A stretch of 64,000 nt of DNA, taken from the NCBI RefSeq assembly GCF_963921235.1, contig NC_086097.1, forward strand, positions 169,758,001-169,822,000. The letters are read 5' to 3'. Position 1 is the first letter of the stretch; every line of letters starts with the position of its first letter. This DNA comes from Mobula hypostoma. Its lineage: Eukaryota. Positions 1 to 64,000 of the stretch are shown in pieces. Made by a program: the position numbers and the translations under genes. The notes below the pieces were generated by a model. It saw nothing but the letters and a program-made list of their open reading frames with translations. It was not told where the DNA came from and did not search any database.

Positions 1-399
1 AGGATTTTGACTGTTCTTGATTGTATTCAAATAAATAGATTGTTTCCTGAGACATATGTAAATGACTTGTCTATGAAGAACATATTTATTATTTCTTTAC
101 AGAGCCAAAAAAATCTGTTTTTGATGAAAGTAAATTTGTGATCTCTTATTCTCTATACAAACTTACCTAACAATTTAGTAATTTATCATGCCAAAGTTAT
201 GTAGACTTTTGTACTTGTGAAGACTTAAAATAGTATGCTGACTCTTGCTGGAATGGACTCTTGCAGGACCTCCTCCAATAATTTCTCATCTTATCCCTGT
301 ACCTTGTTGCCTATGCTTGGCCACTTTCCTATTTCTCATTTCCATATTATTTCTTAACAACATCAGTATACAGTCTGACAAGACATTATTTCAATATAT

Positions 400-955
400 T
401 GGAGTACTTGGAGTATTGTGTGCAGCTTTGGGCTCCTTATTTTAGAAAGGATATACTGACATTGGAGAGGGTTCAGAGAAGATTCACGAGGATGATTCCA
501 GGAATTAAAGGGTTACTGTATGAGAATGATAGGCAGCTCTTGGGCTGTATTCCCTGGAGTTCAGGAGAATGAGGGAGGATCTCATAGAAACATTATGAAT
601 GTTAAAAAGCCTGAACAGATTAGATATGGCAAAGTTATTTCCCATGATATGGGAGTCCAGGACAAGAGGGCATGACTTCAGGATTGAAGGAAGTCCATTA
701 GAACAGAGAAATTACTTTAGTCAGAGGGTGGTAAATCTGTGGAATTTTTTGCCACAAGCGGCTGTAGAGGCCAAGTCATTGGGTGCATTTAAGGCAGAGA
801 TAGATAGGTTCTTGATTAGCCTGGGCATCAAAGGGTATGGGGAGATGGCAGGGGAGTGGGGATGACTGGAAGAATTGGATCAGCTCATGATTGAATGGCA
901 GAGCAGACTCGATGGACCGAATGGCCTACTTCTGCTCCTATATCTTATGGTCTTA
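400..955 (+). mobile_element. CR1-type LINE, 5'-truncated 3' fragment
   Basis: Decayed ORF2 C-terminus (LEYCVQLWAPYFRKDIL..ERVQRRFTRMIPG; RNYFSQRVVNLWN) plus 3' UTR; highly similar to 14110-14668. Confidence 0.9.
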
Positions 956-1289
956 TATTGGTTGAGACACTTGGATCTACCTTGTCATCTCTGTTGAATC
1001 TTTAACTGCTTTTAGGCTGACAGCCTGCTTTTTGATCACCCTGTTTTTTCATCACCCTGTTATACTGTTCTCACAAAGCTTTATGAAAATATGAGGAGTA
1101 TTGCGGCACCTTTTGACTAGGCATGTTACAGGCCTTGGAACTCAGCTGTGAGCTCAACAGTTTTAGGCAACCAGCCTTCCAGCTTGTGTCAGAATTGACT
1201 TGTTCTTCTGAAAAATCACCACTCTGTAACATTAACTATGTTCTTTTTTAAAAATCTCTCCTCAGATGCAGTCTGACTAGCTGGGTACT

Positions 1290-1450
1290 TCTAGCAACAC
1301 ACACAAAATGCTGGAGGAACTCGGCAGGCCAGGCAGCATCTATGGGAAAAAGTACAGTCAACATCTTGGGCTAAGACACTGAGTTCCTCCAGCATTTTGT
1401 GTGTGTGTTGCTTGGACTTCCAGCATCTGCAGGTTTTCTCTTGTTTGTGA
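1290..1450. mobile_element. Palindromic Penelope-like terminal-repeat mini-element
   Basis: caacacacacaaaatgctggaggaactc ... gagttcctccagcattttgtgtgtgtgttg inverted arms; same sequence as the ends of the GIY-YIG elements at 29220-29765 and 54945-57260. Confidence 0.75.
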
Positions 1451-2420
1451 TTTAAAGTTACAAGTTGATGAACTTTCAACAGAAAATTGTGCCTCACACT
1501 TTCAAGACCTTTCTCTCTTGTCTATCTTTATTCACCTCCTCTTTTTAATCTACATCACCTCCAGGCAGATAATATGCAGTTAGCAAGCTTTCACCACCAT
1601 CATTGATGTCATTCAGTCTCTATTGGACAATCTCTCTGTTCTTTTCACCTTCTGTAACCTAAAACCTGTTTGATTCTAACTTTACTTGTGTCTAATGCAA
1701 GTTCATCTATTTACAGCGCTAACTCTGTTCCTCTTTCCACAGATGTTGCCTGGATTGCTGACCATTTCCTGCATTTTCTATTTTTATTTCATAGTTCATG
1801 CACTTGCAGTTTAGTTTGATTTTATTTGTTCCTGGATGAACTTAGATTTGCTTCAATTTAAACCATTTTCTTTTACCTCTGACACTGATTCTGTATCCTT
1901 CCCAACCTTTCAATGAACCAGATCATACGAGCTTGAGCTAAACTATCACTTAATATCTTCATCCTCAAAAAAAACTTCCTTCCATCTCATTACACTGCCC
2001 TTCTCTGCTCTTGCTTTAGTCAACCTATTGCTTTATTCTTCTGATTTCTAGACAATTTTCAGCCTTTCAATTAAAATTCCCAATGCTATGGTTCTCACTG
2101 ACTTAGTTGATCCATCAGTTCTTCAAGATTTAAAGCAACACATTAAGGAAATGGAGGAGCTCAGGGTGTCAAGCAGTATCTGTGGAGGGAAATGGATAGT
2201 TAATGTTTTGGGTTGACACCCTTCCAAATCTAATCTGCAATGGATAGAGAGAATTACACAGGTACATCTATCAATTTACTCTGTGAGGTTTGTGTGATTA
2301 AAGAGGTTCATTGCAACCCATTGTATATTAGGATAAATAAATCAAAATATGAATTGATCAAAAGCATCTTACCATAATGGCCTTTCTACATTTCACATAG
2401 CTTAGTTTCCCTTTCTCTTT

Positions 2421-2608
2421 CATAAACGAGAAAATCTCCAGTTGCTGGAAATCCAAGCAACACACAAAAAGATGCTGGAGGAACTCAGCAGGCCAGGCAG
2501 CATCTCAGAAAAGAGTACGGTCAATGTTTCGGCCTGAAATGTTGACTGTACGCTTTTCCTAGATGCTGCCTGGCCTGCTGAGTTCTTCCCGCATTTTGCA
2601 TGTGTTGC
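2421..2608. mobile_element. Palindromic Penelope-like mini-element with 14-bp TSD
   Basis: Inverted arms centred on gtttcggcctgaaat; direct repeat ttccctttctcttt at 2407-2420 and 2609-2622. Confidence 0.8.
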
Positions 2609-2804
2609 TTCCCTTTCTCTTTACTTGGTAGCGACATAATATACGGGAAGACACAAAGAATCAAGAGAAAAGTGGCCTATTAAAGGTATCAATCTCATAT
2701 CCCAGTATATAAACTCTCACTGTGGGAAATCAGATATAGAGTACTACTGAGCACATGGTACCAGCAAGGGATAAATGAAGAAACAACCTAGGAAGTGTAA
2801 TCCA

Positions 2805-3100
2805 TAAGATCATAAGACACAGGAACAGAACTAGCCCACTCGGTCCATCGCGTCTGCTCTGCTGATCTATTACCCCTCTCAACCCCATTCTTCAGCCTTC
2901 TCTCCATAACCTTTGACACTCTTACTAATCAAGAACCTATCAACCTCCGCTTTAAACATACCCAATGACTTGGCCTCAATAGCCAGCTGTGGCAATGAAT
3001 TCCACAGGTTCACCACCCTTTGGCTGAAGAAATTCCTCCACATCTCTTTTCTAAAGGGACGTCCTTGTATTCTGAAGCTGTGCCTTCTGGTCTTAGATTC
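2805..3100 (-). mobile_element. CR1 3' fragment
   Basis: Reverse complement of CR1 3' end (ttcaccaccctttggctgaagaaattcc) with (cataaga)n-like tail. Confidence 0.8.
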
Positions 3101-4384
3101 TAATCTTTATAGTAGAAGTGTACATTATGAGTGGTATATTCTAAAGGGACATTTTGTTACAGACGTTTTACAGCACAATTGAAATTGCTGAAAATCTATC
3201 AATTGCTGAAAATCTTTCCTAAGGTTTGTTGACCTTCGACCTCTGACCCCAGAACTCGCAGACCTTGGACCTCCGTCCTCGGGGATCCTTGGCCTCCTAC
3301 CTCGGAGCACTCTGACCTCTGTTTGTTCCCCTAACTCTTCATTTATTGCCCTTACCTCTCTCTTCACCCCTGAACCTCCCCCTAACAATGAACCTGTCTT
3401 CACAAAAAAAAAGGAAAATAGGACTAGTACAGGTAAGCAGCTTGGTCAGAATGGATGAATTGGGCTGAAGGGCCTGTTTCTGTGCTGTATGACTCTATAA
3501 TCAGCATTTCAGTTCTTAATCTATATAATTTAGCTAATGGACTATTGCCACCATGTGGTGATGTAGGAATAAGAATTCTTTACTGAAGTGAAATCTATCT
3601 AGTCTTGAAGAGTGAACAACAAAGCAATATTTAGCCAATTTAACTGAGGAGCCAGATTAAAAAGATTAAGACATCACGGCCGAGCACAGAGGATGAACTG
3701 GTGTTCAACTCACTACTCCATGACTTACTCGCCTTCCCACCTTTTATAATATCCTGGATGGTGGGAAGAACTGGAGCTGTCTGAGTAACCCTTTTCAATC
3801 CTGTACATTAGAGCTTCCATACCAGGCTGTGATCCAACTACTCAGAATGCTCTCCACTGTGCATCCATAGAAATTAGTACGAGTCTTTGGAGACATACAA
3901 AATCTCCTCGAAGTACTTACAAACTAGAACAGCTGGCTTGCCTTCTTTATGATTGCATTAATATGCTGGGCCTAAAATAGACCTTCCGAGATGTTGACAC
4001 CCAACTTGAAGCAGCTCACTGCTGACCCCTCAGTGAAGGCTGGTGTGTGTCTTTCCAAATTCCCCTTCATGAATTCCATAATACATTCTTTGGTCATGCC
4101 AAATGCCAAGTCCAATGTTGTTGTTGCAACACCACTCAACCAGCTGATCTATCTCTTTACACCTCTACGTTGCCTCGTGAGCTTCTACCAACAAGAGGTG
4201 TCATTAACAAATTTAAATGGTGAGTGAGCTGTGTTTAGCCATGCATGCAGAGACAGTAGAGCAGTGGGCTAAGTACTTATTCTCGAGGTGCTGCTTGTCA
4301 GCAAGGAGGAGATGAGCTCACTGATCTGCACTGACAGTGGTCTCCTGATAACAAAATAGAGGATATTTTTAATAGTGAAACAAA

Positions 4385-6590
4385 GTTCAATGTAAAGTTC
4401 AAACTATGTATATGTCACCATTTGCTATCATGAGATTCATTTTCTTGCAGGAATTCACAGTAGATAACAAGAAACAAAATATTATCAATGAAAAACTACA
4501 CATGAACAAAGACAAACCACCCATGTGCTTAAGACAAATTGTGCAATTACAAAAATAAATCAATGGTAGTAATATTGAGAACGTGAGTTGTAGAGTGCTT
4601 GAAAGCGAGTCCATATGTTGTGGAATAGTTCAGACCATTGCCTTTGTCAGAGCTGGGGAGCAGCCAATACCTGCCAAAAGAACATCTGCAGGCATTCTGA
4701 CCTCTGCAAGGGACTGGCAGCTGTTGGTGGACCTCGAAGGGCAGCTGAAGTTCCCCAACCATATTGCAGGCACCACCCTGCGACCAGACATTGTCCTAGT
4801 GTCTGAGTCTACTAAGCAAGTGGTGCTGCTGGAGCTGACAATCCCATGGGAAGATAGCTTGGAGGAGGTCTTTGAAAGGAAGCTCTCCAAGTACGCAGGA
4901 CTGGTCAGCAACTGTCAGCAGGCTGGGTGGAGAGCAAGGTGTCTCCCAGTGGAGGTTGGTTGTAGGGGATTCGTAGCCCGTTCTTTAGTTAGAGCCTTCA
5001 GCATTTTGGGCATCGAGGGAGAGAGGAAGAGGAGAGCCATCCACAGTACCACCGATGTGGCAGAGAGGGCCTCAAGATGGCTGTGGCTCAAAAGAGGGGA
5101 GCCATGGAGTCATAAGTAGCTAGCCATCTGGACACAAGCTGGGGTCTGATCAGCCCCGGCTGGGTCACCTGGAGGAGGTTGTATGATGTTGAAAGATCTG
5201 AAACACCCGATGATTCCAGGAACATCACTGAAGGTGTGTCCAGAAGCATCAATAGATGTATGTACACAGTGTTATCCATGTTAGTTCAGGAGCCTGATGG
5301 TTGAAAGGCAATAACTGTTCCTGAAACTGGTGGTGTGGGACCTAGGGCTCTTGTACCACCTCTCTGACAGCAGCAATGAGAAGAGAGTATGGCCCGGATG
5401 GTGCAGTGCCCTTGATAATGCTGCTTTCTTGTGACAGTGCTCCTTGTAGATATGCTCAGCGGTGGGGAGGGCTTTTTCTCCGATGGACTGGGCTTTACTC
5501 ACACTTTTTGTGGCTTTTCCATTCTTGGGCAATGGTGTTTCCATCCCAGACTGTGATGCGTCAGGTGACTATGCAAGTATAGAAGTTTGTCAAAGTTTTA
5601 GATGATATGTTGAATCTGTGCAAACTTGTAAGACAGTAGAGCTACTGCTGGGTAATGGCACTTACATGTTGGTCTCAGGACAGATTCTCTGAAATGATGA
5701 CTGCCATGGAATTTAATATTAATGACCCTGTCCCCGTTCATCTCTGATCAGCTAAAGACTGGTTCATTGTCCTCCAGTTTCTTCCTCCTGTCGTCAATAA
5801 TCCACTCTTTGATTTTGCTGACTTTGAGTGAGAGGTTGTTGTTGTGGCACCATTCCGCCAGATTTTCAATCTTCCTCCTTTATTCCAATTCTCCACCACC
5901 TTTGATTTGGCCGACAACAGTGGTGTCATCAGCATACAGCATTGGAGCTGTGCTTAGCCTCACAATAAGTATACAGTAATGAGAGTAGAGCAGAAAGCTA
6001 AGCACACAGCCTTGTTGATGGTGATTGTGGAGGGGATGTGTTACAAATCTGAACTGGCTGGGGTATGCAAGTGAGGAAATCAAGGATCCAATTGCTCAAG
6101 GTGGTATCAAGGCCAAGGCCTTGGGGCTTATGTGTTGGGTTTGAGGGGATGATAATGTTGAAAGTAGAGCTGGAATCAATGAAGAGAATCTTGATGTATG
6201 CACACACTGTCCAGATGTTCCAAGAATGAGTGAAGAGCCAATGAAATAGCATCTGCTGTTGACCTGTTGTCATGGTAGGCAATTTGTAGTAGATCCAGGT
6301 CACTCCTCAGGCAGGAATTGATGTGCTTTGTGACCATCCTCTCAAAGCACTTCATTGCAATGGATATCAGTGCTACTGGATGATAGCCACTGAGGCAGGT
6401 TTCTATGTTTTTCTAGGACACTGGTATGGTTGATGCCGAAGCAAGAGGTTAAAGATGTCAGAAAACACTCTCGCCAGCTGATTAGCACAGGCCTTCAATA
6501 GTTGGCCAGGTTCATCGTCTGGACCAGATGCTTTCTCCATGGGTTCACCCTGCTGAAGGATGCCCTCACGTTAGCCTTGGAGACGTAGCA
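4385..6590 (-). mobile_element. Decayed Rex1/Babar-like LINE (RT to 3' end), interrupted by a HERO-type element
   Basis: Minus-strand fragments ILFIDSSSTFNIIIP, NWILDFLT, QGCVLS, YADDTTVVG, HHPGHTLFSLL..SFRNSY..IRLLN. Confidence 0.75.
4634..5265 (+). mobile_element. HERO-type (restriction-like endonuclease) non-LTR retrotransposon 3' fragment
   Basis: ORF ending at 5119 contains TTLRPDIVLVSESTKQVVLLELTIPWE..FERKLSKY..PVEVGCRGF, an RLE PD-(D/E)xK-type motif, followed by a short 3' UTR. Confidence 0.8.
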
Positions 6591-8373
6591 AGAAAAGTTT
6601 TTCGGTGTACCTTGGTACAGGTCAGAGTCAGTGATTTAAAACGAGAGTTTCGTGGGCGTTAGTTCACTGTGTAGGGCCTATCAGCGGCGGCAACTGAGCT
6701 CGGCGAACTAAATAAAAGTACAGAAGGGATAAGCAGAGTGGCCATTGTTGGGAGTAGGCCAGTGGCGAGAATAGAAGCGACAGGCTTTGGCGAGGTAAGT
6801 GGACTTGGTTTTTGGTTTTATCTTTGCATTTTTTTTTGAGGAATAGCGAGCATGTCGGTAGGGTTAGTATTTTGCTCTGGGCGTCGGATGTGGGAATCCT
6901 GGGAATCTTCCAGTCTCCCAGATGGCCACATCTGCGCCAGGTGCACCGAGATGCAGCTCCTGAGAGACCGTGTTAGGGATCTGGAGCTGTGGCTCGATGA
7001 CCTACAGCTTATTAGGGAGAGTGAGCAGGAGATACCGAGGAGCTACAGGGAATTAGTCACCCCGAGGCTACCGGAGTTAGATAAGTGGGTGATGGTCAGG
7101 GAAACACAGGAAAGAGCTCAGATAGTAGAGAGCACTCCTGTGGCCATCGCCTTCAGTAATCGTTATCTTGATTTGGATGCGGTTGAGGAGGATGACCTGA
7201 CAGAGGACGACCATGGCGATTGGGTCTCTGGCACTGAGCCTGGTTCTGTGGTGCTGTGGTGCAGAAGGGAAAGAGAAGGATGAGGAATGTGGTAGTCATA
7301 GGGAATTCCATAGTGAGGGGAATAGACAAGAGATTCTGTCAGCCTGATGGAGATACCTACATGGGGTGTTGCCTCACAGCTGCCAGGGTACAGGAAGTTT
7401 CGGACCGGGTGCAGGGTGAAGGGAGAAGGTGAACAGCCAGAAGTCGGTACCAATGACATAGGTAGAAAAAGGGAGGAGTCCTGAAGAGAGAATTCGGGGA
7501 GTTAGGTAGGAAGCTGAAAGGCAGGACCTCTAGGGTAGTAATCTCAGGATTGCTGCCTGTGCCACGTGCTAGCAAATGCAAGAATAGCATGATCAAGCGA
7601 ATTAATGTGTGGCTGAGAGACTGGTGTAGGGGGCAGGGATTCAGATTCCTGGATCACTGGGGCCTCTTCTGGGGGAGGTATGACTTGTACAAAAATGACA
7701 GGATACACCTAAAACCAAAGGGGTCCAATATCCTAGTGGGCACCTTTAATGGAGCTGTTAGAGAGGGTTTAAACTAATTTGGCAGGGGGATGGGAACCGG
7801 AGTGATAGGACTGAGGAAGGGGAAAACCGAAATAAATCAAAGATAGTGTGCAACAGAGATTATAGAAAGAACAGGCAGGAGATGAGGCTTAATCAAAGCC
7901 AGTGGCATGAGTTACAGGGCAATAGAGGCATGGTGCAGTTAAAACAGAAAGCAACAAAAACTGAACTGACAGCGTTGTATTTGAATGCATGCAGAATGAG
8001 GAATAAAATGGATGATCTTGAAATTCAGCTACAGATTGGCAAATATGACCTTGTTGCCTTCTCTGAAACTTGGCTAAAGGATGGCTACCATTGGGAGCTG
8101 AACATCCAAGGACATATGGTATATTGGAAAGATAGGATAGTAGGCAAAGGGGGTGTTGTGGCTCTGTGCATAAGAAATAACATTAAATCATTGGAAAGAG
8201 ATGACATAGGATTGGAAGGTGTAGAGTATCTATGGGTTGAGTTAAGAAATGGCAAAGGTAAAAGGACCCTAATAGCAGTTGCACACAAGCCTCCAAACAG
8301 CAGCCAGGATGTGGATTACAAATTACAGCAGAAGATAGAAAAGGTGTGTCAGAAAGGCAATGTCATGATAATC

Positions 8374-11291
8374 TTTCTTTCTTTTTAAATCCTTTTATTA
8401 ATTTTTCAAAATTATAAACTCAATAACAAAGTTGGTACAGAGATTGGAAAAATGTTCATCAGCATATATAAAATGAATTTTAAGTAACATAGATATAAAA
8501 GACTTCCAAACTCATAATGAGATTAAACATTAAAAAAATAAAAAGAAAAAAATATATAAACAAAAAAAACCCCAAACGAAAAAGAGAAAAAAAAACCCCA
8601 AAAAAAGGCAAAACAGGGCTAGACCAACAGCTTGTATCAGACACATTCAATAATGTCATTAACTCTGCTCTTCTCATCATATAATTTTAGAAAAAAGATT
8701 CCGAAAGGTCAGATTACATCATATGAAAATGTTGCATAAAAGGTTTCCAAGTATCTTCAAATTTAACCGAAGGGTCAAAAATATCACTTCTAATTTTTTC
8801 TAAATTTAAACTTAATATGGTTTGAGAAAACCATTAGAATGTAGTTGGAGGATTAGTTTCCTTCCAGTTCAACAAAATAGATCTTCTTGCCATTAAAGTA
8901 ACAAAAGCTATCATTCGAGAGGCTGAAGAAGACAAAGATCTATGTTCTACCATTGGCAATCCAAAGATTGCCGTAATAGGATGGGGTTTTAAATCAAAGC
9001 ATAGAACTGTTGAAATAATATCAAAAGTGTCTTTCCAATATTTTTCCAAAAGAGGACAGGACCAAAACATATGAGTTAAAGAAGCCACTTCAGAGTGACA
9101 TCTATCACAAGTAGGGTTTATGTGGGAATAAAAATGAGCTAGTTTATCTTTGGACATATGAGCTCTGTGTACTACTTTAAATTGTATTAATGTATGTTTA
9201 GCACATATAGAAGAAGTACTAATTAATTGAAAATTTTTTTCCCATTTCTCTATAGGTAGGGAAAGTTGAAGTTCCCTTTCCCATTCATTTTCGATCTTAT
9301 CAGATATATCTGGCTGTAATTTCATAATTATATCATAAATTATTGCTATTAATCCCTTCTGCAAAGGATTAAAACCTAAAATTTTATCAAGAGTGCCAGA
9401 AGGATTGGAAGTCGGAAAGGTAGGCAACATAGTATTTAAAAAAATTTCTTATTTGTAGGTATCTAAAAAAACGGGATCTAGGCAAATCAAATTTCTCAGA
9501 TAACTGCTCAAAAGACATAAAGCAGTTATCCAGAAATAGATCACGAAAACATATTATACCTTTCGCTTTTCATATCAAAAGGGCTTGGTCCATTACCGAG
9601 GGTTGGAAAAAGAAATTAGATATAATAGGGCTTGATAACATAAATTCATTCAGACCAAAAAATTTACGAAATTGAAACCATATTCGCAATGTATGTTTAA
9701 CTACAGGGTTGAAAATTTGTTTATTCAATTTAGATAGTGCAAAAGGCAGTAAAGTTCCTAAGATGGAAACTAAAGAAAACCCTTGTACAGGATGGCCTTC
9801 AAAGTTTACCCAATGTGGGCTTGGAGTTATATTCCAATCTTGTGTCCAAAATATTAAGTATCGGATATTCATTGCCCAGTAGTAAAATCTTAGGACAGGC
9901 AATGCCAAACCACACTCTTTCTTAGATTTCTGTAAGTATTTTTTACTTAATCTGGGATTTCTATTTTGCCATATATAAGAGGAAATTTTAGAGTTAATAG
10001 TATCAAAAAAAGATTTAGGAATGAAAATCGGTGTCGCTTGAAATAAATATAAAAATTTGGGTCAAATAATCATTTTAAAAGCATTAATACGGCCAATCAG
10101 TGATAGAGACAAAAGGGGACCTTTAGTAATCAGTTGTTTAACCTGATTAATTAATGGTAAAAGGTTGAAATTGAATAGATCCTTATGTCTCTTAGTAACC
10201 TTAACTCCCAAATAAGTAAAATAATCAGTAATCACTCTAAATGGAGAGTTTCTATAAATGGGAACCTGCATATTTAATGGAAAGAGTTCACTCTTACTTA
10301 GGTTCAGTTTATAACCAGAAAAGCTACTAAACTGAGCAAGCAAAGTTAATACTGCCGGAATAGATTTTCCTGGGTTAGAAATATATAATAGTAGATCATC
10401 TGCATATAGTGATAATTGATGAGTCTCATTTCCATGGGTAATACCAAATATATTAGGGGAGTCACGAATGGCAATAGCTAGCGGTTCCAAGGCAATATCA
10501 AATAGTAATGGACTAAAAGGGCAACCCTGCCTAGTACCATGGAATAATTGAAAAAAAGGGGATCTTTGATTGTTAGTAAGTACTGAGGCCAAAGGGGTAA
10601 AATATATGTTTAATCCAGGAAGTGAATATCGGACTAAAATTAAATTTCTCAAGGGTATTGAATAAATATATCCATTCAACTCTATCAAAAGCTTTTTCAG
10701 CATCCAGTGAAATGACACATTCTGGAATTTTGGGTGAAGGCGTATAAACAATATTCATTAATCTCCTAATATTAAAAAAAGAATAATGGTTTTTAATAAC
10801 TCCAGTTTGATCAGCAGAAATAATTTGGGGTAATACATTCTCCAATCTCGTTGCCAATATTTTAGAAAATATCTTAGAATTGACATTCAGCAGAGATATA
10901 GGTCTATAAGATGCACATTCAGTAGGATCCTTATCTTTTTTAAGAATTAGGGAAATAGAAGCTCAATAGAAAGATTGTGGTAACTTACCTATTGAGACTG
11001 CATCCCTAAAAATTCTATATAGCCAAGGAGTTAGTGTAGTCGAGAAAAATTTTAAAAAATCTACTGTAAATCCATCTGGACCAGGTGCTTTACCTGAATT
11101 CATTGAAAAAATAGCATTCTTTATTTCCTCTACTGTAATAGGTACATCTAGTTTTGAACGTTCATTAGATGATAATTTTGGAATATTCAGTTTCTTAAAA
11201 AATTCATGCATTATAGTGGAGTCATCAGGAAATTCTGATTGATAAAGGGAGGTATAAAATTCTTGAAAGGATTTATTAATCTCGTCATGGT
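8374..11291 (-). mobile_element. 5'-truncated L1 LINE inserted in CR1 ORF2
   Basis: Minus-strand ORF2 motifs GKAPGPDGF, SLDAEKAFDRVEW, GTRQGCPFSP, LYADD, CDRC..HMFWSC; AATAAA and A-rich tail; 16-bp TSD caatgtcatgataatc at 8358-8373 and 11292-11307. Confidence 0.93.
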
Positions 11292-12417
11292 CAATGTCAT
11301 GATAATCATTGGGGATTTTAACATGAAAGTGGATTGGGAAAACCAGGCCGGTACTGGACTTCAAGGGAGAGAATTTGTAGAATGTCTAAGGGATAGCTTT
11401 TTAGAACAGCTTGCTGTTGAGCCCACTAGGGGATCAGCTGTGCTGGATTGGGTGTTGTGCAATGGTCTGGAGGTGATAAGAGTGCTTAAAGTTAAGGAAC
11501 CCTTAGGGAACAGTGATCACAATATGATCGAGTTCACATTGAAATTTGAGAGGGAAAAAATAAAATCCAATGTGTCGGTATTTCAGTGGAATAAGGGAAA
11601 TTACAACGGTATGAGTGGGAAATGGCCAAAGTTGACTCGAAAGGGACATTTGCAGGAAGGACAGCAGAGCAGCAATGGCTGGAGTTTCTGCAAAAAATGA
11701 GGGAAGTGCAAGACAGATATATTCCAAACAAGAAGGAATTTTCAAAGGGAAGAAGGACACTGGATTGGCTGACAAATGAAGTCAGAGCCAAAGTAAAAGC
11801 AAAAGAGAGGGCATACAAGGAAACCAGAGCTACTGGGAAGACAGAGGATTGGGAAACTTTTAAAAACTTGCGGAAAGAAACCAAGAAGGTCATTCAGAAG
11901 GAAAAGATGAATTATGAAAGGAAGCTGGTGACTAATATCAAAGAAGATACTAAAAGGTTTTTTAAGTATTTAAAGGGTAAAAGAGAGTCGAGGGTAGATA
12001 TAGGACCAATACAAAATGATGCTGGAGACATTGTAAAGAGAGATGCAGAGATGGCAGAGGAATTGAATACGTATTTTGCATCAGTCTTCACAGTGGAAGA
12101 CGTCTGCAGTATACTGGACATTCAAGAGTGTCAGGGAAGTGAAGTTTGTGCAGTGAAGATTACGACTGAGAAGGTGCTCCGGAAGCTTAACAGTCTGAGG
12201 GTGGATAAATCTCCTGGACCTGATGGAATGCACCCTTGGATTCTGAAGGAAGTAGCTGAAGAGATTGTAGAGGCACTAACGATGATCTTTCAAGAATCAA
12301 TAAATTCTGGCATTGGGATTACAGAGTATCTGGAGGCACATGACAAGATAGGCCAAATCCAGTATGGTTTCCTGAAAGGAACATCCTGCCTGATAAACAG
12401 CTATTCTTTGAGGAAAT

Positions 12418-13440
12418 AGTAGTAGTAGTAGTAGTCATACTTTATTGATCCCGGGGGAAATTGGTTTTCGTTACAGTTGCACCATAAATAATAAATAGTA
12501 ATAGAACCATAAATAGTTAAATAGTAATATGTAAATTATGAAATAAGTCCAGGACCAGCCTATTGGCTCAGGGTGTCTGACCCTCCAAGGGAGGAGTTGT
12601 AAAGTCTGATGGCCACAGGCAGGAATGACTTCCTATGACGCTCAGTGCTGCATCTCGGAGGAATGAGTCTCTGGCTGAATGTACTCCTGTGCCCACCCAG
12701 TACATTACATAGTGGATGGGAGACATTGACCAAGATGGCATGCAACTTAGACAGCATCCTCTTTTCAGACACCACCGTGAGAGAGTCCAGTTCCATCCCC
12801 ACAACATCACTGGCCTTACAAATGAGCTTGTTGATTCTGTTGGTGTCTGCTACCCTCAGCCTGCTGCCCCAGCACACAACAGCAAACATGATCGCACTGG
12901 CCACCACAGACTCGTAAAACATCCTCAGCATCATCCGGCAGATGTTAAAGGACCTCAGTCTCCTCAGGAAATAGAATCGGCTCTGACCCTTCTTGTTGAC
13001 AGCCTCAGTGTTCTTTGACCAGTCCAGTTTATCGTCAATTCGTATCCCCAGGTATTTGTAATCCTCCACCATGTCCACACTGACCCCCTGGATGGAAACA
13101 GGGGTCACCGGTACCTTAGCTCTCCTCAGGTCTACACCAGCTCCTCAGTCTTTTTCACATTAAGCTGCAGATAATTCTGCTCACACTATGTGTCAAAGTT
13201 TCCTACCATAGCCCTGTACTCAGCCTCATCTCCCTTGCCGATGCATCCAACTATGGCGGAGTCATCTGAAAACTTCTGAAGGTGACAAGACTCTGTGCAG
13301 TAGTTGAAGTCTGAGGTGTAAATGGTGAAGAGAAAGGGAGACAAGACAGTCCCCTGTGGAGCCCCAGTGTTGCTGATCACTCTGTCGGACACACAGTGTT
13401 GCAAGCACACGTACTGTGGTCTGCTAGTCAGGTAATCAAT
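12418..13440 (-). mobile_element. 5'-truncated Rex1/Babar-like LINE inserted in CR1 ORF2
   Basis: Minus-strand GAPQGTVLSP, KFSDDSAIVG, YKYLG, YFLRRLRSF; AATAAA then (ACT)n tail; CR1 frame gaggaaat|tacaag resumes either side. Confidence 0.88.
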
Positions 13441-14704
13441 TACAAGCTGGGTAGACAAAGGAGATGCAAAAAAGATGGTGTACTTGGATTTTCAGAAGGT
13501 CTTTGACAAGGTGCCGCACATGAGGCTGCTTAGCAAGAAAAGAGCCCGTGGAATTACAGGGAAGTTACTAGTGTGGGTGGAGCATTGGCTGGTCGGCAGA
13601 AAACAGAGAGTGAGAATAAAGGGATCCTATTTTGGCTGGCTACCGGTTACCAGTGAAGTTCCACAGGGGTTGATGTTGGAACCGCTGCTTTTTACCATGT
13701 ATTTCAATGATTTGGACTATGGTATTAATGGATTTGTGGCTAAATTTGCCAATGGTACAAAGATAGGTGGAGGAGCAGGTAGTGTTGAGGAAACAGAGAG
13801 CCTGCAGAGAGACTTAGATAGTTTAGGGGAATGGGCAAAGAAGTGGCAAATGAAATACAATGTTAGAAAGAGTATGGCTATGCACTTTGGTGGAAGAAAT
13901 AAACAGGCAGACTATTATTTAGATGGGGAGAGAATTCAAAATGCAGAGATGCAAAGGGACTTGGGAGCCCTTGTGTAAGACACCCGCTAACCTTCCGGTT
14001 GAGTCAGTTGTGAAGAAGGCGAATGCAATATTGGCATTCATTTCTAGAGGTATAGAATATAAGAGCAGGGTTCTGATGTTGAGGCCTAAAAGGCAGTCAT
14101 GAGACTACACATGGAGTATTATGTGTAGGTTTGGGCTCCTTATTTTAGAAAGGATATACTGACATCAGACAGGGCTCAGAGAAGATTCACGAGAATGATT
14201 CCAGGAATGAAAGGGTTACTGTGTGAGTAACGTCTGGCAGCTCTTGGGCTGCATTCCCCAGAAATCAGGAGAATGAAGGGGGGATCTCACAGAAACATTC
14301 CAAACGTTAAAAGGCCTGAACAGATTAGATAGGGCAAAGTTATTTCCCATGGTAGGGGAGTCTGGGACAAGAGGGCACAACTTCAGGATTGAAGGACATC
14401 CTTTAAGAACTGAGATGCGGAGAAATTACTTTAGTCAGAGGGTGGTAAATCTGTGGAATTTGTTGCTACGAGTGGCTGTGGAGGCCAAGTCATTGGGTGC
14501 ATTTAAGGCAGAGATAGACAGGTTCTTGATTAGCCAGGGCATCAAAGGGTATGGGGTGAAGGCAGGGGAGTGGGGATGACTGGAAGAATTGGATCAGCCC
14601 ATGATTGAATGGCACAGCAGACTCGATGGACCGAATGGCCTACTTCTGCTCCTGTATGTTATGGTCTAAGTGAAAATGATAATCCAATTCTAATTTAAAG
14701 CTGC

Positions 14705-15240
14705 TTATTCTCTCCGCCGCCGATCCCACAGCATAGACTGGTGCACGTTCGCCCTCCTTCCCCCTTCCCGCGGGGCCAAGAGCCGCTGGCAAAGACCGAA
14801 CGATAACTTCAGGGCTCCGCCCGCCGCTGGGAGCCTTCTGAAGGCATCTTGCTGTGGCCTACGGGCGTCGCTCCGGCGGATGGGTGGCCATGGCAACCGG
14901 CTGAACCGGATGGAAAGATACTTTGCAGGAAGTTGGTGGGCAGGTCGGGCAAGGGTCAAAGGTTATTTGTAAGCCGGACGTCGCGGGAGTTTTCTCCCAC
15001 TCCGGCGCCTTGAGAATGCAGACGGCAGCGGTCGGGGGGCGAGGGATGAGTGGTTCAGCGGGGGAGCAGTGCTGCCCGGCCTCGGTGGATAGCGACAGGG
15101 AGAGGCCCAGGAAGCGCAAGCACAGCGAGGAGAGGGAAGAAAAGGAAGATGAACAAGTGGACCGAAAGTACCAGGTGAGGCGAGGGCCTGAAATCACACC
15201 CCGGCCACTCTGACCCAAATCCCCCCTGGCCGTCAGACTC
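14705..15240. promoter_or_regulatory. CpG island / RNMT promoter and first exon
   Basis: CpG-dense, GC-rich non-repeat segment in an otherwise CpG-poor window; X-box-like GTGGCCATGGCAAC (14884-14897), ETS-like CAGGAAGT, overlaps first coding exon. Confidence 0.8.
15016..15174 (+). CDS. RNMT: RNMT coding exon 1 (N-terminus, MQTAAV...PRKRKH...KYQ)
   Basis: ATG with purine at -3 (alternative in-frame ATG at 15046), basic NLS-like RKRK, donor CAG|GTGAGG, phase 0 matches exon 2. Confidence 0.75.
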
Positions 15241-15354
15241 TTCTCTCAACCCTTTAACATTAGCCCCCCCCCCAACATACGCACTCACCTTCACGTAATC
15301 TTCCTCCTTCTCAAACCTGGACTCAACCCTCGTCCCACAACTCCCGGCCTCATC

Positions 15355-18243
15355 GTTCCCCCCCTCCCACCACTCCCGATCCCCAGCCCCTTCCCCCACC
15401 ACTCCTGATCCCCAGCCCCTTCCCCTTCCCCCACCACTCCCGATCCCCAGCCCCTTCTCCCCACCACACCACTCCCGATCCCCCAGCCCCTTCCCCCACC
15501 ACTCCTGATCCCCCAGCCCCTTCCCCCACCACTCCCGATCCCCAGCCCCTTCCCCCACCACTCCTGATCCCCAGCCCCTTCCCCTTCCCCCACCACTCCC
15601 GATCCCCAGCCCCTTCTCCCCACCACACCACTCCCGATCCCCCAGCCCCTTCTCCCACCACTCCCGATCCCCCAGCCCCTTCCCCCCACCACTCCCGATC
15701 CCCCAGCCCCTTCTCCCCCCACCACACCACTCCTGATCCCCCAGCCCCTTCCCCCACCACTCCCGATCCCCAGCCCCTTCCCCCACCACTCCTGATCCCC
15801 AGCCCCTTCCCCTTCCCCCACCACTCCCGATCCCCAGCCCCTTCCCCTTCCCCCACCACTCCCGATCCCCAGCCCCTTCTCCCCACCACACCTCTCCCGA
15901 TCCCCAGCCCCTTCTCCCCCACCACACCACTCCCGATCCCCAGCCCCTTCTCCCCCACCACACCACTCCCGATCCCCAGCCCCTTCCCCCACCACTCCCG
16001 ATCCCCAGCCCCTAACCCCCACCACTCCCGATCCCCAGCCCCTTCCCCCCACCACTCCTGATCCCCAGCCCCTTCCCCCCACCACTCCCAATCCCCAGCC
16101 TCTTCTCCCCCACCACTCCACTCCCGATCCCCAGCCCCTTCTCCCCCACCACACCACTCCCGATCCCCAGCCCCTTCCCCCACCACTCCCGATCCCCAGC
16201 CCCTTCCCCCACCACTCCCGATCCCCAGCCCCTTCCCCCAGTACTCCCGATCCCCAGCCCCTTCCCCCAGTACTCCCGATCCCCCAGCCCCTTCTCCCCA
16301 CCACTCCCGATCCTCATCCTCTTCTCCCTCACCACTCCCGATCCCCAGCCCCTTCCCCCCACCACTCCCGATCTCCAGCCCCTTCCCCCACCACTCCTGA
16401 TCTCCAGCCCCTTCCCCCCACCACTCCCGATCCCCAGCCCCTTCCCCCCACCACTCCCGATCCCCAGCCCCTTCCCCTTCCCCCACCACTCCCGATCCCC
16501 AGCCCATTCTCCCCCACCACACCACTCCCGATCCCCCAGCCCCTTCTCTCCCACCACACCACTCCCGATCCCCAGCCCCTTCCCCCACCACTCCCGATCC
16601 CCAGCCCCTTCCCCCACCACTCCCGATCCCCAGCCCCTTCCCCCCACCACTCCCGATCCCCAGCCTCTTCTCCCCCACCACTCCACTCCCGATCCCCCAG
16701 CCCCTTCTCCCCCGCCACTCCCGATCCCCAGCCCCTTCCCCTTCCCCCACCACTCCCGATCCCCAGCCCCTTCCCCTTCCCCCACCACTCCCGATCCCCA
16801 GCCCCTTCCCCTTCCCCCACCACTCCCGATCCCCAGCCCCTTCTCCCCCACCACTCCCGATCCCCAGCCCCTTCTCCCCCACCACTCCCGATACCCCGCC
16901 CCTTCTCCCCCACCACTCCCGATCCCCAGCCCCTTCTCCCCCACCACTCCCGATCCCCAGCCCCTTCTCCCCCACCACTCCCGATCCCCCAGCTCCTTCT
17001 CCCCCACCACTCCCGATCCCCCAGCTCCTTCTCCCCCACCACACCACTCCCGATCCCCCAGCCCCTTCCCCCCACCACTCCCGATCCCCAGCCCCTTCCC
17101 CCACCACTCCCGATCCCCCAGTCCCTTCCCCCCACCACTCCCGATCCCCCAGCCCCTTCCCCCCACCACTCCCGATCCCCAGCCCCTTCCCCTTCCCCCA
17201 CCACTCCCAATCCCCAGCCCCTTCTCCCACCACTCCCGATCCCCCAGCCCCTTCCCCCCACCACTCCCGATCCCCCAGCCCCTTCTCCCCCACCACACCA
17301 CTCCTGATCCCCCCGCCCCGTCCCCCACCACTCCCGATCCTCCAGCCCCTTCCCCCACCACTCCCGATCCTCCAGCCCCTTCCCCCACCACTCCCGATCC
17401 CCAGCCCCTTCCCCCACCACTCCCAATCTCCAGCCCCTTCCCCCACCACTCCCGATCCCCAGCCCTTTCCCCCCACCACTCCCAACATCAGCCCCTTCCC
17501 CCCACCACTCCCGATCCCCAGCCCCTTCCCCCCACCACTCCCGATCCCCAGCCCCTTCCCCCCACCACTCCCAACATCAGCCCCTTCTCCCCACCACTCC
17601 CGATCCCCAGCCCCTTCCCCCCACCACTCCCGATCCCCAGCCCCTTCTCCCCACCACTCCCGATCCCCAGCCCCTTCTCCCCACCACTCCCGATCCCCAG
17701 CCCCTTCCCCCCACCACTCCCGATCCCCAGCCCCTTCCCCCCACCACTCCCGATCCCCATCCTCTTCTCCCTCACCACTCCCGATCCCCAGCCCCTTCCC
17801 CCCACCACTCCCGATCTCCAGCCCCTTCCCCCACCACTCCTGATCTCCAGCCCCTTCCCCCCACCACTCCCGATCTCCAGCCCCTTCCCCCCACCACTCC
17901 CGATCCCCAGCCCCTTCCCCCCACCACTCCCGATCCCCAGCCCCTTCCCCCCACCACTCCCAATCCCCAGCCCCTTCCCCCCACCACTCCCGATCCCCAG
18001 CCCCTTCGCCTTCCCCACCACTCCCGATCCCCAGCCCCTTCTCCCCCACCACACCACTCCCGATCCCCCAGCCCCTTCTCCCCCACCACACCACTCCCGA
18101 TCCCCAGCCCCTTCTCCCCACCACTCCACTCCCGATCCCCAGCCCCTTCTCCCCCACCACTCCCGATCCTCCAGCCCCTTCTCCCCACCACTCCCGATCC
18201 CCCAGCCCCTTCTCCCCACCACTCCCGATCCCCAGCCGCTTCT
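15355..18243. repeat. C-rich/G-rich minisatellite, ~29-36 bp unit (ccaccactcccgatccccagccccttccc)
   Basis: Tandem units directly visible over ~2.9 kb; variable C-run lengths and recurring variant units. Confidence 0.98.
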
Positions 18244-20101
18244 CCATCCAACACTTCTTGCCTGAACTGCCTCTGCATACTCCCCAATCAGTTCTGATTT
18301 ACTCCACTTTGTTCCCATCCCACAACATTCACTTTCTTCTTCCCCGCCCCCCCCACCTGATTCGATGAACTAGCTGAAAGATTGCGTATATAATTTGGAA
18401 GCTGAAGTCGGAATTTATTATCTGGAGAGCCGGATGTGTTGACAGGCATAGCATTGTACCTGTGATACTAAACGTTTGTTATGTCTAATACAAACTCTTG
18501 GGGCAGCCCTGAAGCTTAGTGTTAAAAATAAATCTGTAAGGGTTTGCATTCCTAAATGTGAGATCATCTATCCACCGTTCCGGTACACTGTGTCTCTTGG
18601 TTGTTTGCATGTTGACTGTTGTGTTCACGCTTATCAGCTGCCTCTATCACTGTATGTTTCATTTTGGTTTTCCCTTATGCCAATCAAGTTTTACTTCCTT
18701 CTTAAAGGTGTATACTTGGTGTTCTTGCCACAGTATGGGCAATGCTGTTTCTGCTGAATTATCTGATCAATGTTATAATATCACAGAAAACTGGAGCATG
18801 GAAAGAGGACACCAAGTCCATCAAGCTCTGTTCCCTTTTTCCAAACTGTGCTGTTCTTTAAAAAATCACACAATTTCCCTTGAAAGAATTGAATACGTAT
18901 CCACCAGCTTTTCAAGCAGTGGGTTCTAGATTGAACGACTTTATTCTGTGGCAAAGCCTTTCTCTCATGTTGCCACCAGTTCTTTTGCCAATTGCTTTAA
19001 ATTTCCTTCCTGTTTCTATTGATTTGGCCACTCAAAGCTATTTTCCTTTATTACCTTCTGGTTCCCTTATGACTTCGAAGGTCTCAAATTAAATTGCCTC
19101 TCAACCTTCATTTCATTAGAACAGCCCTCACTTCTCCAACCAATTTCTGCGTTGTCCCTAAAATATTCATGTCCTTTCTCAACCACAGTGACCAGAACTT
19201 GGAATAATCAGATCCAGCTTATGTAGAGGTTCAATGTGATCTCTCTTAATTTGTGCTCTTTTCTTTTTATGCTGTCCAAGTTCATGTGCGCTGTTTTAAA
19301 TTTAGTTTTCAATAGGTATTAACGGCTTCAAAAGATTTATACATCTACGTGTCCAAGTTTTATTTCTTGCAGTGCTTTTAGAATTGAACCCTTTATTTTA
19401 TCTTCCAGGTAAAAATGGAATGGATCAATTCACAATTTTCTGTGTGAAGTTTTATGCTCCATTGTGATATTTCATTTGGAAATCTTATGTTCCAAATCAT
19501 TCATTATAAATTTAGAAAGGCAAGTAGCGGAACAGGCTACACCAGAAAATCAACCATTTACCATGATTGCTATTGTCTGGTCCCTCACGTTACTTTTGCT
19601 TGATGCTGTCACTACCTCCTGTACTCCAGAGGCTTCAACTTTGTTGTCGAATCCTAGGGTTGTACAGTATGCTAAGAGGACCTTTGCCCCACCATGTCTA
19701 TGCCGACAAGTATACCACTCTATACGAACCCCACTTGCTTGCGTTAATTCCCTATTTCTCTATGCTCATCTTAGTACCAGTTCATATGCCTCTTAAATGT
19801 TCTTGTTGTTCTTGCCTCCAATGCCTCCTCTGACAGCTCATTCCAGATACCTTTGTGTGTGAAAAACCTATCCCTCAGATCCCCGCCTCTCACATTAAAC
19901 CTATGCCCTTTGGTTTTAGAGACCCTTACAATGGGAAACAGACACTGCCGATCTCCTGTCTTTGCCTCTCATTATGTGGACAAGCATATTCCATGGCATA
20001 TTTGCAAGTGTTAGTGCACTGGTTTTTTTTTTCAATAGCTTCTGATGTTTTGGTGCAGGAGTTTCAATGATTAGGTCCACTAGAAATGATTAATCTTTTA
20101 A

Positions 20102-20452
<351 letters not shown>

Positions 20453-20739
20453 TGATTTTTATGCCCTTCAAGAATTTGAACTTTCTGTTGACGTGCACAT
20501 AATCAGGAGGAAGCTTAAAATGAAATGTGCACAGGTTGAATATGTTGGGTTGATGCAGGAGGCATCCGAAATCATGAGCTGTCGGGATTGGACTTTAATG
20601 GAACCTTGAAATTGGTGGCGTTATTTGCATTGGATTATCTGCAATCATTAAAGGTAGTTCAGAAGATAATTCTCAATACACAAATGAAAGTGATGTTCAT
20701 TCCCATTTCCTGAATGTAGGAGTGCTGTTGTGTATCATC

Positions 20740-21655
20740 ATAGAAACATATAGAAACATAGAAAATAGGTGCAGGAATAGGCCATTCGGCCCTTCGAGCC
20801 TGCACTGCCATTCAGTATGATCATGGCTGATCATCCAACTCAGAACCCTGTACCAGCCTTCCCCCCATACCCCCTGATCCCTTTAGCCACAAGGGCCATA
20901 TCTAACTCCCTCTTAAGTATAGCCAATGAACTGGCCTCAACTGTTTCCTGTGGCAGAGAATTGCACAGATTCACCACTCTCTGTGTGAAGAAGTTTTTCC
21001 TAATCTCGGTCCTAAAAGACTTCCCCTTTATCCTCAAACTGTGACCCCTCGTTCTGGACTTCCCCAACATCGGGAACAATCTTCCTGCATCTAGCCTGTC
21101 CAATCCCTTTACGATTTTATATGCTTCAATAAGATCCCCCCTCAATCTTCTAAATTCCAGCGAGTATAAACTTAGTCGATCCAGTCTTTCATCATATGAA
21201 AGTCCTGCCATCCCAGGAATCAATCTGGTGAACCTTCTTTGTACTCCCTCTATTGGCAAGGATGTCTTTCCTCAGATTAGGGGACCAAAACTGCACACAA
21301 TACTCCAGGTGTGGTCTCACCAAGGCCTTGTACAACTGCAGTAGTACCTCCCTGCTCCTGTACTCGAATCCTCTTGCTATGAATGTCAGCATACCATTCG
21401 CCTTTTTCACCGCCTGCTGTACCTGCATGCCCACTTTCAATGACTGGTGTATAATGACACCCAGGTCTCATTTCACCTCCCCTTTTCCTAATCGGCCACC
21501 ATTCAGATAATAATCGGTTTTCCTGTTTTTGCCACCAAAGTGGATAACCTCACATTTATCCACATTAAATTGCATCTGCCATGAATTTGCCCACTCACCT
21601 AACCTATCCAAGTCACCCTGCATCCCCTTAGCATCCTCCTCACAGCTAACACTGT
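20740..21655 (-). mobile_element. CR1 3' fragment
   Basis: Minus-strand LVRPHLEYCVQFWSP, FFTQRVVNL; (atagaaac)n tail. Confidence 0.92.
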
Positions 21656-22189
21656 ATCTGTATCTGTTTTCTATAAAAATGTGGACATTTTTGTTCTTGG
21701 TGCCATTGATTATTAAAATATACATCTAAGCTTGAGTGATGTATGATCTAAGGTAGCCAGGCCATGCTATTTATTGCCATGTGTATTGAGATACAGTGAA
21801 AAGCTTTTGTTTTGTGTGCCAACCATATAGATCAGGCCAAATGTGATTACATTGACAATATAAACAGAATGTAGAATACAGTGTTATTGTTAGAGAAAGT
21901 GCAGGTAGACGGATAAAATATAAAACCACGATGAAGTATTTAGGAAATCAAGAGTTCACCTTTTGGTACATGAGGAATCCATTCAAAAGTCTGATAATAG
22001 CAAGATAGAAGCTGTCCTTGAGTCTGTTTTGTGTTCTCCGGAAGTTATTATCAAGTGGATTGTTTACACCATTAAACAGTAGAAATCTGAACATGTGCTA
22101 CAATTTTTGATCAAAATGCAAGGATTGGAAAGGAAACCTAAATTTTTAACATGTAAGTAAACATGCAAATTTCTAACATCTAACATTTC

Positions 22190-23090
22190 TTCTGGTCAAG
22201 ATGGTGCCAGCAAACAACGATTCCTCCGGCAACATCTTCCAGACAGCAAATCTTTCCAATTATCTCACTTCTCCACCTTCTGCTTGTACTTCTCGTCTCA
22301 CTTGTGTTATGGAAACTGTTGGGGCCTGTGAAGTACAGTTTGGAACTTGATCAAAGGATCCAGCGTGATGCTGTGTCTGGAGACCTTTCTTGTGGAGATC
22401 AGAGACGGGGAGGTGGTGATGGCAAAAAAGACTGAGAATACAAGCTGACTCATGGAAAAGATCAGAGATGAGGCGCAGGGTCATGAGTGACTCCATCTCG
22501 AAGCAGCAAGGAAAATTGAAGCATCGAGGTGAATGCGGAGTGGGTCAGCAGCTGGATTAGCGATTTCGGACCTGGGTTGACGGTCATTTTTTACAGAAGG
22601 GCTGAGTTCGTGCGGCTGCTCTCCTTATATGCAGACAAAAAGTTTCTGATTATACTGAGATTTATGTGATTATTGGACCATACTTTATATTGGTTTCCTT
22701 CAGTTTTTTTGGTGTTTTCTTTCTTGTGACAGATTGTGATCTGTTAATTTTTTTTGTGTGTCAGGGTTTGGAGGTTTGGTGCTCCTGGCACTGTTTTTTT
22801 CTGTGAATGACGGGGTCGGGACTGTTATTGTCGTTATTTTTTTATGCGGGTGTCAGGGTCGAGGGACTGCTTTTGTCGCTGTTTATTGTGCTGGGTGTGA
22901 GGGGGGATTTTTGGGATCTGCAAGTTTTGTTTTTTTTCTTTTTCATGCCCAGGGTGGGGGGGGGGGTGACGAGTGGATGTCTTTTCTTCCAATGCTCCCG
23001 TGGTCTTTCTGTATTTAATAGCTATCTGGAGTAGACATCATCAGAGTTGTACTGAACATGCATACTTTGACAATAAATGAACCTTTGTAA
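22190..23090 (+). mobile_element. Non-autonomous retroposon-like repeat (AAGATGG-type head, LINE-like 3' tail)
   Basis: Begins caagatggtgcc, T-rich body, ends tactttgacaataaatgaacctttg; no coding motif; related layout at 23140-23710 and 33215-33960 on minus. Confidence 0.5.
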
Positions 23091-23742
23091 GTGCTTTAAT
23101 TCAAGCAAGATCAAGTTAACCCGACTTTCTACTGGGTTTCAAAGGTTAATTTTATTATCAAAGTATATATGGGAAGTGTTTTCTCCAGATAACCATAATA
23201 TACAGAAAAACCATGGAAATCATTGAGGCCCATCTCCTGCATGAAAAAGAAAAAGAAACAAAATTCACAAACCCCAAACCCCCCAACCACTCCCTCACAC
23301 AGAAACTAACGGATTGCCCACCCAGACATGGCAGCTAAAACATCAAACCCCTTCCCATGCAAAAAAAAACAGCGACAATACCATCAAACACCAAACCCCT
23401 CCCTTACCCAAAAAAGTGACTTATCACCCACTCACCAATTGGCAACAAGAAAGAAAACACGGAATAACTGAGAAAGATCAATGTAAGTTGCGGTCCGCAC
23501 TGATAATCACATCTTGGAATTTCAGTAACATCCTCCATCAGCATTGATGGAGAGCAACAGCTCAAACTCAGTCCTTCTGTGGGGCCTTCATCCGCTGAGA
23601 AGCGACCTCCCGTGGCCTCTCGACCCCCAGCCTGATCCATTAAGAGCGAGTGCCGATCTGACCTCCGCATTCACCTCGATGCTTCAATCTTCCTCGGCGC
23701 TTTGATCTAAAGGCTTCTATCATATTACAGCCCTCTTCACTT

Positions 23743-24860
23743 TGTAGAGGTTAGGGAAATTACTCAAATATATAAGAACTGTTAGAGAAATTACTCAAAT
23801 ACACCACTCGGACAGTTTCAGGCTTTGAAGTAAAGAGAGCTTTATTCATGATATTGCCGAGAGTGGAACTGCTAACGGTGGTTTTGAACTCCAAATCATA
23901 CCGAGAGCACAACTCCTTTTAAACAAATTGATTGCAGAAGCAGAGTCTGTCTGATTCCCTTATGAATTACAGAAGATAAGCTAGGTTCACATGCAGTTAT
24001 CTTGGGATAAACTATACACATAACAACAGCTAAAATTAAAAAAAAATAGTGGGATTGAGTTTAGGAGCCAAGATGTAATGTTGCAGCTATATAGGACCCT
24101 GGTCAGACCCCACTTGGAGTACTGTGCTCAATTCTGGTTGACTCACTGTAGGAAGGATGTGGAAACCATAGAAAGGGTGCGGGGGAGATTTACAAGGATG
24201 TTGCCTGGATTGGGGAGCATGCCTTATGAGAGTAGGTTAAGTGAACTCGGCCTTTTTTCCTTGGAATGACAGAAGATGAGAGGTGACCTGATAGAGGTAT
24301 ATAAGATGATAGGCATTGATCATGTGGATAGTCAGAGGCTTTTTCCCAGGGCTGGAATGGCTAGCACAAGAGGGCACAGTTCTAAGGCGCTTGGAAGTAG
24401 GTACAGAGGAGATGTCAGGGGTAAGTTTTTTACACAGAGAGTGGTGAGTGTGTGGGATGGGCTGCCGGCGATGGTGGTGGAGGCAGATATGATAGGGTCT
24501 TTTAGAGATTCCTGGATAGGTATATGGAGCTCAGAAAAATAGAGGGCTATGGGTAACACTAGGTAATTTCTAAGGTAAGGACGTGTTTGGCATAGCTTTG
24601 TGGGTTGAAGGGCCTGTATTGTGCTGTAGGTTTTCTATGCTTTCTGCGTTTCTAAAATCAGTCTTGTGTATCAGTCTGTTTGTCCCATATCCTTGAGGCT
24701 AATTCTAACAAGATAAACTACTGCAAACAGTTTCTAAGAATTGTCTGCTGAAAGCCAAGGCCATATCTATAACTAAGTTGCAAACTGGTTTCCATACTCA
24801 AAAAGTCAGTATTAACCCTCTGTCTATCAAAATCTTTAACTCACAATGTTTTCCTCCACA
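23743..24860 (-). mobile_element. Probable solo LTR interrupted by a CR1 fragment
   Basis: Ends TGTAGAGG...CCTCCACA (imperfect inverted termini), minus-strand AATAAA; no clean TSD. Confidence 0.45.
24045..24652 (+). mobile_element. CR1 3' fragment
   Basis: LVRPHLEYCAQFW, FFTQRVVSVW; tttctatg-type tail; possible TSD ctaaaat at 24030-24036 and 24652-24658. Confidence 0.9.
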
Positions 24861-24920
24861 TTAGATAAAAATGTGATTTTTTTTTGTTTTTTTGAAGCAG
24901 TTATGAAGTTTTAATTCTAG

Positions 24921-25091
<171 letters not shown>

Positions 25092-25231
25092 TAATTTGCT
25101 GGAGAGGCAACATGGTTTTTGTTTAAGGAACTGGGAGAGTTTAAGAGTTACTGATTTGTATCCATTTGCTTTTTGAATTGGTATACATTGATGTTCAAAG
25201 GATTTAACGTGTAATGAAAATATAGCTTAAT

Positions 25232-25573
25232 GAATAAACTCTTCTCAAGCTTCCAGCAAGTACAGGTATCAATTATAACCAACGTTTCAATGACAAACTC
25301 TGCCATCTTCATCGTGGATGATGCCTGGGTAAATCTAGTCCAGTATATTTATACCTCTGTAGTCCATCCCTCCCAATTGGTTAGTCTTCATCCAATCAGG
25401 AAGGAAGGACTACAAGGGTATAAGTACCGCAGGACTAGACTTCCCCAGGCATCATCCCCGAAGAAGATGACAGAGTTTGTCATCGGAACTTCGGTTATGA
25501 CCGATACCTGTATCTACTTGAAGCCTGAGAAGGGTTTATTCGTCATATACACCGAGAAAGCACTAGATCCTTT
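25232..25573. mobile_element. Foldback element built from two inverted PLE-type terminal repeats (second family)
   Basis: gaataaactcttctc...gagaagggtttattc inverted arms of ~140 bp, each with a degenerate CTGANGA..GAAACGTC motif. Confidence 0.7.
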
Positions 25574-25924
25574 TTCAAAATATGGCTTGTTTGAGTAAAT
25601 TCCAAGTGATATATTCACTGATCTAACCTTAATAAATTTTCAAAAAAGTAACTTGACCAGTTCTTTCTTTTTGTGTTGAACCAAGGCAACTACACCTGAA
25701 CTTTTAGTACTGAAACCTTTTGAGTGTTGCCAAAACTAGTGGATTTAAATTAGCCCACTATTCATTTGATTGCTGGATAATGACTTTCTATTTTCTGAAG
25801 ATTTGTTACTTGGGTTCCATTAAGCATTTTCTTGAACTGAGTTTCAAACATTCAATTTAGAGCATTTCTTCATCCATTCATTACCCTCTTTGTTAAGGGT
25901 TTATTTACTCTTTCTAAATATTAC

Positions 25925-26500
25925 TGTAACCCTCAGGCTCGGCCAGCTCGTGTTTGTCTAGGGGAAAACAGCCTCTGGCCCCGCCAAGCTGAGAAATCAT
26001 GTTTGTGTGGATGTTGTGTAATGTACTGCCCAGTTACAAACCCACAACGCAAAATATCAGACAGTACACCATATGCAATTAAATGATGAACTTTATGAAT
26101 CTTAATCTGAATATAGGATTAGTAAAATAACAAATAAAAAAGGGCCCAATTCAAGGAAAAGTCAAAAGTGCACGTTGGAGCTCACTCATTCGCCATTGTT
26201 CCACCATCGATCTCCTTCGAGCGTCGCTGACCTCAGATCCCATTCCACTCCGTCCGGTGGTCTACCAGCTCTCTCCACACGTGTCTTCCCTCTTCATCTC
26301 TCCTCGACAAAGACTGCAAAAAATCTCCTTCCAGATTCACAAGACAGAGCAGCAATCTCTGATTGGCTAACATGCATAACCAAAGTCCTGTTATCTCCAG
26401 CCATAACCCAAACATTGCTGCTACTGAGAAATTGTTACCTCAGCAGTGAACATTACAGAGATGCCATTACATTAGCCGTGAATCCTTACGGCGCGTTACA
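25925..26500 (-). mobile_element. Solo LTR (Gypsy-like)
   Basis: Termini TGTAAC...GTTACA, 576 bp, flanks ttac/ttag (3 of 4 match); strand is tentative. Confidence 0.7.
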
Positions 26501-26699
26501 TTAGGATTTAACTTGTCAAATTTTATGGGTTTGTTTGTAATTGCTCATTTACCAGATCTTGTTATTAGTGACAAGGCATTTATTGCACATATCCTAGTTC
26601 ATTATGGAAGGGACCAGTATTACCATTTCCCTTATACTACTTCTGTCTCCCACATGCCCATGTACTTGCTTTCATTATTTTGTCACTTACCCTGTGTTA

Positions 26700-26870
26700 A
26701 AGAGTAATCTACAATAGATATCCAACTTTATGGTGTGTCTTTATGGGAGGAACCCAGAATACCCCATAAACACAATGTCATGGGGAGAATGTGCAGATTT
26801 CACACTAGCAGCACCTGAGCTCGCGGTTGAACGGGGATTCCTGGAGACACTATTGTTGTGCCACTGCTTA
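26700..26870 (-). mobile_element. Decayed tRNA-derived SINE
   Basis: ggggagaatgtgcagatttcacac...ggttgaacggggattc, a typical fish SINE body with B-box region; related copy at ~46860-47070. Confidence 0.55.
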
Positions 26871-27574
26871 GATATGATGACCTTCATTCTGCTGTGCTGT
26901 TGAAGTGTGGAATTAGTTTACTATTGGCACACGTACAGAGATGCAGTGAAGAATGTCTTGCATGATCAAACTGATGCCTTGATGTAGAAAAAGGTTAAAC
27001 AATAACAATGCAGAATAAATTATAACAGTTGCAAAGAAAGTGGAATGCAGTTAGACAATATAATTCAAGGTCATAATGAGATAAGTTGTTAGATTAAAAG
27101 TTTTTCTTATCATCCTAACAACCATTTATTAGTCATCAGTGGGGTATAAGCTGTTCTAGAAATGTGCTGAGACTATGTAGGTATTTACAGGATTTTAACA
27201 CAGAAGGTGAAGGAATAGGGTAAAGATAGGTGGTTAAAAAGGTGTATGATATACCTGCCTTTCATTGGTTGGGGCATTGTGTATAAGGTTCAGGAAGTCA
27301 TTTAGCATCTGTACAGAAATTTTGTTAAACTGCATTTGGATGATTTTGTGCAGTTCTACTTGCTTGGCCCATTACAGGAAGGATGTGGAGGCTTTGGAAA
27401 GGTTGTAGAAGAGGTTCATCAGGCTGCTGTCTGGAGTAGAGAATGTTAGCTCCAAGGAGAGGTTGGAAAAACCTGGATTATTTTCTCTGGAGCATCAGAG
27501 GCTGAGGGGAGATCTGATGGAGGTTATGAAATTGAGAGGCATAGATAAGGTAGATGGTCTGAGTCTTTGCAGAA

Positions 27575-28000
27575 AGAAATAATTAGTTGATGTTTCAGGT
27601 TGAGACCCTTCATTAGGGCTGGAAATGAAGGGGGAAGAAGTTTCAGGAAACAAAGAGTACAAGCTAGAAGGTGATACGTGAAGCCATGTGGGTGGGGAAG
27701 GGGGGGGAATAAAGTGTGAAGCTGGAACATGATCGGTGGCAAAGGTAAAGGGCTGAAGAAGGAATCTGGTAGGAGAGAAGGGTGGACCATGGGAGAAAGG
27801 GAAGGAGGAGGAGGTACCAGGGGAGGTGATAAACAGGTGAGAAGAGGTAAAAGGGGATCCAGAGTGGGGAATGGAAAAAAAGGAAAGGAAGTTAGAGAAG
27901 TTATGTTCATGACATCAGGTTGAAGGTTCCCCGACTCGCCGCTTTCCTCAGGGATTGCTCTCTCCATGATTTCCTTGTCCATTTGTCCTTCCCTGCTAAT
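27575..28000 (-). mobile_element. Penelope-like element 3' region (inverted)
   Basis: Reverse complement of the pyrimidine-rich PLE 3' region with degenerate hammerhead motif at ~27580-27620. Confidence 0.7.
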
Positions 28001-28002
28001 CT

Positions 28003-29190
28003 CATAAGAACATAAGAAATAGGAGCAAGAGTAGGGCATCTGGCCTGTTGAGCCTGCTCTGCCATTCAGTGAGATCGTGGCTGATCTGACCATGGACTCA
28101 TCTCCACCTTCCTTCCTTTTCCCTATAACACTTAATTCCCCTAATATGCAAAAATCTATCCAACCTTGTCCTAAATATATTTACTGAGGTAGCGTCCACT
28201 GCTTCTTTGGGCAGAGAATTCCACAGATTCACCATTCTTCAGGAAAAGCTCATTTCCGTCCTAAATTTACTCTCCCAAATCTTGAGGCTATGTCCCCGAG
28301 TTCTAGTCTCACCTACCAGTTGAAGCAAGTTTCCTGCCTCTATCTTATCTATACCTTTCATAATTTTATATGTTTCGATAAGATACCTCTCATTCTTCTG
28401 AATTCCAGCGGGTACAGTGACAAGTGACTCAATTTCCTCATAGTCTAACCCCCTCATCTCTGGAATCAACCTTGTGAACCTCCTCTGCATGGTCTCCAAA
28501 GCCAGTATGTCCTTCCTCAAGTAAGGAGACCAGAAATGCACGCGGTACTCCAGATGCAGCCTCACCAGTACCCTGTACAGTTGCAGCATAACCTCCCTGC
28601 TCTTAAATTCAATCCCACTGGCAATGAAGGCCAACATTCCATTTGCCTTCTTGATAGCCTGCTGCACCTGCAAACCAACCTTTTGCGATTCATGCACAAG
28701 CACTCCCGAGTCCCTCTGTACAGCAGCATGCTGCAATCTTTTACCATTTAAATAATAATGTGATCTTCCATTTTTCCTTCCAAAGTGGATGACCTCACAT
28801 TTACCAGCACTGTACTTCATCTGCCAGACCCTTGCCCACACACTTAACCTAACTATATCTCTTTGCAGACTCCCCATATCCTCTGAACAATTTGCTTTTC
28901 CACTCAATTTAGTATCATCAGCAAACTTAGATACACTACACTCAGTCCCCTTTTCCAGATCGTTAATGTATATTGTGAACAGTTGCGAGCCCAGCACTGA
29001 CCGCTCACCACTGATTGCCAACCAGAGAAACACCCGTGTATCAACTCTCTGTTTCTATTGGTCAACCAATCCTCTATTCATGCTAGTATATCATCCCCAC
29101 CTCTATGTATCCTTATCTTATAGAAAAGTCTTTTATGTGGCGCTTGTTATATCTTCAAAGAACTTCAGTAAGTTTGTCAAACAGGCACTT
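28003..29190 (-). mobile_element. CR1 ORF2 3' fragment
   Basis: ORF 28239-29033: SVLGSQLFTIYINDL, KFADDTKL, LVRLHLEY; (cataagaa)n tail. Confidence 0.92.
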
Positions 29191-29219
29191 ATCCCCGTAA
29201 GTAGAAGTGCTATACCTAG

Positions 29220-29765
29220 ACACCTTCTTCCTCAGCTACATCCAGGCCCCAAACAGTCCTTCCTGCAAATCTGTAGGGGTCATTTACTGCATCCGGTGCT
29301 TCTCATGTGGCCTCCTTTACATTGGTGAGATCCAACGTAGATTGGGGGATCACCTTGTTGAACAGCTTTGCTCCACGTGCAACAAATAGGATTTCCTGGT
29401 AGCCAACCATTTTAGTTCCAATCCCCACTCCCATTCTGATGTCAATTTATAGTCTCCTCTACTGCCACGATGAGGTCACTCTCAATTTGGAGGAGCAGTA
29501 CTTCATATTCCATCTGGGTAGCCTCCCATTTCAGCCCCTCTCCTCCACCCACCTGGCTTCACCTATCACCTTCTAGCTTGTACTTTTCCTTCCCCCATCT
29601 TTCTTATTCTGCCTTCTTCCCCTTCCTATCCATTCCCATGAAGGGTCTTAGCTCGAAATGTCGACTGATTATTCCTTTCCATAGATGCTGCTTAAGCTGC
29701 TGAGTTCCTCCAGCACTTTGTGTGTGTTATTCTGGATTTCCAACATCTGCACAGACTCTTGTGTT
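29220..29765 (+). mobile_element. Penelope-like element 3' fragment with GIY-YIG endonuclease remnant
   Basis: GVIYCIRCFSCGLLYIGEIQRRLGDH, VANHF, then terminal repeat with degenerate hammerhead motif. Confidence 0.85.
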
Positions 29766-29789
29766 CATGGTCTGAGCCTTCTCCTAAGA

Positions 29790-31001
29790 GGGGTCCCCAA
29801 CCTTTTTTGCATTGCGGACCGGTTTAATATTGACAATATTCTTGTGGACCGGCCGACCGGGGGGGGGGGTGAGGGTAGGGTTGCCAACGGACAAGAGTAG
29901 CAGTCAGATGAGTTGTTTACCCAGAAAGACTACAATGGCCATGAAGCCTTGCGTGGGTGCACATGCGCGTCGTGACCTGCCGATTCCCGCCCCGCCTGCC
30001 CCAGCAAATCCTTTTTGGCGATTCTGTTCATGGGGGTGGGTGTTAATCACTACTGGAATATAGGCAATAAGTGGGTAATATACTCAATTTTGTTTCTAAA
30101 AGGGTTTATCTAACGAATTTAATATTAAACACAGCGCATATTTTCCTCGCATGAATACAGTGATAAGTCAATTATCAGGGGAGGACAGGAGAGCTTGAAG
30201 TGTTGAACGAACTTCCAGTAGAAATGGTAGAGGCAGGTTCAATATTATTTGAAGAAAAATTGGATAGGTATATGGACAGGAAAGGAATGGAAGGTTATGG
30301 GCTGTTGCAGGTTGGCGGGACTAGGTGAGAGTAGCGTTCGGCACGGACTAGGATGGCCGAGAAGGCCTGTTTCCGTGCTGTAATTGTTAGAGGGTCACTT
30401 ATAAGTCAATAGCATCATAACATTTGAAGTAACATTTGGATATTAAACACACAGCACATATTTTCCCCATATGAACATATAAAATCATTGCAACACACCA
30501 ATATGGCTGAATCAGTGGGAGCCCTGGGCTTGTTTCCCTGCAACAACACGGTCCTATCGAGGGGTGATGGGAGACAGCGATACTCGAAGGGAGTTCCTTA
30601 TGTCCAGTCTATTCCGCAATTTAGTTTTCGTTGCATTCATTGCAGAAAACTCTGCTTCGCAGAAAAATGTTGGAAATGAAAGCAACGTTTTCAGTGCTTT
30701 CATGGCTATCTCAGGATATTTAGCCTTAACTTCGATACAAAATGCTGACAGATGTTATGTCAAACATACTTTTCAGCCCGTCGTCATTTGCAAGCTCGAG
30801 GAGTTGATCTCCTTCCCACCCTGACATGGATGACGCGCGGGTCACGACCTCGCATGCGTAATGGCTGATCAGTGGCCGTGACAGGGAATGAGGAAAGGTG
30901 CAGCTGACTCATATCGCCAAATCATATCGTTTCCTCACGGCCCGGTAGCGCATGCTCTGCGGCCCGGTACTGGTCCGCGGCCCGGTGGTTGGGGACCACT
31001 G
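29790..31001 (-). mobile_element. Non-autonomous hAT (Charlie/Buster-like) DNA transposon
   Basis: TIRs ggggtccccaacc / ggttggggaccactg; 8-bp direct repeat tcctaaga at 29782-29789 and 31002-31009; minus-strand remnant VKAKYPEIAMKALKTLLSFPTFFCEAEFS resembles the hAT dimerisation domain. Confidence 0.85.
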
Positions 31002-31734
31002 TCCTAAGAGAGAAATGCTATATACTAGAGGACCTAATCTTAAAGTGAGAGGGGGAAAATTTAAAGATGATGTGCAGGGTAAGATTTTTATGCAGAGAGT
31101 GATGGGTGTATGGAACTCAGTACTCTTAGTGAAAACCTTTACAATAATGGCGGTCCAGAGCCATTTAGACAGGCATATGATCAATCTGGAATGGAGGGAT
31201 AGGGACCATGTGCAAACAGACAGGATTATTGTAATTTTGCAGCATGGTCGGCACAGACATCTTGGGCTGAAGAGCCTGTTTGTGTGCTGTATTGTTCTGT
31301 AAAGCATATGTTTGCAAGTCGGCATGGTGCGTGACTTAGTGGAGGACCTGTGTCTGTTGCATTCTTGGTAGATGAGTTTATGGTTTTGTTCCTTGCTGAT
31401 GAAACAATCATTATCAGGTGGTGCAAGCTACAACTCCCTATTGCTTTGGGATGGCAAGGGTAAATGGTTAGGGATGTGGCTTGTGTGTTGATCAAGGAGG
31501 TTTCTTTACCCGGGATTGTATTGAACTTGATTGCCTTGTAAAGAAGAACTTCTTTGTGATTTACCATTCCTTTTGAAGATCTGAGATTGTCCGTTGCCCA
31601 AGGACTGGGATTAGGCATTGGTTGATTGTCCCTGAAAGATGGTGTCTTTAGCACTGAATTTCTTGAGAAATTTGAAGAAAGATGAGATGTATGAGTTAAT
31701 ATTCAAAGTTCATTGAATGTTATGCACAAATTAG

Positions 31735-31887
<153 letters not shown>

Positions 31888-33214
31888 TGATGCTTTGGGT
31901 ATTGCAATATATGTTCATGTGATTTAGTTTCAAATGCTCTAAGATATTCTGGCATCTCATGGAAAGCTTTGTAGCTGTAGGTCTTTCAAAGTAAGACATT
32001 CAGCTGATTTTTGTAAAACAAAATAGCAGTAATGATAATAGTAGCATGACTTGTGGAAGAATCGAGTTTTGTTTAGATAACAAGTTGACAATCAATGACC
32101 TGGCCTATAACTTATACATTTGGCTTCTAAGTCACATTTCAGTGCTTCAGCCAATAATTTGAAGAAACTAAGTTGGAATATATTTCTTAAAACTGGTTTA
32201 TTTTTGTAAAAACTTCAAAGTGAAAGGAGTAAACAGTGTGTAGACCCCTGAGTGAATTGGATTCTGCACTGATTTTAAAATAAAGACAACCCCACTGCCC
32301 TGTATTTATATTGCATTCCTCCTAAAGTTTAATATAAATAGGCTGAATAGAATAGAATACTATAGCATGTCCAAGCTGTTCAGCCCTCGATAAATCTAAT
32401 ACATCTATGCTTCAAAAAGATTTTTGCAGTACATTAATTAGTCAGAATATCAATATTACTTCAACAGCTGTGCAGATGTGTGCAAGCCATACAGTTGTGT
32501 TGCCTTTTGCATCGAGCGCATTTGGTTTTCACTGGGCAGGCCAAATTAGTTATTTTGTTGGATTGTTTTAATCTTGCATCGGGGACATTAGATCTTGCTA
32601 ACTGCGCTGAATGTACCAGAATCGATCTTTAACAGAAGAAATACAGTATACAATAAAATATAATAACATGATAGAACAACTGGTAGGTATTTGGCTCTTC
32701 CTGCCTCTGTGCTGCCTCTTTGTGACATTGTTCTCTTTTGTTCTTGTGGTCCTGCAAGGTTTTCCCTTTTAAGTATTAATCTAATTTCCTATCACATCTG
32801 CTTCCACTACAACTTCAGGTGGAATAGTCACAATTGTTTCCGGGGGGTGAATGATTGTTGATCATAGTCTGAGGTATTGAAGTAGAAGAAGATGTATGAG
32901 TGCTGTACAGAAAAACAAAAACAAATTAGAAACTGTGAAATGTGGAATATAGATTGCTGGAAATCTAATAAAAGAGAATGTTGGAATGCTCAATTTCAGA
33001 ATCAGGTTTAATATCACTGATATTTGTGAAAGTTTTTGTTTTGTGGCAGCAGTACAGTGCAAGACATAAAAAAAAATTAAAAGTTACAATAAAAAAACCC
33101 AGTACAAAAGACGAATAATGAAGTTATGTTTATGGATCATTCAGAGATTTGGTGGCAGAGATAAAGAAGCTGTTCCTAAAACATTGAGTGTCAGTCTTCA
33201 GGCTCCTCTACCAC

Positions 33215-33960
33215 CTTAATAGGTATATTTAATGTCAGAGAAATGTATACAATATATATCCTGAAATTCTTTTTCTTCGCAAACATCTGTGAAAACAGGA
33301 GTGCCCCAAAGATTGAATGACAGTTAAATGTTAGAATGCCAATGCTCCCCCCCCGCGCATAAGCAGCAACAAAGCAATGATCTCCTCCCCCCCACCAGCA
33401 AAATAGCATCAGCACCTTCCACCGAGCACTCAAGCATGCAGCAAAGCATTAATAAAGACACAGACTTGCAGGACCACAAAGACTACTCGTTCACCCAGTA
33501 ACTCGACATGCCCTTATTATTCCCTCTAATGAGGGAAAAAGAGGTGTCCCCGTATCACAGCGAGAATGGAGACATAATGAAACCAACTTACTGACTTATG
33601 GTGTTAAAAGTCTGTTGTGTTGTTTTTCTTGAGCTCCGTGCCCAAAGAACTTGGGTCTCTGGGCACACAGCCAGTAGCCAGCTCGCTGCTTTTGATCTTC
33701 CATCTCTCTTGTCTCACCAGGAGGCGGCATGGACCTCTAGTCTGCCCACCTCCAGAGCCACGAAAATCTGGCACTCTGAAGGCGCACTAGTCTTCCAGGC
33801 CTTGGCATATCGAAAAGTGGCCAGTCGTGAGACCCCGAGAGCGGGTCCCATTTCTGCAAAGAACCGAATTTAATGTGTAACTCTAAAGATAGAAATAGAG
33901 CTGTTTCCGAAGTTGCAAGCAAAGGAGTTGCAGTTAGGTGCCATCGTCCTCCTTAGCTTC
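33215..33960 (-). mobile_element. Non-autonomous retroposon-like repeat nested in a LINE 3' fragment
   Basis: Interrupts a Rex/Babar-like 3' remnant (32990-33215 resumes ~33970); minus strand starts gacgatggcacc and ends in an attaaa-containing tail. Confidence 0.5.
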
Positions 33961-34784
33961 ACCCAGTCGTGGATGGTGTTAATGAGAAGAGTGAATGTTC
34001 TGGTTGTTCAGAGTCCTTAATGATGGATGTTGCCTTTTTGAGGCACTGTCTTTTTTCTACTCTCATTCATCCCTATTAGTATTACTTGAGACAGTAAGTT
34101 CTAATTAAGGAATGGCCATTTCCCTCTTGGACAGTATCAAAAGCAATTGCCACCTGAAACTTGGTCTCCACTGTATCTCAGATATAAGCTTTATTTTCTC
34201 CACCCTTCATAAATGCATTAAATGATTATTGGATCAGGTAGCACTGGTGGTGGAAGAGTGAAATTGTCAGGTTGATGAGATTTCATTAAAATTGTAAAAA
34301 GCTAGAGGAAAAACAAGTATAAAAATGCAAAGAAAATGGATGTTAGTGAAACAGAATACAAGAAGTTAATGACAAAAATTAAGATCCTGCTATTTTCTTT
34401 ACCAGTTTGGATGAAGGGTCATTGACTTGAAACATTAACTCTCTTTTCTCTTGCCATTGTTCCTACCTGACCTGCTGAGCATCTCTGCCAAATGTTTCTA
34501 CTTTTCTGTCACTGAGAACGGTTTCTTCTTATTTACTCTTGTCAAAGCTCTGAACGATTTTGAGTTGGATATATGAAATCTCCTGGATCTTCCCTGTGGG
34601 GAGAATATACTCTGGTTAGCCTCCATATGACTTGTCTTTCGTATTTTTCAATGAAAAATCCCATTTCAATCCTTAAGACCTTGACAGCCTTTCCTAATGT
34701 TTTCCTTTAAACAAAATTGGCAACTCGCTTTTGTTAACGGGATGAAGGTTAAGGTAGATAGATTTACTTGACATAACTGAAATA

Positions 34785-37412
34785 CAGGTTTCCCCTGCTA
34801 TCCGAAGGTAGAGTGTTCCTATGAAATGGTTCGTAAGCCGGAATGTCGCAAAGTGAATACAGATTGCTGATTGTGTCGCCTCTGATCTGGGCCGATATTT
34901 ACGCGCCGGGCGGCACCTAATTAATTAGCTTGTTTATTTCGGCTTTTTCCTTAAAGACGTGCTGGGTGCGTCCCGGCTACCGCTGTACTCTCCGCGGATC
35001 GGTATCGGTTCGCTGCCTGGTGGTTGGGGACCACTGCACCACCTCAACCTCCGACGACTCAGCCTAACACACCATCATCAGTGTGCTCGGCGCTGACTTC
35101 TGGATTCCGGTAACTGACACTACACTGTGCATACATTATTTCTACTTTATATAGGCTGTGTATTTTTACACGTTATTTGGTATGATTTGGCAGCTTCATA
35201 GCTTAAAGGTTACTGGAGAGAGTGTTTCTGCCGAGAGCGCTTGCGTGAGATTTTCTGCCGACGGCGCTTGTGTGAGATTTTCGCTACGGAGAACAGTGCG
35301 GCAATGATTGTAGAGAAGTATTTCTACTTTATATAGGCTGTGTATTTATCATATCATTCCTGCTTTTACTATATGTTACTGTTATTTTAGGTTTTATGTA
35401 TTATTTGGCATGATTTGGTAGGTTATTTTTGGGTCTGCGAACGCTCACAAAATTTTCCCTTATAAATAAATGGTAATTGCTTCTTCACTTTATGACATTC
35501 CGGCTTACCAACACTTCATAGGAACGCTCTACCTTCGGATGGCGGGGGAAACCTGTAAGCAATTACCATTTATTAATATGAGAAAAATTTTTGAGAGTTC
35601 CCAGACCCAAAAAATAACCTACAAAATCATGCCAAATAACACATAAAACCTAAAATAATAGTAACATATAGTAAAAGCAGGAATGATATGATAAATACAC
35701 AGCCTATATAAAGTAGAAATACTTCTCTACAATCATTGCCGCACTGTTCTCTGTAGCGAAAATCTCATGCAAGTGCTCTCAGCAGAAACACGGCGCAAGT
35801 GCTCTCGGCAGAAACACCCTCTCCAGTTACCTTTAAGCTATGAAGCTGCCAAATCATACCAAATAACATGTAAAAATACACAGCCTATATAAAGTGGAAA
35901 TAATATATGTACAGTAGCCAAACTCACTACTGTCGTATTTATTGTTGATGGCTCGAAGCCTTTAAAATCATTCACTGCTTCGAGACACAGTTTCCTAAAA
36001 ACACCATTTCTCATCGAGACTGTTAGCCTATCAAGAGCATCTCCAATGTTGGCAGTTGCCAGTTTTATATTGTTGTCTTTCCAGATCTCTGGCAAAGACA
36101 CCTTGGAGTTGCCCCCTCTGTCAATGGTACTTAGAATAAAACGCATTACATTTTGTGTACAGTAAGCCTTAATTGTGGCTATTAGGCCTTGGTCACATGG
36201 CTGCAGCAACGATGTCGTATTCGGCGGTAAGGACGCAACAGCAATGTTACCGCCATACTCGGTAATGCCAGGCGGATGAGCAGCACAATTATCGACAATC
36301 ACACCTATTATCGAGGTTATTTTCTCTACAGTATTTTTCAACAAAAGGACTAACGTATCCACTCATGTACTCAGAAAAAAGCACTTGAGTATTCCAACCA
36401 CTTGGATGTGAATGAAACGCAACAGAAAGTGTTTTCTTATCTACACCTTTAAGTGCCCTCAGATTTTCTGAATGGTACACTAGTAGAGGCTTAAGGACAG
36501 CATCACCAGTGGTGTTAATAATAGCCATTAGGATAAACCTGTCCTTCGATGCCTTGTGTCCCTTAGCCTGCTTTTCTTCTATTGAAATAAATGTCTTGCT
36601 CGGCAATCTTTTCCAATAAATTGCAGTTTCGTCACAGTTAAACACTTGCTTATACGAATAACCACCTTCTGTAATTATTTTCTTCAGCTCTGCTGGGAAC
36701 TTTTCGGCGGCTTCAGTATCAGCCAAAGCACTCTTTCCAGTAAACATTAAACTATGAAGCTGCCCTTGCCTCAGAAACCGATCAAATCACCCATGACCAC
36801 CTTTAAATTCCACTTTTGCAACATTTTCATCACCATCGTCCAGTGCTTTCTGTCTCAGCTTATTAAAAAGACAACTGATTTCTCCTTAAGTATAAGAAAA
36901 CTTAACGGAACACCATGCTTTGTACACTCATCAATCCACTCAAGCTTTCCATTTTATCCATTATTGGATGCCGACTAAGAGAGACCACTTTGCTACGAGC
37001 AGAACCAACAGTAACATCGGCGGCTTTCAAAATTCTTTCTGTGTATAAATAGTGCGAATGGTGGACGCAGGCAAGTTCAACGCGTGGACAATGTCCTTAC
37101 TTCGTTCACCACGATCGAAATGCTTAATTATGCCTAGCTTTACGCAAAGTGTAACACCCTTACGAGCTCCTTTAGGCTTTTCCGATACCTTAGAATTCAT
37201 CTTGCTAACGGATGCACAAAATAAATCGAGATAAAGCACGTGCTTAAGCAATGGCGGCTAGAATGCAGTTCCGGGGGAGGAGCTTGGCTGTTCGGGCGTG
37301 CGCTGTCTTTTTTCGTAGCAGTGAAAACACCTTCTGTTACAGGTAACTAATATAGGTCTTTCGTAACAGCGAGGTGTCGTAAAGCGAATGTTTGAAAAAC
37401 GGGGGCTACCTG
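34785..37412 (-). mobile_element. Tigger/pogo-family DNA transposon with frameshifted transposase
   Basis: TA|CAGGT...ACCTG|TA termini; minus-strand HTH (RKGVTLCVKLGII..LNLPASTIRTI), QVFNCDET, VDNCAAHP, LPPNTTSLLQPCDQGLI; several frameshifts and C-terminal truncation. Confidence 0.93.
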
Positions 37413-37484
37413 TATTACAAAAAGGAGGAATTTTGGGAAGAAGTAGCACTTGGATTAACAAATACGTTGTTCTTGTGTTCGTAA

Positions 37485-37736
<252 letters not shown>

Positions 37737-38954
37737 TAAGTGAATTTGTCTTAAGTGCAAACCATTTTAACAATGTCAGATCTTGCGTGGGAAGGAGGAG
37801 GAGCATTAAAACTTATGATGTGTGAAACTAGTTGTGTGCTAAACTTAGTTATACTGTTGCTTCAGGTTTTCTATGCTCATCTTCCCTGTTCAAAAAAAAA
37901 CATTGGTCTGCTGCGCGTTTTTCTCATGAGTCCACTGGTATGAGTGTTTGCTTTTTTGAATGAACCGCATTCGTTCTCTTGCGTTCTCTATGGTATCCTC
38001 TGAATTGCTCAGTTCCTGATATTTCTTAAATTTCCTCCACTATTTGCTGGTGTGTAATAGAATAAGTTACTATGCATTTATAACTGCAACAATAAATTAT
38101 TAACAAGAACATGTATTTACTCAAAGAAACTGTTCCTTCGCTGTCATATAGTACTTCAGTCTAGACAATACTACACAAAACCTTGTCAAGTTCAGCACCA
38201 TTCAGAAGGACAGATGTATGGAGACACCATCCCTTTCATGTTTTTTTCCAAGGCACATATCACCCTGACTTGGATTCCTAAATCTGGATAAAAATCTTAA
38301 AATTCCACCTCAATCTGCTTAGTGAGTCAGAGGTTATTTGCATTAAGTAGGTTCAAGCTGGACAACAGTTGATGTCTCTGCTTGAAGTGTCCATGTTCTG
38401 AGATTGCTTCCCTTCGATGTGATTTGATTGAAAATATTTTATTTTGCACTTAATTCTATGTCCCACCTACTTACTGCTTTTAAAGTCCTTTTCTTTGTAA
38501 CTTAGCTTCTATCATTAACATTCCAATAGATTCTCTCCTCTCCTTCCCACTTTGTATTTTAGTACTTTTTCTCTATTTTTTAATTTCGTTTGGTGAAATC
38601 TCATCATTTTGAAACTTACTTTCTCCCACCACAGATGTTACTTAACAGGATGACAATTTCTATAATTTTGTTGTGTTAATATGTACACATTATCGCTGAA
38701 TTTGTCTGTTTCTAATTCTGTTGTTTTTGCAAAACTGCTGCTGTTGAAGTTCTTTTTTTCTTAAAAGGTTGCTAAGTATTCCATTACTGACCCTAAGTGA
38801 GTCAGTCCGTAAGCTTTTTCAAACCTGAAAATTTCATGTTAATTTGCTATTGTTTGTCTGGTCAGTTTTCCATCAAATAGCATATTTTGCCTTTACTCCT
38901 TGATTCCTAGCCCTTAGTTGCTGATGTGGACTACTTTTATTTTCTGTCATTTGA

Positions 38955-41900
38955 TACAGCACAAGAACAGGTCCTTCTGCCCACAATGTTGTGCCGAACC
39001 AGCTAAAAAGTAAATCAAAAACTCCCAAAAATGAATCCCTCCTATCTACACAATGCGCATATCCCTCCAACTTCCTCACATTCATGTGCCTATGTCTAAT
39101 TTTTTTTGCCTTTACCACCATACCAGGCAGCACATTCCAGGCATTCGCCACTGAGTAAAAAACTTACCCCTCACATCCCCTTTGAATCTACCCCTTCTCG
39201 CCTTCAATCCCTGCCCTCTGGATTAGAAATTTCAACCCTGGGGGAAAAAGATACTCACCATCTACTCTGTCTATGCCTCTCATAATCTAATAAACCTCTA
39301 TCAGATTTCCCCTCAGCCCCTGCTGTTCCAGTGACAGCAGCCCAAGTTTGTCCAGCCTCTCATGATAGAACACGTCCTCTAAACCAGGCATCCTCTTGGT
39401 AAACCTCTTGTGCACTCTCTCCAAAGTATCAACATCCTTCCTATAGTGTAGTATATATATATATATAGGCATCCGTTAGCCTCGTGAGACCACGGATTTG
39501 CGCCTTGGAAGGTTTCCAGGGCGCAGGCCTGGGCAAGGTTTTATGGAAGACCGGCAGTTGCCCATGCTGCAAGTCTCCCCTCTCCACGCCACTGATGTTG
39601 TCCAAAGGAAGGGCACTAGGGCCGATATAGCTTGGCACCGGTGTCGTCGCAGAGCAATGTGTGGTTAAGTGCCTTGCTTAAGGACACAACACACTGCCTC
39701 AGCTGAGGCTCGAACTAGCGACCTTCAGATCACTAGACCAACGCCTTAACCACTTGGCCACGCGCCAGCACAAGCCTTCTTAACCACTCTATCAACTTGT
39801 GTGGCCACTTTACTGGAGCCATGAACTTTGATCCCAAGATCTCTCTGCTTGCCAGCACTGAGCATTTATCTGGGTTAAACTCCATCTGCCATTTCTCTGC
39901 CCATATCTGCAACTGATCTATATTGTGCTATAGTTTTTGCCAGTCTTCTACACCACCCAAATGTATAAAATACCTTGGGATTCACCTTAATCCTATATGC
40001 CAAGGACTTTTCATGGCCTCTCCTGGCTTCCCTAATGCCCTTCTTTAATTCTTTTCTGTGCCCCAGCACAGATCCCTGTGGACCATCACTAATTACAACT
40101 CTGGTTTGACTAAGTCCTTTTGACCATTTCCTTCTGTCTTCTGTGTGCAAGCCAACTCACTGCGGACCCCGTGCAGCTTAATCTTTTGGATTAATCTCCC
40201 ACGAGGGACTGTGTCAAATGCCTTACTAAAATCCATGTAAGCAACATCCACTGCTCTACCTTCATCGATCTCTCTTGTCACCTCTTCAAAAAACTCAGTC
40301 AAGTTGGTAAGTCACGACCTGCCCTCCACAAAGCCATGCTGGCTGTCCCTAATTAGGTCACCGGTTTCCAAATGCTCATATGTCCTTTCCCTAAGAACTT
40401 TTTTCCAACAATTTCCCTACAGCTGACAGAGACTCACCAGTCTATAGTTACCAGGATTTCCCCAAATAGAAGTATAATATTAGCCAGTCGTCTGTCCTCT
40501 GGGATCTCGCATGTGCCTAGAGAAGACATGAAGATGCTAGTCAAGGCGCCAGCGATCTCATCTCTTGCCTCCTTCAGTAACCTGGGTTAAATCCCATCAG
40601 ATTCTGGGGACTTATTCACCTCAATATTCATTAGGAGGCTCAACACTTCCTCCTCCTTGACCTCCAAATGCCCTAATATATACACTCTGCATTGATCTCC
40701 TGGTCCTCCATGTCATTTTCCTTGGTATATACTGATGCAAAGTACTCATTAAGTACCTCACTCCCACTCTCTGCATCCAAGCAAATGTTCCCCTCTTTAT
40801 CCTTGAGTGGTCCTAACCTCTCCCTAGTTATCCTCTTGCTCTTCATTTATATATAAAATGCCTTGGGATTCACCTTAATCCTACTTGCCAAGGACTTCTC
40901 ATGGCCCCACCTGGCTTTTCTAATGTCCTCCTTTAGTTCTTTTCTGGCTTCTTTGTAATCTTCGTGCTCTGTTTGATCCTAACTTCTGAAGATTTACATT
41001 CTTTCCCCTTTTTTTGACTAAATTTGTCACCTCTCTGGAGATCCAAAGTTCTCTAATCTTTCCATCCATGTTCTTCCTTCTAACAGGAACATACCTTTCC
41101 TGTACTCTGTGCAATTGATCTTTGCACACCCTGCACATATCTGATGTGGACTTGCCAGAGAAAATGTTTTTCCAATTAATATTATGTCCTGCCAATAGAA
41201 ACATAGAAAACCTACAGCACAATACAGGCCCTTCGGCCCACAATGCTGTGCCGAACATGTACTTACTTTAGAAATTACCTATGGTTACCCATAGCCCTCT
41301 ATCTTTCTAAGCTCCATGTACCTATCCAGGAGTCTCTTAAAAGACCCTATTGTATCCGCCTCCACCACAGTCACTGGCAGCCCATTCCGTGCACTCACCA
41401 CTCTCTGTGTAAAAAAAAACTTTATATCCCCTGATATCCCCTCTGTACCTACTTCCAAACACCTTAAAACTGTGCCCCCTCGTGTTAGCCATTTCAGCCC
41501 TGGTAATTTGCTGTACCCTCTTGTAATGCCCTCATAATGCCATCGTAATTTGCTGAACCCCAATTTAAAATTCTCCTGCAAGGACCATACCTATCCTTAT
41601 CTATAGCTATCCTGGAAGACAAGGAGTTGTGGTCACTGTTCCGTAACTGCTCACCCACTGAAAGGTCAATCGCCTGGCCAGGCTCACTACCCAACACCTG
41701 GTCCAGTGCATCCCCTTGCTCTAAGAGGTTCCAGTTTATATTAGGAAAGTTGAAATCCCCCATGACGACCACCCTATTATTTTTTACATATTTCTTTAAT
41801 CTGTCTACACATTTGTTCCTCAATGTCCCAGAGGCTAATGGGGGGAGGGGGTTGTAGTGCAATCCCATTAGTTTGATTGCACCCTTCCTGTTCCTGAGTT

Positions 41901-42120
41901 CTACCCAAACAGACTGTCTCTGACACCTCCATTATGTCTCCCTAAGTGCAGCTGTGATATTGTCCCTGATCAGCAGTGCAACTATTCCCCCCCCCCACTT
42001 ACCACCACCTCGATCTTCTCTAAAACTTAAAAAACCTGGTGCATTAATCATCCCTTCCTGCCCTCCTCTCAACCAAGTTTCTGTAATGGCCACACCCGTA
42101 CTGATGCATGATCTTAAGTT
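38955..42120 (-). mobile_element. Decayed, internally deleted CR1 with nested insertions
   Basis: Minus-strand VVVMGDFNFPNINW, SDHN, YMDFSKAFDTVP, PQGSVLG and 3' end; nested SINE at 39452-39766 and CR1 tail at ~41196-41500. Confidence 0.85.
39452..39766 (-). mobile_element. tRNA-headed SINE with RTE-like 3' end and (TA)n tail
   Basis: Minus strand starts GGCGCG-TGGCCAAGTGG (A box) ... GTTCGAGCC (B box); CpGs retained; ends in (TA)n. Confidence 0.85.
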
Positions 42121-42640
42121 CTACCCTCAATGAAATTTTGTGGCAGAGAAATTCTTTGCAAATTCCCTTTTCTATATATTTAGACACTTGATCTGTCAAA
42201 TATGATTTTTGCCTTTTGTATGTCCCTAGTAATTGGTTATTCTTCCAGCCAAGCCACTTAAACCTTATTTAAAAAAAAACAAATGGCTTGAGGAACTCAG
42301 CAGGATGGAAATAGGCAGTTAATGTCTTAACCAAGACCCATCGTCTGACCCCAGACTGAGTCCAGTTGAAGAGTGTTGACTGGACTAAGACTTCGTGTCC
42401 TTTTTCCTTCACAGATGCCGCCACACATGATGAGTTCCTTCAGCTGTTTGTCTTTTTGCTTCAGATTCCAGCATGCAGTATCTAGTGTTTACTTGATCCT
42501 GAATCTAGCTTTATTACATTACCATAATCCTGCAGCATTGAAACGTGTATAAACCATTCAGTTTAAGGCATTGTGATTTGTTTCTATAATCTGCATGTTA
42601 TTTATAAACAACAGTTTGTCATAATTTGATATTTCTTTAA

Positions 42641-42820
<180 letters not shown>

Positions 42821-43881
42821 TAAGTTCTCTGATTGTATTATAATGTCAATAGAACAGTTCTAATTCAAGATCAGCAGTCACGAATTACTACTCTTTAGTG
42901 CTTTTTAAATTTCTATAAATGTTTGTCCAATTTCAGTGAGGTGACATATCATCCTGAAGCTGCAATCATTGGGGGTGAGTGAGGAGCAATAAATTTGGAC
43001 AAATATTTTCTTTGTGAGAAAAGTACTTTTGGGTAGATTTCACCTTCTAACCAGAAGATATAGGGTATTGCAATGTGATGTTATTAGGAGATGCATCCAG
43101 ACAACTGTTGTTTTCAAAATGGTGTTGGAGACTCATCTACTGATGAGGTTGGTGCAGTTAAGAGCAACTTCAACATAACACTTACTGCAAGATAGGGAGG
43201 TGTCAGGTTACTTGTGTCTCATTCACTATCAACTGAAGTTGACATTGAGCTCTATAATTTTGGGGATCTTGCTGCAATTACATTTTGAGCTGTGCTACTG
43301 CAGGTTATGTTTTGACTTTTTCCACTAAAAAAAAGTTCCTCTTCATAGAATCATAAAATGGGCCCTTTCAGTCCACCTTGTCTGTGCTGACCACGATACC
43401 ATTATAATGTTATAAACATCTACAGTCACCCCTCAGCCTTTTACATTCTGTTGTAGTTTGATAGTTTGGCTCTTAAACCAATGTTTATTTTGAGAAACTG
43501 AACTTTTATTTGCATTAACCTTCAGTCTTTTAAAGAATGGCTAAATTTTTAAATGTAGTATATAACATAATTGCAATAGGTTTCTAAATGTTTTATTATG
43601 TTTTACCCCATGCCTTGCATGAGGTTTTCACATTTTGCAGAGCTGCTTTTATGAAGTAATTGAACACTACAAAATCTGAAGCAGATTGCAGTCCTCTAAT
43701 AGGTTGTATTATAGACGTGCATGCGCACCTACAATCTAGTTTTCACCTTGTTAAAGATGACTACTTCCATGTGTAAGTGAATCAGAGTAAATAATGAGTA
43801 ACAATCTGTAGAATTTAGGAATTTGATCAGTGTTTAAAGTTTCTGATCTTCTGGTGTTCATTATATGTTTGCCTTTCCTAG

Positions 43882-43999
43882 GATGGCTAAAAGGCACAAA
43901 ATGAAGCTGGTTTTAAAAAAAACTTTTGCAGAGTTTTTCGAAGACAAAGTCCGGAATCCAGAGCATAAATTGCTGTTGAAGAAGATGAAGTCACTAGAG
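43882..43999 (+). CDS. RNMT: RNMT coding exon 7 (MAKRHKMKLVLKKTFAEFFE..LLKKMKSLE)
   Basis: MAK...MKLV.KKTF.EF motif; acceptor ctag, donor gtaata; phase 2/0. Confidence 0.96.
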
Positions 44000-44114
44000 G
44001 TAATATGAAAACATAACCTTTGTTGTGTTAGACATAATTTAGTAAAGTAGAAGTTTAAATTTCCCATTCCACTTCCCCAAAAATACTTTTAGGATGTCTT
44101 AATTATATAACACT

Positions 44115-45870
44115 CTAAGATATAGGAGCAGTATTAGGCTATTTGGCCCATCGAGTCTGCTACACCATTTCATCATGGCTGATCCAATTTTCCTCTCTGC
44201 CCCAGTCTTCTACCTTCTCCTCACATCCCTTCATGCTTTGACTAATCAAGAATCTACAAGACTTTAAGTATACATTAAGACTTGGCCTCTACAGCTGCCT
44301 GAGGCAAAGAATTCCACAGATTCACCACTCTCTGGCTAAAGAAATTCCTCCTCATCTCCATTCTAAAAGGACTCCTCTCTATTCGAAGACTGTGTCTTCT
44401 GGTCTTAGCCTCTCCCACCATAGGAAACATCCTCTCCACATCCATTCTATCAAGGCCTTTCACTATTTGATAGGTTTCAATGAGGTCACCCCCCCATTCT
44501 TCTGAATTCTGGTGAATACAGGCCCAGAGCCATCAAATGCTTTTCATATGACAAGCCATTTAGTCCTGGAATCAATTTTGTGAACCTCCTTTGAACCCTC
44601 TCCAGTTTCAGCACACCTTTTCTAAGATGAGGGGCCCAAAACTGCTCACAATACTCCAAGTGAGGCCTCACCAGTGCTTTATAAAGTGCCAACATTACAT
44701 CCTTGTGTTTATATTCTAGTCCTCTTGAAATGAATGCTAATATACCATTTGTCTTCCTCACCACAGACTCAGCCTGCAAATTAATCTTTAGGGAATCCTG
44801 CACAAAGACTCTCAAGTCCCTTTGCACCTCAGTTCTGTTTTGTATTTTCTCTCCATTCAGAAAATAGTTAACCCTTTAATTTCTTCTACCAAAGTGCATG
44901 ACCATACTCTTGGCACTGTATTCCATCTGCCATTTCTTTGCCCATTCTCCTAATCTAAGTCCTTCTGTAGCTCTCTACTTCCTCAACACTATCTGTCCCT
45001 TCCACCTATCTTCATATCATCTGTAAACTTTGCAACAAATAATTCTATCATCCAAGTCACTGATATATAACGTAAAAAGAATCGGTCCCAACACAGACCC
45101 CTGTGGAACACCACTAGCCACTGGCAGCCAACCAGAAAATGCTCTCTTTATTCCCTACTTTGCCTCCTGCCAATCAGCTACTGCTTTATCCATGCTAGAA
45201 TCTTTCTTTTAAAACCATGTGTTGTAGTTTGTTAAGCAGCCTCATGTGTGGCACCTTGTCAAAGGCCTTCTGAAAATCCAAGCACACAACAGCTTGTTAT
45301 TTCTTCAAAGAATTCCAACAGATTTGTCAGGCGAGATTTTCCCCTGAGGAAACCATGATGACTACACCCTGTCTTATCATGTGGCTCCAAGTACCCTGAG
45401 ACCTCATCCTTAATAATCGACTCCAGCATTTCCCAACTACTGAGGTCAGACCAACTGGCCTTTCGTTTCCTTTTTTTCTGCCTCTTGAAGAATGGAATGA
45501 CATTTGCAATTTTCCAGTCTTCTGGAACCTTTTCAGAACCCTGGAGTGTACACCATCTGGTCCAGGTGACTTATCTACCTTCAGACCTCTCGTTTCCCAA
45601 GAACCTTCTCTCTAGTTATGGTAAATTCACGCACTTCATACCCCCTAACACCTGGACTTTCTACCATATTGCTAGTGTCTTCCACGGTGAAGACTGATGC
45701 AAAATCGTTATTCAGTTTATCTGCCATTTCCTTGCCCCCAGTACTACCTCTCCAGCCGTTTTCTAGCGGTCCAATATCCGCTCTCACCTCTCTCATACAC
45801 TCTATGTATCTGAAGAAACTTTTAGTATCCTCTTCAATATTATTGGCTAGCTTACTTTCATATTCCATGA
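44115..45870 (-). mobile_element. Decayed CR1 ORF2 3' half
   Basis: Minus-strand FASVFTVED, RPVGLTSVVGK, GVPQGSVLGP, LVRPHLEYCEQFWAP and 3' UTR. Confidence 0.9.
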
Positions 45871-47481
45871 AAGATGCAATGTAATTTCGTATCCTTTTTT
45901 TACTGTAGTGACGGGTAACTATTTCCACGATCTTTAAAAACAACATTAGAGTATAAGAAAATACAGGAGCAAGCTACCCAAACCCTCTAGCCAGCTCCTC
46001 CATCCTCCATTCAATATGATAATGAATGTTTAGAATTTGTTGACAGAGCTCTGGAGGCCAAATCACTGTGTATTTAAGACAGAGATTGATAGTTCTTGAT
46101 TGGTAAGGGAATTCAGGGTTACGGGGAAGGCTGAAGAATGTGACTGAGAAATAAAAATCAGCCTTGAATGAATGGCAGAGAGCAGACTTGATGAGCTGAA
46201 TGGCCCAATTCTACTCTTATATAATTTGATAACTGACCTATCTAAAGCCTCAACTCCTCTTCTGTGCCAGATTCCCATAGCCCTCAATTCTCTGATGTCT
46301 CAGAGGATTAGCTTCTTTCTCTTTAGATACTACTGTGATCTCACCTCTAATTTTCTGTGGTCAGAGGCTTCCAGAGATTTGTCAGAAAATTACGGTAAGT
46401 TTTCACACCTAGTATGACTATCCCCTAATTGTGTAATTTCCCCCCTTTGTTCGAGACTCTTCCACTGGTTGAAATGTCTCAACATCTGTCATGTCATAAC
46501 CCTTAAGGATCTTGTATGTTTTTATAAGATCAAACCGCCATTATTAAAACTCCAAAGTACATAGATCAAATTTCTTTACCATCATTCTTTCCTTTTAATA
46601 TTAGAGGTCTCATTCCTTTATACTGAATTTTGTAGAATCAGTTTCAAAGTAGATTTTTAAGAGAGTTGTAGAATCATTGTGGGTATGTGGAAGTATAGAT
46701 GAGCCTTGTCTAATTGATTTCACATATCCTTCTTGTTCCTTATGATAGGGAAGAGACTATTCAGCCTTTCCAGCCTGTGCTAGCTCTCAGAGCAATCCAT
46801 TTCTCCTGCTTATTTCTGTGCAATCTGTTTTCTTACCCCTGCCCATTACCACGCCTGCTTCATTGACCATCCACTTACAGCACGGGCAATTTACTGTAAC
46901 CAATTAGCTAAAAGCCAGTACAACTTTGAGGTATGTGGAGGTAATCAGAGCTTCAAGGAGAAAGCAGGTGGTCACAGAGGACGTGCAAACTCCACACTGT
47001 TGGCACTGGAGGTCAAAATCAAGCCTGGGTAACTATAGCTGTGAGACAGCAGCTCTACATTCTGTGCCACTAGAATAACTGTAGATGTAATATTTTATGC
47101 TGCAGTAGCTGACTTGGAGTTTTCAATGATGTCCCATTACTCATTTATAATGTTGACATATCACTGAGAGCACTTCCAAACACTTGTTGTCACAAGTTAG
47201 CACTTAGTGAGACTTCAGAGCTCCATATGGTATTCAGTGTTTTGATAGCATACATGTTTCCTCACAGTGAGGAATGTTTCCTCACAGTGAGGAATGATTC
47301 CTCTGCAGTGAGACCCCTCTATTTATCTAAACGTGTTTAAATTGTTTATTTAAAGAATGCTATGGGAATGCAAGATTGCAGTGATAATTAGAAGTTATGA
47401 CTGAATTGCCTTCAAATTTCTCTTTAATTTTTAAATGTCTTTTTGTAAGTGGTTTTAATACTTCTGTTGTATGTTTTGCAG

Positions 47482-47580
47482 CAATATCCCATTCCAGAGA
47501 ACAGCAGTTTTATATCTAACAAGAATGATTATAAACACGCAGAAGATTTCCTGAAGAATCCGCAAGCTAAGGCACCAATT
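47482..47580 (+). CDS. RNMT: RNMT coding exon 8 (QYPIPENSSFISNKNDYKHAEDFLKNPQAKAPI)
   Basis: 99-nt phase 0/0 exon; YP...DY.HA pattern of the RNMT lobe region; acceptor gcag, donor gtaagc. Confidence 0.9.
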
Positions 47581-48629
47581 GTAAGCTGAAACTTGGTCAT
47601 TTTTAGTTTGAGTAGTTTAATAAGCATCTTTTTAATGGCTTTTGATTAATCGACTTGGACCTTGCAAATCGTTTTGCAGCAAAAAGCAGAGATTTGTTTT
47701 GTGCTAATAAGAAGTTTAGTTATTAACAGTGGCTATTAGGTTATATGTAAAAAGGTACAAAATCTAAAGAATGCAGGGAAGTTAATTTTCTGATATTAAG
47801 GAGAATTGCGAAAGTTAGATGTTTTAAATTGATGCATTTGTGATACTGGTAGAAGGACAGGAAGAAAAGAATTGGGGTCAGAAGATTACAACGTGGGCTC
47901 AATTTGGTTGAGATAAGAAATTGCACAGAATAGCATACTTGAGTGGGAATAATATTTTACGGGCCTCCTAAAACTAACTGCAGTGTAGGACAGTATAAAT
48001 TAAAAAATGGGGGCTGCAATAATCTGTAGTAATTGTGAGGAGCTTTCATCTTGTAGATTGGATAAATCAAATTGGAAAAGATAATCTTGTGAGTGTGTTC
48101 TTAGTGTGTATTTGGGTGAAAACACATTGCTGGAAATATTCAGCTGGTCAGACAACATTGGAGAGGGAAATTGAGTTAAATGTGGAATCCATTGTCAAGG
48201 AAGCAGTAGTAGGACATTTAGCAAGGCGGGGTTCATGGTTGTAGAAAAGGGAATTCATGTTTGACAGACTTAACATTTTGAGGTTGTAACAAACCAAGTT
48301 GATTGAGAGAACCAATAAATGTACAGTATTTGGATATCCAGAAAAAATTCAGTAATGTGCCACATAGATTGCAGTGCATGGTAGGATATTGGGGCATTAG
48401 AGAAATATATTAGTATGGACAAAGGATTAGCTATCAAACAGAAAAAAGGCATAGTAATAATCCCAAAGAGGCTGAACTATGTGGAATCATCTTCACAAAG
48501 CTAATGAATTCACTGAGTTTGAAAATTTATTAACTGCAAAGACATTTGTAATATTTCAGAACGCTTATATGAATGGTGGGTTTCCCCATAAGATCTATAC
48601 AGTTTTCGAGAGGCAGCAATTCACTAATG

Positions 48630-49070
48630 CTTCCCCTTGAGTCCCTCCGTTGGTTGGGGTCAACCTTTTATGTTGTGTCTCAGCGATCTATGTGATATGC
48701 AAGCCAGGGCAGTACAATATGTAAAGCAAGCTGTTGCCAAATTAGCAGACACCCCCTCTCCATGCAGCTGGTTAATCCAAAGGAGTAGCAGAAGCTGACA
48801 GTTTGGCACCAGCAATGATGTAGGAATTGCCCATCAGCATTCAATTCAACATGGGTCTGTCTGAGTGACTCTAACTCCAGGTCTTTACTCGGGATTTACT
48901 CCCATAGCCTTCCCCATGAGTAGGTATAGCTGCGAGGCAGCAGAGGTTTGAGTTCAGGGCTGATCTTCTAGATGAGCTGCCAAACATGGTTGACCAGCTC
49001 CATCTGCCCTGAGTGACTGGTTTTAAGGTGCCTGTAACGTGCCTTTGCCCCTTCTCCTGTCAGTATGCAT
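48630..49070 (-). mobile_element. Decayed RTE-like repeat fragment
   Basis: Similar to the RTE-like part of the SINE at 39452-39766 (gttgccc..gca..cccctctcca..tccaaagga..ttggcacc). Confidence 0.45.
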
Positions 49071-49269
49071 GACTATGTTAGGCTATGTGTGCAAACAAAT
49101 TTGATGGACAGAGCTCAAGCAGTATGCTTTAGGGCTACCCCACATCTTGAACATTTAAATGTTGGGATAGTTAATAGTTCAACTTACCTTCTTTTAATTT
49201 GACTGTGGGACAAAGTGGCAGCAGCAACTGGAAATGAGCAGAGTAACAAATGTGGTAGTGTGAAATGGA

Positions 49270-50060
49270 ACAAGGGAATTGGTTGTTGACTTCAGAAGGA
49301 GTAGCGGACTGCATGACTCAATTTACATCGGTGGTGTGTAAGTGGAACAGGTCAAAAGCTTTAAGTTCCTTGGGGTCAGTATCACAAATGACCTGACTTG
49401 GTCCAACCAAGCAGAGTCCACTGCCAAGAAGGCCCACCAGCGCCTTTACTTCCTGAGAAAACTGAAGAAATTTGGCCTGTCCCCTAAAACACTCACTAAT
49501 TTTTATAGATGCACCGTAGAAAGCATTCTTCTAGGGTGCATCACAACCTGGTATGGAAGTTGTCCTGTCCAAGACCGGAAGAAGCTGCAGAAGATCGTGA
49601 ACACAGCCCAGCACATCACACAAACCAATCTTCCATCCTTGGACTCACTTTACACTGCACGCTGTCGGAGCAGTGCTGCCAGGATAATCAAGGACGCGAC
49701 CCACCCAGCCAACAGACTTTTCATCCCTCTTCCCTCTGGGAGAAGGCTCAGGAGCTTGAAGACTCGTACGGCCAGATTTGGGAACAGCTTCTTTCCAACT
49801 GTGATAAGACTGCTGAACGGATCCTGACCCGGATCTGGGCCGTACCCTCCAAATATCCGGACCTGCCTCTCGGTTTTTTTGCACTACCTTACTCTCAATT
49901 TTTCTATTTTCTATTTATGATTTGTAATTTAAATTTTTAATATTTACTATCAATTTGTAATCCAGGGAGAGGGAAGCGCAGAATCAAATATCACTATGAT
50001 GATTGTAAGTTCTAGTATCAATTGTTTGGCGACAATAAAGTATAAAGTATAAAGTAAAGT
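49270..50060 (+). mobile_element. Rex1/Babar-like LINE 3' fragment
   Basis: ORF 49342-49827 FKFLGV..KKAHQRLYFLRKL..FYRCTVESIL..NSFFPTVIRLLN; AATAAA + (aaagtat)n tail. Confidence 0.88.
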
Positions 50061-50324
50061 AATGGTAAGTGCGATGAGTATAGATGGTTGATTGATGGTC
50101 AGCTAGAGTATGACGGGCCTGTTTGTGCTGCATTACTCTGATCTGAACATTAGAATTAATTCTAATTTCATATTTAAATAGTTGAAATTACAACGATGTA
50201 AATCTGTGGGGTGTATAAAAAAACTACATATTGGATACTATTCTGTGATGCCTGGAATATAATTATGAATTTTTCATTTGTCTTTTGTCATTACAAAAAT
50301 GGTTTTGTGTTGTTTGTTTCACAG

Positions 50325-50358
50325 GGAACATTAAGCAAATCTGAATGGGAGGCTACAA
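50325..50358 (+). CDS. RNMT: RNMT coding exon 9 (GTLSKSEWEAT)
   Basis: Conserved GTLSKSEWEA; acceptor acag, donor gtaag; phase 0/1. Confidence 0.96.
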
Positions 50359-50581
50359 GTAAGAATAACAATTTAAAATTGGCTGATATGAAGTTGTAAA
50401 GTAAAAATCAGTTAAATTTGTATTGATATTCCTGGTTGTTTTCATACATCTAATTATAAAAGAGGATTGATCTTGGCTTTTCACTTAACTATAATTAATT
50501 TAGAACCTCACTGTAATAGATGTGCTGTCATTATTGTTGATCTGCTAATCTTTGCATGACACGACTGAAACTTTGTTATAG

Positions 50582-50600
50582 TGGCCACTAGATGGCACAG
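50582..50600 (+). promoter_or_regulatory. Candidate CTCF binding site
   Basis: TGGCCACTAGATGGCACAG fits the CCASYAGRKGGCR core; lies in non-repeat intronic DNA. Confidence 0.55.
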
Positions 50601-51106
50601 GTTCTGCGCACATGCTAGAACATTACAAAGTTAACTTGCCTCACAGGCCAATATTATTTTCCCTGAATATATAGTCTGCTTCGGACTTTAAATATTACAA
50701 AGCAAGCTATTGCAGGTACTGAAAATCTGAAGTAATAAATGTGCTGGAAATTATTAACACAATTAACAGTACATAGAGCAGAATCAGGTTTGTTAGCATT
50801 CTTATGACATGAAATCTGTTGCAGCAGAAACCTGATGGCAGAGGGGAGGAGCTGTTCCTGAAATGAGTGAGGGTTTTCAGGTCAATCCTGATGGGAATGG
50901 GCATGCCTTAGACAGTGAAGACCCTTAGTGATGGATGGGAACTTCTTAAGACACCAGTTCTTGAAGATATGCTTGAAAGTGAGGAGGGCTGTGGCTGTGA
51001 TGGAGTTGGCTGAGTCAAAGCTCTCTGCAGCTTCTTGCATTGGAGCTTCCATTCCAAGCTGTGAAGGCATACCAGGCAGAGAAACAGATAAAAGTTTTTG
51101 TAACAT

Positions 51107-51219
51107 ACATCAAAGTTGCTGGTGAACGCAGCAGGCCAGGCAGCATCTATAGGAAGAGGCGCAGTCGACGTTTCAGGCCGAGACCCTTCGTCAGGACTAA
51201 CTGAAGGAAGAGCTAAAAG
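51107..51219 (-). mobile_element. 113-bp PLE-derived insertion with 21-bp TSD
   Basis: agataaaagtttttgtaacat repeated exactly at 51086-51106 and 51220-51240. Confidence 0.9.
51162..51199 (-). ncRNA. Minimal type I hammerhead ribozyme motif (PLE-type)
   Basis: Minus strand UAGUC-CUGACGA-AGG(GUCUCGG)CCU-GAAAC-GUC-GACUG: intact core, stem I, stem II and palindromic ACGU in place of stem III. Confidence 0.8.
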
Positions 51220-51519
51220 AGATAAAAGTTTTTGTAACATCCTTTCATCAGAATTACAACCTTTTTATCACATAAAACTAGTGATCAGTTCAATGTTGGT
51301 TAGAGATGCATAAAGATTGTTCCTAGATTATGGTAGAGTTCCATTCCTGCCACTTGATTGTAACCAAGACAGCAATCCCCACTCTCCACCGCCCCCCGCC
51401 CCCGCACCTGATAAATCCACTCTGCTGTTCCCCAAATGGTAGTTCATGTGGAGGGGCTGAACATGTGTCAGATTTCATAATCTGAAGAGAAGCTCCACTC
51501 CAAATTAGCTTAGTTAAAA

Positions 51520-52400
51520 AGAAAATGGAGCAGTACAGCATAGGAACACATCACTCAGCCCACAGTATTGCGCTGAACCAGCTTAAAAGGTAAATCAAAA
51601 ACACCCTAAAGCTAATCCCTCCTACCTACACCATGCCCATATACCTTCAATGTCCATATCAAACCTTCCTTGCATTCATGTGCCTGTCCAAACGCCTTTA
51701 ATGTATTTGCCTCTACCTCCATACCAGGCAGCACATTCCAGACGTCCACGTCTCTAAAAACCTGCTCCTCACACTCCCCTTGAACCTACCAGCTCTCACC
51801 TTTAGTCCATGCCCTCTGGTATTGGACATTTCAACCCTGGGAAACTGATTCTGTCTGTCCACTTCATCTATGCCTTTCAAGATCCTATAAATCTCGATTA
51901 GATCTTCCCTCAGCCTCTGGCACTCCACAGAAAAGAACCCAAATTTATCCAGCCTCTTGTGATAGCACATGCTCTCTAAACTAGGCAGCATACTGGTAAA
52001 CATTTTCTGCACCCTCTCCAAAGCCTCAACATCTTCCCTATAGTGGGGTGACCAAAACTGTATGCTAAAGTCCACATGTGTCCTAACCAGAGTTTTATAA
52101 AGTTGCAACATGACCTCTTGACTTTTGAACTCAATGCCTGGACTTATAAAATCAAGCATTCCATAAACCTTTCCTGCCTTATTGACCTGTGTAGCCACTT
52201 TCAAGGAGCTGTGAACTTGGATCCCGAGATCTTTCTGCTCAGCAACACTGTAAAGGGTCTTACCATTAACAGTGTATTGTCTCCTTGTATTTGCCCCTCC
52301 AAGGTGCAACACCTCATATTTATCTGGGTTAAACTCCATCTGCCATTTCTCTGTCCATATCTGCAACTGATCTATGTCATACTGTATTCTTTGCCAGTCT
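51520..52400 (-). mobile_element. CR1 3' fragment
   Basis: ORF 51713-52366 WQMEFNPDK..LYKTLVR..QFWSPHY. Confidence 0.9.
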
Positions 52401-52860
52401 TGTGGAGAAAGAGGTAGAATGTGATACCTTCACTGTGAAACAGGTTACTCTAGTCTTGGACAAGAAAATGACAATTAGATGAAAGAAAGCAATGTTTGTA
52501 TCTATGCTCTATTGCTCTGACTTTATGATTGCATTTTATTGAACAAACTGCAGTTAAGTGGCCTCTTGGAGGGCACTCATTAAACAATAAACTGTTTTGA
52601 GTAGAGACAGTTATACTCTGTATTACCTCTGCTTGTGTTATCATTCTTGCTCCTACCCCTTCCCCCAACCACTCACTCTGATCTCCTGTGCATATATATT
52701 GTAAAGTTTGAAGTGACGTAACACCTTTCCAAGATCAGTGTACTTCATTGTATTAGAGATGAGGAACAGAGTCAAAGGTTTGTGAAAATACTGCCATCCA
52801 CTGGCTGTGCAATCATTGTTTTATTAGAACCAGAGTAAAATCCTTATACTTTCTTCCTAG

Positions 52861-52898
52861 GTATATACTTGGTGTTTGCATTTGAGAAACAACCATAA
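52861..52898 (+). CDS. RNMT: RNMT coding exon 10 (SIYLVFAFEKQP-stop)
   Basis: Conserved C-terminal YLVFAFEK; acceptor ctag; TAA at 52896-52898. Confidence 0.96.
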
Positions 52899-53316
52899 GC
52901 AAATCCTTTTTATTTGCTGGGAACTTCGCTGGAACCTGAAGGTGTGATAAAGGAGATAACGATAGAAGTTGATCCTTTCGAAGACAGTATTTTAAGAATG
53001 CTAGTTATGCCTATTGGGTACTGATGCTATTTTAGATTGTGGATTCAAACTGAAGTCCCTGATGATCAACGCACAGTTATTTGCTGCACACGAAGCAATG
53101 TCCTGATGGAATGTGTCATTTAAAAAAAATCTTTGTACTATACTTATTGTTTTAGTTGCAAGCATATATTTTTGTTAAAAAAAATTGAATACTGAGCTTT
53201 TTACATTTTACTTTTTAATGTAGGATGGTCCTTCTGGAAATATTAGAAAAGTAGGTCAGTTGGTGATTTCATCATCATCATTATGTGCTGTGTCATTTGG
53301 TGATTACAAACTCTAA

Positions 53317-53322
53317 AATAAA
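53317..53322 (+). terminator. Candidate RNMT polyadenylation signal
   Basis: AATAAA ~420 nt after the stop, followed by GT/T-rich sequence; further AATAAA at 54038 and 54183. Confidence 0.5.
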
Positions 53323-54944
53323 AATCTCACTGCTGTTTGAGTTTTTGAACATGCGTACTGGGATAGGGTAGTGTAGATACTTTCTGCCTGCATTTTGTAG
53401 GAAAAATTATTTGTTGGCACCATTTAAATTATTTACTTGTCATCCTGCTACTGTGATCCTGAAGTAGTTTGGGCTCCATGCCCTTCCTGTTTATACTTTT
53501 ATGGTGTTATCTACTTTTATTATTTCTCCCCAACCCTTTGTAAGAATGACCATTTTCTTTGACTCCTTCCTCAAAACTTACTGTGTAGTTTTTGAAAGAC
53601 TAACATAATCTTCATGGACGGTGGTTCCAGTCTTGGGCATCATAGGCCAATGTCTGATGTAGCAATAATGGAAGCTGTTGTTTTATTGGCTCCATGCCAT
53701 TAAGCATTTGATTAATTTCTTGGATGTTCTACTTTTTGTAAACAGTTTTATAAACTGCTGACTTTTAGGTTTTATTTTCCAATCCTGCCTTTAGAATGCT
53801 GAACAAATATGAACTTCGTGGAGCATACACATGCTCACCAGTTTTAACTGGGACTTCCCTGTTTCCTATAGAATATTTTATTCTCCACTGCCACGTTGCC
53901 ATCTATAAACTATGGCTTCTCTAAAGTAAATTCTTGTCAAAAATATTTAAAGATATAAATGTAATATCTTTGGTTTTCCTTGTAGGAACATAGAAGTGGT
54001 CAAATGTAATGCAGAAAATCAGTTGTGGTAGTGTCTGAATAAATTTTGAACTCTCACTATGAATGTTCCAAAGACATTGTGCAGTTCTTTTGTTGGAACA
54101 AATCGATATTATGATGCATAAATATATTTTACAGATTTATAAGCTGTTACATTTCTTTTGTCATTTAAATTATTTCCTCATGAATAAATTTTGCAGTTGG
54201 CATTGGATCATTGGCCTACAGTCTATAGTATCAGGCTCTTTTCGAATTATCTAGTGCTTATTGTTCTTGATCACCCTGCATTTCCTTTTATTAAAACCCA
54301 ATCAATTAATGTAAAACATTTACACAGCATGGATTATCCAGTTAAAATGAATGACCACAAGCACTATATCTGTTCCTCACCTCCTTAAGTCTTGCCAAGG
54401 ATAACAAAGTTTACATCAGCTGATTGGGTTCCACCTTGAGGTGGTATACCATTTTACCTGTGGGAGACATGATCATAGTGATGTAATTAGGTAATGTTAG
54501 ATTGATTCTCTGCATTGGAAAGATGTTAATGCAGCATCATTCCAACTTACCCTCCCTTTGTTTCTCTGGGCTTTTTCATTATGATAAATACACATGACTT
54601 CCAAATTCCTATCAATTTGTTCAGCCTCAGCCATTTTAAATCAAGTTATAAGTACATCAATATCTGCTTCAAGGGAACAGTGGGAGGATCAAAACCATTG
54701 ATTCTGACCATCTCATCTCCCTGTCCCTAGCTACTTACAAGTTACTTGAAAGAAGTAACATGAAACCTTGCTTCAGGGTGTCAATTTGCAATGGGTGCGA
54801 ATTTACTAATCTAGAACTGCAACTGTTTTGTATTTGCAGGTTCACAGGGTTTCTTTACTAATGTATTCCACTGAAGCTCACATCTGTAAGCAAAGCCCCA
54901 GCCACAAAATAAGCTTTAAGTAAAACCAGAACATATGTCCTGAA

Positions 54945-57260
54945 CATGAGAAATTCTGCAGATGTTGGAAATCCAAAGCAACACACACAAAATGCTGGAG
55001 GAACTCAGCAGGCCAGGCAACATCTGTGGAAATGAATAAACGGTTGATGTTTTGGGCTGAGAACCTTCAGGACTGGAAAGGAAGGGGGAAAACACCAGAA
55101 TGAAAAGATGGGGGGGGGGTGGAAGGAGGATAGCTAGAAAGTGATAGGTGAGCTAGGTGGGTAGGAAAGGTAAAGGGCTGGAGAGGAAGAAATCTGATGG
55201 GAGATGAAAGTAGACCATAGGAGAAAGGGAAGGAGGAGGGGACCCAGTGAGAGATGACAGGCAGTTGAGAAGAGGTAAGAGGCCAGATTGGGGAATAGAA
55301 GGAGGGGGAGGGAATTTTCTTTAATCAGAAAGGGAAATCAATATTCATGCCAACAGGTTGGAGGCTACCCAGATGGAATATAAGGTGTTTCTCCTCCACC
55401 CCGAGGGTGGCCTCATCGTGGCACAAGTGGAGGCCATGGACCAACGTGGTGGAACAGGAATGGGAATCAGGCCGGGAGGTTCTGTGTTTGCCGAGTGGAG
55501 CGGAGGTGCTCTCTGAAGCAGTCCCTCAACTTAAGACGGTTCTTATCAATGTAAAGGAGCTTGCCTTACCTCTCGGGGTAGCTATGGGCCCAGACGAGCC
55601 CGCCTTTTTGTTGGCTACACAGAACAGTCCGTGTTCCAACTCTTCCTCTTCCTCTGCTGTATTGACTGCACTTGTGCTGCTTCATGCACCCATGCTGAGC
55701 TTGTCAATTTCATCAACTTCACTTCCAACTTCCACCCTGCCCTTAAATTCACTTGGTCCATTTCTGATACCTCCTATCCGTTGATCTCTCTATGTCTCCA
55801 TCTCTGGAGATAAACTGTTGACTGACATTTTTCATAAACCTACCAATTCCCACGATTATCTTGACTATATCTTTTCCCACCCTGTCGCTTGTAAAAATAC
55901 TTCTCCTTTTTCTTAGTTCCTTTGTCTGCCTCATCTGTTCCGAGGATGTGACTTTCTATTTGGGGACTTCAGAAATGTTCTTCAAAGAACAGGGTTTCCC
56001 TTCCTCACTTAAGGCGCTGTCCTCACCTCCATCTTCTCCATTACCCGAACATTGAGCTCACCCTATCTTCCTCCCTCCGGAACGGTGACAATGATTTTCT
56101 TGTCCTTACCTGCCACCCCATCAGCCTCCGCACCCAACATAATTCTCTGCAATATCTGTCTTCTCTAAAAGGATTCTACCACAAAACATACCTTTACCTT
56201 GCCTCCTCTTCCCGCAGGGATCACTCCCTCCCTCTGTGATTCCGTTGTCCATTCATCCCTCCTCTCTAACTTCCCTCTCGGCTGGTAACCCTGCGAGTGG
56301 CCAAAGTGCTGCACCTGCCCCTTCACTCCTCCCTTTCCTCCATTCAGGGCCCCAAACAGAACTATCAGGTGAGGCAACACTTCACATGCGAATCTGCTGG
56401 GGTCGTTGATTGCGTCTGATGCTTCTGATGCAGCTCCTCTACATTGGTGAGACCCGTCGTCAATTGGGGGACTGCTTTGTTGAGCTCCATTGCTCCATCC
56501 ACCAAAAGTGGAATTTCCCGGTGGCCAAACATTTTAATTCTCATTCACAGTCCCGTTCGGACATGTCGGTGCACGGCCTCCTCCTGTTCTACAATGAGAC
56601 CATACTCAGGGTGGAGGGGCAACATCCTATATTCTGTCTGGGTAGCCTCCAAACTAATAGCATGAATATTGATATCTTCCAACGAGAAGAATTTCCCTCC
56701 CCCTCCCCTCCTCTTCTATTCCTCTGGCCTCCCATCTCTTCTCAAATGCCTATCACCTCACCCTGGGTTTCTGGGTCTGCCCACCTTCCCTTTCTCCTAT
56801 GGTTCACTCTCCTATCAGATTCTTCCTCCAACACTCACAACATGCTGGAGGAACTCAGCAGGTCAGGCAGCATCCGTGGGAAAGATCGGTCAACGTTTTG
56901 GGCCTTCTCTCTTCAGTCCTGACGAAGGGTTCCGGCCGGAATCGTCGCCCCATCTTTTCCACGGATGCTGCCCGACCTGCTGAGTTCCTCCAGCGTGTTG
57001 TGAGTGTTGCTTTGACCCCAGCATCTGCAGATTATTTTGTGATTAAGATTCTTCCTCCAGCCTTTTACCTTTCCTACACATCTGGCTTCACCTATCACCT
57101 TCTAGCTATCCTTTCCCTCTCCTCACCTTTTTATTCTGGCATCTTTCCCCTTCCTTTCCACTCCTGATGAAGGGTCTCAGCCTGAAATATCAACTGTTTA
57201 TTCATTTCCATAGATGCTGCCTGACCTGCTGAGTTCTTCCAGCATTTTGTGTGTGTTGAT
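54945..57260 (+). mobile_element. Penelope-like element with inverted 5' segment
   Basis: 54945-~55560 is the reverse complement of the 3' region; then + strand GVAMG, NFHPALKFTWSISD, LLYIGETRRQLGD..VAKHFN and terminal repeat. Confidence 0.85.
56831..57045. mobile_element. Palindromic PLE mini-element nested in a PLE, 14-bp TSD
   Basis: agattcttcctcca at 56817-56830 and 57046-57059; inverted arms; central CTGACGA..GAATCGTC. Confidence 0.85.
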
Positions 57261-58079
57261 ATAAATTTTTCGAAACCTAATTTGCTCTTGTATGAGTTCT
57301 AAAGTCTAATGGCAAATTATACTCCTTATTTTTATTTCAGAATCTGGTTTATTGTCACTGACACATGTTTTGTGGCTGTATTTCTGTGCAAAGCATAAAC
57401 AATTTCTATAGGTACAATAAAAAAGTGCAAAAGAGAAATAGCGAGGTAGTGTTCATGGATTCATGGACCATTCAGAATTGTGACGTGGAGGAGAAAAAGC
57501 TATTCCTAAAACATTAAATGCAGGTCTTCAGGTTCCTGTACCTCCTGCCTGATGGCAGTAATGAGAAGGGGGTGGTGAGGATCCTTAATGATGGATGCCG
57601 CCTTCTTGAGGCACTGCCTTTGGATGACGTCCTTGTCGCAGATCAACAGATCTCAGAAAACTTGCACTCATTCCTCAATCACACTTTATTTACTTGTGCA
57701 CAAAGTGAACAGTGTGACCCCTGTCACCAAACTGTTCTAACGCTTGAACAAATAAAATGCAATTTTTACACAGAAATTAACTAGTTTGTGATCTTGTACA
57801 TGTTCAAATTCCTTATTTGCATAATCAATTACCAATCATACTACAGTAATACAGGTATTAATAACCAATAGAAACTGCGAGCTAATAATATTTGGTACCT
57901 TAGAGTTGGTAAAGTAATTGTCCTATAGCTATCGTGTGTATCCTTTGTGCATCTTTACCTTGTCCGGGTATTCAGAACAGCTTGAGCCCAATGCTGTGCA
58001 AAGGGAAGCTATGGTCTCAATGTCCTTTCTTGCCTTGCTTCACAGCATACTATTCTGTAAACTATGTTTGCCTGCACAT

Positions 58080-58975
58080 TGGCTCACTTCCTCAAACCTT
58101 AGGTACAACCTGAGATACAACATCTGCAGAAACTCTCTGATGACTCTGCAATAGTTGGGTGTGTAAAGGGAGGACAGGAGGATGAAGACAGGGCCCTGTT
58201 GGAGGACTTTGTCAAATGGTGCAAGCTAAATCATTTGCAGCTCAACAACAGTGAGACAAAGGAGATGGTGATGGTCTTTATGAAGACTAAGTCTGTACTG
58301 CTCCCTGTTACTATCGCTAGTGAGGACGTGGATGTGGTGAAGACCTACAAGTACCTGGGGGTGCACTTGCATGACAGACTTGAATGGAGCACCAACACTG
58401 AGGCTGTGTATACAAGAAGGGTCAAAGGTACTTCTACTTCCTGAGGAGACTGAGGTCCTTTGGAGTATGCAGGCCTCTCCTTCACATGTTCTACCAGTCT
58501 GTTGTCACCAGTATGATCTTCTATGCGGTGGTGTGCTGTGGCAATGGCATCAACATGGTGATGCCAACAAGCTCAATAAACTGATTAGAAAGGCTAGCTC
58601 TGTTATAGGAGTCAAACTGAACACACTGGGGGCTGTGGTAGAATAAAGGACCCTGTGGAAACTCCTGGCAATTCTGGACAATGTTTCTCAGCCTCTGCAT
58701 GCCACCTTGGCTGAACAGGAGCACTTTTAGTAAAAAAAAATAAGACAACTGTGCTGCTCCAAAGAGTGCTATATGAGGTCATTCTCACCTTCGGCCACTA
58801 GGCTCTATAATGAGTCAACCTACAGCCGGGGAAGTGATGACCCTCTCCTGATAGACTGTTTGTGGTAACTTGCTTTTTTTATTCTTTCTAGTTCTCTTCT
58901 AATATTTGTATCTGTGCACTTGTAACGCTACTGTGACACTGTAATTTCCTCTGGGATCAATAAAGTATTTATTAT
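58080..58975 (+). mobile_element. Rex1/Babar-like LINE 3' fragment
   Basis: QKLSDDSAIVG, KTYKYLGVHL, 3' ctgggatcaataaagta. Confidence 0.85.
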
Positions 58976-59359
58976 CTTTGCCCTTGCCTTGTCATGACAT
59001 CTGCACCCTTGATGGTGGGTGGTTTGTGCCTGTAATGGAGCTGCCTGAGTCTAAAATCCTCTGCAGCCTCGTTCAATCCTGCGCATGCCAGGCGGAGACG
59101 CACCCATGTCAGAGTGCTCTCCGTGGTACATCTGTGGAAATTGCTTGACTTTGAGGATGTACCAAATCTTTTCAAACTCTTAATGAATTATAACTGCTTG
59201 GCATGCCTTCTTGGTGATTGCATCAATGTGTTTGGCTCAGGATAGGTTCTCTGTGATAGATAGATACTTTATTGATCCCAAAGGAAATTACAGTGTCACA
59301 GTAGCATTACAAGTGCACAGATATACAAGAGAAGTAAGAAATAATAAAAAAAGGACCTC

Positions 59360-62010
59360 AAACACAAAAAAATCTGCAGACGTTGGAAATCCAAGCAACA
59401 CACACAAAATGCTGGAGGAACTCAGCTGGCCAGGCGACATCTATGGGAAAAAGTACAGCCGATTCCTTCGCCGTGCCTACTTCTTTGACAAGGACTCTCC
59501 ACCCCACAGCGATGGCCCCTTCTCCCGTCTACAACCCTCCTCCTCTTCCTGGACGTCTCCAGACCGAGACCCCTGTTGCCGCTGACTCCATCCTTGACCG
59601 ACAGCACCTCCAGCTGGGATCCATGCGCTGCCCGTCTCTCCTTCCCCCGCTAGCACTCTGAAATCCCACGTCTCTCAAGTCCCACCGCCAACTTTTAGGT
59701 CCTCGGAAACTCCGTCTTCCTCTCACCCCACCTTCCCTGAACACTCCAACCCTCCCCTCTCCTCTGACACTACCTACACCCTTCCCCCCTCTGATCCCAG
59801 CTCTCATCCATGCCGGATCTTCTCCATCCCCTCCAACCTTCCCCTCACTGAGGCAGAATGTTCTGTCATCAGTAAGAGCCTCACCTTTGTCCCCGTGTCC
59901 ACACTTCAGCGAGTTCCGTGCTCGCCATGAAGCTGAGCTCTTCTTCTGGCACTGTCTCCGAGCCTACTTCTTTGGCAAGGACTCCCCACCCCGCACCGAT
60001 GACCCCTTTTCCCGTCTTCAACCCTCCTCCTCTTCCTGGACACCTGGCTCTGGATCTTTTCATTACCAACAGCTGACAAGACGTCAACTGTCTCGACTTC
60101 ACCACTCCTCTCTCCAATCCTAACCTCACTCTGTCTGAACACACTGCTCTCCTCTGTCTTTGCTCCAATCCTAACCTCATCATCAAACCTGCAGACTGGG
60201 GGTGGGGGGTGCTGTAGTAGTCTGGCAGACTGACTTCTACCTTGCTGAGGCCCAGCAACAACTGTCAGACACCTCCTCTTATTTACCCCTCGAACAAGAT
60301 CCCTCTAAGGAGCACCAGGCCATTGTCTCCCACACCGACTTTATTAGTTCTGGGCACCTCCCATCCTCTGTCACCAACCTCATCATTCCCTTACCCCGCA
60401 CCTTCTGTTTCTACCTCCTACAAACCTGCCTGTCCAGATAGACCCATTGTTTCAGCTCATTCCTGCCCCACTGAACTCTTACTTGCATACCTCGACTCTG
60501 TTTTATCCCCCCGGTTCAGTCCCTTCCTACCTTATACGTGACACTTCACACAATCTTGACCTTTTCAATGATTTCAATTTCCCTGGCCTCCATCATCTTA
60601 TTTTCACTATGGATATCCAGTCCCTATTTACCTCCATACCCCACCAGGAAGGCCTCAAAGCTCTCCTCTGTCTAGCAGACATTTAATAATTTTTCTTTTG
60701 GTTCCTCCCACTTCCTTCAAACAAGAGGTGTAGCCATGGGCACTCACATGGGTCCTAGCTATGTCTGCCTTTTTGTTGACTAACGGAACAGTCTACGTTC
60801 CAAGCCTACACTGGTGTCACTCCCCCACCTTTCCTACATTGACCACTGCATTGGTGCTGCGTCCTGCACCCAAGCCAAGCTCGTCAACTTCATCAACTTT
60901 GCCTCCAACTTCCACCCTGCCCTCAAATTTAACTGGTCCATTTCTGACACCTCCTTCCCCTTTTTCAATCTCTCTGTCTCTATCTCTGGGACAGCTTATC
61001 CACTGATACCTATTACAAACCCACTACCTGGTTTATACCTCTTCCCACCCTGTTACTTGTAAAAACACCATCCCCTTCTCTCAATACCCCCATCTCCACC
61101 GTATCTGCTCTCAGGAGGAGGCTTTTCATTCCAGAACGAAGGAGATGTCCTCCTCCTTCAAAGAAAGGGGCTTCCCTTCCTCTACCATCAGTACTGCCCT
61201 CAGCTGCATCTCTTCCATTTCACACATGTCTTCTCTCACCCCATCCTCCTGCCACCACGCCAGGGATAGGGTTCTTCTTGTCCTCCCCTACCACCTCACC
61301 AACCTCTGTGTCCAGCACATAATTCACTGTAACTTCCACCATCTTCAGTGGGATTTCACCACCAAGCACATCTTTCCCTTGCTCCCCTCCCCAACTTTAT
61401 GCCTTCCGTAAGGATCACTCCCTTTGCAACTCCCTTGACCAGTCGTCCCTCCTGGCTCTTATCCTTGCAAGTGGAACAAGTTGCCCCTACACCTGCCCCT
61501 ACATCTCCTCCCTCACTACCATTCAGGGCTCCTATCAGTCCTTCAAGGTGAGGTGACACTTCACCTGTGAGTCTGTGGGGTCATACACACTGTGTCTGGT
61601 GTTCCCGGTGTGACCTCTTGTATATAGATGAGACCCAATGTAGATTGAGAGACCGCTTCGCCAAGCACCCATGCTCCATCTGCCAGAAAAAGTGGGATCT
61701 CCTAGTGGCCTCCTCTGCTGTTGTGATGAGGCGACACTCAGGTTGGCAGAGGAACACCTTTTCTTCTCTCTGGATAGCCTCCAAAGAGATCGCGTGAACA
61801 TTGATTTCTCAAACTTCTGGTAATGTGCCCCACCCCTCTATTCCCCACCCCCTTTTCTCTCTCTCTCCTTATCTCTTTGGCTGCCCATCACCTCCCTCTG
61901 TGCTCCTCCCCCTTTTCTTTCTTCCATGGCCTTCTGTCCTCTCCTATTAGATTCCCCCTTCTCCAGCCCTGTATCTCTTCCCAATCAACTTCCCAGCTCT
62001 TTATTTCACC
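59360..62010 (+). mobile_element. Long decayed Penelope-like element (RT + GIY-YIG)
   Basis: IIKPAD..GAVVVW, RPIVSA, IRDT, FTMDIQSLFTSIPH, QTRGVAMG, YIDHCIG, HPALKF, CSRCDLLYIDETQCRLRDRFAKH; preceded by inverted terminal-repeat piece 59360-59458. Confidence 0.88.
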
Positions 62011-62769
62011 CCTACCCCCATGATCACCCATGTCTTAGGAAAGCAGCTGGCATCATCAGGGCCCCTATTATCTGGGCCATTCCCCCTTCTCACTGCTGCT
62101 ATCAGGAAGAAGGTACAGGAGTTTCATTCTGAAGCACGACTCTTCCCACCTTCAGGTTGGAGCTCTCAACCACATATATTTGTAGCATGTCTGCTCTCAT
62201 CCCTTCTCCCCAGGACAGAGCAAAGATAAAGTTCCCATGGAACTTATTTTCCATCCCACTAGCCTTCACAATTAATGTATTATCCTTTGTATTTTCAGCC
62301 ATTTCCAAAATTAAACTCCCACTTTCCTCTCTCTTTTCCATTTCTTGTTTCATGAGTCAGTTCTCACTTTGTGATTCCCTGGTACACACTTCCTACCCCA
62401 CCCACCACTCCCTGGCCACAGCAGCCGCTGATGTAACTGGAGAAGATACAACTCCAGTTCATCACGCTCTTTCCACCATCCAGGGACCCAAACATTCCAA
62501 GTGAAGCAGCTGGATTACTCTTGCAAAGAACTTCTCCTTCTCCTCATCTCCTTCTTTACCTAGAACGGAAGGCTGTAGTTAGAGGTAGAGATTGGCTAAT
62601 TGGACTTATTCACACTAGAATGTGGAAGGCTGCTGAGAAGGTTATAAAAGTATGAGATGCAAATTCTAGAATCAATAGTTAGAGTCTTCATCCCAGGGCA
62701 GGGTGTCTTGAACAAACAGGTTTATGGTGTGAAGAAGAAACATAAGGGGTAAGTAAACTTTTCACACAA

Positions 62770-63290
62770 CTGATGGAATGCCAGCAGCTATACTTCATTA
62801 AGAGTTTGAGGAGATTTAGTAATGCCACCAATATCTCTAACAAATTTCTACCAATGTACCATGGAGAGCATTCTGACTGGTTGCATCACCAGCTGGTATG
62901 GAGGCTCCAATGCACAAGATTGAAGGAAGTTGTACAGTGTTGTAGACAATGGAGGGCATCTTCAAAAAGTGGTGTCTCAAGAAGGATCATCTGTCACTAA
63001 GGTTCCTCACCATCTTGTACATGCCCTCTTTCTCATGACACTATCATGGACAAGGTACAGGATCCTGAAGAGCCGCACGCAATGTTTCAGAAACAGCTTC
63101 TTCTTCTCTGCCATCAGATTTCTGAACAGTCCATGAACACCTGAACACTATACATCTTTCAAACTGTTTATTTGTTTACTTATTAAGTTATGGTAATGTT
63201 TATATCTTGCACTGTACTGCTGCCACAAAATGACAAATTTCATGACATATGTCAGTGGTAACAAACCTGATCCTGATTCTGATTTTGATT
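62770..63290 (+). mobile_element. Decayed Rex1/Babar-like LINE 3' fragment
   Basis: QQLYFIKSLRRF, FRNSFFFSAIRFLN, (tctgat)n-like tail. Confidence 0.75.
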
Positions 63291-64000
63291 AATGATTATA
63301 ATGAGAGGATGTCAGGGTAGAGGTACGTCTCTACCAAAGGAGGTTTAAAGTAGTTCTTCCCTACTCTAGTCTGCAGGTTACCCTTGGGTATGGTGTAGCA
63401 CCTGCTTAGCCCTTTTGATCAGGGTCACCAGAAGCCATGGGAGCAGGTGGTATATGGTCACGTGAGCAGCTGGTGCATATCACAAGTCCTGGTTATGTGA
63501 CCAATAACGCCAGGCAGACAATTCCTGAATGGCAGAGATGTCCTGTATTGTAAAGACACTGCCCAGAAGAAGACAATGCCAAACCACTTCTGTAGAAAAA
63601 TTTACAAAGGAAAATCATGGTCATGGAAACATTATTATCACCCATGTCATATGACACAGCACGTAATGAATGAACAATTGTAACTAGGTGCTGGAGGGGG
63701 TGGTGGAGACAAGTATATTTATAATATTTAAAAGGTGTTTTGTTAGCTAATTGGGTAGTAAAGGTATAGATGGACAAGACCTAATGGAAGCAAAAGGGGT
63801 TAGCAGATAGCCATCATGCTCAGCATAGACAAGGTTGACTAAGAGGGCCTGTTTCTATGCTGTAATTTTTTGTGATTTCATAGCTCTTTTGTATTACTTT
63901 TGTGTTGGGCACCAACTATTGAATATTGGAGACACAAAAAGCTGCAGATGCTGGAAATCTGGAGTAATACATGTAAAACCAAAGGAAATATGATTCAGCA

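What the first reader, a model, noticed from the sequence alone, without database searches (positions are those of the whole stretch)
51086..51240. Intact minimal hammerhead ribozyme in a 113-bp insertion with a perfect 21-bp target-site duplication
Seen: 51107-51219 is flanked by an exact 21-bp direct repeat. Its minus strand reads UAGUC CUGACGA AGG-gucucgg-CCU GAAAC GUC GACUG. This gives both conserved hammerhead boxes, a 5-bp stem I (one U-G), a 3-bp stem II and a GUC cleavage triplet, with stem III reduced to the palindrome ACGU. CpGs are not decayed, unlike in sibling copies. Established: Penelope-like elements carry minimal type I hammerheads that lack a stable stem III and are thought to cleave as dimers. 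Inference: this is a young, possibly polymorphic insertion that is little more than a ribozyme cassette, lying antisense in RNMT intron 9.
Basis: partly seen in the sequence, partly recalled or inferred. Interest (0 to 1): 0.72.

Follow-up and report, generated by a model that had tools for sequence, protein, structure and literature searches.

The report
Young truncated Penelope insertion with hammerhead
A 113-base scrap of a very common jumping gene, carrying an already-described small self-cutting RNA motif, recently landed backwards in a gene's intron in one ray-like fish species; it is real and cleanly datable but ordinary in kind.

Summary
51107-51219 (113 nt) is flanked by an exact 21-nt repeat, and three related organisms carry the empty site (134 nt skipped, repeat single), so this is a true target-site duplication and a young, lineage-specific insertion. 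The minus strand holds the window's only descriptor-passing minimal type I hammerhead (1 hit; 0.01 per shuffle). Corrections: stem II is better read as unpaired A plus 4 bp (G10.1·U11.1), the published Penelope register; and the insert is not a stand-alone cassette, because family contigs continue upstream of its 5' end. It is the 5'-truncated, tail-less 3' end of a very high-copy Penelope-like retroelement, antisense in RNMT's last coding intron. Polymorphism was not seen (one same-species DNA run: filled allele only). Cleavage is untested; folding predicts an upstream hairpin hiding the CUGACGA box. One lead: U11.1 replaces the conserved C in most family sequence of this species and its closest relative, but not in two more distant ones. 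This scan already reported the same family elsewhere in this genome. New member of a known kind; low interest.

The parts
51086..51106 (+). Target-site duplication, copy 1 (21 nt, 81% A+T); lies at the element's 3' end
   Evidence: Exact match to 51220-51240; single in empty-site contigs of organisms B, C, D; A+T content
51220..51240 (+). Target-site duplication, copy 2; lies at the element's truncated 5' end. Its first 4 nt also match the family's upstream continuation, so the nick stagger is 17-21 nt
   Evidence: table 7 loose-end consensus behind 51215; stagger range is inference
51107..51219 (-). 113-nt insertion: 5'-truncated, tail-less 3' end (pseudo-LTR region) of a Penelope-like element
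51162..51199 (-). Minimal type I hammerhead motif (38 nt)
   Evidence: Only descriptor hit in window, 0.01 expected; fits min-HHR description in PMC4209133
51195..51199 (-). Stem I, 5' strand (pairs with 51162-51166; outer pair U-G, C-G in 3 siblings)
51188..51194 (-). Core box C3-A9 (CUGACGA)
51187..51187 (-). Unpaired A between positions 9 and 10.1, a hallmark of Penelope min-HHRs
   Evidence: Register favoured by folding; feature described in PMC4209133
51175..51186 (-). Stem II: 4 bp with a 4-nt loop; first pair G10.1 (51186) with U11.1 (51175) instead of C
   Evidence: Pair probability 0.87-0.97 in isolated motif; allele shares, computed
51167..51174 (-). G12-A13-A14-A15.1, palindrome ACGU (51171-51168) in place of stem III, and GUC triplet; predicted cut between 51167 and 51166
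   Evidence: cut site by established hammerhead numbering, not measured
51162..51166 (-). Stem I, 3' strand
51183..51213 (-). Predicted competing hairpin that pairs the CUGACGA box and half of stem II with the upstream 5' part of the insert
   Evidence: MFE of the insert -26.4 versus -16.8 kcal/mol with the hammerhead fold forced
50325..50358 (+). RNMT penultimate coding exon (upstream host exon)
   Evidence: AG/GT boundaries and translation; gene identity from other exons
52861..52898 (+). RNMT last coding exon up to the stop (downstream host exon)
55646..57258 (+). Older, longer relative: decayed Penelope RT-thumb/GIY-YIG coding remnant (55646-56727) followed by 3' UTR and a decayed copy of the same hammerhead-bearing end (57164-57258)
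   Evidence: tblastn with P0001, E 1e-35 to 3e-37; GIY-YIG clusters in Atlas, score 0.93; P0001 has GIY-YIG E 4.6e-4, below Pfam cut-off

Best explanation
A recent, species-lineage-specific insertion of a Penelope-like element (PLE) made by target-primed reverse transcription and truncated after about 113 nt. Shown: empty site in relatives, duplicated target, element continues upstream in other copies, 3' end falls in the tail-less class of ends. Inferred steps: (1) the GIY-YIG/RT protein of an active subfamily nicked an 81% A+T target on both strands 17-21 nt apart; (2) the nick after 51106 primed cDNA synthesis internally on the element RNA at the proximal (tail-less) start, possibly helped by about 7 nt of primer-template pairing; (3) synthesis stopped just past the hammerhead and the cDNA end was joined to the other side through 4-7 nt of microhomology; (4) fill-in made the duplication. 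The hammerhead came along because it sits about 55-92 nt from the 3' end of every copy. The RNA template was not cut at the ribozyme site, since the insert spans it. At this locus the motif is antisense to RNMT, single, and predicted to be masked by a hairpin, so it is most likely a silent passenger.
For: Empty site with 134-nt skip in 3 of 3 other organisms laid; filled junction contigs with 0 differences in the same species. 12,590-69,417 contigs per run lay on the stretch, nearly all depth on the insert, i.e. a very high-copy family (not a copy number). Family continues past 51212/51215 (table 7). In the window 11 related 3' ends fall into two classes, 5 tail-less (including this one) and 6 with about 35-40 nt more, matching the optional 30-40 bp PLE tail (PMC8557442; PMC11167929). 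Three head-to-head inverted pairs, two with 14-nt flanking repeats, match described PLE structures. Older copies abut RT/GIY-YIG remnants. Motif fits min-HHR: short helix I, unpaired base before 10.1, palindromic 15.2-16.2. De novo PLE insertions in Chlamydomonas have median length 128 bp from 5' truncation (PMC9977147 passage). Hammerhead cleavage was not needed for insertion in vitro and uncut RNA was the main template (PMC11167929).
Against: No full-length member of this exact subfamily was seen: the window holds none (the subfamily 20-mer occurs once), no whole genome was available, and the link to the ORF rests on siblings about 75-84% alike. The window's ORF pieces gave 0 Pfam hits in 3 of 3 and 6 of 6 translations. 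747 loose-end rows were not shown, so the distribution of 5' ends is not counted. The TSD (21 nt) is longer than the 8-10 bp in rotifer PLEs, and no 5'-ATT-3' lies at either inferred nick, unlike the anole element's preference. The 3' primer pairing is one case and contrasts with the non-homologous start reported in vitro.
Confidence: 0.88

Rival explanations
1. A distinct non-autonomous mini-element (SINE- or retrozyme-like ribozyme cassette) with a defined 5' end, mobilised in trans by PLE proteins.
For: Short, young, clean TSD, hammerhead intact. Loose ends also pile up at 51196-51198 in all four runs, near the hammerhead's 5' edge. PLE pLTR sequences can be moved in trans (PMC3846280 passage).
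Against: The 51196-51198 loose ends are where the main sibling family diverges from this subfamily; their consensus begins like the main family's upstream sequence. Loose ends at 51212/51215 share one continuing sequence rather than diverse flanks. The 5' junction shows microhomology typical of truncation. No tandem repeats or canonical helix I/II as in metazoan retrozymes (170-400 nt units; PMC7229834 passages).
Confidence: 0.06
2. The insert was copied in by DNA repair (template capture or gene conversion from another genomic copy at a staggered break), not by retrotransposition.
For: Microhomology at both junctions; very many donor copies exist.
Against: The 3' end coincides with the family's recurrent tail-less end, polarity is 3'-anchored and 5'-truncated, and no foreign flanking DNA came with it.
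Confidence: 0.04
3. The ribozyme has a function at this locus, for example cutting an antisense transcript or affecting RNMT processing.
For: Core boxes intact; conserved intronic hammerheads exist in amniotes (PMC6155905 passage).
Against: Absent from three relatives, so no conservation; antisense to RNMT pre-mRNA; single copy of a motif described as inactive as a monomer; hammerhead pairs have probability <=0.01 in three longer contexts; 748 nt from the donor and 1,641 nt from the acceptor site.
Confidence: 0.02

Closest known systems
Minimal type I hammerheads (min-HHR) in the pseudo-LTRs of metazoan Penelope-like elements (Cervera and de la Pena 2014, PMC4209133; parts 1-2 of 4 of the text read)
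   Same: Type I topology, 5-bp helix I, unpaired base between 9 and 10.1, palindromic 15.2-16.2 with no helix III, mostly dispersed single motifs from truncated PLEs; reported for Xena, Poseidon and Neptune of fishes.
   Different: Helix II is 4 bp (7-8 bp in the Schistosoma families); the 'highly conserved' G10.1-C11.1 pair is G·U here. Cartilaginous fishes are not named in the parts read or in the searchable supplement text (figure images and one file not searchable).
Poseidon element of Anolis carolinensis (Frangieh et al. 2024, PMC11167929; parts 1-2 of 4 read)
   Same: Hammerhead near the 3' end, two internal RT starts giving an optional tail, AT-rich targets nicked on both strands, uncut RNA used as template.
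   Different: There the RT start lies in an AC-rich loop and is non-homologous to the target, with a 5'-ATT-3' nick preference; here the end lies in a UG-rich stretch with possible 7-nt primer pairing and no ATT at the inferred nicks. Clade (Poseidon versus others) was not tested by a tree.
De novo 5'-truncated PLE insertions in Chlamydomonas (PMC9977147; passages read)
   Same: Very short (median 128 bp), intronic, 3'-anchored insertions; variable TSDs.
   Different: Chlamys clade, microsatellite targets, mostly without canonical hammerheads.
Metazoan non-LTR retrozymes (Cervera and de la Pena 2020, PMC7229834; passages read)
   Same: Small non-coding unit with a type I hammerhead and a TSD longer than 4 bp.
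   Different: Retrozymes are 170-400 nt tandem units with canonical hammerheads and circular RNAs; this is a single 113-nt piece with a minimal motif that continues into a longer element.

Membership tests
PLE minimal hammerhead (min-HHR) | Core boxes CUGANGA and GAAA with a UH cleavage site in type I order | tested here: met
   CUGACGA, GAAA, GUC; 1 hit versus 0.01 by chance
PLE minimal hammerhead (min-HHR) | Short helix I (4-5 bp) | tested here: met
   5 bp, probabilities 0.55-0.98 in the isolated motif
PLE minimal hammerhead (min-HHR) | Unpaired nucleotide between 9 and 10.1 | tested here: met
   A51187 unpaired in the favoured register
PLE minimal hammerhead (min-HHR) | Palindromic 15.2-16.2, no stable helix III | tested here: met
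   ACGU at 51171-51168
PLE minimal hammerhead (min-HHR) | G10.1-C11.1 pair (highly conserved trait, not part of the search descriptor per PMC4209133) | tested here: inconclusive
   This copy has G·U; the family has G-C in 20-76% of laid depth depending on organism and in 3 of 8 window copies, so the copy is a wobble variant of a G-C family
PLE minimal hammerhead (min-HHR) | Compensatory changes in helices I and II among copies | tested here: inconclusive
   9 window copies, mostly decayed: 78% of cells paired versus 18-48% in slid controls, but covariation 0.102 not above shuffles (215 of 500 as high)
PLE minimal hammerhead (min-HHR) | Self-cleavage as dimer or with protein help | not testable with these tools
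   Needs in vitro assay; all runs were contigs, which cannot show RNA ends
Penelope-like element (EN+) | RT plus C-terminal GIY-YIG ORF upstream of the hammerhead-bearing end | tested here: met
   For sibling copies at 55646-57258 and 29261-29767; not shown for this exact subfamily
Penelope-like element (EN+) | Optional 30-40 bp 3' tail | tested here: met
   5 tail-less and 6 tailed of 11 3' ends
Penelope-like element (EN+) | 5' truncation and head-to-head inverted copies | tested here: met
   Three inverted pairs and scattered 5' ends in window; family continues upstream of insert
Penelope-like element (EN+) | Variable TSD at AT-rich target | tested here: met
   21 nt, 81% A+T, empty site in 3 organisms; 14-nt repeats at 2 of 8 sibling sites tested
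Penelope-like element (EN+) | RT phylogeny placing it in a named clade | not tested
   No tree built
Metazoan non-LTR retrozyme | 170-400 nt tandem units with canonical type I hammerhead | tested here: not met
   Single 113-nt piece, no tandem array at the site, minimal motif
Rfam hammerhead families | Covariance-model match | tested here: not met
   No hammerhead hit at E<=10 in 50000-52500

The most novel reading that the evidence does not exclude
The subfamily that has most recently amplified in this species and its closest relative carries a ribozyme-weakening change in its master copy (C11.1 to U, about 80% and 69% of laid depth versus 24% and 28% in two more distant organisms) plus an upstream hairpin that hides the catalytic box. 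If that variant cleaves poorly even as a dimer or with the element's protein, a vertebrate Penelope lineage has expanded massively after disabling its hammerhead, which would be genomic evidence that the ribozyme is a brake or passenger rather than a requirement, and datable empty-site insertions like this one make that testable.
Probability: 0.2. Interest if true: 0.5.

Novelty: new member of a known kind. Interest (0 to 1): 0.22.

Why it matters
As it stands it is a clean, datable example of Penelope retrotransposition in a cartilaginous fish: empty site, long duplication and both junctions are readable, and it is a usable species-level presence/absence marker. It adds no new kind of element or ribozyme. 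What hammerheads do in Penelope elements is still called unclear in the literature read (PMC8557442 passage); the U11.1 subfamily shift is a natural variant with which to ask whether cleavage helps or hinders spread.

Tried and rejected
Rfam scan: no hammerhead match. Whole genome not held, so no genome-wide count of copy ends. Metagenome scan with a subfamily 20-mer gave 1 locus, L001, whose flanks are unrelated; treated as a chance match. Pfam on the window's decayed PLE ORF pieces: 0 of 3 and 0 of 6 translations hit. Overall fold stability of the motif or insert is not above shuffles (z -0.16 to 0.61). A modelled double hammerhead of two motifs scores -11.5 kcal/mol against -30.3 for an alternative dimer; the model ignores the non-canonical core, so this is no verdict on activity. 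Covariation among window copies not above shuffles. TSD search at 8 sibling sites: 2 with 14-nt repeats, 6 without a convincing one. My early idea that U11.1 is private CpG decay of this copy was rejected: decay at the C17 CpG is only 7-22% of depth while non-C at 11.1 is 69-80% in organisms A and B. The paper on dimer cleavage of small PLE hammerheads (Lunse et al.) is not held; I saw only its citation and summary in the review PMC6765202. Literature searches for cartilaginous-fish PLE hammerheads: 0 papers and 1 irrelevant use of 'shark'; seen as listing only. These cover an open-access library only and do not show absence from print or from Repbase/Dfam.

Full report
Observation. The two repeats 51086-51106 and 51220-51240 are identical over exactly 21 nt and enclose 113 nt. 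The minus strand from 51199 to 51162 carries a 5-bp stem I, CUGACGA, stem II, GAAA, the palindrome ACGU and a GUC triplet, with the predicted cut between 51167 and 51166. A descriptor demanding both boxes and both helices finds only this site in the window, against 0.01 hits per dinucleotide shuffle (100 shuffles). Rfam has no matching model at E<=10. The host gene is RNMT on the + strand: 4 of 4 exon pieces tested hit PF03291. The insert lies antisense in the last coding intron, 50359-52860; the number 9 depends on a recalled exon count.

The duplication is real and the insertion is young. Of 24 runs listed I laid 4: one DNA run of the same species (organism A) and one each of organisms B, C and D. 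B, C and D each have one contig that crosses the site and skips exactly 134 nt, with the repeat single. Flank divergence is about 1.9%, 6.1% and 8.1%. In organism A two contigs span the left and right junctions with 0 differences at depth 16.1 and 15.5, and no empty-site joint is listed. So the insertion post-dates the A/B split or was polymorphic in their ancestor. Polymorphism today is not shown: one sample, contigs drop rare variants, and that run may be the assembly's source.

It is the end of a long, abundant element. Between 12,590 and 69,417 contigs per run were laid, with nearly all depth on the insert (the tool warns that this is no copy number). In 3 of 4 runs the listed loose ends at 51212/51215 share one continuing upstream sequence (agreement 0.67-0.73), so the family is longer than this copy; 747 rows were not shown. 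The window holds about ten older relatives with scattered 5' ends. Their 3' ends fall into two classes, 5 tail-less and 6 with about 35-40 extra bases, of 11. Three are head-to-head inverted pairs, two with 14-nt flanking repeats. High 5' truncation, inverted copies and an optional 30-40 bp tail are described PLE traits (PMC8557442, passages; PMC3846280, passages). The longer relatives run into coding remnants: a ray protein found with one of them (P0001, 72% identity) has a C-terminal GIY-YIG match (E 4.6e-4, just under Pfam's cut-off) and maps by tblastn to 55646-56727, 60829-61826 and 29261-29525; the Atlas returns GIY-YIG-bearing clusters at 0.93. The window's own decayed pieces gave no Pfam hit. 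The named homologues indicate a cartilaginous fish, probably a ray.

Mechanism. Shown: empty site, duplication, 3'-anchored and 5'-truncated structure. Inferred: the PLE endonuclease nicked an 81% A+T target on both strands; the 3' end after 51106 primed reverse transcription internally at the tail-less start. The last 7 target bases match the family's continuation at 5 of 7 positions, and both differences could form G·T wobbles; this is a single case. At the other junction the family's continuation shares 7 bases with the locus, 4 of them inside the repeat, so the stagger is 17-21 nt and attachment probably used microhomology, as noted for a rotifer PLE. The anole Poseidon protein nicks both strands of AT-rich DNA, starts internally at two sites that bound the tail, and uses uncut RNA; its hammerhead needs the protein and is dispensable for insertion in vitro (PMC11167929, parts 1-2 of 4). 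This insert spans the cut site, in agreement. Differences: no ATT at the inferred nicks, and a UG-rich rather than AC-rich start region. Length is ordinary: new PLE insertions in Chlamydomonas have a median of 128 bp (PMC9977147, passages).

The ribozyme. PLE minimal hammerheads have a short helix I, an unpaired base between 9 and 10.1, a conserved G10.1-C11.1 pair and palindromic 15.2-16.2; a single motif did not cleave and dimers cleaved weakly (PMC4209133, parts 1-2 of 4). Covariation among 9 window copies is not above shuffles. Single, antisense, unconserved and masked, the motif is most likely inert here. G10.1, the metal-binding base (PMC6961537, passages), is retained, so the wobble need not abolish activity; I found no measurement for G·U at this pair in the passages read.

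One lead. At 51175 (position 11.1) the C form makes up 20% and 31% of laid depth in organisms A and B, but 76% and 72% in C and D, while decay at the C17 CpG is only 7-22%. U11.1 therefore looks like the master state of a subfamily that expanded in the A/B lineage. Caveats: counts in run X3 were capped, alignment to a U-bearing reference biases shares, depth sums are crude, and 3 of 8 old window copies also reached U by apparent decay.

Comparison and verdict. It works like, and on all descriptor features is, a PLE minimal hammerhead on a 5'-truncated PLE end; it fails the retrozyme test. Searches for PLE hammerheads in cartilaginous fishes found nothing relevant in the open library (listing only); supplement figures could not be searched, the Lunse paper was not held, and repeat databases were not available. 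Earlier notes of this scan report the same family many times in this genome (41 notes fit, 8 shown); I treat them as leads. Verdict: observation confirmed, interpretation partly supported, new member of a known kind, interest 0.22.

Noticed in passing
window:56817-57059: A younger head-to-head inverted pair of a different subfamily (8 CpGs kept) inserted into an older PLE 3' UTR, flanked by a 14-nt repeat (56817-56830 / 57046-57059); its hammerhead core is broken at 11.1 and 15.1.
   Followed up: partly
window:2407-2622: Inverted PLE end pair with one tailed and one tail-less end, flanked by an exact 14-nt repeat (2407-2420 / 2609-2622).
   Followed up: partly
window:59359-59460: A tailed PLE end whose 5' boundary falls close to the predicted hammerhead cut site; boundary is fuzzy and no TSD was found.
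   Followed up: no
window:51163 (organism D contigs): 70% of laid depth in organism D changes a stem I base; whether its partner at 51198 co-varies was not among the rows shown.
   Followed up: no
window:15366-18245: About 91 copies of a 30-nt C-rich tandem repeat just downstream of a GC-rich region, upstream of the RNMT exons located.
   Followed up: no
window:35838-36786: Two minus-strand ORF pieces that by eye resemble a decayed Tigger/pogo-type DDE transposase (recalled resemblance, not tested).
   Followed up: no
window:8834-11385: Minus-strand ORF pieces resembling an L1/Tx1-type LINE ORF2; many CR1-like remnants elsewhere (by eye, not tested).
   Followed up: no
window:51035-51036: Organisms C and D have 9 extra bases here relative to A, a small deletion or insertion in the flank (table 4).
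   Followed up: no
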